Source of the DNA: Pseudobdellovibrionaceae bacterium
Lineage (GTDB): Bacteria > Bdellovibrionota > Bdellovibrionia > Bdellovibrionales > Bdellovibrionaceae
Assembly (NCBI GenBank): GCA_947449255.1
Contig: CANFQX010000012.1
Coordinates: 30,668 to 94,667 of the forward strand
Direction: 5' to 3'
DNA length: 64,000 bases
The notes under the pieces were generated by a model. That model was not told where the DNA came from. It searched no databases and saw nothing but the letters and a program-made list of their open reading frames with translations. The translations under genes were made by a program, and so were the position numbers. This document shows positions 1 through 64,000 of this stretch, one piece after another. The first letter of the stretch is position 1, and each line of letters opens with the position of its first letter.

Positions 1-419
1 GCCTGCTGGGTGTTGACGTCAGCGGCTTCAGTGGGTTCAAACTTAGTGTCAGCCAGTGATAAGCTGTTGGACATGTGAACGTTTTTTCTTCTTAAGCGCT
101 TTAAAAGGACTCGCAGTAAAAGCTGCACGACCGAGTCCGCAGTTGAAATACGCTCGAGCAGTTGCTGTTTTGTTACAATTCTTAAAGTGACGTCCTCCAG
201 GGCACGAACTGAGGCAGATCGACATTGGTTGTCGATTAAGGACATTTCACCAAATATTTCGCCTTCGCCAAGGATGGACAGGGACACTTCAGCATCATCC
301 TTAGTGACGAAAACTAGCACGCGGCCTTTTTCGATGATATAAGCGCAATCACCGTCGTCATCTTCATTGAAGATGATCTGGTTTTTGAATATATTTACGG
401 AATCGGTAAAGTGAATCAT
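1..419 (-). CDS. Cyclic nucleotide-binding (cNMP/Crp-type) domain protein, 5' part only; runs off the window edge
   Basis: Manual translation from ATG at 419: MIHFTDSVNIFKNQIIFNEDDDGDCAYIIEKGRVLVF...LGEGEIFGEMSLIDNQCRSASVRALED. GEIFGEM...RSASVRA is the cNMP-binding signature. No stop before base 1. Confidence 0.85.
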   Translation of the reverse strand, partial: MIHFTDSVNIFKNQIIFNEDDDGDCAYIIEKGRVLVFVTKDDAEVSLSILGEGEIFGEMSLIDNQCRSASVRALEDVTLRIVTKQQLLERISTADSVVQLLLRVLLKRLRRKNVHMSNSLSLADTKFEPTEAADVNTQQ

Positions 420-430
420 TATTGTCTATT

Positions 431-1954
431 TTAGGGCTGAAAATGCAGATCCGACAAGTCCAGCTGATTCATTTGATTGATCTTCCAGCCCAAAAATTCG
501 GGCTTCACTAAAGTAGAGAAATGAATTGGCCCCATGGGAATCATCACATGGTGGTCTATTAAAATACCAATGCCCCTTGAGCACAGATTTTTCTTGGATT
601 CAAGAGTTGCTGAGGTTTCCATAAGGTCCAGTATTTTTTCAAACTCGGAGGATTGGAAGTGAATATAGTTTTCAGGACTTTTCGTTGAAAAGGTGGTGAG
701 GGCAGAAAGGCAAGTTGGCTTATCTAGAGGAGTTCCTTTTCTAAATAAAGCCGGTGGATCTTTTTGAAGTCCTGCTAAGAAGACTTTGTTTTCTTTTGCT
801 TCAAGATGAACTGCAATTCCGGCATTTTTTTGCCATTGTTCCTGCATCCACTCTGTGCCCCTCTTATGATCTTCGCCGCCCAAGGCCGAAAATTGAAAAG
901 TGAAAGCTTTAGTTTTTTTTGTAAGCTTAACTTTTTTGAGGTCAAAATCATAGCAAGGGGCTTTGTCCGGGAACCAAGAATCTGGAAGTCCTATGCAGCC
1001 TGGTCTTCCTTCCGATTGAAAAATTTTTTGAAGCTCAGAATAGTTCAAGGAATAGATGAACGCCTTTCTGATGTCTTCTTGGCTTGGCGTTGAAAGTTCA
1101 GGGCCAAAGCCGACATAATCAAATCGCATGACGGGGACCCAATGAAAATCTTTTCGGGTTTTATATTTAGGAATAAATATTGTCGGTAAGCGACGCAAAA
1201 ATTGCAGTTCATTTTTTTCATAGAGTTGCAGGGCCACGGCATCTTCAGAGATAAATAAATACTCCACAGGGGGTCTGTTGGGGTGGCCTGCCTTATAAAA
1301 TAAATTGGGATCTAGGACTAACTTCTCGCCTTTTTTCCATTCTTTAATTTTATAGGGGCCTGAGAAGACATTGAGATCCACTTTTGTTGGCGCAAGAATA
1401 AAATTAGCAAGATTGTATTCAAATTCTGAATCAACTGCTTCAAACTCAAACTTCAGGGTCCAAGGATCAGGATTTGTTATTCCAAGAGTTTCTGCTTTTT
1501 TTTGTTTTTTAAAAATACCTTGGGCATTTTTGATTTTGAAAAGCAAATCAGCCCTTGGAATGAGAGAATCAGGATTTAGAATTTTTTTATAAGTGCGAAG
1601 GAAGTCTTCTGAAGTGAGTGGCGTGCCATCGCTCCATTGTAAATTCCTTTTGATCTTACAGGTTAAGATCATTTTTGAACGTGTGCAGCTTTCACCGAGA
1701 TCCGAAGTTAGGCCCTTTTCATCCTCGTACTTATAGATACTGCGAAATAGATTTCCCATTAAATAATTTGAGGATGCTGACTTTTGTTTCTGTGGATCTA
1801 GGCTTGTGGGTTCGCTGATATGCTGTATTTTAAAAACAGGGAGCGCTGTTTTATGTTCTAGATTTGAATCTAGATTTTTTTCAGCGCCCACTGTTTGCAA
1901 AGAATATAATGTACTAACTAAAATGCAAAGCATGAATATCACGGGGTGTCTCAT
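431..1954 (-). CDS. ABC transporter substrate-binding protein, family 5 (OppA-like peptide-binding)
   Basis: 507 aa with N-terminal signal peptide; EPTSLDPQ, WSDGTPLTSEDF and GPYKIKEWKKGEKLVLDPN motifs typical of SBP family 5. Confidence 0.85.
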   Translation of the reverse strand: MRHPVIFMLCILVSTLYSLQTVGAEKNLDSNLEHKTALPVFKIQHISEPTSLDPQKQKSASSNYLMGNLFRSIYKYEDEKGLTSDLGESCTRSKMILTCKIKRNLQWSDGTPLTSEDFLRTYKKILNPDSLIPRADLLFKIKNAQGIFKKQKKAETLGITNPDPWTLKFEFEAVDSEFEYNLANFILAPTKVDLNVFSGPYKIKEWKKGEKLVLDPNLFYKAGHPNRPPVEYLFISEDAVALQLYEKNELQFLRRLPTIFIPKYKTRKDFHWVPVMRFDYVGFGPELSTPSQEDIRKAFIYSLNYSELQKIFQSEGRPGCIGLPDSWFPDKAPCYDFDLKKVKLTKKTKAFTFQFSALGGEDHKRGTEWMQEQWQKNAGIAVHLEAKENKVFLAGLQKDPPALFRKGTPLDKPTCLSALTTFSTKSPENYIHFQSSEFEKILDLMETSATLESKKNLCSRGIGILIDHHVMIPMGPIHFSTLVKPEFLGWKINQMNQLDLSDLHFQP

Positions 1955-1978
1955 TCAATAAGTCTCATAGGATAGAGA

Positions 1979-3151
1979 CTATTTGTCTAACTCCATTTTA
2001 GCAATAGTTTGAAGCTGCATATTGGTTGTTCCTTCATAGATTTGTCCAATTTTTGCATCTCTCCAGAATTTTTCAACTGGATATTCTTTGGTAAAGCCAT
2101 TGCCACCAAATAGATCAATAGCCTTTGAAGTGATTTTTTCGGCTGCACGAGAAGCATAAAGTTTAGCCATCGCAGCAGATTCAATAAAATCCTGACCAGC
2201 GTCTTTCAATCGGGCCGCATTGTAAACCATCAAACGAGCGGCTTCCAATTCTGTGCGCATTTCAGCCAATTGAAATTGCACGCCTTGATAGTGAGCAATG
2301 GGTTTGCCAAATTGCTCACGGTTTTTTACATAGGACAAGGCTGCATCATAGGCCCCTTGAGCAATGCCAACCATTTGGGCGCCAATGCCGATGCGACCTT
2401 CATTTAATGTTTCAATGGCAATTTTATAACCTTTTCCAACTTCGCCAAGAACGTTGGCTTTAGGCACTTCACAGTTTTCAAACAACAATTCAGTGGTGGA
2501 TGAGGCGCGGATGCCGAGCTTGTCTTCTTTTTTTCCAACTTTGAATCCAGGAAAAGATTTTTCAACGATAAAAGCCGTGATCCCTTTGTAGCCTTTTGCA
2601 AAATCAATATTTGCAAAAACAATAAACACATTGGCCTCTTTGCCGTTGGTGATCCAAAGCTTTGAACCATTTAAAAGCCATTTGTCGCCTTTGTCTTCAG
2701 CTTTTAGTTTTAAAGCGAAAGCATCGGATCCTGAAGAAGACTCAGAAAGAGCATAAGCTCCAACCCATTCAGAGGCCATTTTGCTCAGATATTTTGATTT
2801 TTGGTCTTCAGAGCCCCACTTCAGAAAAGCATTGGTCGTCAATGTATTTTGAACGTCAACAAGGACTGAAACAGAGCCATCAACGCGCCCAATTTCTTCA
2901 ACAGCCAAGCAGGCCATTGTGAAGGTCGAGCCAGCGCCGCCCCATTGTTCTGGGGTTTCAATTCCCATTAAGCCCATTTCAAAAAGTTTTTTCAGAACTT
3001 CAGGGTTCATTTCAGCTTTTTCATCCATTTGTGAAACATGGGGTTTGATTTCAGATTCAGCGAAACTTCTGATGGCGTCACGGAAAGCAATTTCGTCCTC
3101 AGAGAGGATAGTGAGTGCTGGACGAGCCTGGGTTGAGTCTGACATATTCAC
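1979..3151 (-). CDS. Acyl-CoA dehydrogenase (short/branched-chain type)
   Basis: YALSESSSGSDA, LNGSKLWITNG, KLGIRASST, GGNGFTKEYPVEKFWRDAKIGQIYEGT motifs. Confidence 0.95.
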   Translation of the reverse strand: MNMSDSTQARPALTILSEDEIAFRDAIRSFAESEIKPHVSQMDEKAEMNPEVLKKLFEMGLMGIETPEQWGGAGSTFTMACLAVEEIGRVDGSVSVLVDVQNTLTTNAFLKWGSEDQKSKYLSKMASEWVGAYALSESSSGSDAFALKLKAEDKGDKWLLNGSKLWITNGKEANVFIVFANIDFAKGYKGITAFIVEKSFPGFKVGKKEDKLGIRASSTTELLFENCEVPKANVLGEVGKGYKIAIETLNEGRIGIGAQMVGIAQGAYDAALSYVKNREQFGKPIAHYQGVQFQLAEMRTELEAARLMVYNAARLKDAGQDFIESAAMAKLYASRAAEKITSKAIDLFGGNGFTKEYPVEKFWRDAKIGQIYEGTTNMQLQTIAKMELDK

Positions 3152-3406
3152 TCCTTCGATCTATTGAAATTCAATTTTTAATATTTTTGCCAAACCATTA
3201 AATAAAAAGATCTAATGAAGCTTAGGCAACAGTAGGTTCTGACCATATAGAGAAGAGTCCTTTTTTTCAAGATCTTGGCAAGAGTTGAGCCCTTCTCTTA
3301 ACAGCATGTGTTACACTGAGTGCACTTAAAATAAGCAAGTTTGCTGTCAGGCTAGACAAGAGTCTAGGCCACCCTTTAAGCTTCAATCTAACATAAGTGA
3401 GTGAAT

Positions 3407-4069
3407 ATGGACCCTATTGAAATTGGCGCTAAAATTGGTATTTATTTTATCCCTTTCCTTTTTGCCCTGTGCTTTCATGAATTCGCACATGGCTGGGTGG
3501 CTCGTCGACGGGGTGATAACACCGCTGAAATGATGGGGCGACTCAGTCTGAATCCACTTGTGCATATGGATTTGGTGGGAACCTTTATTTTACCCTTGAT
3601 GTCGATTATTTTGTCGACACCCATTTTTTTTGGCTGGGCAAAGCCGGTGCCCGTCAATTCACGCAATTTAAAAAATCCCCGCGTTGATATGTTTTGGATT
3701 GCCTTGGCAGGGCCTGCATCGAACATATTCTTGGCCTGTGTGGGCGCGCTCTTGATTGCGGTGATCGCAAAATTTTTCTTAAGCTTCGCTTTTGCCTCGG
3801 CTCTGATTGAAATTTTAAAAGTGTTTATTATAACAAATTTATTTTTGGCTTTTTTTAATTTGATTCCTTTGCATCCCTTGGATGGGGGAAAGATTATGGC
3901 CCGCTTTTTATCGCCCCAATTGAATTATAAATTAGAACAAAATGAACATGTGACAAGCATGATCTTGATGGCCTTGGTGCTCACTGGGGTGTTGCGATTT
4001 TTATCTATTCCTGTTTTTTGGAGTGCTAATCATTTGATTGGAATTGCTATCGGAGGATTCGGTTTATGA
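3407..4069 (+). CDS. Site-2 protease family (M50) membrane metalloprotease
   Basis: HEFAH zinc motif, ALAGPASN, FNLIPLHPLDGG; hydrophobic. ATG at 3407 (track uses GTG at 3401). Confidence 0.92.
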   Translation: MDPIEIGAKIGIYFIPFLFALCFHEFAHGWVARRRGDNTAEMMGRLSLNPLVHMDLVGTFILPLMSIILSTPIFFGWAKPVPVNSRNLKNPRVDMFWIALAGPASNIFLACVGALLIAVIAKFFLSFAFASALIEILKVFIITNLFLAFFNLIPLHPLDGGKIMARFLSPQLNYKLEQNEHVTSMILMALVLTGVLRFLSIPVFWSANHLIGIAIGGFGL

Positions 4070-5094
4070 GTGAGCAGACTTCACCAATTCAGCCAGCGGC
4101 AGCGGCCCGACCAGCTCGTGTGATGTCAGGGATGAGGGTCTCGGGACGCCTTCATATTGGACATTTTTTTGGTGCACTCCAAAATTGGGTGAAGCTGCAG
4201 AGCGAATATGAATGTTTTTTCGGTGCGATGGACTGGCATGGAATGACCACGGCCTACAAATCACCTCAAGAAATCGGACCATGGACTCGAGAAATGATCG
4301 CGGAATTTATTGCCTGGGGAGTTGATCCCGAAAAAAGCACCCTCTTTATTCAAAGTCATGTGCCCGAGCATTTAGAGCTGTTTATGATTTTTGCAAATCT
4401 CACCCCGATGGGTTGGCTCGAGCGAGTCAACACTTGGAAAGATGCTGTGGATGAGATGAAGAGCACAGACACTCACAATTTAGGACGATTTGCTTATCCT
4501 GTCTTGCAAGCGGCTGATATTGCCATTTACAGGGCACAAAAGATTCCAGTGGGAGCCGATCAGGTTGCACACTTAGAAATTTCTCGTGAAATTGTGCGCA
4601 GGTTCAATCATCTGTACAAGGCCAAGTTGCCTGAGATGAATCCGCTCTTGACTGAAGTGCCCTTGGTGACTGGCTTAGATGGTCGTAAGATGTCAAAATC
4701 TTATGGCAACACTTTATATCTGACTGAAGATTCTGAAAAGGATTTAAAGAAAAAAGTGAACATGATGGTGACAGACACCGCGCGAGTTCGCCGCGAAGAT
4801 GTGGGTGAACCAACGCGCTGTTCAGTTTACGGTTATCATAAATTGTATTCAACGACCGAAGATTTAGAGTGGGTTGAGCAAGGGTGCCGTTCTGCTGGAA
4901 TTGGCTGTGGTGACTGTAAAGGTCGATTGGCAGCAAATATAGAAAAGATTTCTGCGGGTCCTCGCGAAAAGAAAAAAGAATTGTTGAACAATTCAAACCT
5001 GCTTGATTCAATTATCAATGCGGGCTGTGAAAAGGCTCGAAAAGAAGCGCAACTGACTTTGAAGATTGTGCGTAAAAGCATGAAGTGGTCTTGA
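4066..5094 (+). CDS. trpS: Tryptophanyl-tRNA synthetase
   Basis: HIGH and KMSKS motifs, YPVLQAADI, VPVGADQ-like IPVGADQ. Confidence 0.97.
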   Translation: MSEQTSPIQPAAAARPARVMSGMRVSGRLHIGHFFGALQNWVKLQSEYECFFGAMDWHGMTTAYKSPQEIGPWTREMIAEFIAWGVDPEKSTLFIQSHVPEHLELFMIFANLTPMGWLERVNTWKDAVDEMKSTDTHNLGRFAYPVLQAADIAIYRAQKIPVGADQVAHLEISREIVRRFNHLYKAKLPEMNPLLTEVPLVTGLDGRKMSKSYGNTLYLTEDSEKDLKKKVNMMVTDTARVRREDVGEPTRCSVYGYHKLYSTTEDLEWVEQGCRSAGIGCGDCKGRLAANIEKISAGPREKKKELLNNSNLLDSIINAGCEKARKEAQLTLKIVRKSMKWS

Positions 5095-5167
5095 TTGATG
5101 TTCAAGCCTAGGGAGCTGATTTGAGTAAGTATAATTCTAGAAGTGTTGGTGAAAAGAGAGCTTCGCT

Positions 5168-6295
5168 ATGAGTATCAATGTTCAATTGCCAAAATTTGAA
5201 GGCCCTTTAGGTTTACTGTTGTACCTCATTCGCAAAGAGGAGATGGATATCATGGATATTAAAATTCATGATATCACCAAGCAGTATTTTGAATATATTA
5301 AGTTGATGAGAGAGCTCGATCTCGAAGTCGCTGGTGAATTTGTGGCGATGGCCTCAACCTTGATTCAGATCAAATCGCGTATTCTTTTGCCTCAATACAA
5401 TGAAAATGGCGAAGTGGTGGAATCAGAAGATCCACGCAAAGAGCTTGTTCAAAAGCTCTTGGAATATCAAAAATACCAAGAGGCTGCCAAGCTTCTTTAT
5501 GAGCGCCCTCTGGTGGGACGTGATGTCTGGTTGCGTGGGACGCGCGAAACACTTGAGCCCAATGCAGATGAAATTGTCTTAGAAGAAAATGCGCTCTTTT
5601 CTTTGATCTCCTCTTACAGAAAAGTATCTCGGGCAATTAAAAAGAAAGTCCATCAGGTCGCTGCAAAAGCGCAGTCTATTGCCAGCCGGGTCATGGAATT
5701 GAAAGATCGCTTGATTGTTGGTCATCGTATCACTTTGATGGAGTTGATCACAGACACCCAAGAAAGAGCTCGTCAGGCCTTGATCACTTTTTTGTCCCTA
5801 CTTGAGCTCGCAAAAATGGGCTATGTCGGGCTTTATCAAACCGAGACTTATGGTGATATTTGGATTGATTCAAAAAAGACCATCGAAAGTGATGTGCTCT
5901 CGCGGGTTGAAGAGTATGATTCGATGAGAGCCGATCAGATTGCTGAAAAGCTGATCGAAGACTCTAAAAAAATGGATCCCCAGGACGAGCTAATCGTTTC
6001 AGGTCTTGCTTCGGGCGGGGAAACTTTACTCAATATTCAAACTGAGCCCTCCTCACAACAATTGGATCTGCTGGATTTTTCAGAGATTCAAAAGTCTGAT
6101 GAGATCTCTATGATAACGACTGATTTGCCAGGAGATTTAATTCCCGATTTTGCCGCGGGCCTAGATTCATTAGATGAAGCTCTGGATCTCAGCGGAATGC
6201 TAACCGCGCAAGATCTTGCTACGGATGAAGATATTTTAGCAGCTGAAAATGACTTATTTACTGAACACTTCAATGATGCAATGGAAGAAGTTTAA
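5168..6295 (+). CDS. scpA: Segregation/condensation protein A with an acidic C-terminal extension
   Basis: FEGPLGLLLYLIRKEEMDI, GEFVAMASTLIQIKSRILLP, DPRKELVQKLLEYQKYQ, ITFLSLLELAK; usual position trpS-scpA-scpB. Confidence 0.93.
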   Translation: MSINVQLPKFEGPLGLLLYLIRKEEMDIMDIKIHDITKQYFEYIKLMRELDLEVAGEFVAMASTLIQIKSRILLPQYNENGEVVESEDPRKELVQKLLEYQKYQEAAKLLYERPLVGRDVWLRGTRETLEPNADEIVLEENALFSLISSYRKVSRAIKKKVHQVAAKAQSIASRVMELKDRLIVGHRITLMELITDTQERARQALITFLSLLELAKMGYVGLYQTETYGDIWIDSKKTIESDVLSRVEEYDSMRADQIAEKLIEDSKKMDPQDELIVSGLASGGETLLNIQTEPSSQQLDLLDFSEIQKSDEISMITTDLPGDLIPDFAAGLDSLDEALDLSGMLTAQDLATDEDILAAENDLFTEHFNDAMEEV

Positions 6296-6296
6296 G

Positions 6297-7790
6297 ATGG
6301 CTAAGAAAAAGAAAAATTCCCAAGTTCCTGAAATTGAAAACCAAAATCAAAATGATGGGGATATGGCAGTATCTCTGAAGAATTCCATCAGAGAAGCCGC
6401 ACAGGCGCTTTTTCAAGATGAAGCCTTAGAATCTTCGCTCGATGAAATTTTAGAAACTGATTCTGAATTAGACACAATGTCTGAAGCCACTCTTGAATTT
6501 GATGCTGATATCGAAGCCGGGGCAGAAGTCTTTTTAACTGAAGATCATCAAGTGTCCGAGGGCTTCTTGCCCGAAGTGACTGAGTTAGAAGCTGATTCCA
6601 TTATTGCAGGATCTGATTCTGAATTTGTGGCCGAAGGGACTGAACTTGATGGATTTGAATCCGCAGAAATTGAAGATTTAGAATTTATTGAAGAAGAGCG
6701 CTTAGAAAGCATCATTGAATCGGTCCTGTTTGCCAGTGATAGACCCGTGAGCCTAGCTTCGCTGAAAATGCTTTTCACCGGCACCAATGTTCGAACTGAC
6801 AAGATCCGCAGAGTGCTAGAGCAATTGTCTGTTGAATTTGCAGGAGGACGCCGTGGCGTCACCTTGGAAGAAGTCCCAGGGGGTTATCAGCTGCGAACTA
6901 AAATTGACAATCTTGAATTCTTAAAGCGCACTTTAAAAACTCGCCAATTCAAATTATCAGGCCCCGCACTCGAGGTTCTGGCCATTGTGGCCTATAAGCA
7001 GCCTGTTGTTAAGTCTGAGGTCGATGAAATTCGCGGCGTTGAATCAGGGCATTTGTTACGCGCTTTAATGGAAAAAAATCTGGTCAATTTTGAGGGAAAA
7101 TCAGACTTCCCAGGGCGACCAATGCAATACGGTACGACAAAAAAATTCTTAGAAATATTTGGTTTACGCAATCTGAAAGAACTTCCAACGCTTTCTCAAA
7201 TCGATGAACTGTTGCCTGAAGGAATTGACGAGCAGCAAGCTGAAGAAAAACCAACTTTAGCTTCCATCACAGATTCGTTGTCAGAGGGAACTCTTTCGGT
7301 CAGTTATTCCTCAGGTGAAGATGAATTGATGAAAATTCAATCTCAACTTGAAGAAATTTCTACTTCTTCAACTTTCTTTGAAGAAGAAAAACGCCGCCAA
7401 GCTGAGAAGCGCGATCAAGAGAGAGCTCAGAATATTCGCGAAGCACTCGCGATGGGAGAGCCGGTTTCAACTCGTGATTCAAACTGGTTGAAAAAATTTG
7501 ATGAAGCCTTAGCCGCGGGGACCAGTCTGATTGCGCTTAAAGAGGCGGAAATGGCTGCTAAAAAAGCTGCACCTAAAGGTGGTGGACTACAAGAAGATGG
7601 ACCTCAAGAAATTCAAGAGGCCATCGCTGCTTTTGAAAGCGATGAAGACGCATCCATGGCCTCTGATGATCAACTCAATCATTTTGAAAATGAAAATGAC
7701 CTGAGTGCTGATCTTGATGCTGATCTTGAAGCGGACGCTGATGAAGAACTGCATTTTTTTGGTGAAGCTGAAGAAATCGATGAAGTTTAA
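6297..7790 (+). CDS. scpB: SMC-Scp complex subunit ScpB with long acidic N- and C-terminal extensions
   Basis: IESVLFAS, GGYQLRT, LSGPALEVLAIVAYKQPV, EIRGVES, GRPMQYGTTKKFLEIFGL...LPTL. Start placed at ATG 6297, just after the scpA stop. Confidence 0.93.
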   Translation: MAKKKKNSQVPEIENQNQNDGDMAVSLKNSIREAAQALFQDEALESSLDEILETDSELDTMSEATLEFDADIEAGAEVFLTEDHQVSEGFLPEVTELEADSIIAGSDSEFVAEGTELDGFESAEIEDLEFIEEERLESIIESVLFASDRPVSLASLKMLFTGTNVRTDKIRRVLEQLSVEFAGGRRGVTLEEVPGGYQLRTKIDNLEFLKRTLKTRQFKLSGPALEVLAIVAYKQPVVKSEVDEIRGVESGHLLRALMEKNLVNFEGKSDFPGRPMQYGTTKKFLEIFGLRNLKELPTLSQIDELLPEGIDEQQAEEKPTLASITDSLSEGTLSVSYSSGEDELMKIQSQLEEISTSSTFFEEEKRRQAEKRDQERAQNIREALAMGEPVSTRDSNWLKKFDEALAAGTSLIALKEAEMAAKKAAPKGGGLQEDGPQEIQEAIAAFESDEDASMASDDQLNHFENENDLSADLDADLEADADEELHFFGEAEEIDEV

Positions 7791-7858
7791 GAGGACTGAA
7801 TCATTGTGATTTTTCTTAGATAAATTAATTGGCTGAAACAAAAGAAAGGCAATGCAAG

Positions 7859-8413
7859 ATGAGAATGAAATTTGTAATTAAAGTTCTTCTCAGTGTTTGG
7901 ATTGTCTACACGATCTTTATTATGTTGGTGATGCCAAATCTGGGATCTTATCTTGGTCGCAGTTCATCTCGCTACATCACGCCCTACGCAAATTCTGTGG
8001 GTTTGAACGCCAATTGGAATTTTTTTTCACCAGATCCAGCTCCAACAATGTACATTCAATTTAGGATCCATTTTTTGGATCCTGAGGGTTATCAAATAAA
8101 AGATTCTGTGGACGGATTTTTTCCTGCAGAAAAAAATCGCAGAATCAGTTCAATATTTCGCCAACGTGAGTTGTATGTCATGCGCTACATGCTGATTGAT
8201 CCGAGAAGGTTAAAGACTTTTATGGGGCCTTGGCTGTGCCGGCAATACCCAGGGGCAACCTCGGTAGAGATGGAGCATGTGGTTGAGACCATTGCAAATT
8301 TAGATCAAATGGTAGTGCTTAAAGGAGAGGGAGTCGAATCCCTTTCAACGGTATTTCAAAATATTCATGAGGTCTTTTCTTGTGTGGATGCTTCAGATGA
8401 GGTGAGTTCATGA
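7859..8413 (+). CDS. DUF5819/SdpA-like single-TM protein, partner of the downstream HTTM protein
   Basis: N-terminal TM helix followed by GLNANWNFFSPDP (W..F.P.P motif of SdpA/DUF5819-like proteins); 4-bp overlap with the HTTM gene. Start (7829/7859/7865) uncertain. Confidence 0.6.
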   Translation: MRMKFVIKVLLSVWIVYTIFIMLVMPNLGSYLGRSSSRYITPYANSVGLNANWNFFSPDPAPTMYIQFRIHFLDPEGYQIKDSVDGFFPAEKNRRISSIFRQRELYVMRYMLIDPRRLKTFMGPWLCRQYPGATSVEMEHVVETIANLDQMVVLKGEGVESLSTVFQNIHEVFSCVDASDEVSS

Positions 8414-9321
8414 TGCAAAGACTTTGGAAGGCGTGGGATCAGTTTTGGTTCAGTCCACAAAATTTGATGGGCGTAGCCCTCATGCGAATTGTCCTTTGTG
8501 GAACAATGTTTTTAAGTTACTTGGTCCGTCAGTGGAAGATGGAATACTATTCAGATTTAAGTTGGATCCCAAGATCCATGGCCCTGGAGGCCATGGGGGA
8601 TCTCTATCGGCCACTTTTTTTATGGAGTTTTTGGCCTGATTCTTTGATGAGCTCTATGCATATTTTGCTTGTCGTCTTACTTGGACTTTTGGCCTTGGGC
8701 ATTGGTGGTCGTTGGATCATGTGGATGGCCTGGATTTTGGATATGGGCTTTATTCAAAGAAATTTTGCTGTCAATTTTGGTGCCGATATTATTGCGGCCT
8801 TGTTTTTGTTTTACCTCTCCTTCACTCAATCCTGTGAAAGATTGAGTGTTTTGAATTTGTTTAATAATAAAAAAGAATTTCGCCAGAGTGATTTCATATC
8901 ATCGATGATGATCCGGATGATTCAGGTTCAGATTTCTGTGATTTACGTCTACACGGGTTGGGAAAAACTCAAAGGTGCTAGTTGGTGGGATGGAACCGCT
9001 CTGTGGAGTGTCATGGCCAATCCGCAAATGACCACGATGAACTTTGAATTTTTAAGAAATATTCCTTGGGTGATTCCGTTGGTTGCCTATATGACTATTC
9101 TCTTTGAAATCTATTTTCCAGCGATGATTGTTTCAAAAAAAATGCGCCTTTCGTGGTTGGTTATGGGAGCCTTATTTCATTTGGGTATAGCGATCTTCAT
9201 AGGGTTATGGAATTTTGCCTTTGTTATGGTCTCAACTTACTTTTTATTTATTGATCCTATTGAACTGAGACTAAAGATCGTCTCAAAGTGGGAAAATTTA
9301 CGAAAAGGATTTCGATTTTAG
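8410..9321 (+). CDS. HTTM-domain membrane protein (SdpB / vitamin K-dependent gamma-carboxylase-like)
   Basis: Multi-TM; QRNFAVNFGAD, QVQISVIYVYTGWEKLKGASWWDGTAL, FHLGIAIFIGL match the HTTM pattern. Confidence 0.8.
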   Translation: MMQRLWKAWDQFWFSPQNLMGVALMRIVLCGTMFLSYLVRQWKMEYYSDLSWIPRSMALEAMGDLYRPLFLWSFWPDSLMSSMHILLVVLLGLLALGIGGRWIMWMAWILDMGFIQRNFAVNFGADIIAALFLFYLSFTQSCERLSVLNLFNNKKEFRQSDFISSMMIRMIQVQISVIYVYTGWEKLKGASWWDGTALWSVMANPQMTTMNFEFLRNIPWVIPLVAYMTILFEIYFPAMIVSKKMRLSWLVMGALFHLGIAIFIGLWNFAFVMVSTYFLFIDPIELRLKIVSKWENLRKGFRF

Positions 9322-9351
9322 CGCTGCTGACTTACTCTATCAGATAGGGGA

Positions 9352-9846
9352 GTGCATATGATTTTTTCGAGATCATTATTTATGTTGATAGCAGCAAGCA
9401 GTATTTTGGCTTGCTCTAATATAAATCAGAATTCATTGCTCACCAACGAAGTAACCAAAGCTTCTGGCAGCGCCGTGAATAAAGTTGCAAATTCCACGGA
9501 TCTGAATCTTTCAGTCAACTTGCCGGCAGAAGGGTTCCGTGTGGGGAGCAATATTAATGATCAAATTGAGCTCAGTGGCGAGTGTTTCTCTTCAACTTAC
9601 CCAATAAATCAGATTATTGCAGTTTTAGGCACAACGCCGCTGACTGTGATCAATGTTCATAATGGCAACGATCAGGACCATTATTGCGTACAGGGTCGCT
9701 TTGATATCATCTTACAAGGAAGTCAATTGACTGCTGTAAATGGTAACAACAACATCAAAGTTTCATTAGTTGGCTATAGCTCGTCCAGGCAAGCAGCCCT
9801 CATTCCTGTCAATGCCTCTCGTACGATCAATATTATTAAAAAATAG
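9352..9846 (+). CDS. Hypothetical lipoprotein
   Basis: Lipobox ILAC at about residue 21; two further Cys (SGEC, YCVQGRF); beta-rich mature part. Confidence 0.7.
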   Translation: MHMIFSRSLFMLIAASSILACSNINQNSLLTNEVTKASGSAVNKVANSTDLNLSVNLPAEGFRVGSNINDQIELSGECFSSTYPINQIIAVLGTTPLTVINVHNGNDQDHYCVQGRFDIILQGSQLTAVNGNNNIKVSLVGYSSSRQAALIPVNASRTINIIKK

Positions 9847-9872
9847 ATAAATTTTAATGATTAAATTGAGTT

Positions 9873-11384
9873 TTAATTCCATCTAAAAGTGACGACAGAT
9901 TGTGGTGGAAGATTGTATTGAAAACTTCCAGAGCTTGCTTGGACCTCAAAGTTTTTAGCCTCACCGCTAGAGTTAAAAACATAGAGAACTTTTGAATTAT
10001 CTGTATTTATAAACGCGACATTTTTTAAAACACCTCCTGGCGGCTCATTGGATTCAATTCGATAAGCGCCAGGCTGAACAAATTTACTGATTTGTCCAAG
10101 GATGTAATAATCTCTCTCATAGGCCCACTGGCCTGTGTAGCTACCATCAGGTTTATTGCGAATAACGATGCTGCCAATGCAACCAGTGCAAGAGCCGTTG
10201 TAGGCAGTTAAATAAGGCTTGTGATTCTCATCCAAAATTAAACCCCATTTTAAAACAACTTTGGCGCCGGCGCGCAGTGGATCAATGATCCAGCTGGCGG
10301 CATCGTAGTTGAATTGATCTTTCCAGTTGGTCCAATCGCCGCTGCTACATTCAGTCATATAAATATCTTGGCCGGGATAAGTTTGAGGAATTGCAGCCAA
10401 AGATCTTACGTTGCCCTTGCTGTAGCAGTGAAAAGCAGCTCCGCCAGAATATTGTCGCATTTCTTTATCCTGCAGGGAGATCAGCACTTGGTCGATCATA
10501 TTTGTGCCACTTTGCTCATAGTTATGATCCCAAATGAGCAACTTTGTTTTTAATCCAGCATTTTGAACGGCAGGTCCCAGAAATTTGGTGATGAAAGTTT
10601 GTTGATCCACCGGCGCAAGAGGTGGCACTTTGTCGCCAGGATGAAGGTTAAAAAGAGAAGTAGTAAAATTGTTGTCATTTTTTGGTTCGTTTTGCAAAGT
10701 GATGGCGTCAACGGGCAGACCTACTTTTTTCCAAGCCTGAATTGTCTTAATTAAATATTCTGCAAAATCTTTTTGATGTTCAGGAGCCAGTGAACCTTTG
10801 ATCATTGTTCCGTTGGTTTTCATCCAACCTGGAGGGCTCCAAGGGCTGCCCATCACTTTTAAGTTTGAGTTTAAGGCCAGGGCCTTTTTGACTAGTTGAA
10901 AAACAGCCTGATCGTGTTCAACGGTGAAATGTCCCGGTTGATCTTCATAGCTGTAGAGATCTGGTGACAGATCTGAGGCTCCGATTCCCAGTCTAAGAAA
11001 ACTCAAGCCGATGCCTTTTTTTGGGTCAAACAACTTCACCCATAAATCATCAATGGCCTGAGGCTGCAAAGAATTGTTGACCAGTGTGGCCGTTCCATCC
11101 AGAAGTGCTGCGCCAAAACCTAGGATTTGTTGATACTTTATTTTTTCATCAACCTGAATAATGAAATCGGTTTTCGAATTTGTCGCTCTTATTTTGGACT
11201 GGAATTCCAGTTCTGGTTCTTTACTTAAGAGGTGGGTTTTGTCCGCAGAGCTTAATAGGACTTCCACAGTTCCTTGTTTTTTGCTTTGAGCGGTGGTCTC
11301 AAGTCGAGTTGACGCACATGAAATTGCTGAGAATCCAATAATTAAGGGCAATGTTATTTTTAGGCAGCTCTGTTTGAAATTCAT
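9873..11384 (-). CDS. Glycoside hydrolase family 30 lipoprotein (glucosylceramidase / beta-1,6-glucanase-like)
   Basis: YQQILGFGAAL, SPWSPPGWMKTN, ITLQNEP (acid/base Glu), IYMTECSSG (nucleophile Glu), QPGAYRI; lipobox AISC. Confidence 0.9.
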   Translation of the reverse strand: MNFKQSCLKITLPLIIGFSAISCASTRLETTAQSKKQGTVEVLLSSADKTHLLSKEPELEFQSKIRATNSKTDFIIQVDEKIKYQQILGFGAALLDGTATLVNNSLQPQAIDDLWVKLFDPKKGIGLSFLRLGIGASDLSPDLYSYEDQPGHFTVEHDQAVFQLVKKALALNSNLKVMGSPWSPPGWMKTNGTMIKGSLAPEHQKDFAEYLIKTIQAWKKVGLPVDAITLQNEPKNDNNFTTSLFNLHPGDKVPPLAPVDQQTFITKFLGPAVQNAGLKTKLLIWDHNYEQSGTNMIDQVLISLQDKEMRQYSGGAAFHCYSKGNVRSLAAIPQTYPGQDIYMTECSSGDWTNWKDQFNYDAASWIIDPLRAGAKVVLKWGLILDENHKPYLTAYNGSCTGCIGSIVIRNKPDGSYTGQWAYERDYYILGQISKFVQPGAYRIESNEPPGGVLKNVAFINTDNSKVLYVFNSSGEAKNFEVQASSGSFQYNLPPQSVVTFRWN

Positions 11385-11656
11385 CGTTGGCTCTCTCCAG
11401 GATATTCAGCACTCAAGTTGCAGTTCATTGTAATATTGTAATGATAATAGTCGCAATGATCAAATAAGACTCAGGAAGAAAACAAAATTAACAATGATGC
11501 TAATGAATCTCAATTCAATTTAGAACTTGTTGTTTTCTTTTTTTGAAGGGCCACTTTTTTTGGCTAACAAAATCAACTCAAATCAGCCTGGTGGCAGCTG
11601 ATCACAACTTAAGGCATTGTAGTTGCGCTCTGAATCGCCTATAAGAAGTCTTCCCA

Positions 11657-14188
11657 TTGATGCTAACAAAAAAGAAGGTGCATTTGGTCCAAGAGCGCCT
11701 CTCGAACATCATAGATTCAATCCCCTACAGCATGGCAGTCCTTGATCAGAAGGGTGTGATTGTTGCTGTCAATCAATCCTGGCTACTTTTTGGTCGCGAA
11801 AATTCAGAAATGAGTGTTCTCACAGAAAGCGTAGGAACAAACTATATTTCTGCTTGTCTTGGCAATGGTGATGCCGACGAATTCGGCTTGAAAGCAGCAC
11901 AAAGTCTAAGGGCCGTTCTGACGGGCCAAGTTGATCAACAAAGCGTTGAATATCCATGTCCTGGACTGGATGGTCCGCGTTGGTTCATCATGAATATAGC
12001 AAAGCTGCAAGGGGTTCAGCCTGGTGCTGTTGTTTCGCATATTGACATCACGGCCAGGAAAATTGCAGAGATCGCTCTTTTGGACCTGACGAATACCCTC
12101 GAAGCCAAAGTTCTAGATAGAACCGCAGAGCTTTACGCTTCTGAACAAAAGCATCGAGGGCTCTTTGATGGCGCGTTCGATTCGATTCTGGTTGCTGACG
12201 CTAAAAGCAATATAATTAGGGCCAATAAACAGCTATTGAATATATTTGGCTATAACCTCGAAGAACTTGTTGGTAAGCCGATTGAAATTCTAATACCTGA
12301 GCGCTTCAGACATGCTCATGTTGCCCAACGAACTGGTTACAGCCAAAAACCTGTAGCGCGCCCCATGGGGGCCAGTCTGGATCTTTTTGGCCGAAGAAAA
12401 GATGGCAGCGAATTTCCCATCGACATTAGCTTGACCCCCATTAAGACCGCTGACGGCCTGGAGGTGACTGCTATCATTAGGAATATCAGTGAGCGAAAAA
12501 AAAATGAGGATCAGAAATCCTTTTTAGTAAAGCTTGGACAAACGCTTTCTGACACTTGGGATTATCAGTTAAAAATACAGCATGCGGTCGATATGATGGT
12601 GCCGACGCTGGCAGACATCTGCATTGCCTCTTCTCTTGATGGCAATGTTTTGAATTTTCGCGCTATTGGAATTCAAGATGAGTCAAAGCGCATTCTTTTG
12701 CAAACATTTGCCTCTCATATCGTGCCGACTCATGGCGATCAAACAGCTGTAGGCCATGTGTTGGAAACACTCAAACCTTTGCTTATAGTAAATGTCGCAG
12801 AGGATATTCTGAGCAAGCCCCTCATTGACCAGGAGTGCTGCAAAAGTATTGAGTTGCTGGAAATCACTTCCCTAGTTGTTTTTCCACTGATCGTCAGTGG
12901 AAAGGCTACGGGAACCTTAGCATTTTTTATGACGGGCTCGGGAAGAAAGTTTAGCCTCCACGATCTTGAATTCTTAAAAGTTGTCGGAGAGCGGGTTGCC
13001 GTTGAGCTAGAAAATGCAAAACTCTATAGAGATGCCCAAGAAGCAATCAGGGCTCGGGAGCTGGTTCTTTCGATTGTTTCGCATGATCTGCTCAATCCCA
13101 TTGCGGTGATCAATATGTCAGCTCAGATTCTCAGCGATGCAGAAGTGCTTAGTAAAAAAAATCAAGAGTTGGTCATTAAAAAAATTCGAAATTCTACAGA
13201 GGTCATGCAGAAAATGATTGCTGATCTGCTTGTTTTTAGCAAGGCAAAGGCAGGTACCTTTTCGCTCGAGAAATACTCCATCCCTGTTTCGCCTGTGATT
13301 CATTCGGGAATCGAGCCGATGACGGTAAAGATCAAGCAAAAGAATCTAAAATTATTCATGGAGTTTCAAGAAAATCTTCCAAATTTATTGGGAGACCATA
13401 GGCGCCTCTTACAAGTCTTGTGGAACCTCATCGACAACGCCATCAAATTTACTCCACAATTTGGCGAAATTCGGGTCAGAGCTTGCCGTGAAAATAAATT
13501 CATAAAATTTATGGTTGCCGATTCGGGGCCAGGTCTAGAACTCGAAGAGATCCCGAAAGTTTTCAATCAGTTTTGGCAATCGTCAAATACCGCAGCGCTT
13601 GGAACTGGCCTGGGACTTGCGATAGCAAAGGGAATTGTTGAAGCCCATGGTGGAAAAATCTGGGTTGAATCTGACAAGGGTTGCGGTTGCAGATTCTATT
13701 TTACGGTGCCGAGGGCAGAAGGTTCAGAAGTCCAGCTCATATCAAAATTGGCTGAACCTGTTTTTCAAGGGGCGAGTCCTCAACTTCTTTTGGGACTTAA
13801 AGTACTGGCCGTTGATGACTCTTGCGACAGCTTAGCTTTGCTGAAATTGTTCTTAGAAAAAGCTGGAGCGCTCGTAATAACAGCCTTATCTGTCAACGAG
13901 GCTATGATTTCAATGTCAGAGTTTACTCCATCAATTCTAATCACCGACATTGAAATGCCAGATGGTGACGGCTTTTCTTTGCTTAATCAAGTTCGTCAGT
14001 TTGAAAAAAGGCTCAATTTGCATATTCCAGTGGTCGTTATTTCTGCGCACTCAAGCGAGGGTGAACTGTTACGAATTGCGGAGGCTGGATTTGACGCCCA
14101 TTTATCCAAGCCCTTTGACGCAAAAAAACTTGTCATGGCGATTGCCAAATTCGTTGCTCCTGCGGATGCAAATCTCGAGAGTGATTGA
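11657..14188 (+). CDS. Hybrid sensor histidine kinase (PAS-PAS-GAF-HisKA-HATPase-REC)
   Basis: GRRKDGSEFPIDIS (PAS), VSHDLLNPI (H-box), QVLWNLIDNAIKFT, GTGLGLAI, receiver LAVDDS...ITDIEMP...HLSKP. Confidence 0.95.
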   Translation: MMLTKKKVHLVQERLSNIIDSIPYSMAVLDQKGVIVAVNQSWLLFGRENSEMSVLTESVGTNYISACLGNGDADEFGLKAAQSLRAVLTGQVDQQSVEYPCPGLDGPRWFIMNIAKLQGVQPGAVVSHIDITARKIAEIALLDLTNTLEAKVLDRTAELYASEQKHRGLFDGAFDSILVADAKSNIIRANKQLLNIFGYNLEELVGKPIEILIPERFRHAHVAQRTGYSQKPVARPMGASLDLFGRRKDGSEFPIDISLTPIKTADGLEVTAIIRNISERKKNEDQKSFLVKLGQTLSDTWDYQLKIQHAVDMMVPTLADICIASSLDGNVLNFRAIGIQDESKRILLQTFASHIVPTHGDQTAVGHVLETLKPLLIVNVAEDILSKPLIDQECCKSIELLEITSLVVFPLIVSGKATGTLAFFMTGSGRKFSLHDLEFLKVVGERVAVELENAKLYRDAQEAIRARELVLSIVSHDLLNPIAVINMSAQILSDAEVLSKKNQELVIKKIRNSTEVMQKMIADLLVFSKAKAGTFSLEKYSIPVSPVIHSGIEPMTVKIKQKNLKLFMEFQENLPNLLGDHRRLLQVLWNLIDNAIKFTPQFGEIRVRACRENKFIKFMVADSGPGLELEEIPKVFNQFWQSSNTAALGTGLGLAIAKGIVEAHGGKIWVESDKGCGCRFYFTVPRAEGSEVQLISKLAEPVFQGASPQLLLGLKVLAVDDSCDSLALLKLFLEKAGALVITALSVNEAMISMSEFTPSILITDIEMPDGDGFSLLNQVRQFEKRLNLHIPVVVISAHSSEGELLRIAEAGFDAHLSKPFDAKKLVMAIAKFVAPADANLESD

Positions 14189-14257
14189 ATTATCAATGGC
14201 TGTCTCGGCGATTTTTCAAGGCGGGATAGACAGACTCGCAGGGAATTTTATTTATCA

Positions 14258-17053
14258 TCAGTCTGGCAGTTCCATTTTTACAGCCTTTAAAATTTTCCTT
14301 CGTGCAAAGAACTTGCGAATTTCCTCCGTCCAAAGAACCAGACTTGCCACGGCTCCTATTTCAAAAAATTCCTTTGGTGCAATGGGGACCGTATGAAAAA
14401 AAGCAGCTAAGGGTTTCCAGTAGATTACAGATGCATGCATTAGATTAGCGATAATAAGGCCACCAAGCAAATAAGGATTTTTAAAGAGAGACCAAGATAA
14501 AGCAGATTGATTTGCGGAGCGACAATTGAGAACATTAAACCACTGTCCAACCACTAGGATCGTGAAGGTTTCGGTCTGCACTTGCTCGGCGGAAAGGCCT
14601 AAGCTGGATCGATATGTAAACCAGCCAAATGTTGAAATCACGGAAGCCATCAACATCAGGGGCATTCTCAATAAAAGCTCCCGATCAATGAGGGGCTCTT
14701 TGATCGAAATTGGCGGTCGACTCATTTCATTCCCCTCGGGGGGCTCCATGATCAGGTTCACTGTCAATGCGCCTTCTGAAACAAGGTTGATCCAAAGAAT
14801 CTGAACTGCGGCCAAGGGCGGTGGATAACCCGCAATAAGGGCAAGCAAAAGCACAATCACTTCATCGATCGAAGTCACAAGTAAAAAAAGAATCAATTTT
14901 TTGATATTCTGATAGACCAGTCGACCTTCGGAAACAGCTGTGATTATTGTTGAAAAATTATCATCGCTTATAATTATTTTTGCGGCTTCTTTGGCCACTT
15001 CAGTGCCAGTGAGTCCCATCGCTATACCGATGTTGGCAGTCACCAATGCCGGTGCATCATTCACGCCGTCGCCAGTCATTGCTACAACTTCGCCTCTGGC
15101 TTGGAAGGCTTGAATAATTCTAAGTTTCTGAGCAGGATGGACTCGCGCAAAAACACTGATGCGAGGAATTTTATCGATTAATTCTTTTTGGGACATTTTA
15201 TCCAAATCATTGCCATCAATGGCTGTATCATCTTTTTGACTTAGACCTAGAGACTTTGCAATGGCTAGACCCGTAGCCAAATGATCACCTGTGACCATGA
15301 CGGGGCGAACTCCAGCTTTTTGGCACTGGCGAACAGCTTCAGCAACTTCAACTCTGGGAGGGTCAAGCTCCCCAATCAAACCGAGGAAAATGACTTTTCC
15401 AAAGTAGGGGTGATAGCCTTGAACGCCATCAATAGTAGCCTTTCTAACAAGTCCCACAGCGAGAACTCGAAGTGCTGAATCAGCCATTTCTTTTGCCGCA
15501 TTAGTGATTTCATCTCTCTGTTGAGTACTTATTGGTATTTCCTCAAGTCCAATACTATTCAAAGGTTGGTCAATAGAACCTGTAAGGGCAAGCACAGCTT
15601 CGGGGGCACCTTTGACATAGACAAGGTCTTCGCCATCAACCTCATGCGAGGTTGCCATTAGTTTTAACTTTGAATCGAAAGGAATTTCAGCTTTTCTAGG
15701 ATACATTTTATTTAGACTCATTGGATCGACACCGGCCTTGAAGGCCAGAGTGAGGAGTGCGCCCTCTGTTGGATCTCCGAGGATTCGCCAATTTTGATTT
15801 GTTCTGTCTGGGGGTAAGAGCTGCGAATCGTTACAGAGGGCAACCGCTTTCATGAGTTGTTGTTGTTCATCGACCTCCTTAATGTTCAGGATCTCATTGT
15901 CTTCTGTAAATTCTCCTTCCGGCTTGTAGCCAGCTCCTGAAACCGATATTTTACGATGGCCTGCCGGAAGATAAATGCAAGTCGCAGTCATTTCGTTTTT
16001 TGTTAAGGTTCCAGTTTTATCAGTGCAAATGACTGTTGTTGAACCTAGAATTTCGACGGCTGAAAGGCGTCTTACGATTGTTTTTCTTTGTGCCATTCTC
16101 TGAACGCTAACTGCAAGGGCAATGGTCATAGCAACGGGCAGGCCTTCAGGAACCAAAGAGACCAGTTGACTGATTGCCACCATAATTATTTCAGAGAAGG
16201 GGATGTTTTTTAAAAAACCAATGCCCAGAACAAGGAAAAAAAGAAGGATCGAACCCATTGAAATATACCGACCAAAATCTTGGAGGCGCAATTCAAGTTG
16301 TGTTTTAGGTTGTATCGCGTTGGCTGTGAGTTCCGCAATATTGCCGATTTCATTTTTCATTCCAGTGGCGGTGACGATGGCAAGAGCCCGTCCCGCAGTC
16401 ACTTGAGTTCCAGCGAAGATCATATTATGGCAATCAGCCAATTGTACTGTTTCAGGCAAAGCAAGCGTCGATTTGATGACCGGCAGGGATTCACCAGTTA
16501 AGGCAGCTTCAGCAACGGCCAGCGAGGTTGCATAGATAAGTCTCGAGTCGGCGGATACGGCATCGCCACTGCTGACAGAGATGATGTCACCGGGAACAAC
16601 TTGGCTAGCATCAATCTCTTGTTCGGTGCCATCTCTCAGGACGCGAGCTTTGATAGTTAAAAGTTTGCGAAGTGATAAAACTGATTGCTCTGCTCGACCC
16701 TCCTGCATTGCCCCAATAATAGCATTAAGAAGGACAACAACGAGTATGACAATCGCATCCTTTTTGTCATCAATAAAAAAGGCAATACAAGAAGCAAGCA
16801 GAAGGAGGTAGATCAATGGACTTTGAAATTGATGAATGAAGATTGAAAATAGCGGACGAGGCTTAGGCGCAGGTAAACTGTTTGGTCCAAAGGTTAGTAA
16901 TCTTTTTTCTGCTTCGGAGGTGCTCAATCCAGTCTCTGGATTGGATTCAAGTTCTTGAATGACGAGATCAATAGAGAGACTAGGCCACTTTTTATCCATA
17001 TTTTGAATCTGTCCTTTTTTGGCACCTTTTGATTGGTTTTTTAATGTCTTCAA
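14258..17053 (-). CDS. P-type cation-transporting ATPase (P2A / Ca2+-ATPase-like)
   Basis: TGES, PEGLP, DKTGTLT, VKGAPE, MVTGDH, GDGVNDAPAL, QILWINLV. Start may be ATG 16999. Confidence 0.95.
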   Translation of the reverse strand: MKTLKNQSKGAKKGQIQNMDKKWPSLSIDLVIQELESNPETGLSTSEAEKRLLTFGPNSLPAPKPRPLFSIFIHQFQSPLIYLLLLASCIAFFIDDKKDAIVILVVVLLNAIIGAMQEGRAEQSVLSLRKLLTIKARVLRDGTEQEIDASQVVPGDIISVSSGDAVSADSRLIYATSLAVAEAALTGESLPVIKSTLALPETVQLADCHNMIFAGTQVTAGRALAIVTATGMKNEIGNIAELTANAIQPKTQLELRLQDFGRYISMGSILLFFLVLGIGFLKNIPFSEIIMVAISQLVSLVPEGLPVAMTIALAVSVQRMAQRKTIVRRLSAVEILGSTTVICTDKTGTLTKNEMTATCIYLPAGHRKISVSGAGYKPEGEFTEDNEILNIKEVDEQQQLMKAVALCNDSQLLPPDRTNQNWRILGDPTEGALLTLAFKAGVDPMSLNKMYPRKAEIPFDSKLKLMATSHEVDGEDLVYVKGAPEAVLALTGSIDQPLNSIGLEEIPISTQQRDEITNAAKEMADSALRVLAVGLVRKATIDGVQGYHPYFGKVIFLGLIGELDPPRVEVAEAVRQCQKAGVRPVMVTGDHLATGLAIAKSLGLSQKDDTAIDGNDLDKMSQKELIDKIPRISVFARVHPAQKLRIIQAFQARGEVVAMTGDGVNDAPALVTANIGIAMGLTGTEVAKEAAKIIISDDNFSTIITAVSEGRLVYQNIKKLILFLLVTSIDEVIVLLLALIAGYPPPLAAVQILWINLVSEGALTVNLIMEPPEGNEMSRPPISIKEPLIDRELLLRMPLMLMASVISTFGWFTYRSSLGLSAEQVQTETFTILVVGQWFNVLNCRSANQSALSWSLFKNPYLLGGLIIANLMHASVIYWKPLAAFFHTVPIAPKEFFEIGAVASLVLWTEEIRKFFARRKILKAVKMELPD

Positions 17054-17202
17054 TCAGGATACGGCCCCAGAGAGGAAGGATCAACAGACTTGAAATTTGA
17101 CAGGAGATAATGAACAAGGATCGGCTACATTTTTTTTAAGTAATTTGACCAATGAGTCCGAATGCCTAATTTTATTCATTTAAGCCAAAGTTTTTTCAAG
17201 CA

Positions 17203-19749
17203 ATGTTCTTTGACAAAAAATGGAGAAGTATGAAGCAGATTTCGTTCGCGAACCTTCGGGGTGTAACTCAGTCGCCGCATGGAATAAGTCAAAGCACAGT
17301 GCTTTCACAAAGAGCTCTCTTCGGAAACAACTCAATTTTAGAAGTGTCCTCAAACCGTTTTGTCGAAATTATCAAAGAGACACTTCGCGATCCCATGATT
17401 TGGTTTTTGATCGGAATCGGGTTGGTGTTTTTTTTTATTGGTCAAAAGAGCGAAGGTGTCACCCTTTTTGTAGCGATTCTGCCGCTCACAGTTATGGATG
17501 CATTCCTTCATTGGCGAACACAGGCTTCGACGCTGGGGCTTAAAAGCAATCTTTCGTCTCGTGTCAAGGTCCTGCGAGATCAGGAAGAAGTTGAGATCGA
17601 TTCGCGTGAGCTTGTACCTGGTGATTTATTGAAGATTTCAACAGGTTTGCTCCTTCCTGCCGATGGCGTTATTGAAGAGGCTCACGAAGTTCAAATTGAT
17701 GAATCTGTCATCACTGGAGAGGCACTTCCAGTAAATAAAGTTAAATGCATCTTTAATCCCTTTCATCGCGTTGAAGAGCAAGAGGTCCCGGTTGATGCTG
17801 ATATGTTGGCTTTTGCAGGCACTCGTGTTCTTACTGGGCATGGACTGCTTAGAGTTCTATTTACAGGTGTTAATACTGCTTATGGTGAAATTGTGCAATC
17901 TGTAGCACAGATGCCGCACGAGCGAACCCCATTGCAAGTTTCCATTGGGAAATTAGTTAAAAATCTTATTTTTGCTTCACTGGGATTTTGTCTTTTGCTT
18001 GCAGGGTTAAGGATATATCAAGGCCACGGCTGGCTCGACGCACTTCTTAGTGCTGCGGCTCTTGCTCTTGCTGCCATTCCTGAGGAATTTCCGGTTGTAT
18101 TTACATTCTTTTTGGGAGTTGGTATTTACCGGCTGGCGCAAAAGCATGCTTTGGTGCGAAGAGCCGTTTCAGTAGAAAATATCGGCCGAATCACACAAAT
18201 CTGTTCTGATAAAACCGGAACAATAACGATGGGGGAACTAGAGCTTACACATCTAGTCCCAGCAGAGAGGATCAGTGCAGAGACTGTTCTCTTTGTCAGT
18301 GCGCTAGCAAGCAATCCTGAAGGGACTGATCCAGTGGATCTGGCCATCTTTAAAAAAGCGCAAGAAATTAAATTAACCTTACCTAAAACAATCAAGCGGT
18401 TTCCCTTTACGGAGAATCGGAAACGTGAATCTGCATATTTTCAAAATGAGATGGGCTTTGTTGTCGTCACTAAGGGATCGCCAGAAACTATTTTTGAATT
18501 GTCAAACTTGTCCGCAGTCGAAAAAACGCAGTGGCTAGAAAAAACAAGTCAATGGGCCAAAGAAGGACACAAGGTCCTAGCCTGTGCTCAGTCTAAATTA
18601 AGCCCATTTGAATTCAATCAAGGCAAGGAGGCTGAGAGTGGATTTGTTTTTATCGGCCTCCTAGCTTTCGAAGATCCACCAAGGCCGGAGGTTGCATCGG
18701 CAATACTGTATGCCTATGAAAATAAAATTAAGGTTCTGATGTTGACTGGAGATCATCCGGAAACTGCGGCGGCCATCGGCCGCGAGATCGGCTTGGGTCA
18801 TGGACAGCTTAAAGTTGCCTCAGCTGAATTGGACAGTGAAAAGTTTGAAAAAGAATATATGGGCCGACATCCAGAATTTTTATCATCCCTTGATGTTGTT
18901 GCGAGATGCACCCCCATTCAAAAGCTCAAAATTGTCAATGCTCTGAAAGCTGCTGGTGAGATCGTGGCGGTGACAGGAGATGGTGTCAATGATGTTCCAG
19001 CGTTGAAGGCCGCTGATATTGGCATAGCCATGGGCCAGCGAGGAACACGAAGCGCCAAAGAAGTTTCATCAATTATTTTAGGTGATGACAATTTTAAGAC
19101 GATTGTTGCTGCGATAATGGAAGGTCGCCAACTGTTTTCAAATTTAAAAATGAGTTTTGAGTACCTGCTTTTGATTCATATACCCTTTGTCTTGACCGCA
19201 GCGCTGATCCCACTGTTGGGGTATCCGCTATTATACCTTCCAGTTCACATTGTCTGGCTGGAGCTCGTTATTCATCCCACAGCAATACTTGCATTTCAAG
19301 ACGATGCAAAATTAAATTCAGAAAAATCATCCGGTGAGTTTTTCAAAAGAACTGAAGTTGTCCGCTTTGCAGTGGTCGGGTGTTTGCTCGCGATATTGAT
19401 CGGAACTTGCTTTGTATTGAGTCTTCAAGAGAATTCTGATGTGGGTCGTGCTCGAGCAAAGGTCATGGCTATCTTGTCTGAATGGAGTGTTGCAATAGTT
19501 ATTTACAGGACTCACTTGAGATCAAAATATGCTCTTTTAGTTGCCGTGCTCACCTTTCTTGGTACCCTTTTCATTTTGCAATCCAAAAGGATAGCCAATA
19601 CTTTGCATGTAGAGATTCTAAATGCGCAAGATTGGGCTGATGTTTTTTTAATAGTCGGGGCTCTGATGATTACCATTTGGCTCTTGGATAATGTGAATAA
19701 ATTCAAGTCTCCTCGAATCGTATCTTTGCCAAGTGGAAAGTCATTTTAA
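17203..19749 (+). CDS. Second P-type cation-transporting ATPase (P2-like, PEEFP variant)
   Basis: TGEA, IPEEFP, DKTGTIT, TKGSPE, MLTGDH, GDGVNDVPAL. Start may be ATG 17230. Confidence 0.93.
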   Translation: MFFDKKWRSMKQISFANLRGVTQSPHGISQSTVLSQRALFGNNSILEVSSNRFVEIIKETLRDPMIWFLIGIGLVFFFIGQKSEGVTLFVAILPLTVMDAFLHWRTQASTLGLKSNLSSRVKVLRDQEEVEIDSRELVPGDLLKISTGLLLPADGVIEEAHEVQIDESVITGEALPVNKVKCIFNPFHRVEEQEVPVDADMLAFAGTRVLTGHGLLRVLFTGVNTAYGEIVQSVAQMPHERTPLQVSIGKLVKNLIFASLGFCLLLAGLRIYQGHGWLDALLSAAALALAAIPEEFPVVFTFFLGVGIYRLAQKHALVRRAVSVENIGRITQICSDKTGTITMGELELTHLVPAERISAETVLFVSALASNPEGTDPVDLAIFKKAQEIKLTLPKTIKRFPFTENRKRESAYFQNEMGFVVVTKGSPETIFELSNLSAVEKTQWLEKTSQWAKEGHKVLACAQSKLSPFEFNQGKEAESGFVFIGLLAFEDPPRPEVASAILYAYENKIKVLMLTGDHPETAAAIGREIGLGHGQLKVASAELDSEKFEKEYMGRHPEFLSSLDVVARCTPIQKLKIVNALKAAGEIVAVTGDGVNDVPALKAADIGIAMGQRGTRSAKEVSSIILGDDNFKTIVAAIMEGRQLFSNLKMSFEYLLLIHIPFVLTAALIPLLGYPLLYLPVHIVWLELVIHPTAILAFQDDAKLNSEKSSGEFFKRTEVVRFAVVGCLLAILIGTCFVLSLQENSDVGRARAKVMAILSEWSVAIVIYRTHLRSKYALLVAVLTFLGTLFILQSKRIANTLHVEILNAQDWADVFLIVGALMITIWLLDNVNKFKSPRIVSLPSGKSF

Positions 19750-19888
19750 AGCTCAGCACTTTCAATTTAAATTCGGCAATCTAAGAATTCATATGATTTT
19801 TAATTTTCAGAGATGTAACTGGCAGCAGAAAACTTCAGCGTGTTACGAAAGTTAAGGACTTGATTTCTTTCTAGCTGGAGAATTTATC

Positions 19889-21847
19889 ATGAATCAAAAT
19901 ACGGACCTAGGCAAAACACTTCCACGACGTCCTCTGAAAGGATTGCAGAGCGGATTGCAGCGAGGAAAGCTGCTGTTGCAACAGATAGAAAAACGTATTG
20001 AAAAACGGCTCAGTCCTTTCATTGTTGGGGCCTTCACACATAAAAAAAAGCTGCATATTTTTATGTCCAACTCAGATAAAAAATTGGCCTTGCTTGAGGG
20101 CAATGACAACGAAGAATACCAAGTTGCCCCAAGCACACTGCATTCCACGCTGCCATCCAAAGCCTGTCGCCTGATTCAATTGGATTCGATTGATAAAGGG
20201 CAATTTGCCGTGATGGTGTTGCAAAGAAAAGGTGTGGCGATTTCTTTGACAAAGGATCTAAAAAAATGGAGTCGACTTTTTTTTATAGGTAAAACTTCAG
20301 AGGGTCAAAATTTTAACAGTGGAGTTCTCATACCAGGGTTTCAAAAAGAGGGTTTGTATGTGATGCTGCTGGGCGGAAAAAAAGTGCAAATCGCCACTTC
20401 AAAAAATGCTCTGGACTGGGATTTGAATTATAAAGATGTCTTAGATATTCCCGTTTCCCAGAATGAGGAAGTCCATCTTGATTTCGCTAAGAAGTTGGCC
20501 AACGGAATTTTAATATCCTATCGGTTTATAAATCTTGAGGACGGAGAGATCAAACATCGTGTTCACATGGCTTTGCTTGACAGTCACGATATTTCACGAA
20601 TCCTGTGGCGCACTTCAAAGTCGGTATTTGAAAGCTCACCAGACTGGGGCTCTGCCCATTTTGCGGGGGCGGTGCTTTATCGGGGGCAAATTCACAGTTT
20701 TTGGAATACAGAGGGACTAGGAACTTTGAAAGTTTCTTATTCGATTGAAGATCTGCCTTTTCAATTGACTCCAGATCATGTTGTTGCAATTCAAAGGGCT
20801 CGCGAAAATCCTGTGATTTATCCTCGACCACAATTTTCCTGGGAGTCTTTTGCGACCTACAATCCAGCCGCTTTTTATGCACGGGGAAGGATTCACATTC
20901 TCTATCGGGCCCAAGGGTCTGATCTTATTTCAAGCATCGGCTATGCGAGCTCCAAGGATGGAGTCAACATTGATGAAAGGTCCGAGTCCCCAGTTTATCT
21001 GCCTCAAGAAGTTTTTGAATCCTTTCAAAAAGCATCGCCAGATCAAGTGGTGCAAAAATATGTTTCAGGAGGAGGCATTGCAGGTTGTGAGGATCCCAGA
21101 GTTACTTTAATTGGGGAGCGCTTGTACATGACCTACGTGGCCTTTGATGGTTGCAGCCCTCCACGTGCAGCGCTGACTTCGATTGCTCTGGAGGATCTCT
21201 TAGTCAAAAAATGGAATTGGCAAAAACCTGTTTTAATATCAGAGCCCGGGATTGTTAATAAAAGTGCAGTTATTTTTCCTGAAAAAATCAAAGGCAAGTT
21301 TGTGATGATGTATCGGATATTTCCCGATATTCAGATCGACTACCTGGATGATTTGAATTTTGATGGATCCAGGTGGCTGACAGAGAAGGCTCGCATTCCA
21401 GTTCGTGAAAATATGTGGGACAGTCGAAAGATTGGCGCAGGTGCACCTCCCCTTAAAACAGCCGAGGGTTGGTTGTTGATTTATTATGGAGTCGATGATC
21501 GCGACGATCGGTTTTACAAAATTGGAGCTATGCTTTTGGATCTTGAGGATCCTTCGAAGGTGCTTTATCGCTCTTCGACACCTATCTTGGAGCCTGAGGA
21601 TTGGTACGAAAATTCTGGATTTAAACCCGGGGTCGTCTATCCCTGTGGAGCTGTCTTGCACAATGAAAAAATATTTGTCTATTACGGTGGGGCTGATTGT
21701 GTTGTCTGTGTCGCGAGTCGAGACCTTCACAGTTTTATCGAAGCCCTGAAGTCAAATCATGACATCAAATTTTCAAAACAAAAAGTATTGAGGACTGAAG
21801 CCTATGAAACTCACACGAAATCAATTCAACCCTATTCTTTCGCCTGA
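19889..21847 (+). CDS. GH130-like (DUF377) glycosidase/phosphorylase with a divergent N-terminal region
   Basis: C-terminal half: ENPVIYP..WESFATYNPAA, GCEDPRV, NKSAVIFPEKI, KIGAGAPP, VVYPCGA, YYGGADC. Confidence 0.85.
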   Translation: MNQNTDLGKTLPRRPLKGLQSGLQRGKLLLQQIEKRIEKRLSPFIVGAFTHKKKLHIFMSNSDKKLALLEGNDNEEYQVAPSTLHSTLPSKACRLIQLDSIDKGQFAVMVLQRKGVAISLTKDLKKWSRLFFIGKTSEGQNFNSGVLIPGFQKEGLYVMLLGGKKVQIATSKNALDWDLNYKDVLDIPVSQNEEVHLDFAKKLANGILISYRFINLEDGEIKHRVHMALLDSHDISRILWRTSKSVFESSPDWGSAHFAGAVLYRGQIHSFWNTEGLGTLKVSYSIEDLPFQLTPDHVVAIQRARENPVIYPRPQFSWESFATYNPAAFYARGRIHILYRAQGSDLISSIGYASSKDGVNIDERSESPVYLPQEVFESFQKASPDQVVQKYVSGGGIAGCEDPRVTLIGERLYMTYVAFDGCSPPRAALTSIALEDLLVKKWNWQKPVLISEPGIVNKSAVIFPEKIKGKFVMMYRIFPDIQIDYLDDLNFDGSRWLTEKARIPVRENMWDSRKIGAGAPPLKTAEGWLLIYYGVDDRDDRFYKIGAMLLDLEDPSKVLYRSSTPILEPEDWYENSGFKPGVVYPCGAVLHNEKIFVYYGGADCVVCVASRDLHSFIEALKSNHDIKFSKQKVLRTEAYETHTKSIQPYSFA

Positions 21848-22769
21848 TTCCAACAATGAGTGGGAAAGTTTTGCTACCTTTAACGGCAATGTTTTTAAAA
21901 AAAAGGGAGCCGCTCACATGGTCTACAGAGCTATGTCAGAGTATCGTCGCGTTGGCGGAAAAGAGTTGAGAGTGTCCTCCATTGGGCACGCCGTTTCTCA
22001 AGATGGTGTCACCTTCCAGGATCGAAGTCTGCTGATCAGACCTGAACGCCCCTGGGATCGCTTCGGCTGCGAAGATCCAAGAGCTGTGCATATCGATGGA
22101 AAGACCATTGTCTTTTATACGGCCATCGGAGCCTATCCTTTTGTTTCGAGCCACATCCGTGTCGGTGTTGCTATTTTTGATAGCAAACCAGAATATCACC
22201 TCGTCACTCCTTTCAATGCCAAAGCCATGGCCATGTTTTCTGAAAAAATCAATGGCAAGTATGCGGTGATTCTGAGTGCAAACACGGACCTCCCGCCGGC
22301 GACAGTGGGTGTGGCGATGTTTGACCAGCTTGAAGAGTTATGGTCGAATGAATTTTGGACAAATTGGTATCAGCAACTTGCAGAGCATGCACTGCCTTTG
22401 CAAAGACTAGAAACAGATCAAATTGAAGTGGGCGCAGCTCCCGTGAAAGTGAAAGAGGGATGGCTTTTAATTTATTGCAGAATCCAAAACTATGGCAAAC
22501 CCAACATGATCTTTGGAATTGAAGCGGCCTTGTTAGATGGAACAAATCCAAAAAAAGTTTTAGCTCGCAGTCAAAATCCACTCTTGATTCCCAAAGAAGG
22601 CTATGAAGTTTATGGAACGGTCCCGAATGTTATTTTTCCCTCGGGGGCAATTATTGTGGGGGAAGAGCTGCGGGTTTATTACGGAGGTGCCGACACAGTG
22701 TGTGCTCTGGCCACTTGTCATTTGCCAACGCTTATGAAAAGTTTAATGAACATCTACGCAGCTTTTTAA
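21804..22769 (+). CDS. Single-domain GH130-like glycosidase; paralog of the N-terminal half of 27569-29500
   Basis: NPIL..WESFATFNG, GCEDPR, EVGAAP, NVIFPSGA, YYGGADT; overlaps the upstream gene by 44 bp. Confidence 0.85.
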   Translation: MKLTRNQFNPILSPDSNNEWESFATFNGNVFKKKGAAHMVYRAMSEYRRVGGKELRVSSIGHAVSQDGVTFQDRSLLIRPERPWDRFGCEDPRAVHIDGKTIVFYTAIGAYPFVSSHIRVGVAIFDSKPEYHLVTPFNAKAMAMFSEKINGKYAVILSANTDLPPATVGVAMFDQLEELWSNEFWTNWYQQLAEHALPLQRLETDQIEVGAAPVKVKEGWLLIYCRIQNYGKPNMIFGIEAALLDGTNPKKVLARSQNPLLIPKEGYEVYGTVPNVIFPSGAIIVGEELRVYYGGADTVCALATCHLPTLMKSLMNIYAAF

Positions 22770-23039
22770 ATATTTAATCGATAAGATTTCCCTGTCCTTA
22801 AAAAAACAAAAAAACTGCAAGCGGGCGATGGTGTCAAGAAATCAAGGATATGATTGACCGCATGAGAATTGCGCATAACAAATGCTATGAATACTTTGGG
22901 TAAGGTGTAGTCCAGAAGACCTAAAAACGGAATGCCTTAAAAAGTGAGATGAGCACACTACAATATGTCCCCGTGAAAGTTGATAAGTACCTTTATGGGT
23001 TAAGTCGCTGGAAAATAGTCAGTGCGAAAAGGAGAATTT

Positions 23040-23069
23040 ATTTGCGCATAATTTTGCATACAGGCAAAT
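23040..23069. repeat. 30-bp imperfect palindrome, copy A
   Basis: ATTTGCGCATAATTTTGCATACAGGCAAAT; 27/30 identical to the copy at 26702. Confidence 0.8.
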
Positions 23070-23221
23070 TAAAAGGGTGAACTTTGCAGTACGGTATTCA
23101 TGTCTTTTTAATACTGGATCAGTTTAGCCTGCATGCAAATCGCTTTTTATCAAAGATCATTGTTTCTTTCTTGGTCACGGTTCACCGTTTTTTACCGGGC
23201 AATGAAGAAATGAGCGCTATT

Positions 23222-23381
23222 AAAACAGGCCCCTTAAATTGTTGATGGCGGTTTTTTTTACAGCTGCCCTCGGTTTCAGATCGTCTGGCCATCCTGTGCA
23301 GCCTTCCTCAAGCGCATCGTGCGCTTGAGGGCAAAGTATGTACTCGGGCTAGTCTGATCAACAATTTTAGGGGCCAGTTTA
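23222..23381. mobile_element. MITE-like non-autonomous element, 160 bp
   Basis: TIRs AAAACAGGCCCCTTAAATTGTTGAT (23222-23246) and ATCAACAATTTTAGGGGCCAGTTTA (23357-23381) match at 22/25; flanked by a perfect 9-bp direct repeat AGCGCTATT (23213-23221, 23382-23390); no coding capacity. Confidence 0.8.
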
Positions 23382-23407
23382 AGCGCTATTAAATATTCAA
23401 AGCTTTT

Positions 23408-23457
23408 ACATAGACATACATAGAAGTGCATATCGATACATTGACAAACATAGACTT
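23408..23457. repeat. Five degenerate 10-bp tandem units
   Basis: ACATAGACAT/ACATAGAAGT/GCATATCGAT/ACATTGACAA/ACATAGACTT. Confidence 0.6.
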
Positions 23458-23564
23458 GATCGGAGAATCCGAACGTTAATGTTGCCTTTACAGACCTTTG
23501 CCAAAAAGATCCCTAATTAAAAAATATTTTTTCAAAGACTTTTTTTCTATTTTCATTTAAGACT

Positions 23565-23795
23565 CCTATTTCCTATTTCCTATTTCCTATTTCCTATTTC
23601 CTATTTCCTATTTCCTATTTCCTATTTCCTATTTCCTATTTCCTATTTCCTATTTCCTAATTCCTAATTCCTATTTCCTATTTCCTATTTCCTATTTCCT
23701 ATTTCCTATTTCCTATTTCCTATTTCCTATTTCCTATTTCCTATTTCCTAATTTCTAATTTCTAATTTCTATTTTCTATTTTCTATTTTCTATTT
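23565..23795. repeat. 7-bp tandem repeat (CCTATTT)n, 33 units
   Basis: Counted: 13x CCTATTT, 2x CCTAATT, 11x CCTATTT, 1x CCTAATT, 2x TCTAATT, 4x TCTATTT. Confidence 0.97.
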
Positions 23796-24112
23796 TTTTT
23801 GTGAGCCCAGATCAAATGTAGATCTCCGATCGGAGAAGCGTTGCAATATAAAATTGCTTTTTAAGAATTTTTAATTTGTGACTAAAAATGAAGAGTTTTT
23901 TTGGAAAAAGTCATTGACCTAAATAGGGGTTTAAATACGCCCGCTAGGGCTCAAATCTCAATTTTAAAGAGCATTTTCTTCAATTCAACCAAGGTTCCCA
24001 GGAATAAAAACAAGATCGCTAGGAGCCCCTCTGGGAGCGCTTCTTTTGTCTCTCAAATTCCGTGTTATAACACTTTCACAGGTTGGACCAAAGGCAATCA
24101 AAGAGGTGAAGG

Positions 24113-25348
24113 ATGAGGATGAATACGAACATTTTAAGTTTCCAAAAGTCAGAGGCTCTAGAATTAAATAACTTGAAAAAACTCAGCGATGCGGCACTGA
24201 TTGATGGATTTAAAAATCTGATTTTGCGTGAAAAACGATTGGGCGATCTGGTCTTGTTGAATTTGCAAGAAATGAATTCCAGAAGAATTTATGCGCAGCT
24301 TGGTTTCGGAAGTCTTTTTGAATTTTTAGTTAAATATTTTCATCTCAGTGAATCCTCGGCCTATCAGCGAATCAACGCAATGAAATTAATTCAATCCATT
24401 CCCGAAGCCAGAGCCGCACTTGTTTCAGGGGAAACCAACCTGTCAACCATGGCGGCCACTCAGGGATTTATACGCAAACTTGAATCTGAAAAAAAAGCAG
24501 TCTTAAGTTTTCAAGAGAAAAAAGACATTTTTGATGCCGTTAAAGGTAAAACCCAAAAAGAGGCGAAGGCAGCCTTTGTCACCATAAATCCTGTGGCAGC
24601 GCTTCCTGCCAATAAAGAAAAGCCACTAACTGCAAATCACACCTTGTTGCAAGTGACTGTCGATCAAGAAACTTTCCAGCTATTGCAAGAAGTTAAAAGT
24701 CTTTTGAGTCACGAAATCCCTGACGGGGACGTAAATAAAATATTGAAAAAAATATTTAAAGAGAGTCTAGAAATTTTAAAAAACAAAAAAGGCCGCAGCA
24801 AAGGATCGAAAATTCAGACAACGGAGCCTCAGCGCTTTGTGACAGAAAGTAAAGTTGAAGAAATAGTTCATCAGCGCCATCGCACAGAAATGAAAGTTGA
24901 GATTATAGACCATCAATGCATAGCTACTGATTGTAAACTTCAATCCACAGATTATAAACTTCAAACAACTGACATTCAATGTCCTGGGAACAATCATCCA
25001 TCTTCAACCAATGATTCTAATTTTAGAAAAACAAATCAAAAATATCGAGGGACTAATCTTAAAATAAAACACCGATTCTCGAAGCACTGCGAAGCCAAAA
25101 AATCTTCTCGATTTATTCCGATCGAGACAAGACGTCTTGTTTTTCAAAAAGCGCAAGGCCGCTGTGAATTTATTGGCTCAGATGGAAAGCGCTGTGAAAG
25201 TCATTATCAGTTGGAAATTGATCATCAGTTGGCTTGGAGTCAGGGCGGTTCGCATGATGAAACTAATTTGAGATGTCTTTGTAGAGTTCACAATACTTTC
25301 CGTACCAAAGAAACCCACGGTTTTTGGTGGAGTGATCTTTACCGCTGA
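24113..25348 (+). CDS. HNH endonuclease domain protein (long helical N-terminus, repeat linker, C-terminal HNH)
   Basis: RFIPIETRRLVFQKAQGRCEF...RCES...LEIDH...QGGSHDETNLRCLCRVHN: zinc-binding HNH; RBS GAGGTG upstream. Confidence 0.88.
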   Translation: MRMNTNILSFQKSEALELNNLKKLSDAALIDGFKNLILREKRLGDLVLLNLQEMNSRRIYAQLGFGSLFEFLVKYFHLSESSAYQRINAMKLIQSIPEARAALVSGETNLSTMAATQGFIRKLESEKKAVLSFQEKKDIFDAVKGKTQKEAKAAFVTINPVAALPANKEKPLTANHTLLQVTVDQETFQLLQEVKSLLSHEIPDGDVNKILKKIFKESLEILKNKKGRSKGSKIQTTEPQRFVTESKVEEIVHQRHRTEMKVEIIDHQCIATDCKLQSTDYKLQTTDIQCPGNNHPSSTNDSNFRKTNQKYRGTNLKIKHRFSKHCEAKKSSRFIPIETRRLVFQKAQGRCEFIGSDGKRCESHYQLEIDHQLAWSQGGSHDETNLRCLCRVHNTFRTKETHGFWWSDLYR

Positions 25349-25493
25349 TTGATTGAAAGTCGCGCTGGTGAATCCATCATCATTTCTTCAAACGGAGATG
25401 AAATCTTATCTTTGCAGAAAAAAGGAAGGTCGGCAGAAGCAAAAAAACCTATTCACTCTTGACGTTGTAAAAGCATTTTGATCACATAAAAAA

Positions 25494-26669
25494 ATGGTAG
25501 CAAAAATATTTCTCCTCACTTTAATTTTTTCTATTTCGGATAGAGTTTGTGCGCAATTAAATCCCCTTGGTGCCACGAACAACCAATTTGCTTTTGAAAT
25601 CTACAAGACCCAATCGAAAGTTGAGGGTAATTTATTTCTTTCGCCGTTGAGTATTTATTCAGCCTTAGCGATGACATCTGCGGGTGCCCAAAAAGAGACC
25701 CTAAATCAAATGATTAAGACCTTGCACCTGCCTCAGAGTTACCATTCAGATTTCGCACAACTGCTCGGTCATCTTAAGGGAAATCAGGATTATCAACTAG
25801 CCATTGCTAATCGAATTTGGACTAGCACAGGAAAGGCGTATCGACCTCAGTTTTTGAAAATGCTATTAGATCATTACCATGCTTCACCGGTGAGTTTGGA
25901 CTTTAAGCATAATACTGAAGAATCACGAAAGTTGATGAATTCTTGGATTGCCCAACAAACTCAGAATAAAATTATAGACCTGCTTCTGCCCGGAATTATT
26001 GATCGTAATACAGAGATGGTTTTAACAAATGCCATTTATTTTAAAGGCAAATGGGCACTTCCATTTAGCAAGGAAATGACGAGGGAGGGGGATTTTCAAC
26101 TGGCCTTATCTAAAACAAAAAAGGCTAAATTTATGCACATGAACAAGGAGTTGAGATATTTTGAAAATAATGAGCTACAACTTGTAGAGATGATTTATCA
26201 GGGTCATCAGCTTGCGATGGATGTTTTGTTGCTAAGGCCAGGCATTGATCTAAACTCAGTGGAGCAAAAAATCAGTGGATCCAGTTTCTCTGCTATGACC
26301 AACAAGCTTTCAACTGTTCCAGTGGCGTTGACGCTTCCAAAATTTAAAGCTGAATCACAATTTGAACTTTCCGAGAACCTAAAAGCACTTGGAATGACAC
26401 TTCCCTTTGATGAAGATAATGCAAATTTTAGTGGAGTAAGAGATTTCGTGAATGAGAAGATATTTATTTCAAAGGTCATACATAAAGCTTTTGTGGATAT
26501 TAGTGAAGAAGGTACCGAAGCTGCTGCGGCTACAGCCGTCATTATGACTAAAGCGGGGGCCGTAACTCCGCCAAAAATATTTAATGCCAATCATCCATTT
26601 TTATTTATGATTCGCGATCTAAAAACCGGGGCGATTTTATTTTTAGGTCGTTATTCCAATCCGGCCTAG
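25494..26669 (+). CDS. Secreted serpin (serine protease inhibitor)
   Basis: Signal peptide; NLFLSPLSIYSALAM, LTNAIYFKGKW, LPKFK, hinge EEGTEAAAATA, FNANHPFLFMI..FLGR. Confidence 0.96.
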   Translation: MVAKIFLLTLIFSISDRVCAQLNPLGATNNQFAFEIYKTQSKVEGNLFLSPLSIYSALAMTSAGAQKETLNQMIKTLHLPQSYHSDFAQLLGHLKGNQDYQLAIANRIWTSTGKAYRPQFLKMLLDHYHASPVSLDFKHNTEESRKLMNSWIAQQTQNKIIDLLLPGIIDRNTEMVLTNAIYFKGKWALPFSKEMTREGDFQLALSKTKKAKFMHMNKELRYFENNELQLVEMIYQGHQLAMDVLLLRPGIDLNSVEQKISGSSFSAMTNKLSTVPVALTLPKFKAESQFELSENLKALGMTLPFDEDNANFSGVRDFVNEKIFISKVIHKAFVDISEEGTEAAAATAVIMTKAGAVTPPKIFNANHPFLFMIRDLKTGAILFLGRYSNPA

Positions 26670-26701
26670 GTTTAAAATCACTTGTCATTTGCCCGCACGA
26701 G

Positions 26702-26731
26702 ATTTGCGCATGATTTTGCATACAGATAAAT
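26702..26731. repeat. 30-bp imperfect palindrome, copy B
   Basis: ATTTGCGCATGATTTTGCATACAGATAAAT; 3 nt beyond the stop codon of the minus-strand MNT gene. Confidence 0.8.
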
Positions 26732-26734
26732 GTA

Positions 26735-27055
26735 TTAAAACAGAACAATTCCCTTTGTGCGAATTTCATTGAGGATTGGTGATGCCGCATTTGGATTGAT
26801 GTAATCAGCAAGTGAAATGGGAATCCCCTCAAAATTGGGGTTAATGTGCGTCGCAATGAGATTTAAAGCGGCGCCTTCTGCAAAGCGACTTTTTCCATAG
26901 TCTCTGGAAACTACGGCAATATCAATATCGCTTTCGGGCCGAGCTCTATTGTCGGCATAGGATCCAAATAATATTAGCAAATCTGGATGAATATTGTTTT
27001 TCTTAAGTTCAGTTCTCAGTCTAAGGACATCTATTTTAATTGTGCCAATATCCAT
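26735..27055 (-). CDS. Minimal nucleotidyltransferase (MNT), putative antitoxin
   Basis: 106 aa; LILFGSYADNRARPESDIDIAVV = GS-x10-DxD. Confidence 0.9.
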   Translation of the reverse strand: MDIGTIKIDVLRLRTELKKNNIHPDLLILFGSYADNRARPESDIDIAVVSRDYGKSRFAEGAALNLIATHINPNFEGIPISLADYINPNAASPILNEIRTKGIVLF

Positions 27056-27441
27056 AGTTGTATCCGTTGGCCTTCCGCTAAAAATTTGGATGTGAATTCA
27101 TCAGTAGCAATCTTTTGAATCTCTTCGATTTCATTCGGATATCTGGTTGCTAAGTTAAATTCATTTATATCTGACAAAAGTTGCGAATCAGGTAGTTCAA
27201 TATTAACTCCCGCTTTTTGTGCCAACATCAACAGATTATGGGTCAATGGTGCAAATTGATTCATATTTTGAACAAAAAGTGCTTTAAGTCCTTTTTCTAT
27301 ACTCAAATGGAGAAAAAAAAGTGCATGTGCATTTTTCTTCGCAAGACAAGCAATGTCAATTGCAGCCTGGAGATCTCCTAAGCAACCCTGTCGCCAATAC
27401 TCTATGTTCTTTATTTTCTGCTCTTCAGTCATCAACTTCAT
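27031..27441 (-). CDS. HEPN domain protein, putative toxin partner of MNT
   Basis: EYWRQGCLGDLQAA, HLSIEKGLKAL, THNLLMLA, TRYP; overlaps MNT by 25 bp. Confidence 0.88.
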   Translation of the reverse strand: MKLMTEEQKIKNIEYWRQGCLGDLQAAIDIACLAKKNAHALFFLHLSIEKGLKALFVQNMNQFAPLTHNLLMLAQKAGVNIELPDSQLLSDINEFNLATRYPNEIEEIQKIATDEFTSKFLAEGQRIQLWILAQLK

Positions 27442-27536
27442 CCGATACGATAATTAGAGTTACTGTCCAAATTACAGTCCAAATTATAGATCAGCAATAA
27501 AGTCTTAGGCAATTGATAAACCTCTTAGCCCTCAAT

Positions 27537-27566
27537 TTTCGCGCAAGATTTTGCATGCAGGTAAAC
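27537..27566. repeat. 30-bp imperfect palindrome, copy C
   Basis: TTTCGCGCAAGATTTTGCATGCAGGTAAAC; 24/30 to copy B; 2 nt beyond the stop of the GH130 gene ending at 27569. Confidence 0.7.
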
Positions 27567-27568
27567 TC

Positions 27569-29500
27569 TTAACGAACATCTCCACAACTCTTTAAATATT
27601 TAATCAGCTTAGAGAGCGAGCCCGTGGCCAGACAGGTGCAACTGTCCGCTCCGCCATAAAAAATATGCAGGTTGTCTTTCCAAACTCCCCAGCCGCAAGG
27701 GAAGACCACATTGCGAACTTGACCGAAGCGTTCATAGGCCTCTTCAGGTTCTAAGATGGGATCCAGGGAGCGTCCTATAATTTGCGAGGGCTCATTCAGA
27801 TCCAGCAGCAAAGCACCCAAACGGTAGTGCCGGTCGTGAGTGCCGACACCGTGGTAAAGGAGCAACCAGCCCTCTGGTGTTTTTATTGGTGGGGTGTTTG
27901 CGCCAATTTTTATTCCCTCCCAGCTGTCTTTTCTTGGGGGGATGACGGTTTGTGATTCCAACCATTGTGAAGAGCCATCAAAATTAAGTTCAGGGCGATA
28001 ATCGATCACGATGTCGGGCTCGATCCGGTGAATGATAACAAAATTGCCGCGAATTTTTTCTGGAAAGAGGCAGGCATCTTTGTCAGCAATGCCCGGAGGC
28101 GAAATCAGAACAGGCTTTGTCCAGGATTCCCATTTTCTAGCTCTAAAGTCTTCGAGCCGGATTGAAGTCATGGCCACGCGGGGCGGGCTGTCTCCACGGT
28201 AGGCAGTGTAGAGCATATACACTTGATCATTGATTAAGGTCAGTCTTGGATCCTCGCACCCAGAGTGACCTTGGGCATAAGCCTTCTCTTCAAAATATTC
28301 CCGCGGTCGATAAATGGGCTCTGACTCTCTGCTGATAAATTCTGTTGTGTCTGCAGAAAAAGTGGCCAGTCCCATGTAGGAGGTTCCGGTGTTGTCTTGG
28401 CCTCGATAGACCACTTCAAGCTTGTCGCCATCTTGAAGCACTCCTGGATTGTAAACTCCAAGTCTTTCCCAAGGATGATCCCAACGAGAGGTCAAGACTG
28501 GATTGCGAAGGGATCTGTTCAGAATAGGAAGACTGACAGATTCGTAAACAAGGCTTTTCATGAGTGTCGGCAAATGGCAGGTGGCCAGGGCACACACCGT
28601 GTCTGCACCGCCGTAGTAAACATGAAGTTCTTCTCCTTCAATAATTGCCCCTGATGGAAAAACCACATTGGAGACGGTGCCATTGATTTCATAGCCTTCC
28701 TTAGGCACTAAGAGCGGATATTGGCTGCGAGCTAAAACTTTTTTTGGATTTTTTGCATCTAACAAGGCAGCTTCAATTCCAAAGACAGTCCCCGGGTGAC
28801 CATAGTTTTGAATTCGGCAGTAAATTAAAAGCCAACCCTCTTTCACTTTCACGGGAACTGCGCCCACTTCAATTTGATCCGTATCGAGTCTGCGTAAATG
28901 CAGAGCATGATGAGGAAGATCTAAATACCATTTATTCCAGAATTCCCGGGACCACAGGTCTTCTAGTTTTTCAAAGGTGGCAATGCCCACGGTTGAAGGC
29001 GGTAGATCTGTATTCACACTTAAAATCACTGTGTACTTGCCATTGATTTTTTCAGGAAACATCGCCATGGCTTTGGCATTGAAGGGAGTGACCAGGTGAT
29101 ACTCAGGCTTGCTGTCAAAATTATTAAAAATAGCAACGCCGACTCGGATATGATCAGAAACAAAAGGATAGGCTCCGATAGCTGTATAAAAAAGGAATTT
29201 TTTTTCCTCGAGGTTGGTGACTCTGGGGTCTTCACAACCAAAGCGATCCCAGGGACGTCCGGGATGAATCAAGAGGCCTTCTTTTTGAAAGCTCACTCCG
29301 TCCTTGGAGGTGGCGTGCCCTATGGAGGACATTCTTAATTCTTTGCTCTCAAGCTGACGATGGTCAGAAATGGCCCGATAGAAAAGATGATAGACTTCGC
29401 CTTCTTGGCAGACATTTCCGTTGAAGGCTGCAAAGCTTTCCCACTCATTTCTTAAGTCAGGAACAAGAATTGGATTTGATATATTTCTTGTGAGTTGCAT
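27569..29500 (-). CDS. Tandem two-domain GH130-like glycosidase/phosphorylase
   Basis: Two copies of NP(I/V)L..W, GCEDPR, P(S/C)G and (Y/F)YGGAD(T/S). Confidence 0.88.
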   Translation of the reverse strand: MQLTRNISNPILVPDLRNEWESFAAFNGNVCQEGEVYHLFYRAISDHRQLESKELRMSSIGHATSKDGVSFQKEGLLIHPGRPWDRFGCEDPRVTNLEEKKFLFYTAIGAYPFVSDHIRVGVAIFNNFDSKPEYHLVTPFNAKAMAMFPEKINGKYTVILSVNTDLPPSTVGIATFEKLEDLWSREFWNKWYLDLPHHALHLRRLDTDQIEVGAVPVKVKEGWLLIYCRIQNYGHPGTVFGIEAALLDAKNPKKVLARSQYPLLVPKEGYEINGTVSNVVFPSGAIIEGEELHVYYGGADTVCALATCHLPTLMKSLVYESVSLPILNRSLRNPVLTSRWDHPWERLGVYNPGVLQDGDKLEVVYRGQDNTGTSYMGLATFSADTTEFISRESEPIYRPREYFEEKAYAQGHSGCEDPRLTLINDQVYMLYTAYRGDSPPRVAMTSIRLEDFRARKWESWTKPVLISPPGIADKDACLFPEKIRGNFVIIHRIEPDIVIDYRPELNFDGSSQWLESQTVIPPRKDSWEGIKIGANTPPIKTPEGWLLLYHGVGTHDRHYRLGALLLDLNEPSQIIGRSLDPILEPEEAYERFGQVRNVVFPCGWGVWKDNLHIFYGGADSCTCLATGSLSKLIKYLKSCGDVR

Positions 29501-29549
29501 GGCTTCCCATCTTTATCAGTTTGTTGTTCAAGGTTTTTTAGGATCACTT

Positions 29550-29942
29550 CTAAAAACTTGCGCCCGCTTCCGGGCGACTTCTCGGCTCCGGAGGTCTGGA
29601 TCTTTCTGCTTCGTTCATTTTTTTTCTGGCGATTTTAGAGGACTCGAGTTTTTTTAAAGTTTCGTCGAAGGCTTCATGAATCAAGGCAAAAATGTCAGCA
29701 CTAGAGCCTTCTGCAGAGGGGCAGCGTTCGACTTTCAGTTCATAGCCAGGGACGTTCACTTCAATCTTAAAGTAATAGATGTTACCTGGATAGCGATGAT
29801 GATAGGGAAGGTCAAAATAAACTCGACAGCTTTCGATGCCATCAAAGTTTTTCTCAAGGACCTCGACTTCCTTTTCAAGATGTCTTCGAATCGATTTAAC
29901 CTCAGGCATGTTTTTAAAAATCACTTCGAAATTTAGGCTCAT
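29550..29942 (-). CDS. HPF/RaiA-family ribosome-associated protein
   Basis: EVIFKNM....IRRHLEKEVEVLEK..DGIESCRV..DLPYHHRYPGNIY..KIEVNVPG..L......ADIFALIHEAFD pattern. Confidence 0.75.
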   Translation of the reverse strand: MSLNFEVIFKNMPEVKSIRRHLEKEVEVLEKNFDGIESCRVYFDLPYHHRYPGNIYYFKIEVNVPGYELKVERCPSAEGSSADIFALIHEAFDETLKKLESSKIARKKMNEAERSRPPEPRSRPEAGASF

Positions 29943-30293
29943 TCTTAACTCCTCGCAGGTCAGAAAAATTTGACAGGTCCTTCTTTGCGCTTTCGCAAAT
30001 GTTGGTGCTTTTGGATCCTTTGTCGAGCGAATTTTATTAATTTAAGGTGTTTGAATTTAAATGGAAGAAAAAACAGGACAAGTTGATCAATGACATTTTT
30101 TTTAAAATTATTTTCGATTTTTAAACGAATCTTTCCTTTAGTGATTAAATCGAATCGCAAAATGTGATTCTAACTTCAGGTTCTATAATAAAAGAAACGC
30201 GAGTTTTATTGCTCAAGGAATTTAGGTATTCTAATCCAGCCAAGCCCTGGCAAGCCCCTCTCATTAAAAGGGTTGAATCTCAGAGGAGTTTTC

Positions 30294-30707
30294 ATGAGTA
30301 CAAAATCTTTTTTTTGCAAGGTCCTTCTCATATTCTCAAGTCTCGTTGCCTTGATTTATTTGGATGGTTGCGGCTACGCACTTGATGCGATTCACCCGAC
30401 GACGCTGTCAAACGATGGCGGAAGTTCAAGTCAGTCGTCCACTGTACCTGCAAATCAAATTGATTATGCAGTGATTAGAACAGAGATTTTTGCTCCTCAC
30501 TGCTATGAATGCCACTCTTTGGCAGGTGGCAATGCTGGGGGAATTAATCTTGAAACCTATTTGAATATAAAAAGTAATCTGAGTGATATTCAAATTGATA
30601 TGGCCGACGATTCAATGCCAAAGGACAGGCCACCTCTGTCCAGTGCAGAAAAAAATTTACTAGCCTTGTGGATCTCTCAGGGAGCGCCCGAATTCGTGAT
30701 TCCTTAG
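30294..30707 (+). CDS. Exported/lipoprotein mono-heme c-type cytochrome (planctomycete cytochrome C-like)
   Basis: CYECH heme motif, GGINLETY, SMPKDRPPLS..EKNLLALWISQGAP; RBS GAGGAG before ATG 30294; hydrophobic N-terminus ending LDGC. Confidence 0.78.
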   Translation: MSTKSFFCKVLLIFSSLVALIYLDGCGYALDAIHPTTLSNDGGSSSQSSTVPANQIDYAVIRTEIFAPHCYECHSLAGGNAGGINLETYLNIKSNLSDIQIDMADDSMPKDRPPLSSAEKNLLALWISQGAPEFVIP

Positions 30708-30913
30708 GCAGCGCTTTAGGGCAAGGGCTTCAACCGAAGACTAGGCTTGGGACGAAATGTTCTGGCCTTCTCAACTGAGGATGCTTCATCCTAAGCCACT
30801 TTTAAAAAAATGTGTTTCAAAACTCACCTCCAAACGCGTCTCAATGCCAATAGAGGCAGCCTTCATGTTAAGCTCAAAGTCATGAATTTTTAAAATTCTT
30901 TGAAGGAGTCAAT

Positions 30914-32293
30914 ATGTTGAACGTGAGCTCTAAAAAAAATGAATCCACCTCAGGGATCTGGACGGTCATCGGTGCGTCGAGTGCGGGGACACTGATAGAG
31001 TGGTATGACTTTTATATCTTTGGTTCCTTGGCTACGATCATTGCCGCACAATTTTTTCCTAAAGGAAATGAAACCGTCGCGCTCTTAAGCACCCTGGCAA
31101 CTTTTGCGACTGGATTTATCGTGCGCCCCTTTGGCGCTTTGATTTTTGGCCGTATAGGAGACCTCGTCGGTCGCAAATATGCCTTTATGGTGACATTGCT
31201 GATTATGGGTGGGGCCACCACGGCGATTGGGCTCTTGCCCACTTATGAGCAGGTTGGGATTTTTGCGCCCATCGGACTGCTGGTCTTGCGCTTGTTGCAG
31301 GGCTTAGCTTTGGGCGGTGAATACGGAGGAGCGGCCACCTATGTGGCTGAGCACAGCCCCGATGGTAAAAGGGGATACTACACAAGCTTTATTCAGACCA
31401 CGGCAACCTTGGGTTTGTTTGTTTCATTGGGTGTTATTCTTGCCACTCGCTTAGGTACAGGAGAAGTGGCCTTTAAACAGTGGGGTTGGCGCATTCCATT
31501 TGTAGTCTCCGTGGCTTTGGTGGCCTTTAGTTATTATATCCGTCGTCGAATGAGTGAGTCCCCCGTCTTTCAAAAAATGAAAGCCTCGGGAAAGGCCTCA
31601 AAATCGCCTCTCAGGGATAGTTTTTTAAATCCAGAAAATCGCAAAATGGTTTTGATCGCCTTGTTTGGCGCGACGGCAGGACAGGGAGTTGTCTGGTATA
31701 CGGGGCAGTTTTATGCTCTCTATTATTTACAGACAGTCCTGAAAGTTGATTTTGTTATCGCGAATATGGTGATCGCTATTGCTCTGTTGCTTGCCACACC
31801 TTTCTTTGTGGTGTTTGGAGCCTTGTCAGATAAAATTGGACGAAAAAAAATCATGCTCTCTGGAATGGTTGTGGCCGCACTCACTTACTATCCCATCTAT
31901 CGTGCAATGGAGCATTACTCTGGGTGGAATCCTTTGGAGCCCAATGCGACAGCCCTGAATCCCAATATGTTTGCCTTAACAGCCTTAGTGTTTATTCAAG
32001 TTCTTTATGTGACTGCGGTCTACGGGCCTATCGCGGCTTTTTTGGTGGAATTGTTTCCGGCCAATATACGCTACACTTCAATGTCATTGCCCTATCATAT
32101 TGGCAATGGAGTCTTCGGTGGGCTGGTGCCCTTTATAGGGACGGCTATGGTGGCCTCGACCGGAAATCACTTCGCCGGATTGATTTATCCAATTTCGATC
32201 GCGGTGATCACGGTGTTCATTGGAGGCTTTTTAATTAAAGAGAAAAAAGATGTGAAATGGTTCGATGATAATAAAGGCTCTGATGCGGCTTAA
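30914..32293 (+). CDS. MFS transporter, metabolite:H+ symporter (MHS) family
   Basis: GTLIEWYDFYIF, RPFGALIFGRIGDLVGRK, LQGLALGGEYGGA, WGWRIPF, ELFPANIRYT. Confidence 0.95.
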   Translation: MLNVSSKKNESTSGIWTVIGASSAGTLIEWYDFYIFGSLATIIAAQFFPKGNETVALLSTLATFATGFIVRPFGALIFGRIGDLVGRKYAFMVTLLIMGGATTAIGLLPTYEQVGIFAPIGLLVLRLLQGLALGGEYGGAATYVAEHSPDGKRGYYTSFIQTTATLGLFVSLGVILATRLGTGEVAFKQWGWRIPFVVSVALVAFSYYIRRRMSESPVFQKMKASGKASKSPLRDSFLNPENRKMVLIALFGATAGQGVVWYTGQFYALYYLQTVLKVDFVIANMVIAIALLLATPFFVVFGALSDKIGRKKIMLSGMVVAALTYYPIYRAMEHYSGWNPLEPNATALNPNMFALTALVFIQVLYVTAVYGPIAAFLVELFPANIRYTSMSLPYHIGNGVFGGLVPFIGTAMVASTGNHFAGLIYPISIAVITVFIGGFLIKEKKDVKWFDDNKGSDAA

Positions 32294-32399
32294 CACAGGG
32301 CGCTTAAATTAAAAGATGGATAGGGGAGGAATTTATTTTTCGTCTATCCATTAAACATCAATATTTTAATGGAGCAAATTCAGTGCATTCAATTTTTCT

Positions 32400-33422
32400 T
32401 TAGAAGAAGAAATCGAATTCATCTCTTAAGCGCTGTTTGGCTGAGATTTCTTTTTGCTCTATTAAGAGTGTGTCCTTCAGCTGCATTCGTCTTAAAAAAT
32501 GGGCTTTTCGCTGTTCAGGAATTTCGGGATCTTCGATAAGTGCAAGGGTGCTGTTCAGGGGACTTGTTTTCAATAATTTTTCCTGGATTAGATTATTGGT
32601 CAAGGCCTTCAGTAAACTTATTGAAGCGCTTTTGTTTTCAGAGTTCGATGGAACGATCGCGCCCCAGACGAGCAAAGCCGACAACTGAGCCTTGGTTTGC
32701 AGCTCAGGATGAAGCTCATTGATCGAAGTTTCAATGATGCCGTTCTTTTCAAAGCGGTTCAATTCGTCCAGCTGAAGAGTCAGAATCTTTCTTTTTTCTA
32801 GAAGTGGCCAAATGTCTTGGGACTTCCAAATTAAAAAATGGTTTAAGATAAGATCTTCATCTGCCAGCAGGAATAAGTTTTTTTGTTTATGCTCTTTAAG
32901 ATCTGCAGTGAAATCTTGATTAAGCTCTGTCAAAAAACCAGTTTTGATCCAATAGATCGGTAAAAAATCAAGGGACTTTTTATCTGAGCTAGGGTTGCCG
33001 CTCCCATTCATTGGGACACTAGACCCGGATGTGAGGTTTAAGCCTTCAATAAAATCAGAGGAGACTCTTTGCGCAAGTTCTGAGTTGTTATCCGTGAAGG
33101 AGGCCAGTAAATTTTGTTGTCGCAAAGTTGTGGCCCAATAAGACGGAAGAAAAATAAGGTCCAATGACGGGCTGGCCACCATTTTTGCCAGCAGCAGATC
33201 CCAGTCTCTGGTTACAGTCGCTTCGATGGTGATATGCAGTTCTTGCTCTAAAACAGTTCTTAGTTCTTTGGGAAATAAAAGTTCATCCGTGGTGAGCACT
33301 CGGATCTTAGGTGGTGGGAAAAAAAAGTTTTTTACAAGTCCCTGAGGCAGATATCCATGAAGGAAACCCGCCCCAATGCAGACTATAAAAAATAAAAACC
33401 ACAGGAAACTAGAAAGCCTCAT
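32400..33422 (-). CDS. Putative extracellular solute-binding protein (PotD-like, divergent)
   Basis: N-terminal anchor MRLSSFLWFLFFIV; LEQELHITIEAT..LLAKM..PSLDLIFLPSYWATTLRQQNLL resembles PotD/PotF. Start moved from the track's 33521 to ATG 33422. Confidence 0.55.
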   Translation of the reverse strand: MRLSSFLWFLFFIVCIGAGFLHGYLPQGLVKNFFFPPPKIRVLTTDELLFPKELRTVLEQELHITIEATVTRDWDLLLAKMVASPSLDLIFLPSYWATTLRQQNLLASFTDNNSELAQRVSSDFIEGLNLTSGSSVPMNGSGNPSSDKKSLDFLPIYWIKTGFLTELNQDFTADLKEHKQKNLFLLADEDLILNHFLIWKSQDIWPLLEKRKILTLQLDELNRFEKNGIIETSINELHPELQTKAQLSALLVWGAIVPSNSENKSASISLLKALTNNLIQEKLLKTSPLNSTLALIEDPEIPEQRKAHFLRRMQLKDTLLIEQKEISAKQRLRDEFDFFF

Positions 33423-34407
33423 CAAATGCAACCGCACCGCTGACACCAACTTGGTAGGCAGAAACACGTCTTTCAAAAAAGTTTGCAAGTTCTTGCATGT
33501 CTTGAAGTTCCATAAAATCAAATGGATTTTTCACGTTGTAGCGAGGAGCAATGTTTAAAGTTTCCAAGCGTTGATCAGCACAATATTCAAGATATTGTCT
33601 CATGTCTTTGGCAGACAATCCGGCAACACCCAATTGCAACACATCATTTGCAAATTCCATTTCACATTCAATGGCATCTTCAAGCATTTGCACAACCATG
33701 TCTTCCATCTGCGCATTGAAAAGTTCTGGCTCTTCTTTGCGGGCCGTTTTGATCACTTCAAGAGCAAAGGCCATATGCATAGATTCGTCCCTGAACACCC
33801 AGTTGGTTCCAGAAGCAAGACCTGCTAACAGTCCTTTAGAGCGAAGGAAATAAACATAGGCAAAAGCCGCATAAAAGAAAAGTCCCTCAACACAAGTTGC
33901 AAAACAAATCAAATTCATCAAGAAGCGACGGCGATCATCAATAGTTTTAATCTCTTCTAAATTATTGATGGAGTCGATCCATTTAAAACAGAAATCAGCT
34001 TTCTTTTTAATAGAAGGAATAGACTCAATGGCGCGGAAAGCCTCTGCGCGTTCATCCGGATTAGGGATATAGCTGTCTAGTAAAGTGAGGTAAAATTGCA
34101 CATGAAGAGCCTCTTCATACAATTGGCGAGAAAGGTACATGCGACCTTCTGGCGAATTGATATGTTTGTAGAGATTCAAAACCAAATTGTTACCAACAAT
34201 AGAATCACCAGTGGCAAAGAAAGCCACAAGTCGACGAATCAAGTGTTTTTCTGACTCTGACAATTTGGTGTGAAGATCAACCAGGTCAGTTGAAAAATCG
34301 ACTTCTTCAACTGTCCAAGTGTTTTTGATGCCATTTTTGTACATCTCAAAGAAAAGAGGGTATTTCATTGGGCGTAATGTTAAATCGAATCCAGGATCAA
34401 GAATCAT
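33409..34407 (-). CDS. nrdB: Ribonucleoside-diphosphate reductase beta subunit (class Ia)
   Basis: WTVEEVDFSTD, FATGDSIV, EEALHVQFY (radical Tyr at H+4), VEGLFFY, RDESMH. Confidence 0.96.
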   Translation of the reverse strand: MILDPGFDLTLRPMKYPLFFEMYKNGIKNTWTVEEVDFSTDLVDLHTKLSESEKHLIRRLVAFFATGDSIVGNNLVLNLYKHINSPEGRMYLSRQLYEEALHVQFYLTLLDSYIPNPDERAEAFRAIESIPSIKKKADFCFKWIDSINNLEEIKTIDDRRRFLMNLICFATCVEGLFFYAAFAYVYFLRSKGLLAGLASGTNWVFRDESMHMAFALEVIKTARKEEPELFNAQMEDMVVQMLEDAIECEMEFANDVLQLGVAGLSAKDMRQYLEYCADQRLETLNIAPRYNVKNPFDFMELQDMQELANFFERRVSAYQVGVSGAVAFDEAF

Positions 34408-34481
34408 AAAAATTACCTCTGGAGAGTGACTCCCTTTTTTTTATGCAGGGAGGTTTTGTGTTCAATTTAATTCAATTCAAA

Positions 34482-36911
34482 CTATTGGCAAGCTTCGCAA
34501 GCCTCTGGATTTTCCAGAGAGCAGGCAATAACTTCTGAATCCGAATATGTGGCTTTCGGAGCAGTCACTTCGACAGCAGCAGGAGCAGCTGAAACAGCTA
34601 TTTCGGCCGTGTTGTTCAGACTGCCTGTTCCAGTGGAGTTGGAATTCGGTCTAGTTGTGGTCTTTGCAATTTTAGTGGCTGGTCGTGAACGAAGATAATA
34701 AGTGGTTTTTACACCTTTTTTCCATGCATACATATACATAGAAGAAACCTTACCTATCGTCGGGCTTTCCATAAATAAATTTAAAGACTGAGCTTGATCA
34801 ATGAAGGCTCCGCGATCAGCAGCCATATCAACCAAAGACTTCATTGGGATTTCCCAAACAGTACGATACAACTCTTTGATCTCCGCAGGAATCATCGCCA
34901 CTTCATCAATAGAACCATCGTGAAGTTTGATATCATTGCGAAGCTCTTCATTCCATAAGCCAAGTGCTTTCAAATCTGAAACTAGGTATTTATTAATTTG
35001 CATGAATTCACCAGAAAGTGTCTCACGCTTAAATAAATTGGAAACCTGTGGCTCAATAGCTTCATAGCAGCCTACGATGGATGCAATGGTAGCCGTCGGC
35101 GCTATCGCAATAAGCAATGAATTTCTTAAGCCGTGAGCTTTAATCTGCTCCTTCAATTGCACAAATCTTTGTGGATTTGAAGGTGTGATTCCCCAGAGGT
35201 CATACTGCAAAAGACCTTTGGCTGCTTTGGTCTGTTCAAAGGCACCATGAGGGCCATTTTTTTCAGACAACTGACATGAAGTCAAAAGGGCATTGTAGTA
35301 AATTTCCTCTTGAATTTTAGCAGAAAGTTCACGTGCAATAGATGAATCAAAGGGCAGTTTCATTTGGAACAAAGCATCTTGAAGACCCATCACTCCTAAG
35401 CCCACTGGACGCCATTTATTGTTGGAATCTTGAGCTGTTTGAATAGGATAGAAATTGATATCAACAACACGGTCCAAATATTTAACAGCGGCGCGGACTG
35501 TTTTTGCCAATTTATCAAAATTAAACTGTCCGTTTTCAATATGACGACCCAAATTGATGGAACCCAAATTACAAACGGCTGTTTCTTTGTCTGAAGTCAC
35601 TTCAAGGATTTCAGTGCAAAGATTCGAAAGATGAATCACGTTGCCGTTTTCACCCGTTTGATTGGCCTTCATGTTTGAAGCATCTTTGAAAGTCATCCAG
35701 CCATTTCCAGTCTGCGCAAGAGTTTTCATCATGCGAGAGTAAAGATCGCGGGCATTGATTTGCTTAGTGTAAAGCTTAAGTCCCTCAGCCTTTTCATAAG
35801 CAGCTTCAAATTCAGGACCGTAGATGTCAACGAAGTGAGGCACGACATTGGGATCAAACAAAGACCACATTCCACCAGCTTCAACTCGCTTCATAAATAA
35901 ATCTGGAACCCAGTTTGCCAAATTCAAGTTGTGCGTGCGTTTTGCATCGTCACCCGTGTTGTCGCGAAGCTCAAGAAACTCCTCAATATCAGCATGCCAT
36001 GTTTCTAAATAGATACAGGCAGCGCCTTTGCGTTTTCCGCCTTGATTGACTGCAGAAACAGACGAATCCATAGTTTTAAGCCAAGGAATAATGCCGTTAG
36101 AGTGGCCATTCGTGCCCTTAATTAAAGATCCGCGAGAGCGAACGCGAGAGTAAGCCACGCCAATGCCGCCAGCAAACTTAGAGAGCAAAGCAATATCAGT
36201 GTATTTTTTGTAAATAGCTTCCAAGTCATCTGCAGGGGAATCTAAAAGGTAACAAGATGACATTTGCGGGCGCTTCGTTCCAGAGTTAAACAGAGTCGGA
36301 GTAGAAGGCATATAATCATGTGAAGAGATCAAACGATAAAATTCAACAGCCTCTTCAACATTTTTTGCCAGACCACAAGCCACGCGCATAAAGAAATACT
36401 GAGGTGTTTCAAGCACGAGCCGAGTCATTGGATTTTTTAAAAGGTATCGATCATAAACAGTTCTTAGACCGAAGTATTCAAAGCGGTCTGTGCGGAAAGG
36501 CTCAATGGCAGCGCAGAGTGCAGCTTTGTTGGCTTCCACAAATTTGTAAGTTTCTTCAGACAAAAGGCCTGTTGAAAAACCAATAGCGACAGAATCGGCA
36601 AAAGACTGAATTTTTTGGGAACGAACTTCCTCGTCAATATAGACCGAAAGAAGCCGAGCAGCCAATCTTGAGTATTCAGGCTCCTCACCAATTAAAAGCG
36701 AAGCAGTTTGAATGCAAAGATTGTCGAGTTCGTTTGTTGTAGCTCCATCATAAAGACCACTGATGGCCTTGGTTGCCACACGAAGTGGATCCACTTGAGT
36801 GAGTGCTTGGGTATTTCTAGTAACTCGCTCAACGATCTTGGTGACGTCAACGGGTTCAAGTGTGCCATCTCTTTTTTTAACTCGCATAATGTGAGCTGTT
36901 GTTTCCAACAT
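34482..36911 (-). CDS. nrdA: Ribonucleoside-diphosphate reductase alpha subunit with ATP cone
   Basis: VKKRDG (ATP cone), PSTPTLFN, MSSCYL, SNLCTEI, CNLGSINL, AIAPTATIASI, KTTYYLR, C-terminal CEACQ. Confidence 0.97.
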   Translation of the reverse strand: MLETTAHIMRVKKRDGTLEPVDVTKIVERVTRNTQALTQVDPLRVATKAISGLYDGATTNELDNLCIQTASLLIGEEPEYSRLAARLLSVYIDEEVRSQKIQSFADSVAIGFSTGLLSEETYKFVEANKAALCAAIEPFRTDRFEYFGLRTVYDRYLLKNPMTRLVLETPQYFFMRVACGLAKNVEEAVEFYRLISSHDYMPSTPTLFNSGTKRPQMSSCYLLDSPADDLEAIYKKYTDIALLSKFAGGIGVAYSRVRSRGSLIKGTNGHSNGIIPWLKTMDSSVSAVNQGGKRKGAACIYLETWHADIEEFLELRDNTGDDAKRTHNLNLANWVPDLFMKRVEAGGMWSLFDPNVVPHFVDIYGPEFEAAYEKAEGLKLYTKQINARDLYSRMMKTLAQTGNGWMTFKDASNMKANQTGENGNVIHLSNLCTEILEVTSDKETAVCNLGSINLGRHIENGQFNFDKLAKTVRAAVKYLDRVVDINFYPIQTAQDSNNKWRPVGLGVMGLQDALFQMKLPFDSSIARELSAKIQEEIYYNALLTSCQLSEKNGPHGAFEQTKAAKGLLQYDLWGITPSNPQRFVQLKEQIKAHGLRNSLLIAIAPTATIASIVGCYEAIEPQVSNLFKRETLSGEFMQINKYLVSDLKALGLWNEELRNDIKLHDGSIDEVAMIPAEIKELYRTVWEIPMKSLVDMAADRGAFIDQAQSLNLFMESPTIGKVSSMYMYAWKKGVKTTYYLRSRPATKIAKTTTRPNSNSTGTGSLNNTAEIAVSAAPAAVEVTAPKATYSDSEVIACSLENPEACEACQ

Positions 36912-37150
36912 GTCGTATCCCCTCAGCCTGGTTCCATCCAGGCAAAAAATTCCCTCTCAGAATTTACACCCCTCGTGCAAATCCTGATCGCAGCTTTAGC
37001 CTCATTTTGTTTTTGAATTGTTTAAAAACAAAACAGGTCATAAAATTTAAAGATTGGTGAGATTGAAAAATAAGCCCAGGCTTTGGTAAATAAATTTACA
37101 AAGAGGGTTCTTTTTAACACCTAGGTTGTCACTGTCCATTGCATATCTTT

Positions 37151-37166
37151 ATACTATATCTAGTGA
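37151..37166. promoter_or_regulatory. Probable NrdR box upstream of nrdAB
   Basis: ATACTATATCTAGTGA closely matches the NrdR consensus acaCwAtATaTwGtgt; 240 bp upstream of the nrdA start. A second box was not clearly found. Confidence 0.7.
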
Positions 37167-37471
37167 TAATTCTTCCCCCCTCGTCCATAAGGCAGGTGTT
37201 GATCTCTTTTTAACTTTGTAATTCTTTCGTGGAAGTTGCAAGGATATTTTTTGTAGTGACGCCAACTTTTTTTGACATTGCTTATCAATTAAGCATTTAT
37301 TAAGGGGCGCTTGACATGGCAATCCTGCGAAAAAATAAAGCAATTGTGCTGAATTTCCCTTGGGAAAAGTCAGCCAAATCTCTAAGTCTGTGATTATTGG
37401 TTAGGAAAAATCAAGAAACCTGAAGTTGTCTTACAGGATCTTAAATTTAACACCCATGGATATTCGACGTT

Positions 37472-38464
37472 TTAGATTGGTCGTGATTTTTTTAAAATTT
37501 GGCTTTGCAATTCTTGATCTTGTGCATTCATGGGCGAAAAAAGCTGGGACTGGTAAAAACCTTGGGCTCGCAAGTGATCGATGATGTGTTGATGTGTTCC
37601 CATTTTGTTTTTTGTCCACTCGGGGGCAACCAATTCATCCCATCTTGATGAGTAAGCTGCCAGTCGGTGCAAGGCTATTCGCGGCGACAAATGCTGTAAA
37701 AAGAGCTGCACATGCTTGGTGTAGGTGTCCCTGTCGATGGGTTGAAACTCGCCACGATGATACATTTCTTCAAGGGGAGTGTTTTTCAGGACATGCAAGT
37801 TGTGCAGTTTGACGTTAGAAATTGGCAAAGTATTGACGATCTCAGCGGTGCGAACAATGGTTTCCTCTGATTCACCTGGACTGCCAAAAATAAGATGAAT
37901 GCCCAAATCAACTTTCGTATTTTCTGCAATCTTGTGAAGGGCTTCAATGGAGGCCTCGGCAGTGTGTCCTCGGCGCATAAAATCAAGCTGATCATTATAA
38001 AAACTTTGAACTCCCATTTCTACGGCAACGAAAGATTTTTCATGGTACTCATTCCACAGATCCAGGACAGATTTTGAAAGACAATCAGGTCTGGTTCCCA
38101 GAGTGAACCCCTTAACCCAAGGGTAAGAGAGGGCCACATCAAAATTATTTTTGAGGGCTGAGACTTTTGTGAAAGTGTTGGTGTAGGCTTGAAAATAAAT
38201 TAAAAAAGCTTTGGCTTTGTATTTTTTTGCAATCAACTCATGATATTTTTCTATTTGCGCACGCAATTCCATCGATAAGGACTCTGCATTTGCTGCAGAT
38301 CCCCACACATCGCAAAACACACAGGTTTGCATCCCTTTTAAGCCGCGTCGATTGGGACAATCATCCACCACGGAGACGGGGATCTTGTAAACCTTTTCGC
38401 CAAAGAGTTGATTGTAGTGTTCACTTATAGTGTGATAGGGAAGTCCAAGCCAGCCTTTTTCCAT
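37472..38464 (-). CDS. TIGR01212-family radical SAM protein (YhcC/YtqA-like)
   Basis: FGEKVYKIPV...CPNRRG....TCVFC, YFQAYTNT, GTRPDC, VEMGVQS, RGHT, VKLHNLHVLKNTPL. Confidence 0.9.
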   Translation of the reverse strand: MEKGWLGLPYHTISEHYNQLFGEKVYKIPVSVVDDCPNRRGLKGMQTCVFCDVWGSAANAESLSMELRAQIEKYHELIAKKYKAKAFLIYFQAYTNTFTKVSALKNNFDVALSYPWVKGFTLGTRPDCLSKSVLDLWNEYHEKSFVAVEMGVQSFYNDQLDFMRRGHTAEASIEALHKIAENTKVDLGIHLIFGSPGESEETIVRTAEIVNTLPISNVKLHNLHVLKNTPLEEMYHRGEFQPIDRDTYTKHVQLFLQHLSPRIALHRLAAYSSRWDELVAPEWTKNKMGTHQHIIDHLRAQGFYQSQLFSPMNAQDQELQSQILKKSRPI

Positions 38465-38542
38465 AGGCTGCGGACTCTATCCTGGTTCGTGGAAAATAGA
38501 CAGTAGACAATTTAAAAGTTGTAAAAATAATGGTCTGAATAA

Positions 38543-39313
38543 ATGAATTTAAAGGAACAATTGATGAAATCTTGGCAAGAGATTGGCTTTGAAATTGAAA
38601 TCACCGGTGATGGCAGTCCAAGTCTGCGTATGTTGGAGCTGGTCAATCCAGACAAACCCTTCGGTGAGTCGATGCATCACTCTGGCGGTGCTTGTGCTGA
38701 AACCAACTTAATTTATGGCGAGCCCATCAAAGAAACTCTGGCCCAGGTGCAAGCGCCTCATTTTATGATCGTGGGACTGGGTCTAGGATATATTGAAATG
38801 GTCATTGCCCGAGAAGCCCTGTTGGCAGGCTTAGGTCCTGCAGACCTTCCAATGATCACGAGTTTTGAAAGTGTGCCAGAGTTGCGACAATTTTTTATGC
38901 AATGGCTGCGAGGAAGTTCAGAAATGCATCCGGAGGTCACGGCCACCTATGACCAGGTTGTGCAAAGTATTTTAAATGAAACCTCTCTAGATGCGCCACA
39001 AATTAAAAATTTTCTCTTGAACTATTTTACTAAAGATTCAGATATTCAAGGAGCGCTGTCTGCGGAGAGGGTCTTTCAAGAAAAATACCATTGCATTTTG
39101 TATGATGCTTTCAGTTCCAAAACCACACCCACGCTGTGGAATGAAGAATTCTTAAATTCTTTTTTAAAAAATGTCCCCGCCTCCATCTGTTCTTTTTCGA
39201 CCTATGCTTGCCGAGCCAGTCTTAAACGAGCCCTGAAAGAGCAAGGCTTTGAAGTGATCATTCGCGAGGGTTTTCAGGGCAAAAGAAATTCAACTTTGGC
39301 GAAGAAGATGTGA
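38543..39313 (+). CDS. Stand-alone MnmC-type (MnmD) SAM-dependent methyltransferase
   Basis: TGDGSPSL...GESMHHSGGACAETNLIY, GLGLGY, LYDAFSSKTTPTLW, STYAC..SLKRALKEQGFEV...GFQGKRNST match the MnmC N-terminal methyltransferase. Confidence 0.78.
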   Translation: MNLKEQLMKSWQEIGFEIEITGDGSPSLRMLELVNPDKPFGESMHHSGGACAETNLIYGEPIKETLAQVQAPHFMIVGLGLGYIEMVIAREALLAGLGPADLPMITSFESVPELRQFFMQWLRGSSEMHPEVTATYDQVVQSILNETSLDAPQIKNFLLNYFTKDSDIQGALSAERVFQEKYHCILYDAFSSKTTPTLWNEEFLNSFLKNVPASICSFSTYACRASLKRALKEQGFEVIIREGFQGKRNSTLAKKM

Positions 39314-39357
39314 AGTCTTTTGGAGATTTAAACAGGCAACATCCACCCCAAAGGGAG

Positions 39358-39862
39358 CTAGAAACTCACCTTCAAGCCGAGCAGGCCTCCCTGCGCCAGT
39401 GGAATAAATGAAGGATAAAAGCTGATGTTTTTATCTCCAAGACGAGATTTGATTTCAAAATAACGACGGTTGTGCTCCAGAGGACTTGCCCAAACATCAA
39501 ATATTTCCCAAATTCTAAACCCTAAATAACCTGTAGGAATCGGTCATGGTCTTTGTGGACTCTGATCTGCGATGAGATCTTTCAGATGAGACTTTGACTT
39601 TTTCAATTGTCATGCCCTTTTTTGCGGATCCAGATTCGAGCTCAATTAAGATTTTACTTCCACCAGCGGATACTTTTTTTACCTTACCTTGACCAGAAAT
39701 ATTTAAATCTGAATCTATGATATGAATGTTATTTCCTTGCGAAAAATCTTCATTTCCATCGGTGTCGACTAAGACTTCATTTCCAGTAACCTTAAGGACT
39801 GTTTGTGCTTGAACCTGAGTTGAAAAGAAAAAACATACAATTATAAAAAAGATTGAATTCAT
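39358..39862 (-). pseudogene. Exported protein, apparently frameshifted or internally deleted
   Basis: ORF 39862-39515 has a signal peptide. A second frame (39543-39358) reads PIPTGYLGFRIWEIFDVWASPLEHNRRYFEIKSRLGDKNISFYPSFIPLAQGGLLGLKVSF* with no start of its own. Confidence 0.65.
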
Positions 39863-39990
39863 ATTTTCCCGCTTTATTGCTGGATCTTAATAAGTTCTTG
39901 CAAATTTTAAGGATCGTTTTTTAATGAATCAATTGCAAGCTTTTCATTTTATTGAAATCCAGTCGGAGATGAATCGTTGTATTTAAAATT

Positions 39991-41361
39991 CTAAGTGTCC
40001 TCAACCTGAATTTTATATTGATTCAATTTTTTATATAAATTGGATCTTGAAATTTGCAGCAAAGTGGAGGTCTCATCCGCATTTTTGGTTTGCAAAAAAG
40101 CGGTGCGAATCACATGCGCTTCAAACTCATCGACCAAAATATTTAAACCCTTACTGAAATCAATGGCCGTGTAAGAAACATTTGTTGCGGGAGCCGTTGT
40201 TGGTCTCAGCCAAGCAGAGACATCTTCTTCACGAATAAAGGGCAAGGGTGAAGTCAGGCTCAATTGCTCGCACACACGTTTCAGTTCGCGAACATTCCCG
40301 GGCCAATTGTATTTTTTGAGCATGGCTAAGCCATCTTCAGTGAAGGACTTGTTTCTGCGTGGGCGCTCAGCAGATAAGAAATGTTTGGCCAGCTCTTCAA
40401 TATCTTCAAGACGTTCACAAAGTGGTGGCAGTTGAATGCGTTGGGAGGCTAAGCGGTACAATAAATCTTCTCTAAAGTCACCGGCCGCCACCATTTTTTC
40501 AAGGGATCGATTGCTGGCCGCGATCACTCGTGTTTGCACGAAAGTGCTTTCTTTGGCGCCGACCTTACGAACTTCGCCTGTTTCTAGAAAGCGCAAAAGC
40601 TTGGCCTGCTGATTTAAAGGCATGGCCTCGATTTCATCCAAAAACAGATCTCCGCCATTGGCAGCCTCGACAAGGCCCACTTTGTTTTGATCCGCACCCG
40701 TGAAGGCGCCTTTGATATGCCCAAACATTTCGGATTCAAAAAGCTGATCTGTCAAGCCCCCCATGTTGATGGAAATCAGGGGGCGGTCGGGCTCTTGTTG
40801 ATGGAGCAGCTTTGCAACCACTTCCTTGCCGCAACCCGTGTCCCCTTCGATGAGGACAGAATTTTTTTCTCCGCGAAGTTCGGCCACGCGCTTTCTAATT
40901 TTTGTTGAAGACGGGGATTTGCCGATCCATTGCACAGTGTTTTGGTTTGATTGATTTTCAATATTGCGAAGGTCCCAGTGGGCTTCAATTTTTTCTAGAA
41001 CCAAAAGCACTTCCTCGGGCGTGAGGGGTTTGCCTAAAAATTTTTGGGCCCCAGCTTTAAGGCAGGTTTCCATCAGCGTGCGATTTAAATCCCCAGACAT
41101 CGCCACAATATCCAATTGGGGGTTGTGCTTGATAAGTTTTGAGATGATGTCGGGACCGAGGGCTTTGGTTTTCCCCAGCTCTAAGTGCATATCCACGAAG
41201 GCTGCGTGATAGAAGCGCTCATGTTGGACAGACTCTGAGGTGTGTGCAGAAAAAACTTTCCAATGCGCTGGAATACACATTTTGATGGATTGATGAATGA
41301 GTGCATCGTCGTCGACAATCAGCAGTGAAAAAGCTTTGTTTTTAGTCATAGTCTTAAGCAT
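39991..41361 (-). CDS. Sigma-54-dependent response regulator (NtrC family)
   Basis: REC (IVDDD...FVDMHL), Walker A GDTGCGKE, GAFTGA, LFLDEI, WPGNVREL, C-terminal Fis-type HTH. Confidence 0.94.
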   Translation of the reverse strand: MLKTMTKNKAFSLLIVDDDALIHQSIKMCIPAHWKVFSAHTSESVQHERFYHAAFVDMHLELGKTKALGPDIISKLIKHNPQLDIVAMSGDLNRTLMETCLKAGAQKFLGKPLTPEEVLLVLEKIEAHWDLRNIENQSNQNTVQWIGKSPSSTKIRKRVAELRGEKNSVLIEGDTGCGKEVVAKLLHQQEPDRPLISINMGGLTDQLFESEMFGHIKGAFTGADQNKVGLVEAANGGDLFLDEIEAMPLNQQAKLLRFLETGEVRKVGAKESTFVQTRVIAASNRSLEKMVAAGDFREDLLYRLASQRIQLPPLCERLEDIEELAKHFLSAERPRRNKSFTEDGLAMLKKYNWPGNVRELKRVCEQLSLTSPLPFIREEDVSAWLRPTTAPATNVSYTAIDFSKGLNILVDEFEAHVIRTAFLQTKNADETSTLLQISRSNLYKKLNQYKIQVEDT

Positions 41362-41473
41362 GTCTTGGTTGTAAGTTTGAAGCTAGATCTATTGCGATGC
41401 GGTAGTGAATAAATAAATAAATGTGTAGATTTTTTGTCTTGAGTTCAATGCGGCACATGGTTAGGTTAAATTT

Positions 41474-41842
41474 ATGGGCAAGCTTTCGGCACAACTAGCA
41501 CAAATAAATATTCTACCAGCCGACTTTGAATGTCTTGCGGCAAATGTGAGAGACCGCATTCTATCTGTGAGCAAGCCACTGCGGATCTATATTTTTGGGA
41601 GTTATGCACGTGGTACAACCCATCAGTTTTCTGATTTGGATTTAGCGATTGTCTTTGCCAGCAAGGAAGAAACTAAAAAATTTAAAAAGATCATTTTAAA
41701 CAGCAAGCTTTTTCTTGATGTTTCTGTTGATTATTTATTTTATTCAATTGATGATTTTAACAAAAAAGCCCAAACTGGTGGAGTCAGCTTCATCATCAAA
41801 AATGAGGGTAAAGTTATTTATGACCAAGGAACAAAAGTTTAA
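41474..41842 (+). CDS. Minimal nucleotidyltransferase (MNT), putative antitoxin
   Basis: IYIFGSYARGTTHQFSDLDLAIV. Confidence 0.9.
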   Translation: MGKLSAQLAQINILPADFECLAANVRDRILSVSKPLRIYIFGSYARGTTHQFSDLDLAIVFASKEETKKFKKIILNSKLFLDVSVDYLFYSIDDFNKKAQTGGVSFIIKNEGKVIYDQGTKV

Positions 41843-42218
41843 GAAAGAATATGCCTTTGAGTTGTTAAGTATAGCAGAGGGTGATCTTGAAACTACACAA
41901 ATTTTGCTTGCTGCAAATTCCGGTCGAAAAGAAAATATTTGCTTTAATGCGCAACAAGTGATTGAAAAATCATTAAAAGCTGCACTTTGTTTTTTGGAAA
42001 TACCAGTGCCATTTACTCATAACCTTGATATTTTAATTGATCGATTGCCGCCTCAAATTCACTTGAATATTCCCGAAAACATCAATGAGCTTACTGAGTA
42101 TGCAACAATTCGAAGGTACGAAGAAGGAACTTTTGAATTGGATCAAGAGGATTTACAGACTGCATATAAATTGGCCCAGACAACCTTTGCTTGGGCTAAA
42201 AATCTTTGCAAGTCCTGA
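41820..42218 (+). CDS. HEPN domain protein
   Basis: AEGDLETT, CFNAQQVIEKSLKAAL, PFTHNLDIL, RRYEE; ATG 41820 overlaps the MNT stop by 23 bp. Confidence 0.88.
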   Translation: MTKEQKFKKEYAFELLSIAEGDLETTQILLAANSGRKENICFNAQQVIEKSLKAALCFLEIPVPFTHNLDILIDRLPPQIHLNIPENINELTEYATIRRYEEGTFELDQEDLQTAYKLAQTTFAWAKNLCKS

Positions 42219-42338
42219 ATGGTGCGGAAGTGATCTTATAATGCCCCCAGTATGATTATGAATGATTGTCTCTGGATTACAGAGCAATAGGCATACCAGG
42301 TGCATTTTGATTTTTTGGCGTGTCAGGTTTTTTTAGAA

Positions 42339-43994
42339 TTACCTCAAGGCTCTTCTTAAAATTTTTCCGACATTTGTTTTTGGCAAATCTGTTCTGAATT
42401 CAACAACCTTTGGAATTTTGTAATTAGTCAGGCTCAGTCTTGCATGGGCGATGACATCTTCCGCAGTGAGGGCTGGATCTTTTTTGACCACAACAGCTTT
42501 TACAATTTCACCTGAATGTTCATTGGGAACCCCAACAGCAGCCACTTCCAGAACTCCTGGGTGAGAGGCAATCGCTTCTTCCACCTCATTTGGATAAACA
42601 TTAAAACCAGAGACCAGGATCATGTCTTTTTTGCGATCAACAATTTTAAAGAAGCCACTTTCATCCACAACGGCAATGTCACCGGTGCGAAGCCAACCAT
42701 CGGGAGTAAAAACTTTGGCTGTTTCATCGGGACGTTGCCAGTAACCTTTCATGACCTGAGGGCCCAGGCAGCAGAGCTCGCCAGGTTCGCCCATAGTCAC
42801 CTCTTTGTCGTTGTCATCCAGAAGTTTAACATTAGTGCTAGGGACGGGGAGACCGATGGATCCCACGCGGTCTGTGCCGTCAATAGGGTTGCAGGTGACA
42901 ACAGGAGATGCTTCCGTCAATCCATAGCCCTCAACAATCACAGAGTTGGTGATCTTCATCCATTTTTCCGCCACAGTTTTTTGTAAAGTCATAGCGCCGG
43001 CAACACTGATTTTTACATTTTTAAAATCAATCGTGACAAAATCAGGATGGTTCATCAGGGCATTGAATAAAGTGTTCACTCCAGACAATACAGTGAAAGG
43101 AATTTTTTTTAGATCTTTGATAAATCCGGCGATATCTTTGGGGTTTGTGATCAGCACATTTTCAGCGCCCATTTTGATAAAGGCTAAGCAATTCACTTCT
43201 AAGGCAAAGATATGATACAAGGGGAGGGCCGCAATAGCGACCTCTTGCCCCTCAAGCAAACGAGGTGACATCCAGTTGCGAATTTGCAAAGTGTTGGCAA
43301 GAATGTTTCGGTGCGAGAGCATGGCGCCCTTCGCAACTCCAGTGGTGCCTCCGGTGTATTGAAGAAAGGCCAGGTCCTCTTGAGTGCAATTCACTTTGGT
43401 GTGGGGGCGCAGGGCCCCAAGCTCCAGGGCTTGGCGAAAAGAATATGCTTGGGGCAGATGAAAGGGTGGCACCATCTTTTTGACGTATTTTACTACTGAG
43501 TTGACTAAAATTCTTTTAAACGTCGGCATCATATCTGCAATTTCTGTAGTCACAACACTTTCAATCGACGTGTCTTTGATGATCTCCTCTAAGTGACTTG
43601 CAAAATTAGCGAGGATCACGATGGCTTTGGCGCCGGAGTCTTTAAACTGATGGTGCATCTCTTTGGCCGTATAAAGTGGATTGGTGTTCACCACGACCAG
43701 CCCCACGCGGTGAGCGGCAAATAAAACAACCGGAAATTGCAAAAGATTCGGCAATTGAATGGCAATGCGATCGCCCTTTTTTAATTTCAATTCGTTTTGC
43801 AGAAAAGATGCAAAATGACCCACACTTTTGTCGAGTTCTGAGTAAGTTAGACTCACACCCATATTGGTGAAAGCTTTTTTGTTGCTGAATTTCAGGATGG
43901 CTTCGTCATAAATATCCATCAAGGAGTTGTAACCGTTAAAGTCGATCTCTGCGTTGATACCTTTAGGATATTTGTTGAGCCAAATTTTTTCCAT
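42339..43994 (-). CDS. fadD: Long-chain fatty acid--CoA ligase
   Basis: LQYTGGTTGVAKG, EGYGLTEASP, GWLRTGD, DRKKDMILVSGFNVYP, KTNVGKILRR; N-terminus like E. coli FadD. Confidence 0.93.
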   Translation of the reverse strand: MEKIWLNKYPKGINAEIDFNGYNSLMDIYDEAILKFSNKKAFTNMGVSLTYSELDKSVGHFASFLQNELKLKKGDRIAIQLPNLLQFPVVLFAAHRVGLVVVNTNPLYTAKEMHHQFKDSGAKAIVILANFASHLEEIIKDTSIESVVTTEIADMMPTFKRILVNSVVKYVKKMVPPFHLPQAYSFRQALELGALRPHTKVNCTQEDLAFLQYTGGTTGVAKGAMLSHRNILANTLQIRNWMSPRLLEGQEVAIAALPLYHIFALEVNCLAFIKMGAENVLITNPKDIAGFIKDLKKIPFTVLSGVNTLFNALMNHPDFVTIDFKNVKISVAGAMTLQKTVAEKWMKITNSVIVEGYGLTEASPVVTCNPIDGTDRVGSIGLPVPSTNVKLLDDNDKEVTMGEPGELCCLGPQVMKGYWQRPDETAKVFTPDGWLRTGDIAVVDESGFFKIVDRKKDMILVSGFNVYPNEVEEAIASHPGVLEVAAVGVPNEHSGEIVKAVVVKKDPALTAEDVIAHARLSLTNYKIPKVVEFRTDLPKTNVGKILRRALR

Positions 43995-44096
43995 GATGAG
44001 ATTCTCCTTGAGCTTTAGATGAAATTCTAGTTGAAAGACTTCAGCCTGGTAAAGGAATATCTTGTGTTCATAGTTTGGTTTTGTAAAACTCTTTTT

Positions 44097-45236
44097 ATGA
44101 AAGTCCTTGTGAAAAATTTCTTATTTTGTTTCTTGCTTTGCTCAGGATTAGTTTTAGCCCAGGCAGCTCCAGCTTCTAAGCCTTCTAAGTTTGGACAAGA
44201 TCAAAGTCTTATGGCGCTCACCCGTTACTTTGGTCAAGCGGACTTAATCCATAAAGAAGTTTGGTGGGTTTTGTCTGCTGAAAAAAAACCGGTGGGTAAA
44301 TCCCCCTTCGGGAAAGTGGAGCGCGCCCTCATTTCATTTGCTCATGAGTCCCATCTTTCAAATGTCAAACTTTCCAATAAATCCCTCTTTCGTTGTGATC
44401 GCTATGTGGTCACCAGACATCACAGCTCGCCTTTTGCTTTTCCACAAAATTTTGAAATTTTTGAAAAATGCAGCAACAAATCCAATGCTAAAAAAATAGC
44501 GGATGTGAATTTTATAAAAGCCACTGAATTTGGCGTGATTTTTTATCCAGAAAATCTTGAAGAAGTTTTGGGACTGGGGCCCACTATCTTGAATAAAAAA
44601 ATCGAATGCCAGATTCGGGTGAATTCCGCTGAGGTGATTTCTTCAATGCTCTGCCAGAATTGGAGTCAGGATCGCTCTGAAGACGTTGCAAAGAAAAATA
44701 TGCAAGTGAACGGAGCCGAGAATGTTCAAATGGTTCGTATCGACACCTATGAATATCAAAAAAATGGTAAAGATTTGATTCGCTTGCGAGGCAAAATTTT
44801 TCAGAATCTTGCTGAGATTCGCAAGATTGATGTGCTAGTTCCTCAGGTTGGAAAAATTCAAGTGACAGAAACTGAACTCTATCAGGCCGAAAAAGTCAGC
44901 CCACCTGAATTAGCGCCTGGCAAAAACATCACAAATCCCAAAGTGGTCGAAAAATTAAGTGGGCGAATCCCCAAACCTTTGCCGACGGCGGCGCCAGTTG
45001 TTGCGCCAGGAATAGAGGCAGTCCCTGTCAGCCCTCAGGCTCATATCCCTGAAGCTCCCGCGGAGGTTCCTGTTCCGCCTGAGGCGGTCAATGAAGCAAA
45101 TCCAGATCCAGCCAATTCAGCTCCACCCACCAATCCAGCTGACGAGGGTTGGCCCGAGGGAGAGCCCAGAGAAATGAATATTCCACCCGAAGTAAATCCG
45201 ACACCGCAACAAGGAGAAGAACCCCATGGACGCTAA
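44097..45236 (+). CDS. Secreted hypothetical protein with Pro/Glu-rich C-terminal tail
   Basis: Signal peptide from ATG 44097 (MKVLVKNFLFCFLLCSGLVLAQA); tail PEAPAEVPVPPEAVNEANPDPANSAPPTNP. Confidence 0.7.
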   Translation: MKVLVKNFLFCFLLCSGLVLAQAAPASKPSKFGQDQSLMALTRYFGQADLIHKEVWWVLSAEKKPVGKSPFGKVERALISFAHESHLSNVKLSNKSLFRCDRYVVTRHHSSPFAFPQNFEIFEKCSNKSNAKKIADVNFIKATEFGVIFYPENLEEVLGLGPTILNKKIECQIRVNSAEVISSMLCQNWSQDRSEDVAKKNMQVNGAENVQMVRIDTYEYQKNGKDLIRLRGKIFQNLAEIRKIDVLVPQVGKIQVTETELYQAEKVSPPELAPGKNITNPKVVEKLSGRIPKPLPTAAPVVAPGIEAVPVSPQAHIPEAPAEVPVPPEAVNEANPDPANSAPPTNPADEGWPEGEPREMNIPPEVNPTPQQGEEPHGR

Positions 45237-45696
45237 AATTCAAGTAGGAAAAAAAGTACCCACATTTTCAATTCCATCATCCAGTGGTGAAGTTTTTAAA
45301 TTGTCAGAAAATAAAGGCAAAAAAATTATTTTGTTTTTTTACCCTAAAGACAACACACCAGGGTGCACCACTGAAAGCATTGAATTCAATGAGTTGTTGC
45401 CGAAGTTTAAAAAAATGAATGCTGAAGTTTATGGAATCTCTCGCGACAGTTTGAAGTCTCATGATAAATTTATCTGCAAATATGACTTTAAATTTGAGCT
45501 TCTTTCCGATGAAGATCAGGCCCTGTGCAATTTATTTCAAGTGATTAAAGAAAAAAACATGTATGGCAAAAAAGTCATGGGAATTGAACGCAGCACTTTT
45601 ATCATTGATGAGGCCGGAGTGCTTGTTGAGGAATTCAGAAAGGTCAAGGCGGAAGGGCATGCCGCTTTTATTTTGGATTTTTTGAAAAAAAATTGA
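45226..45696 (+). CDS. bcp: Peroxiredoxin Bcp
   Basis: FFYPKDNTPGCTTES, KKVMGIERSTFIID. Confidence 0.93.
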   Translation: MDAKIQVGKKVPTFSIPSSSGEVFKLSENKGKKIILFFYPKDNTPGCTTESIEFNELLPKFKKMNAEVYGISRDSLKSHDKFICKYDFKFELLSDEDQALCNLFQVIKEKNMYGKKVMGIERSTFIIDEAGVLVEEFRKVKAEGHAAFILDFLKKN

Positions 45697-45938
45697 GATC
45701 TTTGAGTTAAGTTCTTCACTTCCCCTAAGTTTAGAGGAAGTGGAGAAAAATTTTCGAATAAATTAGGGCTTTGTTTTCTTGTTTTTGTTTTCAATACTTC
45801 CTGAAAGATCTTGAATTTGCTTCCTCACACTTGGTGGAAGGCTTTTTAGAAATTCCTCAGCCCTAATTCAAATGAAAGTGTTTTTATAAAAAAGTTTAAA
45901 TGCGAACAATTTACGTCTCAAAATGAGAGGAGTCCTGA

Positions 45939-46424
45939 ATGGCTAATGATCTCTATGCATTCACTGCTGTTGATTCTGGGGGGCAGACTGTCAATTTTGA
46001 CACTTACCGCGGCAAAGTGGTCTTGGTGGTCAACGTTGCCAGCAAATGTGGCTTTACACCCCAATATAAAGGCTTGGAAGAGCTCTATCAGAAGTTTAAG
46101 GACAAGGGGCTTATAATTCTTGGTTTTCCCTGCAATCAATTTGGTGCCCAAGAGCCGGCGACGAATCAAGAAATTCAAAGTTTTTGTGAGCTCAATTACG
46201 GCGTCACTTTTCCTGTTTTAGGAAAGGTGGATGTCAATGGGGATAAGGCAGCGCCCCTCTTTCAATGGTTAAAATCAGCAGCGCCAGGAATTTTTGGAAC
46301 CGAATTGATAAAATGGAATTTTACCAAATTCCTTATTGGCAAAGATGGCCAAGTTTTAAAGCGATTTGCGCCCAAAGAGGAGCCCAAAGATTTAGCCGCA
46401 GAGATTGAGGCAGCATTAGTTTAG
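45939..46424 (+). CDS. Glutathione peroxidase family (Cys type)
   Basis: VNVASKCGFTPQY, LGFPCNQFGAQEP, IKWNFTKFL. Confidence 0.95.
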   Translation: MANDLYAFTAVDSGGQTVNFDTYRGKVVLVVNVASKCGFTPQYKGLEELYQKFKDKGLIILGFPCNQFGAQEPATNQEIQSFCELNYGVTFPVLGKVDVNGDKAAPLFQWLKSAAPGIFGTELIKWNFTKFLIGKDGQVLKRFAPKEEPKDLAAEIEAALV

Positions 46425-46432
46425 TTTTCTTC

Positions 46433-46466
46433 AAAAAAAAAGGCCTCAGAAAAAATCTGAGGCCTT
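46433..46466 (-). terminator. Intrinsic terminator after htpG (possibly bidirectional)
   Basis: Perfect 11-bp stem AAGGCCTCAGA/TCTGAGGCCTT with an A-tract on the left (U-tract on minus) between convergent genes. Confidence 0.8.
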
Positions 46467-46503
46467 AAATGTAAAAAAATATTTCTCTGTCTCTGCCTAA
46501 GGC

Positions 46504-48381
46504 CTAATGCTTAGTCGCATCCGCCGCCTGAACCATCAACTCTGCAATTTGCTGAGAGAACTTTACTGGATCAGGAATATTGCTGCCTTCATTTAGAAGA
46601 GCTTGAGCAAAAAGAATTTCAGTCCATTTTGATTGCTGCTCTGGAGTCGCCTTTAGCATCTTTTCAAAAAGAGGATGCTTAGGATTGATTTCTAAAATTC
46701 GTTTTGCAGTCAGAGTCTGTTCACCACGGCCCATTTGCGAAAGTAATTTTTGCATATGTGCAGAAGGATCCTGTGTCGAAGCAACAAGGCACACGGGAGT
46801 GCTGGTCAATCGCTCAGACAGAACGACATCTTTCACTTCATTGGCCAGTGTTTTTTTCATGCTGTCTAAGACGGGGCGCAAATTAGATTCAGCTTCTTTA
46901 AGTTCTGCTTCTTTTTGCTTTTTTTCTTCTTCAGTGTCGAGCTCTAAGCCTTCTCGCATGATGGAGATCACTTTTTTCTCTTTGTATTCTTTGATGGAAT
47001 CCACAACCCATTCGTCGACGGGGTCGACAAGAAGAAGAACTTCATACCCTTTTTCTTTGAGCTTTTCTAAGTAAGGGCTGTTTGACACTTGATTCAAGCT
47101 GTCGCCAGTCACATAAAAGATGTCTTTTTGAGTTTCCTTCATGCGCAAAACATATTCTTCCAAGGTTGTCATTTTGTCTGAGTGTGAAGAATGGAAAAGG
47201 CAAAGCTCTTGAAGTTTTTCTTTGTTGGCGTGATCGCTGGGAATACCCTCTTTAAGTGTGGCCCCAAATTCAGTCCAGAAGTTTTCATAAGAGGAGCGCT
47301 CTTTGGCTAAAAGATCCTTTAAGCTGCCCAATAATTTATTCGTTACATTCTTGCGGATTTGAGTCACTTGTCGATCTTGTTGCAGCAATTCGCGTGAAAC
47401 ATTTAAAGACAAGTCGCTGCTGTCGACCAGGCCCTTTACAAAGCGTAAATAAGAAGGAATCAGATCCTTACAATCAGCCATGATAAAGACGCGTTTGATA
47501 AATAAGCTTAAACCAAAAGCAGAATCTTGTGTGTTGTAGTTCCATGGCTTTTTGCTTGGAATATACATCAAAGAATTAAACTCCATGGTGCCTTCGGCTT
47601 TGAAGTGCACAGTTTTAAGGGGTTCATTCCAGTCGTGGGACAAATGTTGATAGAATTCTTTGTATTCCTCTTTGGTGACTTCAGAAGGGGATTTCAGCCA
47701 CAGAGCTTTTTGAGAATTTAAAGTCTCATCCTCTGTCTCGCCTTTCATTTTAATTGGGTGGGCAATGAAGTCAGAGTATTTTTTGATCAAAGATTTTAAA
47801 ACCCAAGTTTCAGTGAAGTCTTGAACTTCTTCTTCACTTGCGAATTCTTTCATATGCAGAGTGATCGTTGTGCCCGTGCCTTCTGGGCGTGGAACGCTAT
47901 CGATAGAATAAGTGCCATCACCGATGGATTCCCAAACAACACCCTCATTGCTGCCAGCTTTTTGTGTGTGCAAAGTCACTTTGTCCGCAACCATGAAAGC
48001 TGAATAGAAACCCACGCCAAACTGTCCAATCAGTTCCGGTTTGCTTTTCATTTCTTCGTTCATTTGCATAAAAGCTTTGGCGCCAGAGCGGGCGATAGTG
48101 CCGATAAATTGAACAACTTCGTCCTGGTTCATCCCAATCCCGTTGTCGATGATTTTCAGGGTGTGAGCTTCTTTGTTGGGCTCAAGTCGAACATGAGGCT
48201 CCCAGCCCGCAGGCAAAAGGCTTGGGTTGGTCAGGGACTCAAATCTTAATTTATCGATGGCATCCGAAGCATTGGAGACGAGCTCTCTTAAGAAAATCTC
48301 TTTTTGTGAATACAAAGAGTGAATAACGATATCAAGAAGCTGTTTAATTTCTGCATTAAAGCTTTGCACCTGTTTGGCCAT
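46504..48381 (-). CDS. htpG: Molecular chaperone HtpG (Hsp90)
   Basis: FLRELVSNASDA, DNGIGM, IGQFGVGFYSAF, LSLNVSRELLQ, LEINPKHP. Confidence 0.97.
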   Translation of the reverse strand: MAKQVQSFNAEIKQLLDIVIHSLYSQKEIFLRELVSNASDAIDKLRFESLTNPSLLPAGWEPHVRLEPNKEAHTLKIIDNGIGMNQDEVVQFIGTIARSGAKAFMQMNEEMKSKPELIGQFGVGFYSAFMVADKVTLHTQKAGSNEGVVWESIGDGTYSIDSVPRPEGTGTTITLHMKEFASEEEVQDFTETWVLKSLIKKYSDFIAHPIKMKGETEDETLNSQKALWLKSPSEVTKEEYKEFYQHLSHDWNEPLKTVHFKAEGTMEFNSLMYIPSKKPWNYNTQDSAFGLSLFIKRVFIMADCKDLIPSYLRFVKGLVDSSDLSLNVSRELLQQDRQVTQIRKNVTNKLLGSLKDLLAKERSSYENFWTEFGATLKEGIPSDHANKEKLQELCLFHSSHSDKMTTLEEYVLRMKETQKDIFYVTGDSLNQVSNSPYLEKLKEKGYEVLLLVDPVDEWVVDSIKEYKEKKVISIMREGLELDTEEEKKQKEAELKEAESNLRPVLDSMKKTLANEVKDVVLSERLTSTPVCLVASTQDPSAHMQKLLSQMGRGEQTLTAKRILEINPKHPLFEKMLKATPEQQSKWTEILFAQALLNEGSNIPDPVKFSQQIAELMVQAADATKH

Positions 48382-48487
48382 TGAAAACCTCCGTAATTGT
48401 ATATTTATGAATCAAGCATGGTCATGATTCAGTGTTTTGGCAAGATGACCTAAAAAAAATCTCGCCAAGAGTTTATTTTTTTAAAAC

Positions 48488-49567
48488 TTAGTAATGAAAA
48501 TTCATTCGATCTGAAATGGACTTTGGCAGAGTCGGAATTTGCGATCGCGGGATAAAGAAAGTCGTCAAATTGAAGAAATCATTAAATATTTTATGCTTAG
48601 AAGTCGCATCAGCTAAATATTTATGTCCACTGGATCCACCGGTGCCAATTTTTTGCCCCAGCATGCGATGAGCCATCAAAGCATGACGGTAGCGCCACAT
48701 GGTCATAGTCTCATCAATATCTAGCAAGGCCCGAATGATTCTAAAGGGAATCTGGAACACAGGCTGATCGCGGTAAAGTTGAATCAACAACGCCGCATGC
48801 AGGGCTTTGTAGCTGAGTCTAAAGTTGCCCGCTTGGCGAATTTCATTGAAGGCCTGTTCATCAAACAAGGCATCAAAGGTTTTCAGGGAATCTTGTAGGG
48901 ATTTGATGTTTTTTTCTTTATCTTCAGGGGGCAAGCGATCATTGTTTTTTACAGTTTCGATATCGGCTTGGAACATATCGTTGACGGCTTTTTGATAGGA
49001 TTCCCAAAAGTTAAAATCATCGGCTTGCAGAAAAGGTGTGCGTTCAAGCCACTTTTCAAGGGCATCAAAAAGTGAAGGCTCTTCAAGAACTTTCAGCATC
49101 TCAGCTTGTTGAGATTCAGCCAAGGATTTATAAAATGGAGATTGATTGTAAGAAAGACGGTCTCCCATTCTGAGGCCCAATTTGGTTTCAATCAGGCGCC
49201 ATTGAAAGCTCTGAAATCCTGAGGCTGGGTAAAGCATGTCTCGGAAATCTAAAAAATCAAGAGGTGTCATCGTTTCTAGGACATCAATTTGGCCCAAGAC
49301 CATTTTTAAAATACTGACAATCCGCTCTAAGCGAGCACTGGCGCGACCCATTTCGTTTTCCTCAACCTGAGGCTGATGAAAGGTGCTGAGAACAGAATTC
49401 AATTCAAAAAGGATTTGCTTAAACCACAATTCGTAAGTTTGATGAGTGATAATGAAGAGCAGCTCATCGTGGGCTGGTTTCTTGTACTCATCACTTTTTG
49501 GGTGTTGCGCATTGATGATTTTTTCAATTTCAAGGTAATCTGAGTAGTGAACGGAAGGGTATTTCAT
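48488..49567 (-). CDS. kynA: Tryptophan 2,3-dioxygenase
   Basis: HYSDYL, HDELLFIITHQTYELWFKQ, MTPLDFLDFR..LYPASGFQSFQ, MLGQKIGTGGSSG; start at ATG 49567, overlapping the ltaE stop. Confidence 0.95.
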   Translation of the reverse strand: MKYPSVHYSDYLEIEKIINAQHPKSDEYKKPAHDELLFIITHQTYELWFKQILFELNSVLSTFHQPQVEENEMGRASARLERIVSILKMVLGQIDVLETMTPLDFLDFRDMLYPASGFQSFQWRLIETKLGLRMGDRLSYNQSPFYKSLAESQQAEMLKVLEEPSLFDALEKWLERTPFLQADDFNFWESYQKAVNDMFQADIETVKNNDRLPPEDKEKNIKSLQDSLKTFDALFDEQAFNEIRQAGNFRLSYKALHAALLIQLYRDQPVFQIPFRIIRALLDIDETMTMWRYRHALMAHRMLGQKIGTGGSSGHKYLADATSKHKIFNDFFNLTTFFIPRSQIPTLPKSISDRMNFHY

Positions 49568-50589
49568 CGTGAAAGCTCCTTTAAGGCTAGTGCGAAGCCG
49601 TGAATATCCTCGGGCTTTGTATCCCAAGAGGTCATCCAGCGGCATTCAAATGTATTTTCATCCCAAACATAAAAAAAGTATTTTTCTCTGAGAGGCTTAA
49701 CCCAGCCCGGGGGTATTTTGGCAAAGACGGCATTGCTCTGCGGTCTTTCGCGCAAAATGATTTGTGGAATGTTTTGGACAGCTTCGAAGAGTTCGAGCGC
49801 TCGAGTGTGGGAGTTTTCGGCAATTTCCCACCACAGATTGTTTTCAAAATAGGCCAGAAACTGACAGGCTAGAAAACGTGATTTTGAAGGCAACTGGCAG
49901 CTTTGCTTGCGAATATATTTAAAATCATGGGCTAGGGCTTTATTTAAAAAAATCACAGCTTCGCCCATCATCAAGCCATTTTTAGTGCCGCCAAAGGAAA
50001 CCACATCAACCCCCAGGTCTGTTGTGAATTCCTGGAAGGATTTTTTTAAAAAATAAGCGGCATTGGCCAGTCTTGCGCCATCGATATGAACATAAAGATT
50101 TTTAGACTTTGCCCACTCAATGAGCTCTTTGAGTTCTTTGATTGAATAGGTCGTGCCAAGTTCAGTGGGTTGGGTAAGGCTTAAGACTTTAACTTGGGAG
50201 GAATGTTGGTCCCCTCGGCGAACAAAAGCTTTCTCAAGCTGATCCACAGAGATTTTGCCATTGATGGAAGGGATAGGCAGCAATTTGCAGCCAGCCATCT
50301 GCTCTGGAGCTCCGCACTCATCGGCATTTAGATGGGCCACATCTGAACAAAAAACAGCCTGATAGGGGCGAGTGAGAGCGCGAAGGGCTGTGACATTGGC
50401 CGCTGTGCCATTGAAGACAAAAAACACTTGGGCTTGAGCGCCAAAATTTTTTTTAAATTCTTGGATCGCTTTTTCAGTCCATTCATCAGTCCCGTAGGAA
50501 GGCGCGTGGTGAGCATTGGCAAGAGCAAAGGATTCCAATATTTTAGGATGAGTTCCCGCATGATTGTCACTTCCAAAGCCACGATTCAT
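49564..50589 (-). CDS. ltaE: Low-specificity L-threonine aldolase (PLP-dependent)
   Basis: FGSDNHAG, YGTDEWT, FNGTAAN, HIDGARLANA, SFGGTKNG; start at ATG 50589. Confidence 0.9.
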   Translation of the reverse strand: MNRGFGSDNHAGTHPKILESFALANAHHAPSYGTDEWTEKAIQEFKKNFGAQAQVFFVFNGTAANVTALRALTRPYQAVFCSDVAHLNADECGAPEQMAGCKLLPIPSINGKISVDQLEKAFVRRGDQHSSQVKVLSLTQPTELGTTYSIKELKELIEWAKSKNLYVHIDGARLANAAYFLKKSFQEFTTDLGVDVVSFGGTKNGLMMGEAVIFLNKALAHDFKYIRKQSCQLPSKSRFLACQFLAYFENNLWWEIAENSHTRALELFEAVQNIPQIILRERPQSNAVFAKIPPGWVKPLREKYFFYVWDENTFECRWMTSWDTKPEDIHGFALALKELSR

Positions 50590-50599
50590 AGCAAAACCT

Positions 50600-51613
50600 T
50601 TAACTGTGTTGACTGGGGTGTTGATGGAGGGATTTGACTTGATTTGCTGTTGAAATAAAACGGTGGGCGATGAGTGCCGCCAGTTTGCTTGTTCGTTTGT
50701 CATGATCTAAACTTGGAGAGACTTCATAGATGCCCATGCCACAAACATCAAAATGAGTTTGAAGCCAACAAAGGCTTTCCAGGAACTCTTTAGTATTGAT
50801 TCCCGTTGTCCAAGATTGACTGCAGCCCGGGGCTTCGTTGGAAGTGAAAGCGTCTATATCGAGACTTATAAAAACTTTTTTCTTTTCTCTGCCAAGCATA
50901 AAGTACTGCAGGCTTTTCAATAGGCCCACTTCGTAGATTTGATCTAGAGTGATGATTTGTGCCTGATGCAACTTGGCCCAATCCAAATGAAAACGGCTGT
51001 TGCATTGAGGTTGAATGCCCACTTCAGCAAAATCAAACTTTCCAGCAAATTCAGAAATCACTCGGTAAAAAGGAGTGCCCGAATTAAAGCCTTGATGAGA
51101 GGGGCGAACATCGAGATGTGCATCAAAATTAAGGATCACCGCATTCCGACTGTGAACATCGAGGAAACCACTGCAGTCACTGTATCCATAATCATGGCCA
51201 CCACCGAAGGACAGCCATGGCTTTTGAATCTGAGATAAGACTTTTATGATTTGCCGACCTGTTTCATGTCGCGCTGGCAAGTTTTGATCTTCGACATTGA
51301 TGTCTCCAAGATCTAAGATTTTAGGAAGAGTTTTGTCTTGCAAATGAGGCGTCATTTTATAGAGGGCTTTGCGGATTTCAACAGGGGCTGATTTGGCCCC
51401 TGTTCGACCACCATTCAAGTGGATGCCCTCATCGTCCGGGTAACCCAAGATTGCAAGATCAAAACTCAATGAATTCAGTGCATCGCGTTGAATTGCACCA
51501 GTATTTTTTAAAATTTCAGAATTAAATATTTGAATGCATTCGCCAAGTCGAGGATCTTCCTTATCACCTTTTGTGAAGAGAAGGCTCTTATCTATCGGAT
51601 GCGTAAAATTCAT
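50600..51613 (-). CDS. hutG: Formimidoylglutamase (arginase family)
   Basis: GYPDDEGIHLNGGRTGA, GGGHDYGY, NFDAHLDVR, SGTPF, SLDIDAF..APGCS. Confidence 0.88.
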   Translation of the reverse strand: MNFTHPIDKSLLFTKGDKEDPRLGECIQIFNSEILKNTGAIQRDALNSLSFDLAILGYPDDEGIHLNGGRTGAKSAPVEIRKALYKMTPHLQDKTLPKILDLGDINVEDQNLPARHETGRQIIKVLSQIQKPWLSFGGGHDYGYSDCSGFLDVHSRNAVILNFDAHLDVRPSHQGFNSGTPFYRVISEFAGKFDFAEVGIQPQCNSRFHLDWAKLHQAQIITLDQIYEVGLLKSLQYFMLGREKKKVFISLDIDAFTSNEAPGCSQSWTTGINTKEFLESLCWLQTHFDVCGMGIYEVSPSLDHDKRTSKLAALIAHRFISTANQVKSLHQHPSQHS

Positions 51614-51615
51614 GG

Positions 51616-52329
51616 CTATTCCGAACCATTTTGGTTCAAAATGATCGTCTTTTTCACTGTGCCAGCTTCGGAATCATACAGCTTCATTGTGATCGTGTTG
51701 GAATCAAAAAGCAGAGTTGTAAATGTGGTGCTGTAGTGATCGGAAAGGAACATAACCCATTCTCTTCCGACATAGGAAGTCACGGTGTATTGATAGAGGA
51801 TGGGTCTGACTAAAACATATCCAGGATTAGCCTTGGACTTGCCATTCAAAGGGGCTTTGCTTGTCCCTAGTTCCTTCATCAGTTCGTTGCTAGGATAGAA
51901 AGTCATTGAGGTGAAATCAGTCACGATAAAAATACCGTCCTTGGAAGTCCACTTTCCCAGGAATTTTTTAAGACCAACATATTCAATGTTGGCGAAATGA
52001 ACAGTGCAATTTTGATGATCATACTGTCCTGCAGCCGTGACTAAATCACCAGTGCTCATTTTTTTCAAAGTGTCCAGTGTATCCGCAGTTTGCGCCATTA
52101 TTTTATAGGCAACGCATTTTTGTGTGGTCTCTAAGAAACTATCCTGACCTGTTTTTCGAATAATTCCGGAAATAGCTTCTGTTGTGCAGGTCGTAAGTGA
52201 ATTCAGGGGGCAAGATTGAAAAGGCATAGCTAAAGCAGATTCCGTCATTGAAAACAATGACATACACACTGAAAATAAGAATGTATTGAACACTGTTGTG
52301 TTCAAATGGAATATTGCTAAAAATCTCAT
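51616..52329 (-). CDS. Exported hypothetical protein
   Basis: Open 237-249 aa frame inside the operon; signal-like N-terminus ending SALA; several Cys. Confidence 0.6.
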   Translation of the reverse strand: MRFLAIFHLNTTVFNTFLFSVCMSLFSMTESALAMPFQSCPLNSLTTCTTEAISGIIRKTGQDSFLETTQKCVAYKIMAQTADTLDTLKKMSTGDLVTAAGQYDHQNCTVHFANIEYVGLKKFLGKWTSKDGIFIVTDFTSMTFYPSNELMKELGTSKAPLNGKSKANPGYVLVRPILYQYTVTSYVGREWVMFLSDHYSTTFTTLLFDSNTITMKLYDSEAGTVKKTIILNQNGSE

Positions 52330-52373
52330 GCCACAACTTGTTTCATGGCCGTCAATCTCGGTCAATAGGATTT

Positions 52374-53093
52374 CTATTGGACCTTTTGACAGATTGAGTT
52401 AACTGCTAATTTAAATAGCATTTCTCCGTGTTTTGCGTTGCTGAGTGACGGGTTTGAGCCCATTCGGCCATCTGGAAAAGTTGCACGAAATTCATGGGGC
52501 GCCATCGGCCAATGGGGACGATTCGCGGTCGATTTGAATTCCATATGGGGTATTTGCTTGTAGGCGACAGGTGAAATGAACATTGAGACTGAAATTTCAC
52601 CACAGGTGGCGTGAAAGCCATTCTCGTCGCCAAAGACTTTCTTTTCGTACTCAATCACATCAGGCAATAACCACCAATTGAGCAAATTGATGTCATAATC
52701 TTCATAACCCTGTTTGGCTTGGCAAAAGGCAGAGGTCAGTGGCGCAATATTACCCCCGTGGCCATTAATAAATGTGAACTGCTTAAAGCCATTTTTTGCA
52801 AGGCTTTGAATGATCTCAGTGACAACTTGAATATAAGTCAGAGGACTCAAGGTGATAGTGCCGGGAAATGCCATATGGTGGACCGCCATGCCAAAACACA
52901 AGGGAGGGGCTACCAGGGTGTCCGTTTTTCTGCCCACTTCCTGTGCAATTTCCCATGAAGTCATGTAATCGATGCCCAGCAAGCCATTGGGCCCATGTTG
53001 CTCCGTGGAACCTACAGGAATAATAATGTGCGTTTTTGCTTTGAGATAATCTTCAATTTGCGTCCAAGTTTTTTCTTGCAGATTCATCGACAT
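52374..53093 (-). CDS. Creatininase-family amidohydrolase
   Basis: IIPVGSTEQHGP, HHMAFPGTI, INGHGGN, HATCGEIS. Confidence 0.92.
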   Translation of the reverse strand: MSMNLQEKTWTQIEDYLKAKTHIIIPVGSTEQHGPNGLLGIDYMTSWEIAQEVGRKTDTLVAPPLCFGMAVHHMAFPGTITLSPLTYIQVVTEIIQSLAKNGFKQFTFINGHGGNIAPLTSAFCQAKQGYEDYDINLLNWWLLPDVIEYEKKVFGDENGFHATCGEISVSMFISPVAYKQIPHMEFKSTANRPHWPMAPHEFRATFPDGRMGSNPSLSNAKHGEMLFKLAVNSICQKVQ

Positions 53094-53151
53094 AATAAAG
53101 TCCTTTTATTTGTTTGCACCTAGGGTTTTATACCACCTAAAATAACAACCA

Positions 53152-54060
53152 ATGTCTATAATTAACGAAACTCGTCAGATCATTTTTCCCTGGGATGGAG
53201 ATTTAAAAAAAATCCAAGATGCGGAAAGCATTGCACTTCGGGATTTTGATGTTGTGGGCTTGGGGGCAAGACGACGTCATCAGATTGAAAAATTACAGAA
53301 AAAAAAGCCTATTTTATTTTTGACTCATCAAGCTCAAATTCCACAGGAAGCGCAATTGAATTATCAAGAGGAGTTGTTGCGGACTTTACAGTGGCTCAGA
53401 CCTCAACAAACAAAAGAAGGCCTTCAAGTCGATTTAGCCTTAGAGCACAAAAAAACCTTTTCGCAAATTTTCCCAATGACAGAACAAATGTTAGGTGTGC
53501 ATTCAAATCGCGTGCGCGATTCATATATTGATGAAATGATTTGGAACAGTTGGATGCTGCAAGATTATTGGCGCTATTTCGTTGGGTTTATAAGACAAAG
53601 ATTTCCTCAAAATAAAAGTCTATTTGAGTTGGCACATTGGGAGTGGGCCCATGTGTGGATCGACTCCTTGGAATATGATTTGAATAAAAAATCTTTTGAA
53701 AAACCGGGTGAGATGTGGATGCAATTAAATCCGACCCTGCAAATATTAGCACTCTCATCAGATCAACCTTCAATCAACCAAGAGCAGGGCCTCTATGCGA
53801 TAGCCTACAGTCCTAGGCAAGAACGACTCGTTGAAAAAAAGTTGGATGTTTTTTGTGCGCTCTTGATTGATTTTTTGCATGAAGATCAAAACTTCACCTT
53901 CAATCAGCTCATTGAATTGGCCGGCTCAAGCACTTTGAGTAGGGATTTGGTGAAGACGGAACAAGTTTTAGAAAAAAATGATGTTCAAACAGCCTGGAGC
54001 AAAATTTTAGAGGCGATGATGAAAGATGAAATCATCACCGCCTCTCAGTTTTTTGACTAA
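53152..54060 (+). CDS. Hypothetical protein; C-terminal half resembles DUF2063 (HvfC/BufC-like) proteins
   Basis: YFVGFIRQRFPQNKSLFELAHWEWAHVWID...QLNPTLQIL pattern, recognised by eye only. Confidence 0.5.
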   Translation: MSIINETRQIIFPWDGDLKKIQDAESIALRDFDVVGLGARRRHQIEKLQKKKPILFLTHQAQIPQEAQLNYQEELLRTLQWLRPQQTKEGLQVDLALEHKKTFSQIFPMTEQMLGVHSNRVRDSYIDEMIWNSWMLQDYWRYFVGFIRQRFPQNKSLFELAHWEWAHVWIDSLEYDLNKKSFEKPGEMWMQLNPTLQILALSSDQPSINQEQGLYAIAYSPRQERLVEKKLDVFCALLIDFLHEDQNFTFNQLIELAGSSTLSRDLVKTEQVLEKNDVQTAWSKILEAMMKDEIITASQFFD

Positions 54061-54074
54061 GTTTTTTTGAAAAA

Positions 54075-55001
54075 TTAGAGACCTTTAATGATTTCACCTA
54101 ATATTTGAAGATGCTGAAGGGGATGTCGCCCCACGTGATTCAGCATCAGCGTCTTCGCCGCATCGGCCTTAGGAATGCCCTCGTAGGTCATAATTCGATC
54201 CATGGCGTTAGCAGATGAAACGATGAGTGCCAGAGGATCTATTTCTTTTTCATGCATTCCTAAGGGCCCCAAACCATTTGAGGTCTCTTCGTGCTGAGAA
54301 ATAATATTGATAACAGCTTGGTCGAAATGCTTTTTGTCGCTGACTCGATCGGCGCCAGCCTTAGGATGCTTTTTCCAGAGGTCCAAGTCTGCGGGAGTCA
54401 TTTTATCAATGGGTTGAATTAAATTGAGACTGGAACTGTGGTGTCCGAAATCATGCAGCAAAGAACCCAGTGTTAAAAGCTGAACTCTCTTTTCGTCGGT
54501 GAGACCTAGTTTTTGGGCAAGAGCTATAGCTAGGGTCGAAACAATAACCCCATGATGGGCAATATTCTTGTCGGTGTTTTCGATGTTCATGACGGCATTA
54601 ATGCCCTCGGCGTTGCTCATGATGAAGCTGACATATTTGCCGGCAGCATCTTTTGCATAGTTGTAGGAGATCGCATTTTCTGGATTTTCGAAAACCTCTT
54701 CGGCATTGCTTTGTTGAGAGCCTTGGATTATTTCGGCACGAGTGCCGATATCTTTGCCTGATTTATTATCGTAAGCCATTTCAATATTTTTTTGTAAATA
54801 AGAGAGATAGCTTTGTTCGTCCTCCATAAGGATGAACAATTTTTTTACTTTTTTCTCTTTAAAGCGTTGAAGTCGCTCACCTTCAAAGCTGTCACCTCGA
54901 CGAATGTAGAGGATGTGCTTCTCATTGAGTTTTACATAGGTATTGAAATTTATTTTTTGGTCGCCACGAAGCGTACTTACCCGAATTGAAATATAATTCA
55001 T
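54075..55001 (-). CDS. HD-GYP-like domain protein with a degenerate GYP motif
   Basis: HGVIVS, LLHDFGH, KHPKAG, QHEETSNGLGP (canonical HHExxDGxGYP). Confidence 0.8.
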   Translation of the reverse strand: MNYISIRVSTLRGDQKINFNTYVKLNEKHILYIRRGDSFEGERLQRFKEKKVKKLFILMEDEQSYLSYLQKNIEMAYDNKSGKDIGTRAEIIQGSQQSNAEEVFENPENAISYNYAKDAAGKYVSFIMSNAEGINAVMNIENTDKNIAHHGVIVSTLAIALAQKLGLTDEKRVQLLTLGSLLHDFGHHSSSLNLIQPIDKMTPADLDLWKKHPKAGADRVSDKKHFDQAVINIISQHEETSNGLGPLGMHEKEIDPLALIVSSANAMDRIMTYEGIPKADAAKTLMLNHVGRHPLQHLQILGEIIKGL

Positions 55002-55035
55002 TGCTCAAAAATCCTTGGTTTGATATTGTTTCGAT

Positions 55036-55551
55036 ATGGCAATTGATAGCGTCATTGTAGAAGATTTTTTGGCTGAGTCAAAGGACTTGATAAAAGGTCT
55101 ACTGGACCTTCTCGAAAGTATTGAAAGTGATATTACTCGAGTACAAGATCTTGCGACTTATGGTAATAACGTCGATCGCATTATGGGGGGAGCAAAAAAC
55201 TTAGCAATCATGGCTGATAGTGAGCATGCTTTACATATGATTTCCGACTATGCAGCTCTTTGTAAAGCTGTGGGATATAAAGGCTCACAGCTTAAAGACA
55301 ATGAAAAGCTGTATGATATTTGTGTGGCTCTGTTGCTCGATGCAACTGAAAATTTGGCGATTCTTTTGGATCGTATTCATGATCCAGTTGATCAATTACG
55401 CAAGGCGATTCCTAGTGCATTTATTGATCGATTGCGCTGGGTTGATAAGCAGTTTAGCGATGAATATTCTCAAAGCGTGGGCGCTGGAGATCCAGGTAAG
55501 AAGCTGGCGCAAACAGAGATCGATGATCTATTAAAGAGTTTGGGCTTCTAA
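55036..55551 (+). CDS. Hpt/CheA-P1-like protein lacking the phospho-His, with a CheZ-like C-terminal peptide
   Basis: FLAESKDL...VDRIMGGA aligns with CheA FFDEADEL...AHSIKGGA; ends QTEIDDLLKSLGF. Confidence 0.7.
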   Translation: MAIDSVIVEDFLAESKDLIKGLLDLLESIESDITRVQDLATYGNNVDRIMGGAKNLAIMADSEHALHMISDYAALCKAVGYKGSQLKDNEKLYDICVALLLDATENLAILLDRIHDPVDQLRKAIPSAFIDRLRWVDKQFSDEYSQSVGAGDPGKKLAQTEIDDLLKSLGF

Positions 55552-55621
55552 AAGAGCGAATATTTTGGTTGCAAAATCTAGCCATAGATCTAGATTTTTA
55601 GCTGAACTTAGGACTAGATTT

Positions 55622-56671
55622 TTATTGAATTTTAGTTAGGGCCCATTCCGCAAGGGGCCCTAGTTTTTCGTGGTGAACTAATGAAAGCACTTCGTTTTTA
55701 AGTTCACCCAGTTTCTTATTTCCTAAAACAATCAATGCATTTCTCTTGAGTCCAAAAGAGCCAGCTCTAGCAAGAGGTGTACCCCAAAAGTCCTTTTCAA
55801 GTTTTTTTCCTGAGGAAGTTAAAATATAACGAAGCTCCTCGATCAAAATATCTAAGTCATTTTCTTTCATCACGAGTTGAGCTTCTTTATTGAGTTGTCC
55901 CTTAAATATTTTTTCATTCCAAGGACAGACTGTTTGGCAAAGATCGCATCCAAAAAACCAATCACCCATCTTATCCCGAAGATTTTCGGGGGGGATTGAG
56001 CGCGACTCTATCGTTAAATATGAAATGCATTTTGTGGCGTCCATCTTTCGTGGCTCAATGAAAGCCTGAGTTGGGCAGATATCAATGCATCGAGTGCAAG
56101 TGCCGCAGAAGTCAGGCAACAGCTCTATGGGAGAGTCCATTGCTGTGAGTGAAGTGTAGATTTCACCAATAAAAAACAAACTGCCTTTTTTTGGGTGAAT
56201 TAAACAAGTGTTTTTGCCAACCCAACCAAGTTTTGCACGACGGGCAAGATCTCTTTCAAGTATAGGACTGCTGTCAGTAAAACTTAAGAACTCTTCTTCT
56301 GGGAATTCTGCCTTAAGCAAAGTGCACAGTTGATTCATTCTGTCTTTAAACCAAAAGTGATAGTCATAACCTTGAGCATAAAGACTGAGGCGAGCTTGCT
56401 TGAGTGGGAAGTCCATTTTTTTTTCGGGATGGGGATAGTAGGGCATCGCAAAAACCAGTGCAGTTCGCGCCCGAGCCCACTTCAATTGTGGATTTTTTTT
56501 TATCGGTGCGTGATCCTTTAAGTAGCTCATTTCACCGTTTAGATTTTCCTTAAGCCACTCCTCATAAAACTCAAAAGTGAGAGGTTTTGACAAAGGAGTG
56601 AAACCAAAATGAGATACCTCGAGATGAGACATTTTCTCAATTATAATTTTTGTTATTTTTTCGAGGGTCAT
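55622..56671 (-). CDS. queG: Epoxyqueuosine reductase
   Basis: GEMSYL, YAQGYDYH, DSSPILERDLA..AKLGWVGKN, CGTCTRCIDICP, CISYLTIE, FGCDLCQTVCPWN. Confidence 0.95.
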   Translation of the reverse strand: MTLEKITKIIIEKMSHLEVSHFGFTPLSKPLTFEFYEEWLKENLNGEMSYLKDHAPIKKNPQLKWARARTALVFAMPYYPHPEKKMDFPLKQARLSLYAQGYDYHFWFKDRMNQLCTLLKAEFPEEEFLSFTDSSPILERDLARRAKLGWVGKNTCLIHPKKGSLFFIGEIYTSLTAMDSPIELLPDFCGTCTRCIDICPTQAFIEPRKMDATKCISYLTIESRSIPPENLRDKMGDWFFGCDLCQTVCPWNEKIFKGQLNKEAQLVMKENDLDILIEELRYILTSSGKKLEKDFWGTPLARAGSFGLKRNALIVLGNKKLGELKNEVLSLVHHEKLGPLAEWALTKIQ

Positions 56672-56909
56672 TTTGTTCCTTAGCTAAATATTTTTTTGAC
56701 CAGTCGACGTCTATTGTTTCAATTTGATTCGTGGCCCGAAATGAGAACTTAAATACCTTTCTGTGAATTTCTACCAAAATAAAATTAGAAACAAGCTTTT
56801 GATGAATTATTGGAAAAAATTTGATAAAATGAGGCTCAATTTAAAAAAAAAGGAAAATACCCAGCAATGAATTTCGCGCTGACCTATAAAATTTAAAAAA
56901 AGGAGAATT

Positions 56910-57620
56910 ATGGCTAATCCAACTTTCAATGAAAAATTATTGAGTCGAATTGGGGTCAATGAGGGAACCGAAGTGATGACCATCTCGGGGACGATCAATA
57001 AAACAGGCCTCTTGCTATTAATAGCTGCCTTCGGCAGCTATTTCGGTTGGACTACTGATAACTTTCTTTTTGCCATGATATTTTTTGTCACAAATATTGC
57101 CTTGGTTTTTGCTATCAGTTTTGGTCCGCAGAGGGCGCAGTATCTCTCTCAGGTATATGCCTTCAGCGAGGGTTATATTCTTGGTGTTATTTCGCTCATG
57201 TATGCAAATAAATATCCAGGCATTGTGAGTAATGCCATGATTTCAACTTTTGCAGTCCTAGCTTGTATGTTGGGGCTTTATCGCTATCGAATTATTCAAG
57301 TGACTGAAAAACTTCGCAGTGTGGTCATCTCAGCCACCCTTGCCATTGGCTTGACCTATTTGATAGGTATGGTGATGAGGCTGTTCGGATCTGAAATCCC
57401 TCTTTTTCACGAATCTTCTCCCATTGGCATAGCCATTTCTGTCGGAATTGTGCTAGTGGCTGCATTTAATTTATTGTTGGATTTTGATATGATTGAAAAC
57501 CTGAGTGATCGGAGTGCGCCCGCCTATATGGAGTGGTACTCTGGCTTTGCTCTCTTAGTCACCTTGGTTTGGCTTTATTTAGAGATTTTAAGGCTGCTTT
57601 CTAAACTCAGTAAACGCTAA
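56910..57620 (+). CDS. Bax inhibitor-1/YccA family membrane protein
   Basis: About 7 TM; MTISGTINKT, NLLLDFDMIE, EWYSGFALLVTLVWLYLEILRLL. Confidence 0.9.
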   Translation: MANPTFNEKLLSRIGVNEGTEVMTISGTINKTGLLLLIAAFGSYFGWTTDNFLFAMIFFVTNIALVFAISFGPQRAQYLSQVYAFSEGYILGVISLMYANKYPGIVSNAMISTFAVLACMLGLYRYRIIQVTEKLRSVVISATLAIGLTYLIGMVMRLFGSEIPLFHESSPIGIAISVGIVLVAAFNLLLDFDMIENLSDRSAPAYMEWYSGFALLVTLVWLYLEILRLLSKLSKR

Positions 57621-58221
57621 AAAAGATTAGGAGGAGATGAAGGAGTGATTATTTTTCGATTCATCATCTCCTTTCTTTTCTTTCCTTAAAAAAAACTAAT
57701 TTCACCCAAATCGCAGAGTTTCTGTGGTAACAGGTTAGACTCTATCTCCTGCTGAATAGGAATAGATCCTGCCAGGACAGATTCTGGATCTAAAAGGCAG
57801 ATTTCTGATGTGTAGATAAACTCCATGCATTCTGCTTTGATCATGGCGAGGTAGCTCTTATTGGATAAGACTTTAAGTGTTCGAGCAAGTTTCATTTTGA
57901 ATATGAACATGATTCCAATTAAAAACCTAGTTTACCTGAGTAGGTTCACTCGTCTCGCGATTTATTCAGGGCGAAATCATTAAAACGCGCAGACTTGAGA
58001 GGCGCGATATTGTGTCGCCAGTCATTTTAAAGAAATCAATATACACACCCACCTCGCCGGGTTTCTGTGGAAACACAAGTTCGATGGGTGATATCATCAC
58101 CAGATGGAAATCAAGTTGTCGGCGTTCAGTTTTTGGCGTTCAGTGCATAATCGGGTGACCCAGTAAGTTGCCATGACTTAGCCCTTTATTTTTTTACCAA
58201 TTGTAATTAGACTTGTTAGCA

Positions 58222-59550
58222 ATGAATCAAAATGAAACATCCGTGAAAAACCAATCTCAAATCGTTGAAGTGAATCAAACCCTTTGGCCTATTTTGCAGG
58301 CTCACCCTCAGTGGGCCGCTGTTGAGTTCATCTACAAAGAGTTGGTTGGCCACGGCCACAAGGCTTTTTTAGCCGGCGGTTGTGTGCGGGATGCGCTTCT
58401 GGGGAAGCAAGCTCATGACATCGATATTGCCAGTGATGCAAGTCCTGATCAAATTGAAAATTTGTTTGAAAAAACGATCAATGTGGGAAAAGTTTTTGGG
58501 GTCATGAGAGTGCTCGCCCTGGGGGCTGATGTTGAAGTCGCCACCTTTCGAAACGATGGCGTTTATAGTGATGGAAGGCGTCCAGACCAGGTGACTTTTT
58601 CTTCACCCCAAGAAGACGCTGAGCGCAGGGACTTTACAATCAATGCTCTGTTTTATGATTTAGAAAGTCATCAGATTTTAGACTTTGTTGGCGGGCAAAA
58701 AGATTTGCAGCTTCACCTGATAAAAACTGTCGGGGATGCTCGTTTGCGGTTCCGGGAAGATCACCTGCGATTATTGCGGGGCGCGCGCTTTGCTGCGCAA
58801 TTGGGATTTTCTTTGGAGCAAAAGACTTTGCTGGCAATGACTGAATTGGCTTCATTAGTTCAAGATATCAGTGGGGAGCGTTTGCGCGATGAGTTGGCTA
58901 AAATTTTTAAGACAGAATTCTTAAGTGAAGGATTTAAAATCCTTTCAGAAGTGGGGCTCCTCGTCCAGCTTTTTCCTTGGTGGAGATATGAGTTGGCCAC
59001 GGACTTCTGTAAAGAGACTGCAAAAAATCCAAGTCTTGAAGATTGGCAAAGATGGAGTCTTTTTTTTCGTCCATGCCGTGAAACTGAATTGGAGTCGAGC
59101 TTACAATTGTTAAGGTTTTCTTCGAAGGATAGCGCTAAAATTGAAGGGGCTTTGAGGATATGGCAAAAGCCCGAAATTTTTTTCATGAATCGAATCGGAA
59201 AAAAAGTTCAGCTTGTTGAAAAACCTGGAGTTCATTGGGCCCTTTCTGTGATGGCTCGGCAGGAGTCGTGGAGCACCGAAATTAAAGCCTTGCTTTCAGC
59301 GCGAGAGAAAATCGGAGAAAGCTTACCTAAATCTTTTTTGCAGGGGGATGATTTAAAGCAATCCGTGAAGGCTCAGGAGATCGGTCGGCTGTTGCAAGAG
59401 TCCTACTGTTTGCAGCTTGAAGGTAAATTGCAAAGTCGGGAGATGGCTTTGGACTGGCTTAAAATTGAAATTGAAAAGTCTTTGCTTAAAAACAATACGG
59501 ATGCCGAGATAGGCTTGGCAGCAAAATCTAAAATTCAGAAGGAGTCTTGA
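58222..59550 (+). CDS. cca: CCA tRNA nucleotidyltransferase (class II CCA/poly(A) polymerase family)
   Basis: AGGCVRDALLG...DIDIA, EVATFR, DAERRDFTINAL, FREDHLRLLRGARF, ISGERLRDE. Confidence 0.85.
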   Translation: MNQNETSVKNQSQIVEVNQTLWPILQAHPQWAAVEFIYKELVGHGHKAFLAGGCVRDALLGKQAHDIDIASDASPDQIENLFEKTINVGKVFGVMRVLALGADVEVATFRNDGVYSDGRRPDQVTFSSPQEDAERRDFTINALFYDLESHQILDFVGGQKDLQLHLIKTVGDARLRFREDHLRLLRGARFAAQLGFSLEQKTLLAMTELASLVQDISGERLRDELAKIFKTEFLSEGFKILSEVGLLVQLFPWWRYELATDFCKETAKNPSLEDWQRWSLFFRPCRETELESSLQLLRFSSKDSAKIEGALRIWQKPEIFFMNRIGKKVQLVEKPGVHWALSVMARQESWSTEIKALLSAREKIGESLPKSFLQGDDLKQSVKAQEIGRLLQESYCLQLEGKLQSREMALDWLKIEIEKSLLKNNTDAEIGLAAKSKIQKES

Positions 59551-60177
59551 GTGGAAGAAGTCTATGTTCCGAGCACTGTCAAAAGACTCTTAGCTTTTGG
59601 TGTGGATCAGTTCCTGGTTTTGCTCTTATACATTCCTTTTATCAAAATTTTTACTCAAGCCCTCCTAGATGACGGAGAGATTTATTTTTCGCTATGGTCT
59701 TTGTTATATTTATTTTTGGCTCCAGCTTTTTATGAATTTTTATTTTTGTTTTTGTGGCAGAAAACACCGGGGAAATGGCTCTTTAATTTGAAGGTTGTTC
59801 CGGCAGCAGATGGCCTTGGTCAGCTTGGGTTTTCCGGTAGTTTTTTACGGGCCCTGGCGGGGCGGTTGAGTTTCTTTTTTTCGTCGGCAATTTATGCCGT
59901 TGCTTTTTTTAGATATGACCGGACTCATGTGAAAGACTGGTTGGCAGAAACTCGAGTGGTTCAATCTTCACCACGCCGAAAACATCCTAAAGTAAGGTGG
60001 ATTTTAGGTAGCATTTTATTTCTGAGCTATTTGTATGAGGGAATCTTAAGTTCCTCACGCATTATCGAAAATATAGATTGGAAAAATAAGCATATAGAAA
60101 TTCATGCCCTTGTCGATGGTCGTGGTTTTAGTGCAATTCAGTTTGCAGATGAAACTGCAGAGGATGAAGAGGACTAG
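59551..60177 (+). CDS. RDD family membrane protein
   Basis: KRLLAFGVDQ, QKTPGKWLFNLKVV, DWLAETRVV. Confidence 0.85.
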   Translation: MEEVYVPSTVKRLLAFGVDQFLVLLLYIPFIKIFTQALLDDGEIYFSLWSLLYLFLAPAFYEFLFLFLWQKTPGKWLFNLKVVPAADGLGQLGFSGSFLRALAGRLSFFFSSAIYAVAFFRYDRTHVKDWLAETRVVQSSPRRKHPKVRWILGSILFLSYLYEGILSSSRIIENIDWKNKHIEIHALVDGRGFSAIQFADETAEDEED

Positions 60178-60327
60178 TCATTTTTGACAGGGGAGATTGA
60201 GATCATCTCGTGAATAAAAAAAAGAAGGCCCAGAGAAAATTGAAGGGTCAATTTCCTGCTGGATTAAATGATTTTACTATAACAAACAGATTTCCTATTG
60301 GAGAGGACTTCTTTTAGAAGCCTCTTT

Positions 60328-60837
60328 CTATTCAACTGCAATTTCAATGTAAAAAATTGTGCCATTTGGCAAGTTGAATGGAATAACTAAAGTTGCACCC
60401 AAGTGTCCGTGGGAGATTGAAAAGGCGCCGGAAATTCCAGTGATAACTGAAGGAATGGCCATTTCAAACTTGTAACCCAATTCATTGAGTGTTGTTTTCG
60501 CAGCTCCATAAATCATATTTGTCATTTCACCGACACCATCAGAGACATCTGAGTTCAACTCAGTGTGCACTTCGCCAATCATGTTTTCCAAGATTGCGAA
60601 AATTGCAGGTTTGTCGAAGCAAATTAAGAATGTGCCCTTAATCGGGGGGGCCACCATTCCCACCATGCCCGCAATTTCACCTTTCATGATGAACTTAGCC
60701 TCAATAAAAGGTTTGCCTGGTGTCACTTCAGTGTAGGCCATAGTTTTTAATGTTTTAATGACGCCATCAACGAATGCATTGATGAGGCGCTTGTCAAACA
60801 GGGGATTTTTTGATTCCATTTTCGGTGCCGCTGACAT
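60328..60837 (-). CDS. cheX: Chemotaxis phosphatase CheX
   Basis: GEIAGMVGM, DGVGEMTNMIYG (ExxN), AIPSVITG, VIPF. Confidence 0.92.
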   Translation of the reverse strand: MSAAPKMESKNPLFDKRLINAFVDGVIKTLKTMAYTEVTPGKPFIEAKFIMKGEIAGMVGMVAPPIKGTFLICFDKPAIFAILENMIGEVHTELNSDVSDGVGEMTNMIYGAAKTTLNELGYKFEMAIPSVITGISGAFSISHGHLGATLVIPFNLPNGTIFYIEIAVE

Positions 60838-60867
60838 GGTCTCGTTCTCCTACGTCAAATTAATAAA

Positions 60868-61284
60868 TTATGCTGCCTTGGGTGGGTTGTGTTTTGCGTA
60901 AACTCTTTCCATTTTGCCTTTGAGCGTGATGGAATTAAAGGGTTTAACAACATAATCAGACACCCCAGCTTTTGCCGCTTCTAATATATGTTTTTGTTCG
61001 GACTCTGCCGTTACTAATATGAATGGAATTGACTTGGTGCGTGGATCGCCTTTGCAAGCCTTAAGCAATTCAATCCCTTGCATGCCTGGCATGTTCCAAT
61101 CTGAGATAATAAATTCAAAAGGTTGGTTTGATGCTAACGCCTGCTGAATCATGGGCAATGCGGTCTTACCGTCATCAGCTTCTTGGACATTGGTATATCC
61201 TAGCTCATTAAGGACCTTTTTTATGATCTTTCGCATAGTTGCGAAATCATCTACAACCAAAAACTTGGTATGACTTGGAAACAT
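60868..61284 (-). CDS. cheY: Chemotaxis response regulator CheY
   Basis: LVVDDFATMRKII, ISDWNMPGM, LVTAES, YVVKPF. Confidence 0.93.
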   Translation of the reverse strand: MFPSHTKFLVVDDFATMRKIIKKVLNELGYTNVQEADDGKTALPMIQQALASNQPFEFIISDWNMPGMQGIELLKACKGDPRTKSIPFILVTAESEQKHILEAAKAGVSDYVVKPFNSITLKGKMERVYAKHNPPKAA

Positions 61285-61325
61285 AGTATCTCCTGATGTA
61301 TAGTTAAAGTGTCATCTCCCGGTAC

Positions 61326-61352
61326 TTATCGGTCTAGTTTTTTAAAACTAGA
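61326..61352 (-). promoter_or_regulatory. Sigma-28 (FliA)-type promoter for cheY-cheX
   Basis: Minus strand TCTAGTTT-N11-ACCGATAA versus consensus TAAAGTTT-N11-GCCGATAA; about 40 nt upstream of the cheY start. Confidence 0.72.
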
Positions 61353-61485
61353 GTCCAAACATATTGCGAAACAAAAAAAATATGTCAGACTTTACTACAG
61401 GTGGTCGTGCTACTTTTGGACATGAGTCCTGGGTGGCGTAAAAAGTTTAGGCAAATTTCAAACAATTTAGCGGGAGGGAGCAAGG

Positions 61486-61878
61486 ATGCTCAGAGATGTC
61501 CTGATTCAAAAAGGTCTTTCAAATCGAGAGGCAGAGGTCGCAGAACTAGTATCTAAAGGCTTGTCCAATAAGGAAGTTGCAAACCAGCTTTTTGTTACTG
61601 AAAAAACAGTAAAATTTCATCTGACAAACATTTATAAAAAAATGAATGTTAAATCTCGCGCTCAATTGATTGTATGGTGTCTACCTCATCTTGGCTTCGT
61701 TGAAAACGAAATCAGAGCTGAGAGCAACACTCAAAGTGCAGCGACGACAACTATGTTCAATGCTAATGCGACTCAAAGCATTCCAGCAGGATCTGCGACT
61801 GTCGCAGGAGCAACAACTCTTCCAGGTGGCGGCATGAACCGCAATGGAAATTCTGATATTGGAATGGGCGGAATCTAA
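61486..61878 (+). CDS. Stand-alone LuxR-type HTH transcriptional regulator
   Basis: LSNREAEVAELVSKGLSNKEVANQLFVTEKTVKFHLTNIYKKMNVKSR; no receiver domain; low-complexity tail. Confidence 0.92.
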   Translation: MLRDVLIQKGLSNREAEVAELVSKGLSNKEVANQLFVTEKTVKFHLTNIYKKMNVKSRAQLIVWCLPHLGFVENEIRAESNTQSAATTTMFNANATQSIPAGSATVAGATTLPGGGMNRNGNSDIGMGGI

Positions 61879-61922
61879 CTAGTAAACTTGTTAGATGAGT
61901 GCAGTTCAATAGATCTATAGAG

Positions 61923-61962
61923 ATGGCACAGTCTTATTAAAGAGACTGTGCCATTTTTTTTT
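61923..61962 (+). terminator. Intrinsic terminator after the LuxR gene
   Basis: 12-bp stem ATGGCACAGTCT/AGACTGTGCCAT followed by a T-run. Confidence 0.88.
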
Positions 61963-62021
61963 GCTAAAATGAGGTTGAAAAATCGATCCCAACCAATACA
62001 AATAAGACGAGGGAGTGAGCG

Positions 62022-62504
62022 GTGGCGAAAACATCAAAAAAAGTATCAAATTCTCAGGTTATTATGACTCAGTTGGTTTTGCCATCCCACACCAATGCGC
62101 TGGATACCGTTTTTGGGGGGACCGTGATGTCGTGGATTGACATCGCAGCCGCCATTGCGGCTCAGAGGCACTCTAACAAAGATGTTGTGACGGCCAGTAT
62201 TGATCGCCTTGATTTTGTCGCTCCTGTTTTTAAAGGGTGGGTTGTTAACCTGAAGGCCAGTGTCAATTACACCTCAAAAACCTCAATGGAAGTGGGGGTT
62301 CGCGTTGATGCAGAAAATCCCAAAACTGGAGAGACTTTTCACACGGCGTCTGCGTACACGACTTTTGTGGCCTTAGGGTCGAATGGTAAACCCTCTGAGG
62401 TGCCCGATCTCATTTTAGAAACTGAAGTCGAAAAACGAAGATTTCAAGATGGCTTAAAGCGCCGTCAAGATCGTGTGAAATACCGCTATAAAAAAGATGA
62501 ATAG
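62022..62504 (+). CDS. Acyl-CoA thioesterase (hotdog fold, YciA-like)
   Basis: LPSHTNALDTVFGGTVMSWIDIAA, VTASIDRLDF, TSMEVGV. Confidence 0.92.
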   Translation: MAKTSKKVSNSQVIMTQLVLPSHTNALDTVFGGTVMSWIDIAAAIAAQRHSNKDVVTASIDRLDFVAPVFKGWVVNLKASVNYTSKTSMEVGVRVDAENPKTGETFHTASAYTTFVALGSNGKPSEVPDLILETEVEKRRFQDGLKRRQDRVKYRYKKDE

Positions 62505-62519
62505 TGCATTGATGAAAAA

Positions 62520-63833
62520 CTATTTTACAATATATTCCCGCCAGCGATTTAAGAGCGAAGCTGTCAGTTGTGTGTAGCAAACGGTGCCTTCAGTGGCGGT
62601 CTCTTTTCGTAAAATCTGCGCGTCCCGGCTGAGATCAAAAATCTTATACTCTTCAGTACGCGGAAAATAGAGCTGAACATCAGTCTGCATTTCTGTCACC
62701 ACTTGAGCCATCAACTGTTTGAGTTGATCTATGCCTTGTCCTGTCAGGGCGCTGACAAAGACTCGTGGATAGGCTTTGACTCGAAATTGCCGATCCAGGG
62801 GGGCGACATCACATTTATTGAAAACATGAATGATTTTTTTATCGGACCAGTTGAATTCTTTGATCAGCTCGTCAACAACTTCGGTTTGTCTTTCCATGTT
62901 TGGAGACGACAGATCGACGATGTGAAGCAAGACATCGGCCTCAGCAGACTCTTCAAGAGTGGCTTTAAAAGCTTCAATCAATTGAGTCGGAAGTTTGCGT
63001 ATAAATCCCACAGTGTCAGTCACAACGGCTGGAGGCGCATCAGGCAAAAAGATTTTACGCGTCGTTGGATCCAAGGTTGCAAAAACCTGATTTTTTGCCA
63101 TCACCTGCGAGCCAGTGAGTTTATTGAGCAAAGAACTTTTTCCTGTATTCGTGTAGCCAATCAGTGCAAAAGAAGGGATTTCATTTCGACGACGAGATTG
63201 TCGATGTTGAGATCTGTTTTTACGAACACTTTCTAGTTTTTCTTTGATGATAGCCACGCGCTCACGAATGCGTCTGCGGTCATTTTCAAGGGCCGTCTCG
63301 CCGGGACCTCGGGTTCCAATACCGCCACCTTGTCGAGAGAGGGACTCCATCCAAGCACCCACCATGCGAGGCATTTGATCTAAGAGTTGCGCAAGCTCAA
63401 CCTGCAATTTGCCCTCAAAAGTTTGTGCCCTCAGTGCGAAAATATCCAAGATCAACTGATTGCGATCCACAACACGGACTTTAACTATTTGCTGAAGATT
63501 TCTTTGCTGAACCCCTGACAATTGATGATCCATAACAATCAGAGTAGCTCCGCTATCGCGAACCATTTCTGCGATCTCTTCGACTTTTCCTGTACCTATC
63601 AGAGTGGCCGGATTCCAAGAGGGCAGCACTTGAATGACGGATCCCACGACTTCTCCGCCGGCAGCATCAACCAGTTCTTCAAGTTCGAGTAAATTTTCTT
63701 TAATTTCAACAAGAGCTTCTTTTTTGAGTCCCACGCCGACAACAATGGCGCGATCTGTGGATTTAATGTGAGCTGACGTCGAATTGCCGCTCAATTGAGA
63801 TGGTTTCTGTGGATTATGATTTAAATTCGTCAA
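62520..63833 (-). CDS. hflX: GTPase HflX
   Basis: ILDIFALRA..EGKLQVELAQL, GGGIGTRGPGET, GYTNTGKS, FATLDPT, DTVGFI, NKCD. Confidence 0.97.
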   Translation of the reverse strand: MTNLNHNPQKPSQLSGNSTSAHIKSTDRAIVVGVGLKKEALVEIKENLLELEELVDAAGGEVVGSVIQVLPSWNPATLIGTGKVEEIAEMVRDSGATLIVMDHQLSGVQQRNLQQIVKVRVVDRNQLILDIFALRAQTFEGKLQVELAQLLDQMPRMVGAWMESLSRQGGGIGTRGPGETALENDRRRIRERVAIIKEKLESVRKNRSQHRQSRRRNEIPSFALIGYTNTGKSSLLNKLTGSQVMAKNQVFATLDPTTRKIFLPDAPPAVVTDTVGFIRKLPTQLIEAFKATLEESAEADVLLHIVDLSSPNMERQTEVVDELIKEFNWSDKKIIHVFNKCDVAPLDRQFRVKAYPRVFVSALTGQGIDQLKQLMAQVVTEMQTDVQLYFPRTEEYKIFDLSRDAQILRKETATEGTVCYTQLTASLLNRWREYIVK

Positions 63834-64000
63834 ATCTAATAAACCTCCGCGAAAGCTATGCCCAGTATACCAGATACCCCTTTAAAAACACAAGGGGCTA
63901 TTAACAAGATGTAGGCGAGCCTCTTTTAACACCGAGGGCTGCCATTAATTGATAGACACCACTATGGGAGGTTCGATGAATGCTCGAAAAATAAAAAAAG

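Follow-up and report, generated by a model that had tools for sequence, protein, structure and literature searches.

A mosaic locus in a strain-variable island

The analysis of the 1.3-kb gap in front of an HNH endonuclease gene reveals a locus that is probably best explained as a mosaic inside a strain-variable island, its left part consisting of unrelated repeats and the rest forming the control region of a selfish HNH cassette with a tandem array. The locus lies in a 64-kb window, the whole stretch of Bdellovibrionota DNA (64,000 nucleotides) that was analysed. Every element named in an earlier note on this DNA was found at or near the place given for it; the ordered 1.3-kb system that the note had built from them is not a single system, since its left part is made of a repeat, termed E1, and an independent high-copy MITE, and the elements as a whole fall into at least three unrelated things. 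The note's other suggestion, an insertion hotspot gathering unrelated debris, holds for the left ~600 bp (E1 repeat and MITE). Likewise, its selfish HNH unit with upstream arrays stands as far as a dispersed, multi-copy, selfish-looking gene is concerned, but not in the mechanisms that were specifically proposed. The gap was rightly described as lacking a credible ORF: no conserved ORF is present in 22770-24112, where the longest span 43-71 aa, the 43-aa ORF having lost its start and gained a stop in the paralogous locus L003 and the 71-aa ORF being disrupted by indels between paralogs. A search of plasmid DNA gave no match for the locus, and no relative was found in IMG/VR. The sequencing runs in which the locus occurs are all DNA runs.

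The island occupies 22780-27569 (4.79 kb) between convergent GH130 genes and is bracketed by 36-bp imperfect direct repeats, identical at 31 of 36 positions. The left repeat (22744-22779, plus strand) is a copy of the convergent GH130 gene's 3' end, and from this copy the 321-aa GH130 ORF takes its stop codon and its final seven sense codons (MNIYAAF); the right repeat (27570-27605, listed on the plus strand) is where the 643-aa GH130 gene, encoded on the minus strand, has its genuine 3' end. The comparison with empty sites in relatives that had been called for was informative, as a relative with an 81% identical GH130 (L048) carries one repeat copy, overlapping convergent GH130 stops and no island, and its GH130 junction thus represents the empty allele. 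Outside the HNH cassette, the island carries as cargo a serpin gene (25494-26669, plus strand; Pfam Serpin, E 6e-106), which is absent next to the other HNH paralogs, and a toxin-antitoxin-like nucleotidyltransferase/HEPN pair (26735-27441, minus strand; Pfam NTP_transf_2/Polbeta and HEPN) that PADLOC reports as PDC-S09-like.

Unrelated repeats on the left side

The left filler of the island (22780-23174) contains a left-arm-only site (22866-22893), the E1 repeat (about 22920-23090), which ends in copy B of a 30-bp motif (23040-23069), and an inverted half-site (23122-23143), and it gives no structure signal on folding (z about 0). E1 is a lineage-specific repeat whose second copy, inverted, adjoins another HNH paralog (L003 6366-6508, 80% identity). 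In metagenome X2, the left filler reaches a depth of ~2.5x, and a junction joins 22944 to 23482 on opposite strands, the same arrangement as in L003. The sequence at 23040-23069, previously described as a 30-bp bulged palindrome, is a real motif but only weakly palindromic (-4.8 kcal/mol, z -1.4), and it matters as a repeat, not as a palindrome. Two further copies, both direct and on the plus strand, are copy C (26702-26731; 27/30, blast E 4e-5), between the convergent serpin and nucleotidyltransferase stops, and copy D (27537-27566; 23/30), 3 bp from the right direct repeat.

Three direct copies of this motif (at 23040, 26702 and 27537) together with partial ones, all confined to the island and placed at module borders, raise the question of Xer/dif modules of the IMEX or pdif-like kind, in which the motifs would be XerC/D sites delimiting an HNH-plus-serpin module and a nucleotidyltransferase/HEPN module. 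Toxin-antitoxin modules are typical cargo of pdif elements, and the left arm of the motif, TTTGCGCATAA, resembles the XerC arm of proteobacterial dif. Measured against the E. coli dif assumed here as reference, which may differ from that of Bdellovibrio, the left arm resembles GGTGCGCATAA but the right arm, which should be the XerD arm, fits TTATGTTAAAT poorly. Moreover, the motif copies are all direct where pdif modules alternate, the motif core is missing from every Bdellovibrionota species representative, and the borders of the island are the 36-bp gene-end repeats and not the 30-bp motif. We therefore regard Xer/dif modules as very unlikely. The "dif-like" label that had been given to the 28-mer at 22868 is to be dropped as well: its common part with the 30-bp motif is the 10-mer TTGCGCATAA only, the site is deleted in a near relative, and no replication terminus lies here, since the GC skew is positive from one end of the window to the other. 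A true dif at the terminus was rejected also from the position of hflX, which on complete Bdellovibrio chromosomes falls at ~44-53%, close to the terminus without coinciding with it. As a candidate conserved site, the 30-bp motif was rejected after an exact-core scan of 185,579 species genomes returned four chance matches, all in other phyla.

To the right of the filler lies a 157-bp element (23225-23381) that had been called MITE-like and is a genuine MITE by its terminal inverted repeats, its flanking direct repeat, its high copy number and the existence of uninterrupted sites elsewhere. The inverted arms measure 24 nt (23223-23246 and 23357-23380) and are 92% complementary, and the 12-bp direct repeat AGCGCTATTAAA flanks the element at 23213-23224 and 23382-23393. 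Contig word depth of the MITE is 40-90x baseline in four metagenomes, in which many distinct flanks begin exactly at its edges (23223/23224 and 23380-23382). The uninterrupted, MITE-free site is seen in the paralogous locus L020 and at an X6 loose end at 23382, which continues in L020-type sequence. The MITE is independently mobile and separate from the HNH cassette.

Dispersal and limits of the HNH cassette

From about 23175 rightward, the DNA is the HNH gene's own upstream region, common to at least four paralogous HNH cassettes in differing contexts. Its long form opens with a distal start (23175-23224, plus strand) that is collinear with the MITE-free L020 (2485-2534) and resumes past the MITE as a distal upstream region (23382-23563, plus strand; 81% identity to L020, and 88% to L003 from 23482), found at 2-8x baseline depth. 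This distal region holds the five 10-bp units of the earlier note, which were recovered as (TACATAGACA)x4.9 at 23407-23455 with 64% matches and correspond to a homologous array of 5.8 copies in L020, as well as a second GATCGGAGAA (23458-23467), a promoter-like TTGCCA-16-AAAAAT from the promoter scan (23498-23525) and a T-rich seed with 16-18-bp duplications. On the other side, the cassette ends at 25349-25367 (plus strand), the last bases in common with the paralogs.

The HNH cassette is dispersed, and its gene is multi-copy in Bdellovibrionota, as other MAGs and one metagenome show, with at least six loci in MAG_1466, at least four in bin134 and at least 17 in Ga0154020. Within the window lineage, four contexts are occupied (GH130|serpin, HflX|malic enzyme, OMP|599-aa gene and GT9|sigma54 activator), and the paralogous coding sequences are 83-89% identical in nucleotides. 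Occupied and empty alleles occur among relatives at both the GH130 junction and the malic|HflX gap, the latter measuring 100-190 bp in most Bdellovibrio and 2.7 kb with the cassette present. No recent transposition of the cassette was seen, the paralogs being 11-17% diverged and each at a fixed site in several samples. Peredibacter genomes have 10-13 HNH genes each, some at strain-specific sites (PMC13147790).

A rival reading is that of a classical transposon, with Box 1, a conserved block of the HNH leader, as terminal inverted repeat, the arrays as insertion junctions and the HNH protein as transposase. In one locus (L126), Box 1 does recur in inverted form 210 bp past the stop, with 25 of 28 bases, two others (L124 and L125) have 100% identical sequence rightward of the array and unrelated sequence leftward of it, and contigs often end at Box 1. 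However, none of the 16 other loci has an inverted Box 1, and at one in 17 the block was rejected as a terminal inverted repeat; target-site duplications were not found around the cassettes; and the upstream homology of the paralogs is nested, reaching 23175, 23482 or about 23515. In addition, the un-expanded array seed of the paralogous locus L022 sits within conserved sequence, and therefore the array is internal rather than junctional. Taken together, these observations make a classical transposon highly improbable. Because the ends of the paralogs are nested and not fixed, the cassette would instead spread and be homogenised via nuclease-stimulated recombination or gene conversion, and not by a transposase.

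A conserved leader and a DUF222-like HNH protein

The core leader of the cassette (23808-24112, plus strand) is present in all paralogs at 71-91% identity, above the 61-85% at their 4-fold sites. It holds Box 1 (23823-23849), in which a hairpin or palindrome is followed by GAGAAG..TGCG, then a TTGTGAC box (~23881), a predicted extended -10, TGtTATAAC (24064-24072), about 40 nt before the ATG, and the RBS GAGGTGAAGG (24103-24112). The perfect 14-bp palindrome reported earlier, TCTCCGATCGGAGA at 23823-23836, is confirmed and belongs to Box 1. Each of the 17 family loci inspected, including those with proteins as little as ~40% identical, has a recognisable Box 1 and extended -10 (TGnTATAA). Box 1 may serve as a protein-binding operator.

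The HNH gene (24113-25348, plus strand; 411 aa) is intact, as had been claimed, and its product scores 27.7 bits with Pfam HNH, for which the cut-off is 21.4. In the protein, an all-alpha N-domain that is DUF222-like (~20-225) is joined through a disordered linker prone to repeats (227-330) to the HNH domain (~335-397), whose fold resembles McrA, Gme nickase and the HNH of Cas9. Across 25 members, the catalytic and zinc residues C351, C361, D370, H371, N385, C390 and N394 are invariant and H393 is nearly so. The all-alpha model of the N-domain is confident, and a comparison with solved structures found none resembling it, the best non-HNH matches being spurious GPCRs and a weak SopB. Pfam gives no DUF222 match in the window protein itself, and four of the 25 family members have matches below threshold (best E 0.0034). 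Two proteins that match the family profile over its full length (P0075 and P0135, E about 1e-69 to 1e-80) score 28.8 and 31.0 bits for DUF222, above the Pfam gathering score of 24.4; DUF222 homology is therefore supported transitively, not directly, and the HNH protein appears to be a distant member of the DUF222-HNH (REP13E12-type) family. PADLOC returned no defence-system match for it, and its PHROGs matches are to generic HNH families only.

An RNA-guided nuclease, which would be the most valuable reading if true, is made unlikely by these data. The earlier note had pointed to RNA scaffolds such as those of IscB/omegaRNA and HEARO, and in an arrangement of that type the leader, the array or both would be transcribed into a structured RNA that binds and directs the nuclease. 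The likeness lies in a conserved non-coding leader of ~300 bp directly 5' of an HNH-containing ORF, as with the omega RNA of IscB loci, in the conservation of this leader beyond that of synonymous sites and in a weak NCBIfam match to IscB. That match (NF040563), however, reaches 22.5 bits where the cut-off is 175, and it covers residues 337-400, i.e. the HNH domain only, and the RuvC, PLMP and bridge-helix region is absent, the N-domain being DUF222-like. On the RNA side, Rfam contains no matching family even at E<=5, the leader folds no better than shuffled sequences (z -0.64), and the RNAalifold energy for ~300 nt is -11.8 kcal/mol, its covariation term (+0.98) being unfavourable. What is conserved clusters in blocks of DNA type, namely Box 1 and the extended -10, most of the leader lies upstream of the predicted promoter, the arrays are predicted to be mostly unpaired, and an IS200/605 context is lacking. 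We consider an RNA scaffold extremely unlikely and set aside this suggestion of the note. Neither the leader nor the E1 repeat nor the 30-bp motif gave a positive result when searched for an RNA family or structure.

Hypervariable arrays and their possible role

The 33x7-bp array of the earlier note was verified as (TCCTATT)x33.1 at 23564-23795 (plus strand) with 97% matches, a hypervariable simple-sequence array and the only strong tandem array in the window. At the same position, the paralogs have (CTACTTC)x25 in L020, (CAACTTTT)x5 in L003 and an un-expanded seed in L022, giving 33, 25, 5 and 0 units per paralog. The array grew in situ from an un-expanded seed. When homologs of the HNH gene were examined for shared upstream arrays, as the note had advised, the ~300-bp leader and short arrays were found to recur down to ~40% identity. 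Short tandem repeats lie beside or inside HNH genes in three lineages with unrelated units (TCCTATT, CTACTTC, CAACTTTT, GATT, TAGA/GTTG, TGTAAA, TTTGAA and GATTCAGG), and every one that lies in a coding region has a period divisible by three. Such arrays are strongly enriched around family members, with 13 in 21 kb of HNH flanks versus 3 in 167 kb of the same loci, a count in which the homologous arrays of the window, L020 and L003 enter as separate observations. Background DNA (391 kb from 34 Bdellovibrionota genomes) contained no array of period <=8. About half of the family loci (L006, L007, L010, L018, L022 and the Ga0154020 clade) are without an array, which is therefore not required for the HNH gene. 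Assemblies break at or near the array, as do orthologous contigs, and the single strain comparison at hand (L124 versus L125, 6.5 versus ~2.5 units) may reflect a MAG mis-join.

The array most likely functions as a slippage-prone spacer that would tune expression of the nuclease. The proposed cassette order runs from the distal T-rich region through the slippage-prone array, Box 1 and the extended -10 (TGnTATAAC) to the ORF. Array length would shift by slipped-strand mispairing, and the array may work like a rheostat, a contingency-type spacer that separates upstream elements from Box 1 and the core promoter, its length setting the amount of a potentially toxic nuclease that is made. In other lineages, the spacer array would lie inside the 5'UTR; in the window, the array precedes the predicted core promoter by ~270 bp, which is unusual for a spacing switch.

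It is possible, though we think it rather doubtful, that the arrays are functionless by-products of T-rich spacer DNA slipping neutrally, a process that HNH-made nicks or breaks in the vicinity of the HNH gene, or frequent gene conversion among paralogs, might make worse. The varied positions of the arrays (far upstream, 5'UTR, N-terminal coding region and linker), their unrelated units and the array-free half of the loci would fit this, as would the nested 16-18-bp duplications in the same region and the restriction to multiple-of-3 periods in ORFs, which is expected of a local mutational bias filtered by selection. REP13E12 loci are, moreover, recombination hotspots (PMC13061034). Against it stand the long, near-perfect arrays (33, 25, 23 and 17 units) in otherwise array-free genomes, lengths that usually need selection or a very strong local mechanism, and the fact that three lineages carry an array in almost the same place, immediately 5' of Box 1. 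A more speculative proposal, which we hold to be unlikely, is that DUF222-HNH cassettes, including those of REP13E12 type, form a transposase-free selfish class in which the nuclease binds and nicks its own Box 1. Gene conversion of the cassette and its copying to ectopic sites would then follow from this, and the arrays by Box 1, in the 5'UTR and in the ORF may be footprints of nick and repair that became expression rheostats secondarily.

Comparison with known systems

The DUF222-HNH family is large, comprising 4,013 clusters (50% identity) in a profile search at E<=1e-30. The Bdellovibrionota branch offers testable cis elements in Box 1, the extended -10 promoter and the recurrent hypermutable arrays, which provide a route to the recognition, control and spread of the nuclease. 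On the practical side, metagenome assemblies of predatory bacteria are interrupted by the cassettes and the MITE, at positions that can be predicted.

Free-standing homing endonuclease genes of phages are of HNH and GIY-YIG types, e.g. mobE and the seg genes. They resemble the Bdellovibrio unit in being small promoter-plus-ORF units in intergenic gaps between conserved genes, in presence/absence polymorphism and in having no recombinase of their own. The Bdellovibrio unit differs from them in being chromosomal, multi-copy per genome and without an IMG/VR relative, and in carrying a large DUF222 domain instead of the usual small DNA-binding modules.

The array finds its closest parallel in the expression of hmw1A of H. 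influenzae, which is tuned by a 7-bp upstream SSR, (ATCTTTC)n (PMC12721329). Both cases involve a long, near-perfect heptanucleotide array upstream of a gene, an array size that varies between copies and, in some relatives, a position within the 5'UTR. In contrast to hmw1A, the window array is upstream of the predicted core promoter, and Bdellovibrio is a free-living predator rather than a host-adapted pathogen. No long hairpin of the HMW type, formed between the repeats and a G-rich arm, is predicted for the window array, and a hairpin of the array with purine-rich sequence downstream was rejected, as the window offers only one 7-mer complement (AAATAGG at 23921) and the paralogs none.

The REP13E12 family of Mycobacterium tuberculosis (Gordon et al. 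1999, as cited in PMC10589994) is the relevant comparison for the cassette as a whole. The DUF222-HNH (REP13E12-type) family has been known since 1999 with its function still unassigned (PMC13061034), and its elements are repeated gene-conversion hotspots (PMC10589994, PMC13061034). The differences are that the sequence relationship is distant and the link transitive, that the host phylum is another one, that a prophage attachment site is not evident at the Bdellovibrio cassette, and that its Box 1, extended -10 and recurrent arrays are not described for REP13E12 in the literature searched. The two nonetheless have in common a helical DUF222-type N-domain followed by a C-terminal HNH domain, and dispersed, multi-copy, transposase-free and recombination-prone paralogs without an assigned function.

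A strain-variable island at the GH130 junction

HflX at the right window end is 84–89% identical to Bdellovibrio spp., and the window therefore derives from a Bdellovibrio. Relatives were found by searching with the adjacent 643-aa GH130 protein, and one of them (L048, 81% identical) has GH130_652 and GH130_321 facing GH130_643, both convergent stops overlapping. In the window, this junction, empty in L048, is occupied by 4.79 kb (22780–27569). Besides the 1.3-kb non-coding stretch and the HNH gene that follows it, this interval carries a serpin gene and a nucleotidyltransferase/HEPN pair; no recombinase gene was found in it. The island is bracketed by imperfect 36-bp direct repeats (22744–22779 and 27570–27605, 31/36 identical) that are the 3′ end of GH130_643. 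Together, the empty junction and the bracketing repeats indicate that the whole region is a discrete insertion/deletion polymorphism. More distant relatives (L049, L073) carry two GH130 genes in tandem, so the junction is also an old rearrangement point.

The tandem genes of these distant relatives encode 652-aa and 643-aa proteins, and the 321-aa GH130 ORF duplicates, in inverted and truncated form, the N-terminal half of the 643-aa gene (window 19889–22769, 27569–29500); the old inverted-duplication junction is the exact island position. The serpin gene carried by the island of this predatory bacterium is full-length (25494–26669; Pfam E 6e-106; hydrophobic N-terminus); a 95%-identical strain has it too, and L048 lacks it. 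The 12-bp tandem repeat TTACAGTCCAAA, located upstream of the HEPN gene, varies in copy number between strains, with 2.2 copies in the window (27460–27486) and 3.2 in the close relative L001 (3626–3664). Two further strain-level differences were seen: window 29953–32395, 2.4 kb with an MFS sugar-transporter gene (30914–32293), is replaced in the 95%-identical strain (L001 6131–6896) by 0.77 kb with a 179-aa ORF, and window 56695–58147, carrying a Bax-inhibitor-1-like gene (56910–57620), differs by an indel from L004 530–1323.

Mosaic composition of the 1.3-kb stretch

The earlier note had described ordered elements lacking a credible ORF in front of an intact HNH gene, and repeat and ORF finding over the window bore this out: the listed elements are all real, the gap between the GH130 stop and the HNH start holds only ORFs of 43–71 aa, none conserved in related copies, and the HNH gene is an intact ORF (24113–25348, 411 aa). 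Tandem Repeats Finder returned (TCCTATT)x33.1 at 23564–23795 (97% matches), the sole strong tandem array of the 64-kb window, and (TACATAGACA)x4.9 at 23407–23455. The 14-bp palindrome TCTCCGATCGGAGA lies at 23823–23836, and the repeat finder placed inverted 24-nt arms at 23223–23246 and 23357–23380 with a 12-bp direct repeat outside them. The window contained no tRNA and no Rfam family at threshold. The choice between accumulated debris and a single system, both proposed before, divides along the stretch, with unrelated repeats making up its left ~600 bp and upstream DNA of the HNH gene its right ~900 bp.

When metagenome contigs were aligned to 22300–23555, depth over 23224–23391 reached 40–90 times that of the surroundings in four runs, and many different flanks started exactly at the ends of this 157-bp element, a genuine high-copy MITE. 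The uninterrupted target ...GAATGAGCACTATTAAATATTC... is present in the HNH paralog L020 and in a contig of metagenome X6; the HNH upstream DNA was therefore the MITE's insertion site, and AGCGCTATTAAA was duplicated in the process. To its left lies E1, a ~170-bp repeat ending in the 30-bp motif ATTTGCGCATAATTTTGCATACAGGCAAAT. Inverted E1 directly adjoins another HNH copy (L003), and a contig of metagenome X2 carries the same L003-type junction.

The 30-bp motif has two further direct copies at 26702 and 27537, both within the island, and is absent from the remaining 59 kb of the window; it is an island-associated, lineage-specific repeat. Its description as a palindrome at 23040 holds only in part, as the element is real but barely palindromic, with a hairpin not conserved among copies. 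A Xer/dif reading, prompted by the dif-like 28-mer at 22868, was not accepted and is unlikely because no GC-skew switch was found within the window, no Bdellovibrionota species genome scanned contains the motif core, the 28-mer is deleted in a close relative and the motif is such a weak palindrome.

A nuclease family related to DUF222-HNH proteins

In the alignment, the N-domain of the HNH protein is conserved and its low-complexity linker hypervariable, and the catalytic and zinc residues of the HNH domain are invariant. AlphaFold gave a confident all-alpha N-domain (residues ~20–160, pLDDT 80–95), a disordered linker (227–330) and a confident HNH domain. The linker-coding DNA (window 24737–24997; L003 7848–7891) contains 21-bp and 12-bp repeats, and linkers differ between paralogs chiefly through large in-frame indels. 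Foldseek and PDB profile searches matched the HNH part only (McrA, Gme nicking endonuclease, Cas9 HNH). A full profile search returned full-length matches at E<=1e-30 to 4,013 cluster representatives, some passing the Pfam DUF222 threshold, and four close-family members match DUF222 below threshold; these relatives indicate that the family is a distant DUF222-HNH branch. No relatives were found in PADLOC, plasmids or IMG/VR.

Dispersal of the HNH cassette

The closest homologs (68–90% protein identity) were found in the same metagenomes in four genomic settings: that of the window (L001), between HflX and malic enzyme (L003–L005), between an OMP and a 599-aa gene (L019–L021), and between GT9 and a sigma54 activator (L022–L023). 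The DNA shared among copies starts upstream of the array and ends ~19 bp beyond the stop codon, with nested left limits at ~23175 (L020), 23482 (L003) and ~23515 (L022). The right window end is syntenic with the L003 context (90.6% identity up to base 63996); immediately beyond it there is probably a second copy. At least 4 and at least 6 copies were counted in other MAGs and at least 17 in one metagenome, many at contig ends; a published comparison lists 10–13 HNH genes in Peredibacter genomes, at partly strain-specific sites (PMC13147790).

The malic enzyme–HflX gap measures 100–190 bp in most Bdellovibrio genomes versus 2.7 kb where the cassette sits, and distant DUF222-HNH family members occupy it in two other genomes (loci L093 and L096). 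Across L078–L111 this gap is an insertion hotspot: many genomes have 0.1–0.2 kb there, the B. bacteriovorus/HCB group ~1.1 kb and others 2.5–5 kb. Separately, a 48%-identical family member (L046 3306–5001) lies between GH31 paralogs of 829 and 853 aa arranged in tandem, a second case of the cassette between duplicated glycoside hydrolase genes.

Conserved cis elements upstream of the gene

The ~300-bp core leader is 71–91% identical between paralogs, consistently above 4-fold degenerate sites (61–85%) and below codon positions 1+2 (90–95%). Two blocks were present in 17/17 loci inspected and persist down to ~40% protein identity: Box 1, C(A/T)CCG-N3-7-(A/G)AGAAG-N2-4-TGCG, at the left leader edge, which in the window includes the 14-bp palindrome, and TGnTATA(A/C/T), an extended -10 consensus, 35–45 nt before the start codon. 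These blocks look like protein-binding and promoter DNA rather than RNA structure.

The proposed RNA scaffold gained no support: the leader's folding was no stronger than that of shuffled sequences (z -0.64), RNAalifold gave -11.8 kcal/mol with an unfavourable covariation term, and a permissive Rfam scan was empty. An RNA-guided nuclease is accordingly unlikely, the NCBIfam IscB match covering only the HNH portion, far below cut-off. Of 17 loci, only L126 (3898–3925) has an inverted Box 1 copy (25/28 bases), placed 210 bp after the HNH stop codon, which makes a transposon bounded by terminal inverted repeats unlikely. A (TCTAA)x25 array (L126 6005–6131) follows 2.3 kb later, at the margin of the analysed locus.

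Short tandem arrays around HNH genes

At the position of the window array, L020 carries (CTACTTC)x25 and L003 (CAACTTTT)x5. In L022 this position is occupied by just the un-expanded T-rich seed, and the array therefore grew in place. Elsewhere in the family, in the MAG_1466 locus L008, (TAGA)12(GTTG)23 lies upstream of Box 1, and (TGTAAA)17 (4806–4907) separates the -10 from the RBS; L009, from the same MAG, carries (TTTGAA)4 in the 5′UTR and in-frame (CAATAC)10 right after the ATG (4883–4946), and L014, also MAG_1466, in-frame (TACTAA)5 (4889–4920). L016 has (GATTCAGG)4.8 in the 5′UTR and a 15-mer x3.5 in the ORF, and in a third Bdellovibrio lineage Box 1 is immediately adjacent to (TTGA)6.5 and (TGAT)17. 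Repeat units show no relationship from one lineage to another, and periods inside ORFs are multiples of three only.

In HNH flanks, 13 arrays (score >=60) were found in 21 kb, compared with 3 in the 167 kb making up the rest of the same loci, and none of period <=8 occurred in 391 kb from 34 Bdellovibrionota genomes. Arrays are missing from about half of family loci and from the whole Ga0154020 metagenome clade. The link between upstream repeats and the HNH gene proposed earlier is thus real and strong, yet not obligatory. The main rival to a role for the arrays is a local mutational process that leaves them behind as by-products without function.

The L008 (TGTAAA)17 array reads as 17 consecutive ATG-TAA start-stop mini-ORFs, and the in-frame hexanucleotide arrays that immediately follow the start codon in both L009 and L014 encode (Asn-Thr)n at the protein N-terminus. 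Two MAGs (L124 2203, L125 222) are 100% identical over 4.1 kb from inside a (TTGA) array and unrelated to its left, reflecting either a true breakpoint or an assembly mis-join at the repeat.

Proposed model and comparison with known systems

In the functional model, slipped-strand mispairing would alter array length, which may in turn tune nuclease expression, and Box 1 is a candidate operator or recognition site. The cassette may be spread and homogenised by recombination, possibly stimulated by the nuclease itself. These cis elements now offer testable handles on a large family of orphan nucleases.

The closest functional analogue of the array is the (ATCTTTC)n upstream repeat of hmw1A (PMC12721329), although the RNA hairpin mechanism of that system is not predicted at the window array. 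The cassette as a whole is a variant of an already known, uncharacterised kind of element, of which REP13E12 of M. tuberculosis is the named DUF222-HNH example, repeated, without defined function and among the most active gene-conversion loci of its genome (PMC10589994, PMC13061034). The nested, undefined ends of the cassette and the recombination behaviour of REP13E12 are both consistent with the proposed spread.

Follow-up and report, generated by a model that had tools for sequence, protein, structure and literature searches.

Genomic islands that depend on tyrosine integrases insert into the 3' ends of genes with att direct repeats, and integrative mobile elements exploiting Xer (IMEX; e.g., CTX and TLC at the Vibrio dif) occupy the chromosomal dif site at the replication terminus. 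The dRS3 repeat of Neisseria is abundant throughout the genome. The Xer (pdif) sites are 28 bp long (11+6+11) and combine a conserved inner CATAA/TTATG palindrome and a conserved XerD arm with a variable centre (PMC6449649; examples in PMC7399989); the dif modules are bounded by inversely oriented sites (PMC13141974).

The locus considered here lies in a window of 64,000 nucleotides (64 kb, the whole stretch of DNA that was analysed) from an uncultured freshwater bacterium. A 4.8-kb foreign islet (22780-27568) sits there between two GH130 sugar-enzyme genes; its main features, in window coordinates, are as follows.

21804..22769, plus strand: truncated GH130 gene (321 aa; Pfam Glyco_hydro_130), the left conserved flank
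22743..22779, unstranded: left 37-bp direct duplicate, matching in antisense the final 37 nt of the 643-aa GH130 gene; left islet border
24113..25348, plus strand: gene of an HNH-domain protein
25494..26669, plus strand: serpin gene, cargo of the left module
26735..27441, minus strand: HEPN-MNT toxin-antitoxin pair (HEPN 27031-27441, MNT 26735-27055)
27569..27605, unstranded: right 37-bp duplicate, the true 3' end of the 643-aa GH130 gene
27569..29500, minus strand: full-length two-domain GH130 gene (643 aa), the right conserved flank

The 37-bp duplicates bracketing the islet are 86% identical (repeat family D7), and the final 9 codons of the truncated gene extend into the left one. The relative L118 (81% identical) lacks the entire segment 22742-27569: its two GH130 genes are convergent with a 4-nt overlap, the 37-bp sequence is present in a single copy, and the left-side homology stops at 22741. 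The GC content of the islet is 37.7% vs. about 42.5% outside. No recombinase, integrase or transposase was found among the window ORFs of at least 120 aa; in particular, neither a Y1 transposase nor a tyrosine recombinase nor IntI is encoded within the 64 kb. Comparison of the islet and of its repeated motif (below) with plasmids and phages gave no similarity or chance-level matches only, and no known RNA family was detected at the gathering thresholds or at E-values up to 1. Considering that the HNH family occurs in metagenomes at 10-20x the single-copy depth, its gene is probably a separate selfish element lodged in the islet.

The original prediction for this stretch described three direct copies of a 30-bp motif acting as boundaries of gene cassettes. 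The copies, with the fragments that we found in addition, are listed here.

23040-23069, plus strand: motif copy A, ATTTGCGCATAATTTTGCATACAGGCAAAT
26702-26731, plus strand: motif copy B, ATTTGCGCATGATTTTGCATACAGATAAAT
27537-27566, plus strand: motif copy C, TTTCGCGCAAGATTTTGCATGCAGGTAAAC; the last 30 bp of the islet, 2 nt from the right 37-bp duplicate
22867..22878, plus strand: partial copy (copy 0), left arm AATTGCGCATAA only
22830..22866, plus strand: 37-nt flank preceding copy 0
23124..23139, minus strand: partial inverted copy, centre and right arm
26686..26701, plus strand: 16-nt remnant of the 37-nt flank, beside copy B

The positions and the predicted identities of the full copies were reproduced exactly (A/B 27/30 and, by direct count, B/C 24/30), and A/C is 23/30. 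The copies are direct repeats, sharply bounded, with unrelated flanks. They score 45-49 bits in a weight-matrix scan of the window (the shuffle maximum is 10.9), and 100 shuffles yielded no motif match. The same scan revealed no further full copy in the window; the earlier statement that the motif occurs nowhere else in it therefore holds for full copies, but two partial ones had been overlooked. The likeness of copy 0 to the motif ends at the boundary between arm and centre (position 12/13). Its 37-nt flank also precedes copy B in strains L101 and L102, and the 37 nt following copy 0 are deleted in strains L104-L107. The inverted fragment (16 nt, 88% complementary, with a 12/12 exact match) starts 55 nt to the right of copy A. 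What the copies have in common is the 30-bp unit alone or, for copy 0 and copy B of L101, 30 + 37 nt. An apparent extension of the similarity into the last MNT and GH130 codons was rejected, since these codons are native to both gene families.

As predicted, the copies partition the genes into HNH + serpin and then MNT + HEPN, and two of them closely follow stop codons of minus-strand genes: copy B ends 3 nt from that of MNT (26735), and copy C 2 nt from that of the GH130 gene (27569). Copy B thereby lies between two convergent gene ends. The motif could be taken for a conserved 3' element of the GH130 gene; this was rejected, since the gene is not followed by it in L079, L080 and L118. Nor is it intrinsic to the HEPN-MNT module: in homologs (66-76% identity) from three other contexts, no copy was found even with 7 mismatches allowed in 27.

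The motif has a 12-6-12 layout: two arms of 12 bp each, which form inverted repeats over their outer 6 bp (ATTTGC...GCAAAT) but are not symmetric over the inner 6 bp, surround the centre ATTTTGCAT, which is invariant among the known copies. Positions 12-20 are identical in all 8 distinct variants, and the variable arm positions are 1, 4, 10, 11, 21, 22, 25, 26 and 30; with so few independent copies, the invariant centre is statistically indistinguishable from recent common descent. The copy A variant in L104-L107 differs at 2 positions, and in L101/L102 copies B and C have become alike across positions 4-21.

The dyad symmetry is real (80.7% of the proposed pairs are complementary vs. 11-64% with the partners slid). 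The original prediction proposed that each copy folds into the same bulged hairpin with fold-preserving variants. Under that proposal the motif would be a single-strand element: REP/BIME with a RAYT, an end of an IS200/IS605-type transposon or an attC-like site. A fold with a 2-nt bulge can indeed be drawn on paper, copies stand just past stop codons, and one strain junction lies 12 nt beyond copy B. A distance of about that size is typical of the subterminal hairpins of IS608. The fold itself did not survive calculation. It is the minimum-energy structure in copy A alone and with RNA parameters only; the six strand/copy folds have z from -1.4 to +0.4 relative to shuffles, under DNA or RNA parameters, and larger contexts (81-121 nt) are no better. 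Among the 8 variants, no pair is changed on both sides, the paired fraction of 80.7% equals the shuffle mean, and hairpin pair 5-26 is disrupted in 7/8 variants, pair 12-21 in 5/8.

Other properties of such elements are also missing. The REP sequences occur as tens to hundreds of intergenic copies per genome with a stable palindromic hairpin, whereas this motif has three full copies in one islet and in the 64 kb, and copy A has the read depth of a single-copy sequence (a different element nearby reaches about 60x that depth); the reading as a lineage-specific REP was thus not borne out. The IS200/IS605 elements produce no target duplication and have subterminal hairpins at both ends, while the islet is flanked by a 37-bp duplication, which is not a product of these transposases. 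The attC cores RYYYAAC/GTTRRRY are absent in or beside any copy, as had been stated, and the enzymes concerned (Y1, IntI) are not among the genes of the window. We consider the single-strand hairpin reading largely refuted and extremely improbable. The combination of a real dyad symmetry with an unstable hairpin fits a binding site in duplex DNA.

The motif was also sought elsewhere. A 225-nt contig in run X8 contains a 30/32 match to copy B between the unrelated flanks GTTGCACCATGAAGTTAATTATATTGGTTT and GATGAGGCCTTCAAAGGCAAAATCCCTGCA, at a depth similar to that of the islet. Searches of reference genomes (596 Gb), JGI metagenomes and viral contigs found no motif arrays, and matches there were at the chance level. 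The scan of the genome collection with a 17-20-base core returned 78 matches in unrelated taxa, one on each contig, close to the chance expectation; in the reference genomes of related taxa the core was not found once per genome, and the core scan of the JGI metagenomes and viral contigs returned unrelated matches only. The best genome match (28/30) precedes a glycoside-hydrolase-like gene in a Bacteroides MAG; it looks like a coincidence in an AT-rich promoter and was set aside. The metagenome collection failed to return the known L081 contig, so its scan is not exhaustive for the lineage. The contig census, based on a 50-56-nt stretch, catches only near-exact matches of about 31 nt or more; with copy B as bait it missed copies A and C, and its counts are therefore a lower bound only.

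The relatives were inspected for missing modules, as the original prediction had proposed, and module gain or loss was observed, contrary to the outcome named there as refuting: strains of 94-99% identity carry at least three different islet alleles. Strains L081 and X5 lack the HEPN-MNT module together with copy B, with the right junction at position 2/3 of copy C. In L081, 93 unrelated nt stand in place of copy B and the toxin-antitoxin pair, the left junction lies 12 nt outside copy B, copy C is kept despite the missing operon, and the allele has its own separate terminator hairpin with a 12-bp stem. In L101/L102 another gene occupies the place of the serpin; the search for homologs of this gene gave one distant match, on a 1-kb contig without the motif. 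The toxin-antitoxin pair is present without the serpin in runs X12, X14, X15 and X16. The idea of cassette boundaries is consequently supported in one respect and weakened in another. Modules are gained or lost beside the copies (L118, L081, X5, L101/L102), and an extra copy stands in an unrelated context; but a conservative crossover between two copies would not cleanly produce any of the observed alleles, and the strain junctions, rather than falling in the centre of the motif, coincide with its left edge (position 2/3) or lie 12-16 nt beyond it.

Such junctions invite an explanation with no dedicated enzyme, in which the islet is turned over by homologous recombination in the flanks and by microhomology joins, and the copies are passive pieces of one ancestral intergenic sequence duplicated together with the cargo. 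The allele in the window can be described as the left part of L081 and the right part of L101, joined at the 4-nt microhomology CATT; this junction (26689|26690) recurs with three different partners. The copies and their flanks change about equally fast (0-3 differences per 30 nt of motif in strains that differ by 3-6%), and no recombinase was found in the window. The explanation does not account for the sharpness of the shared unit (30 bp, or 30 + 37 nt where the flank is included), the dyad symmetry of the copies, the breakage of fragments at the boundary between arm and centre, or the near-identical copy in the unrelated context of X8. We find it rather unlikely.

The motif may alternatively be an operator, i.e., a binding site for a regulator or a nucleoid protein (for example, through the head-to-tail half-sites ATTTGCGCAT / AATTTTGCAT 10 bp apart) that controls or insulates the islet genes. 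The internal 10-bp periodicity and the partial dyad symmetry are in line with it, and the best promoter-like site for the HEPN-MNT operon (27512 to 27483, minus strand) has its -35 box about 25 nt downstream of copy C. On the other hand, copy B is placed between convergent gene ends, L081 retains copy C although it lacks the operon, and homologous toxin-antitoxin operons do without the motif; the half-sites and the copy in the other context would be left unexplained. No promoter-like site, sigma-70 included, overlaps any copy. The same is true of terminator-like sites: an intrinsic terminator is a G+C-rich stem followed by a T run, which no copy contains, and a terminator, one of the alternatives named in the original prediction, found no support. 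The operator is in our opinion quite improbable.

We believe that the motif is best read as a core-type site (12-6-12) for a recombinase whose gene lies elsewhere, and the islet as a place where modules without an integrase accumulate, and would give this tentative reading a probability of about 40%. A recombination site is favoured because the strain-variable segments adjoin the motif copies. The 30-bp element would then be a candidate site of protein recognition in double-stranded DNA, arranged like the core site of a tyrosine recombinase; as the islet has no recombinase, the enzyme would come from elsewhere in the genome, and we presume that it binds and cuts at the motif. The islet was inserted between the convergent GH130 genes, and 37 bp of the 3' end of one of them were duplicated; for its further history, the following course of events may be proposed. 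Modules (serpin or the other gene; HEPN-MNT) would have been added successively at such sites, presumably by the recombinase acting on the motif. Full copies would have remained between the modules, and the half-sites would be scars of the process. The original junctions may have been blurred afterwards by exchange between strains, illegitimate as well as homologous. The excision between copies B and C is predicted to leave the hybrid site ATTTGCGCATGATTTTGCATGCAGGTAAAC on the chromosome and TTTCGCGCAAGATTTTGCATACAGATAAAT on the circle. Should the attachment core instead be the 37-bp duplication, crossover would not occur at the 30-bp motif, which would serve as an accessory site.

It is tempting to go further and propose that this uncultured freshwater lineage has an undescribed cassette system with the motif as its crossover site, in which integrase-less modules (the toxin-antitoxin pair, the serpin, a lipoprotein-like gene) are captured successively downstream of stop codons at a 12-6-12 site unlike attC and dif, with the recombinase elsewhere in the genome. 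We regard this extension as unlikely; if true, it would add a third kind of module shuffling to integrons and Xer/dif modules. Should the motif work as a recombination site at all, integrase-less module shuffling at short chromosomal sites would not be confined to integrons and the Xer modules of Acinetobacter, and the 30-mer can be used as bait for the enzyme and further cargo in freshwater metagenomes. If it is a mere relic, the locus still illustrates clearly how a small islet between conserved genes can vary.

Concerning known systems, the core site of tyrosine recombinases consists of inverted 11-13-bp arms and a 6-8-bp overlap; in the motif, the symmetry extends over the outer 6 bp of the arms but not over the inner 6 bp. 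The exchange point of these enzymes is the overlap region; copy 0 breaks at 12/13 and the inverted fragment starts in the centre, whereas the strain junctions are at 2/3 or 12-16 nt outside. The genomic islands in gene 3' ends share with the islet the restored 3' end of the target, the diverged duplicate at the far border (37 bp, 86%), the low GC content and the absence from a relative; the differences are that the islet has no integrase gene, extends over only 4.8 kb, and contains a repeated motif of 30 bp separate from the 37-bp duplication.

The E. coli XerC arm GGTGCGCATAA agrees at 9/11 positions with the left arm of copy A, TTTGCGCATAA, and the motif could accordingly be a dif-like site at which the host XerC/XerD move elements similar to IMEX or to dif modules. 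All copies share an identical centre, as the recombination of dif modules requires, and the modules are devoid of an integrase and include a toxin-antitoxin pair, a typical cargo of dif modules (PMC13141974); dif-like chromosomal sites away from the terminus are known (PMC12907356). Like the islet, the pdif modules are small and recombinase-less, often carry toxin-antitoxin systems, are split by sites of about 28-30 bp and rely on an enzyme supplied by the host (PMC13141974, PMC6449649). Their sites, however, have the 11-6-11 layout, a variable spacer and alternating inverse orientation, whereas the islet sites are direct repeats with a fixed centre, symmetric outer and variable inner parts (left arm with GCATGA in B and GCAAGA in C; right arm ATRCAG..AAAY, with no TTATG), no XerD-type arm and no crossover product among the alleles. 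The skew is positive to the left and to the right of the islet, and the GC3 skew is +0.10 to +0.16 on either side for genes of either strand; since it keeps its sign, the locus is not the replication terminus. A chromosomal dif with tandem IMEX, considered on account of the XerC-like arm, was rejected on the same grounds, i.e., no skew switch, no XerD-type arm (PMC6449649) and no once-per-genome matches in the related taxa. The resemblance to IMEX arrays is limited to tandem integrase-less elements separated by direct site repeats, with hybrid or defective sites left behind, and the motif does not fit dif. A Xer site is thus very doubtful.

The integron cassettes are similar in their cargo (including toxin-antitoxin pairs), in the site a few nt past the stop codon and in the strain-variable arrays. 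Their attC sites are 55-141 bp long with a folded bottom strand, while the motif is 30 bp long, lacks the attC cores, and folds like shuffles in both 40-nt and 81-121-nt contexts; further differences are that no IntI or attI was found in the window, that there are only three full copies, and that the islet cargo is on both strands. Finally, although the islet motif is rare and in this differs from dRS3, the locus resembles the Neisseria minimal mobile elements and their dRS3 repeats in having alternative cargo, depending on the strain, between the same two conserved genes and short repeats at the rearrangement junctions.

The 30-bp repeat is real and non-random. The original prediction had placed three direct copies in the window, two of them adjoining minus-strand stop codons, and both points were borne out:

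23040-23069, + strand: copy A, recovered by the degenerate 30-mer, the 20-base core and the weight matrix
26702-26731, + strand: copy B, ending 3 nt before the stop codon of the minus-strand nucleotidyltransferase (MNT) gene
27537-27566, + strand: copy C, ending 2 nt before the stop codon of the minus-strand 643-aa GH130 gene

The degenerate 30-mer found A and B at 0 mismatches and gave 0 matches in 100 shuffles; the 20-base core matches A, B and C exactly. With a weight matrix built from the eight distinct motif variants of related contigs, the three copies score 45-49 bits against a shuffled-window maximum of 10.9, and the scan revealed no further full copy in the 64 kb. Fragments do occur. 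Copy 0 is the left arm of the motif alone (AATTGCGCATAA), directly after a 37-nt flank copy at 22830-22866; its similarity to the motif ends at the boundary of arm and centre, and the 37 nt following it are deleted in related contigs L104-L107. To the right of copy A, at a distance of 55 nt, is an inverted fragment (centre and right arm). A 225-nt contig of metagenome run X8 matches 26703-26734 at 30 of 32 positions with unrelated sequence on either side (depth 5.2 vs 4.1 for the copy-B contig of this run); thus, the motif is present in at least one other context. This contig is the sole evidence of the motif beyond the GH130 islet locus.

Judging by comparison with the relative L118, the segment 22742-27569 is an insertion, a small foreign islet. 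It has no counterpart in L118, where the 643-aa GH130 protein is 81% identical to that of the window and the truncated and full-length GH130 genes converge with a 4-nt overlap. The 3'-terminal 37 nt of the full-length gene (27569-27605) recur as a direct repeat at 22743-22779 with 86% identity; in direct sequence comparison with L118, both copies show the same derived states, so the duplication arose within the lineage of the window. The GC content of the insert (22780-27568) is 37.7% vs ~42.5% outside, and its final 30 bp are copy C. In integrative elements, the foreign segment restores the 3' end of the target gene and a diverged duplicate is found at the far border; the insert with its 37-bp duplicate appears to be the pattern that such elements produce. 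The GH130 genes themselves are an old inverted paralog pair (321 aa, truncated, and 643 aa, full) with arms 75-80% identical (window 19889-22769 and 27569-29500; L118); in the more distant relatives L079 and L080 both genes are full and in tandem.

The window belongs to a 116-kb NCBI contig, and near-identical DNA was found in freshwater, lake, river and sediment metagenomes. The neighbouring genes are ordinary chromosomal ones (TrpRS, ScpA/B, ribonucleotide reductase, HtpG, P-type ATPases and others). Among window ORFs of at least 120 aa there is no recombinase, integrase or transposase, and the window has neither a tRNA gene nor an Rfam match. Another variable spot is found at a distance of 2.4 kb (window 29954-32394 vs 6327-7090 of strain contig L095): in place of the 144-aa ORF and MFS transporter gene of the window, L095-L097 carry a segment of 764 nt in which an ORF is called at 152-179 aa.

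The content of the islet differs between close strains. In the window, the A-B interval contains a 7-bp microsatellite, an HNH-domain gene and a serpin gene, and the B-C interval contains the HEPN-MNT pair; contigs L095-L100 and L103 have the identical arrangement. In L081 (GH130 99% identical to that of the window) and in a contig of run X5, copy B, its preceding 12 nt and the HEPN-MNT pair are missing; the serpin gene and the sequence cacttgtcatt are followed by 93 unrelated nt with a 12-bp-stem hairpin and then by copy C. The junctions correspond to window 26689/26690 and 27538/27539, and the second of them falls at position 2/3 of copy C. Contigs L101/L102 (97.5% identity over 26686-28294) have B, the toxin-antitoxin pair and C, with a different gene in place of the serpin and the full 37-nt flank ggtgtcaagaaatcaaggagacatttgcccgcacgag directly before B; this flank is also present in run X15 and at window 22830-22866. 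Runs X12, X14 and X16 have the toxin-antitoxin pair and no serpin. Position 26689 is joined to 26834 in an X8 contig, and 27106 to 27543, within the left arm of C, in an X7 contig of low depth. The identity of B and C over positions 4-21 in L101/L102 points to, but does not prove, exchange or gene conversion between the copies. The window allele can be described as an L081-type left part and an L101-type right part joined at the 4-nt microhomology CATT, an illegitimate join.

The proposal that the copies are cassette boundaries was upheld in one respect: variable DNA abuts them, and motif fragments break at the arm/centre boundary, as expected of a recombination site. In another it was not borne out: the product of conservative exchange between two copies is present in none of the observed alleles. 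The reading that accounts for most of the data, with a probability of roughly 0.4, is a putative core-type site (12-6-12, fixed centre) whose recombinase would be encoded elsewhere: modules would have been added serially at such sites, and illegitimate and homologous exchange would later have scrambled the islet. In the main rival reading the copies would be passive relics in an islet that turns over with no dedicated enzyme; the CATT join is compatible with it, the breaks at the arm/centre boundary are what a recombination site would give, and we consider it doubtful.

A 170-nt element at 23215-23390, which occurs once in the window, folds strongly (z = -6.6); it has long inverted repeats at its ends (23223-23246 / 23357-23380) and, internally, the perfect hairpin CTCAAGCGCAtcgTGCGCTTGAG. 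Its depth is 240-950 in three of four metagenomes vs 5-14 for its flanks. Contigs are interrupted at this element, which is probably an abundant MITE- or REP-like element of the lineage. Over 23860-25300, the HNH gene (24113-25348) and its upstream region have 10-20 times single-copy depth (80-340 in metagenomes) and many contig fragments 85-95% identical with internal length variants. Pfam recognises only the C-terminal HNH domain of its product, and the gene looks like a multi-copy selfish family. Upstream of it, 23555-23800 contains ~30 tandem copies of CCTATTT degenerating to CTAATTT and CTATTTT. Near the C-terminus of the serpin (26563-26570), the strains differ by 9-nt insertions of differing sequence (AACTCCGCC, CTCAGCCAC, CTCCGCCAC, CCAACTCCT), a 3-aa length polymorphism in the predicted reactive-centre-loop region. 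At 27455-27480, upstream of the HEPN start, a 12-nt unit (GTCCAAATTACA / GTCCAAATTATA) has 1, 2 or 3 copies by strain.

In searches elsewhere, a 17-base core had 78 single hits in unrelated taxa among 596 Gb of reference genomes, a collection that lacks the source genome; this is about the chance expectation. JGI metagenomes and viral contigs gave unrelated hits only, absence there being weak evidence as the known L081 contig did not come up in the metagenome scan; in plasmid and phage collections neither the islet nor the motif had a similar sequence. A Bacteroides MAG (L024, 6335-6370) has a 28/30 match, containing TAATTTTG, ~50 nt upstream of a glycoside-hydrolase-like gene. The match is probably a coincidence of AT-rich promoter sequence, although carbohydrate-active enzymes are concerned at both loci. 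Eight unrelated metagenome or viral contigs (L082, L084, L085, L086, L088, L090, L091, L093) share around the core match a ~150-nt conserved non-coding element, rich in GCATGCA words and unrelated to the flanks in the window, that happens to contain GGCGCATGATTTTGCATGCAGA.

The shared hairpin attributed to the copies was not supported. Each copy with 5-nt flanks was folded on either strand with DNA or RNA parameters; the proposed shape is the minimum-energy fold for copy A alone and with RNA parameters alone, all z-scores against shuffles are within -1.4 to +0.4, and longer contexts (81-121 nt) fold no better. Across the eight variants, none of the proposed pairs shows a change in both partners. 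Their paired fraction of 80.7% is no different from the mean of the shuffles; pair 5-26 is broken in 7/8 variants and pair 12-21 in 5/8. Partial dyad symmetry is nevertheless real (80.7% complementary vs 11-64% with the partners slid), with no sign of selection for base pairing; the motif behaves like a putative duplex binding site. That this site is regulatory seems improbable: symmetry would suit it, and so would the top-scoring promoter-like site of the HEPN-MNT operon, 25 nt beyond C, but no promoter overlaps any copy. There is no overlap with a terminator either. Nor is it the toxin-antitoxin family's own site, as homologous pairs (66-76% identity) occur in three other contexts without the motif.

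Turning to known systems, an integron attC site is not supported, given the lack of core heptamers, the wrong size, the unsupported fold and the lack of an integrase in the window. A lineage-specific REP (REP/RAYT) is not supported either: copy A is at single-copy depth (9-14), where the 170-nt element reaches 560-950. With the hairpin, attC and REP readings all unsupported, a single-strand hairpin element is extremely improbable. The Xer/dif reading was raised by TTTGCGCATAA, which resembles the E. coli XerC arm; we consider this reading quite unlikely. The sign of the GC skew, and of the third-position skew split by gene strand, is unchanged across the insert, so the locus is not the replication terminus. 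In Xer sites (11+6+11 bp) the inner CATAA/TTATG is conserved and the centre varies (PMC6449649; examples in PMC7399989), whereas the 30-bp motif has variable inner parts, a fixed centre and no TTATG arm; dif modules have sites in inverse orientation at their boundaries (PMC13141974), whereas the copies of the motif are direct.
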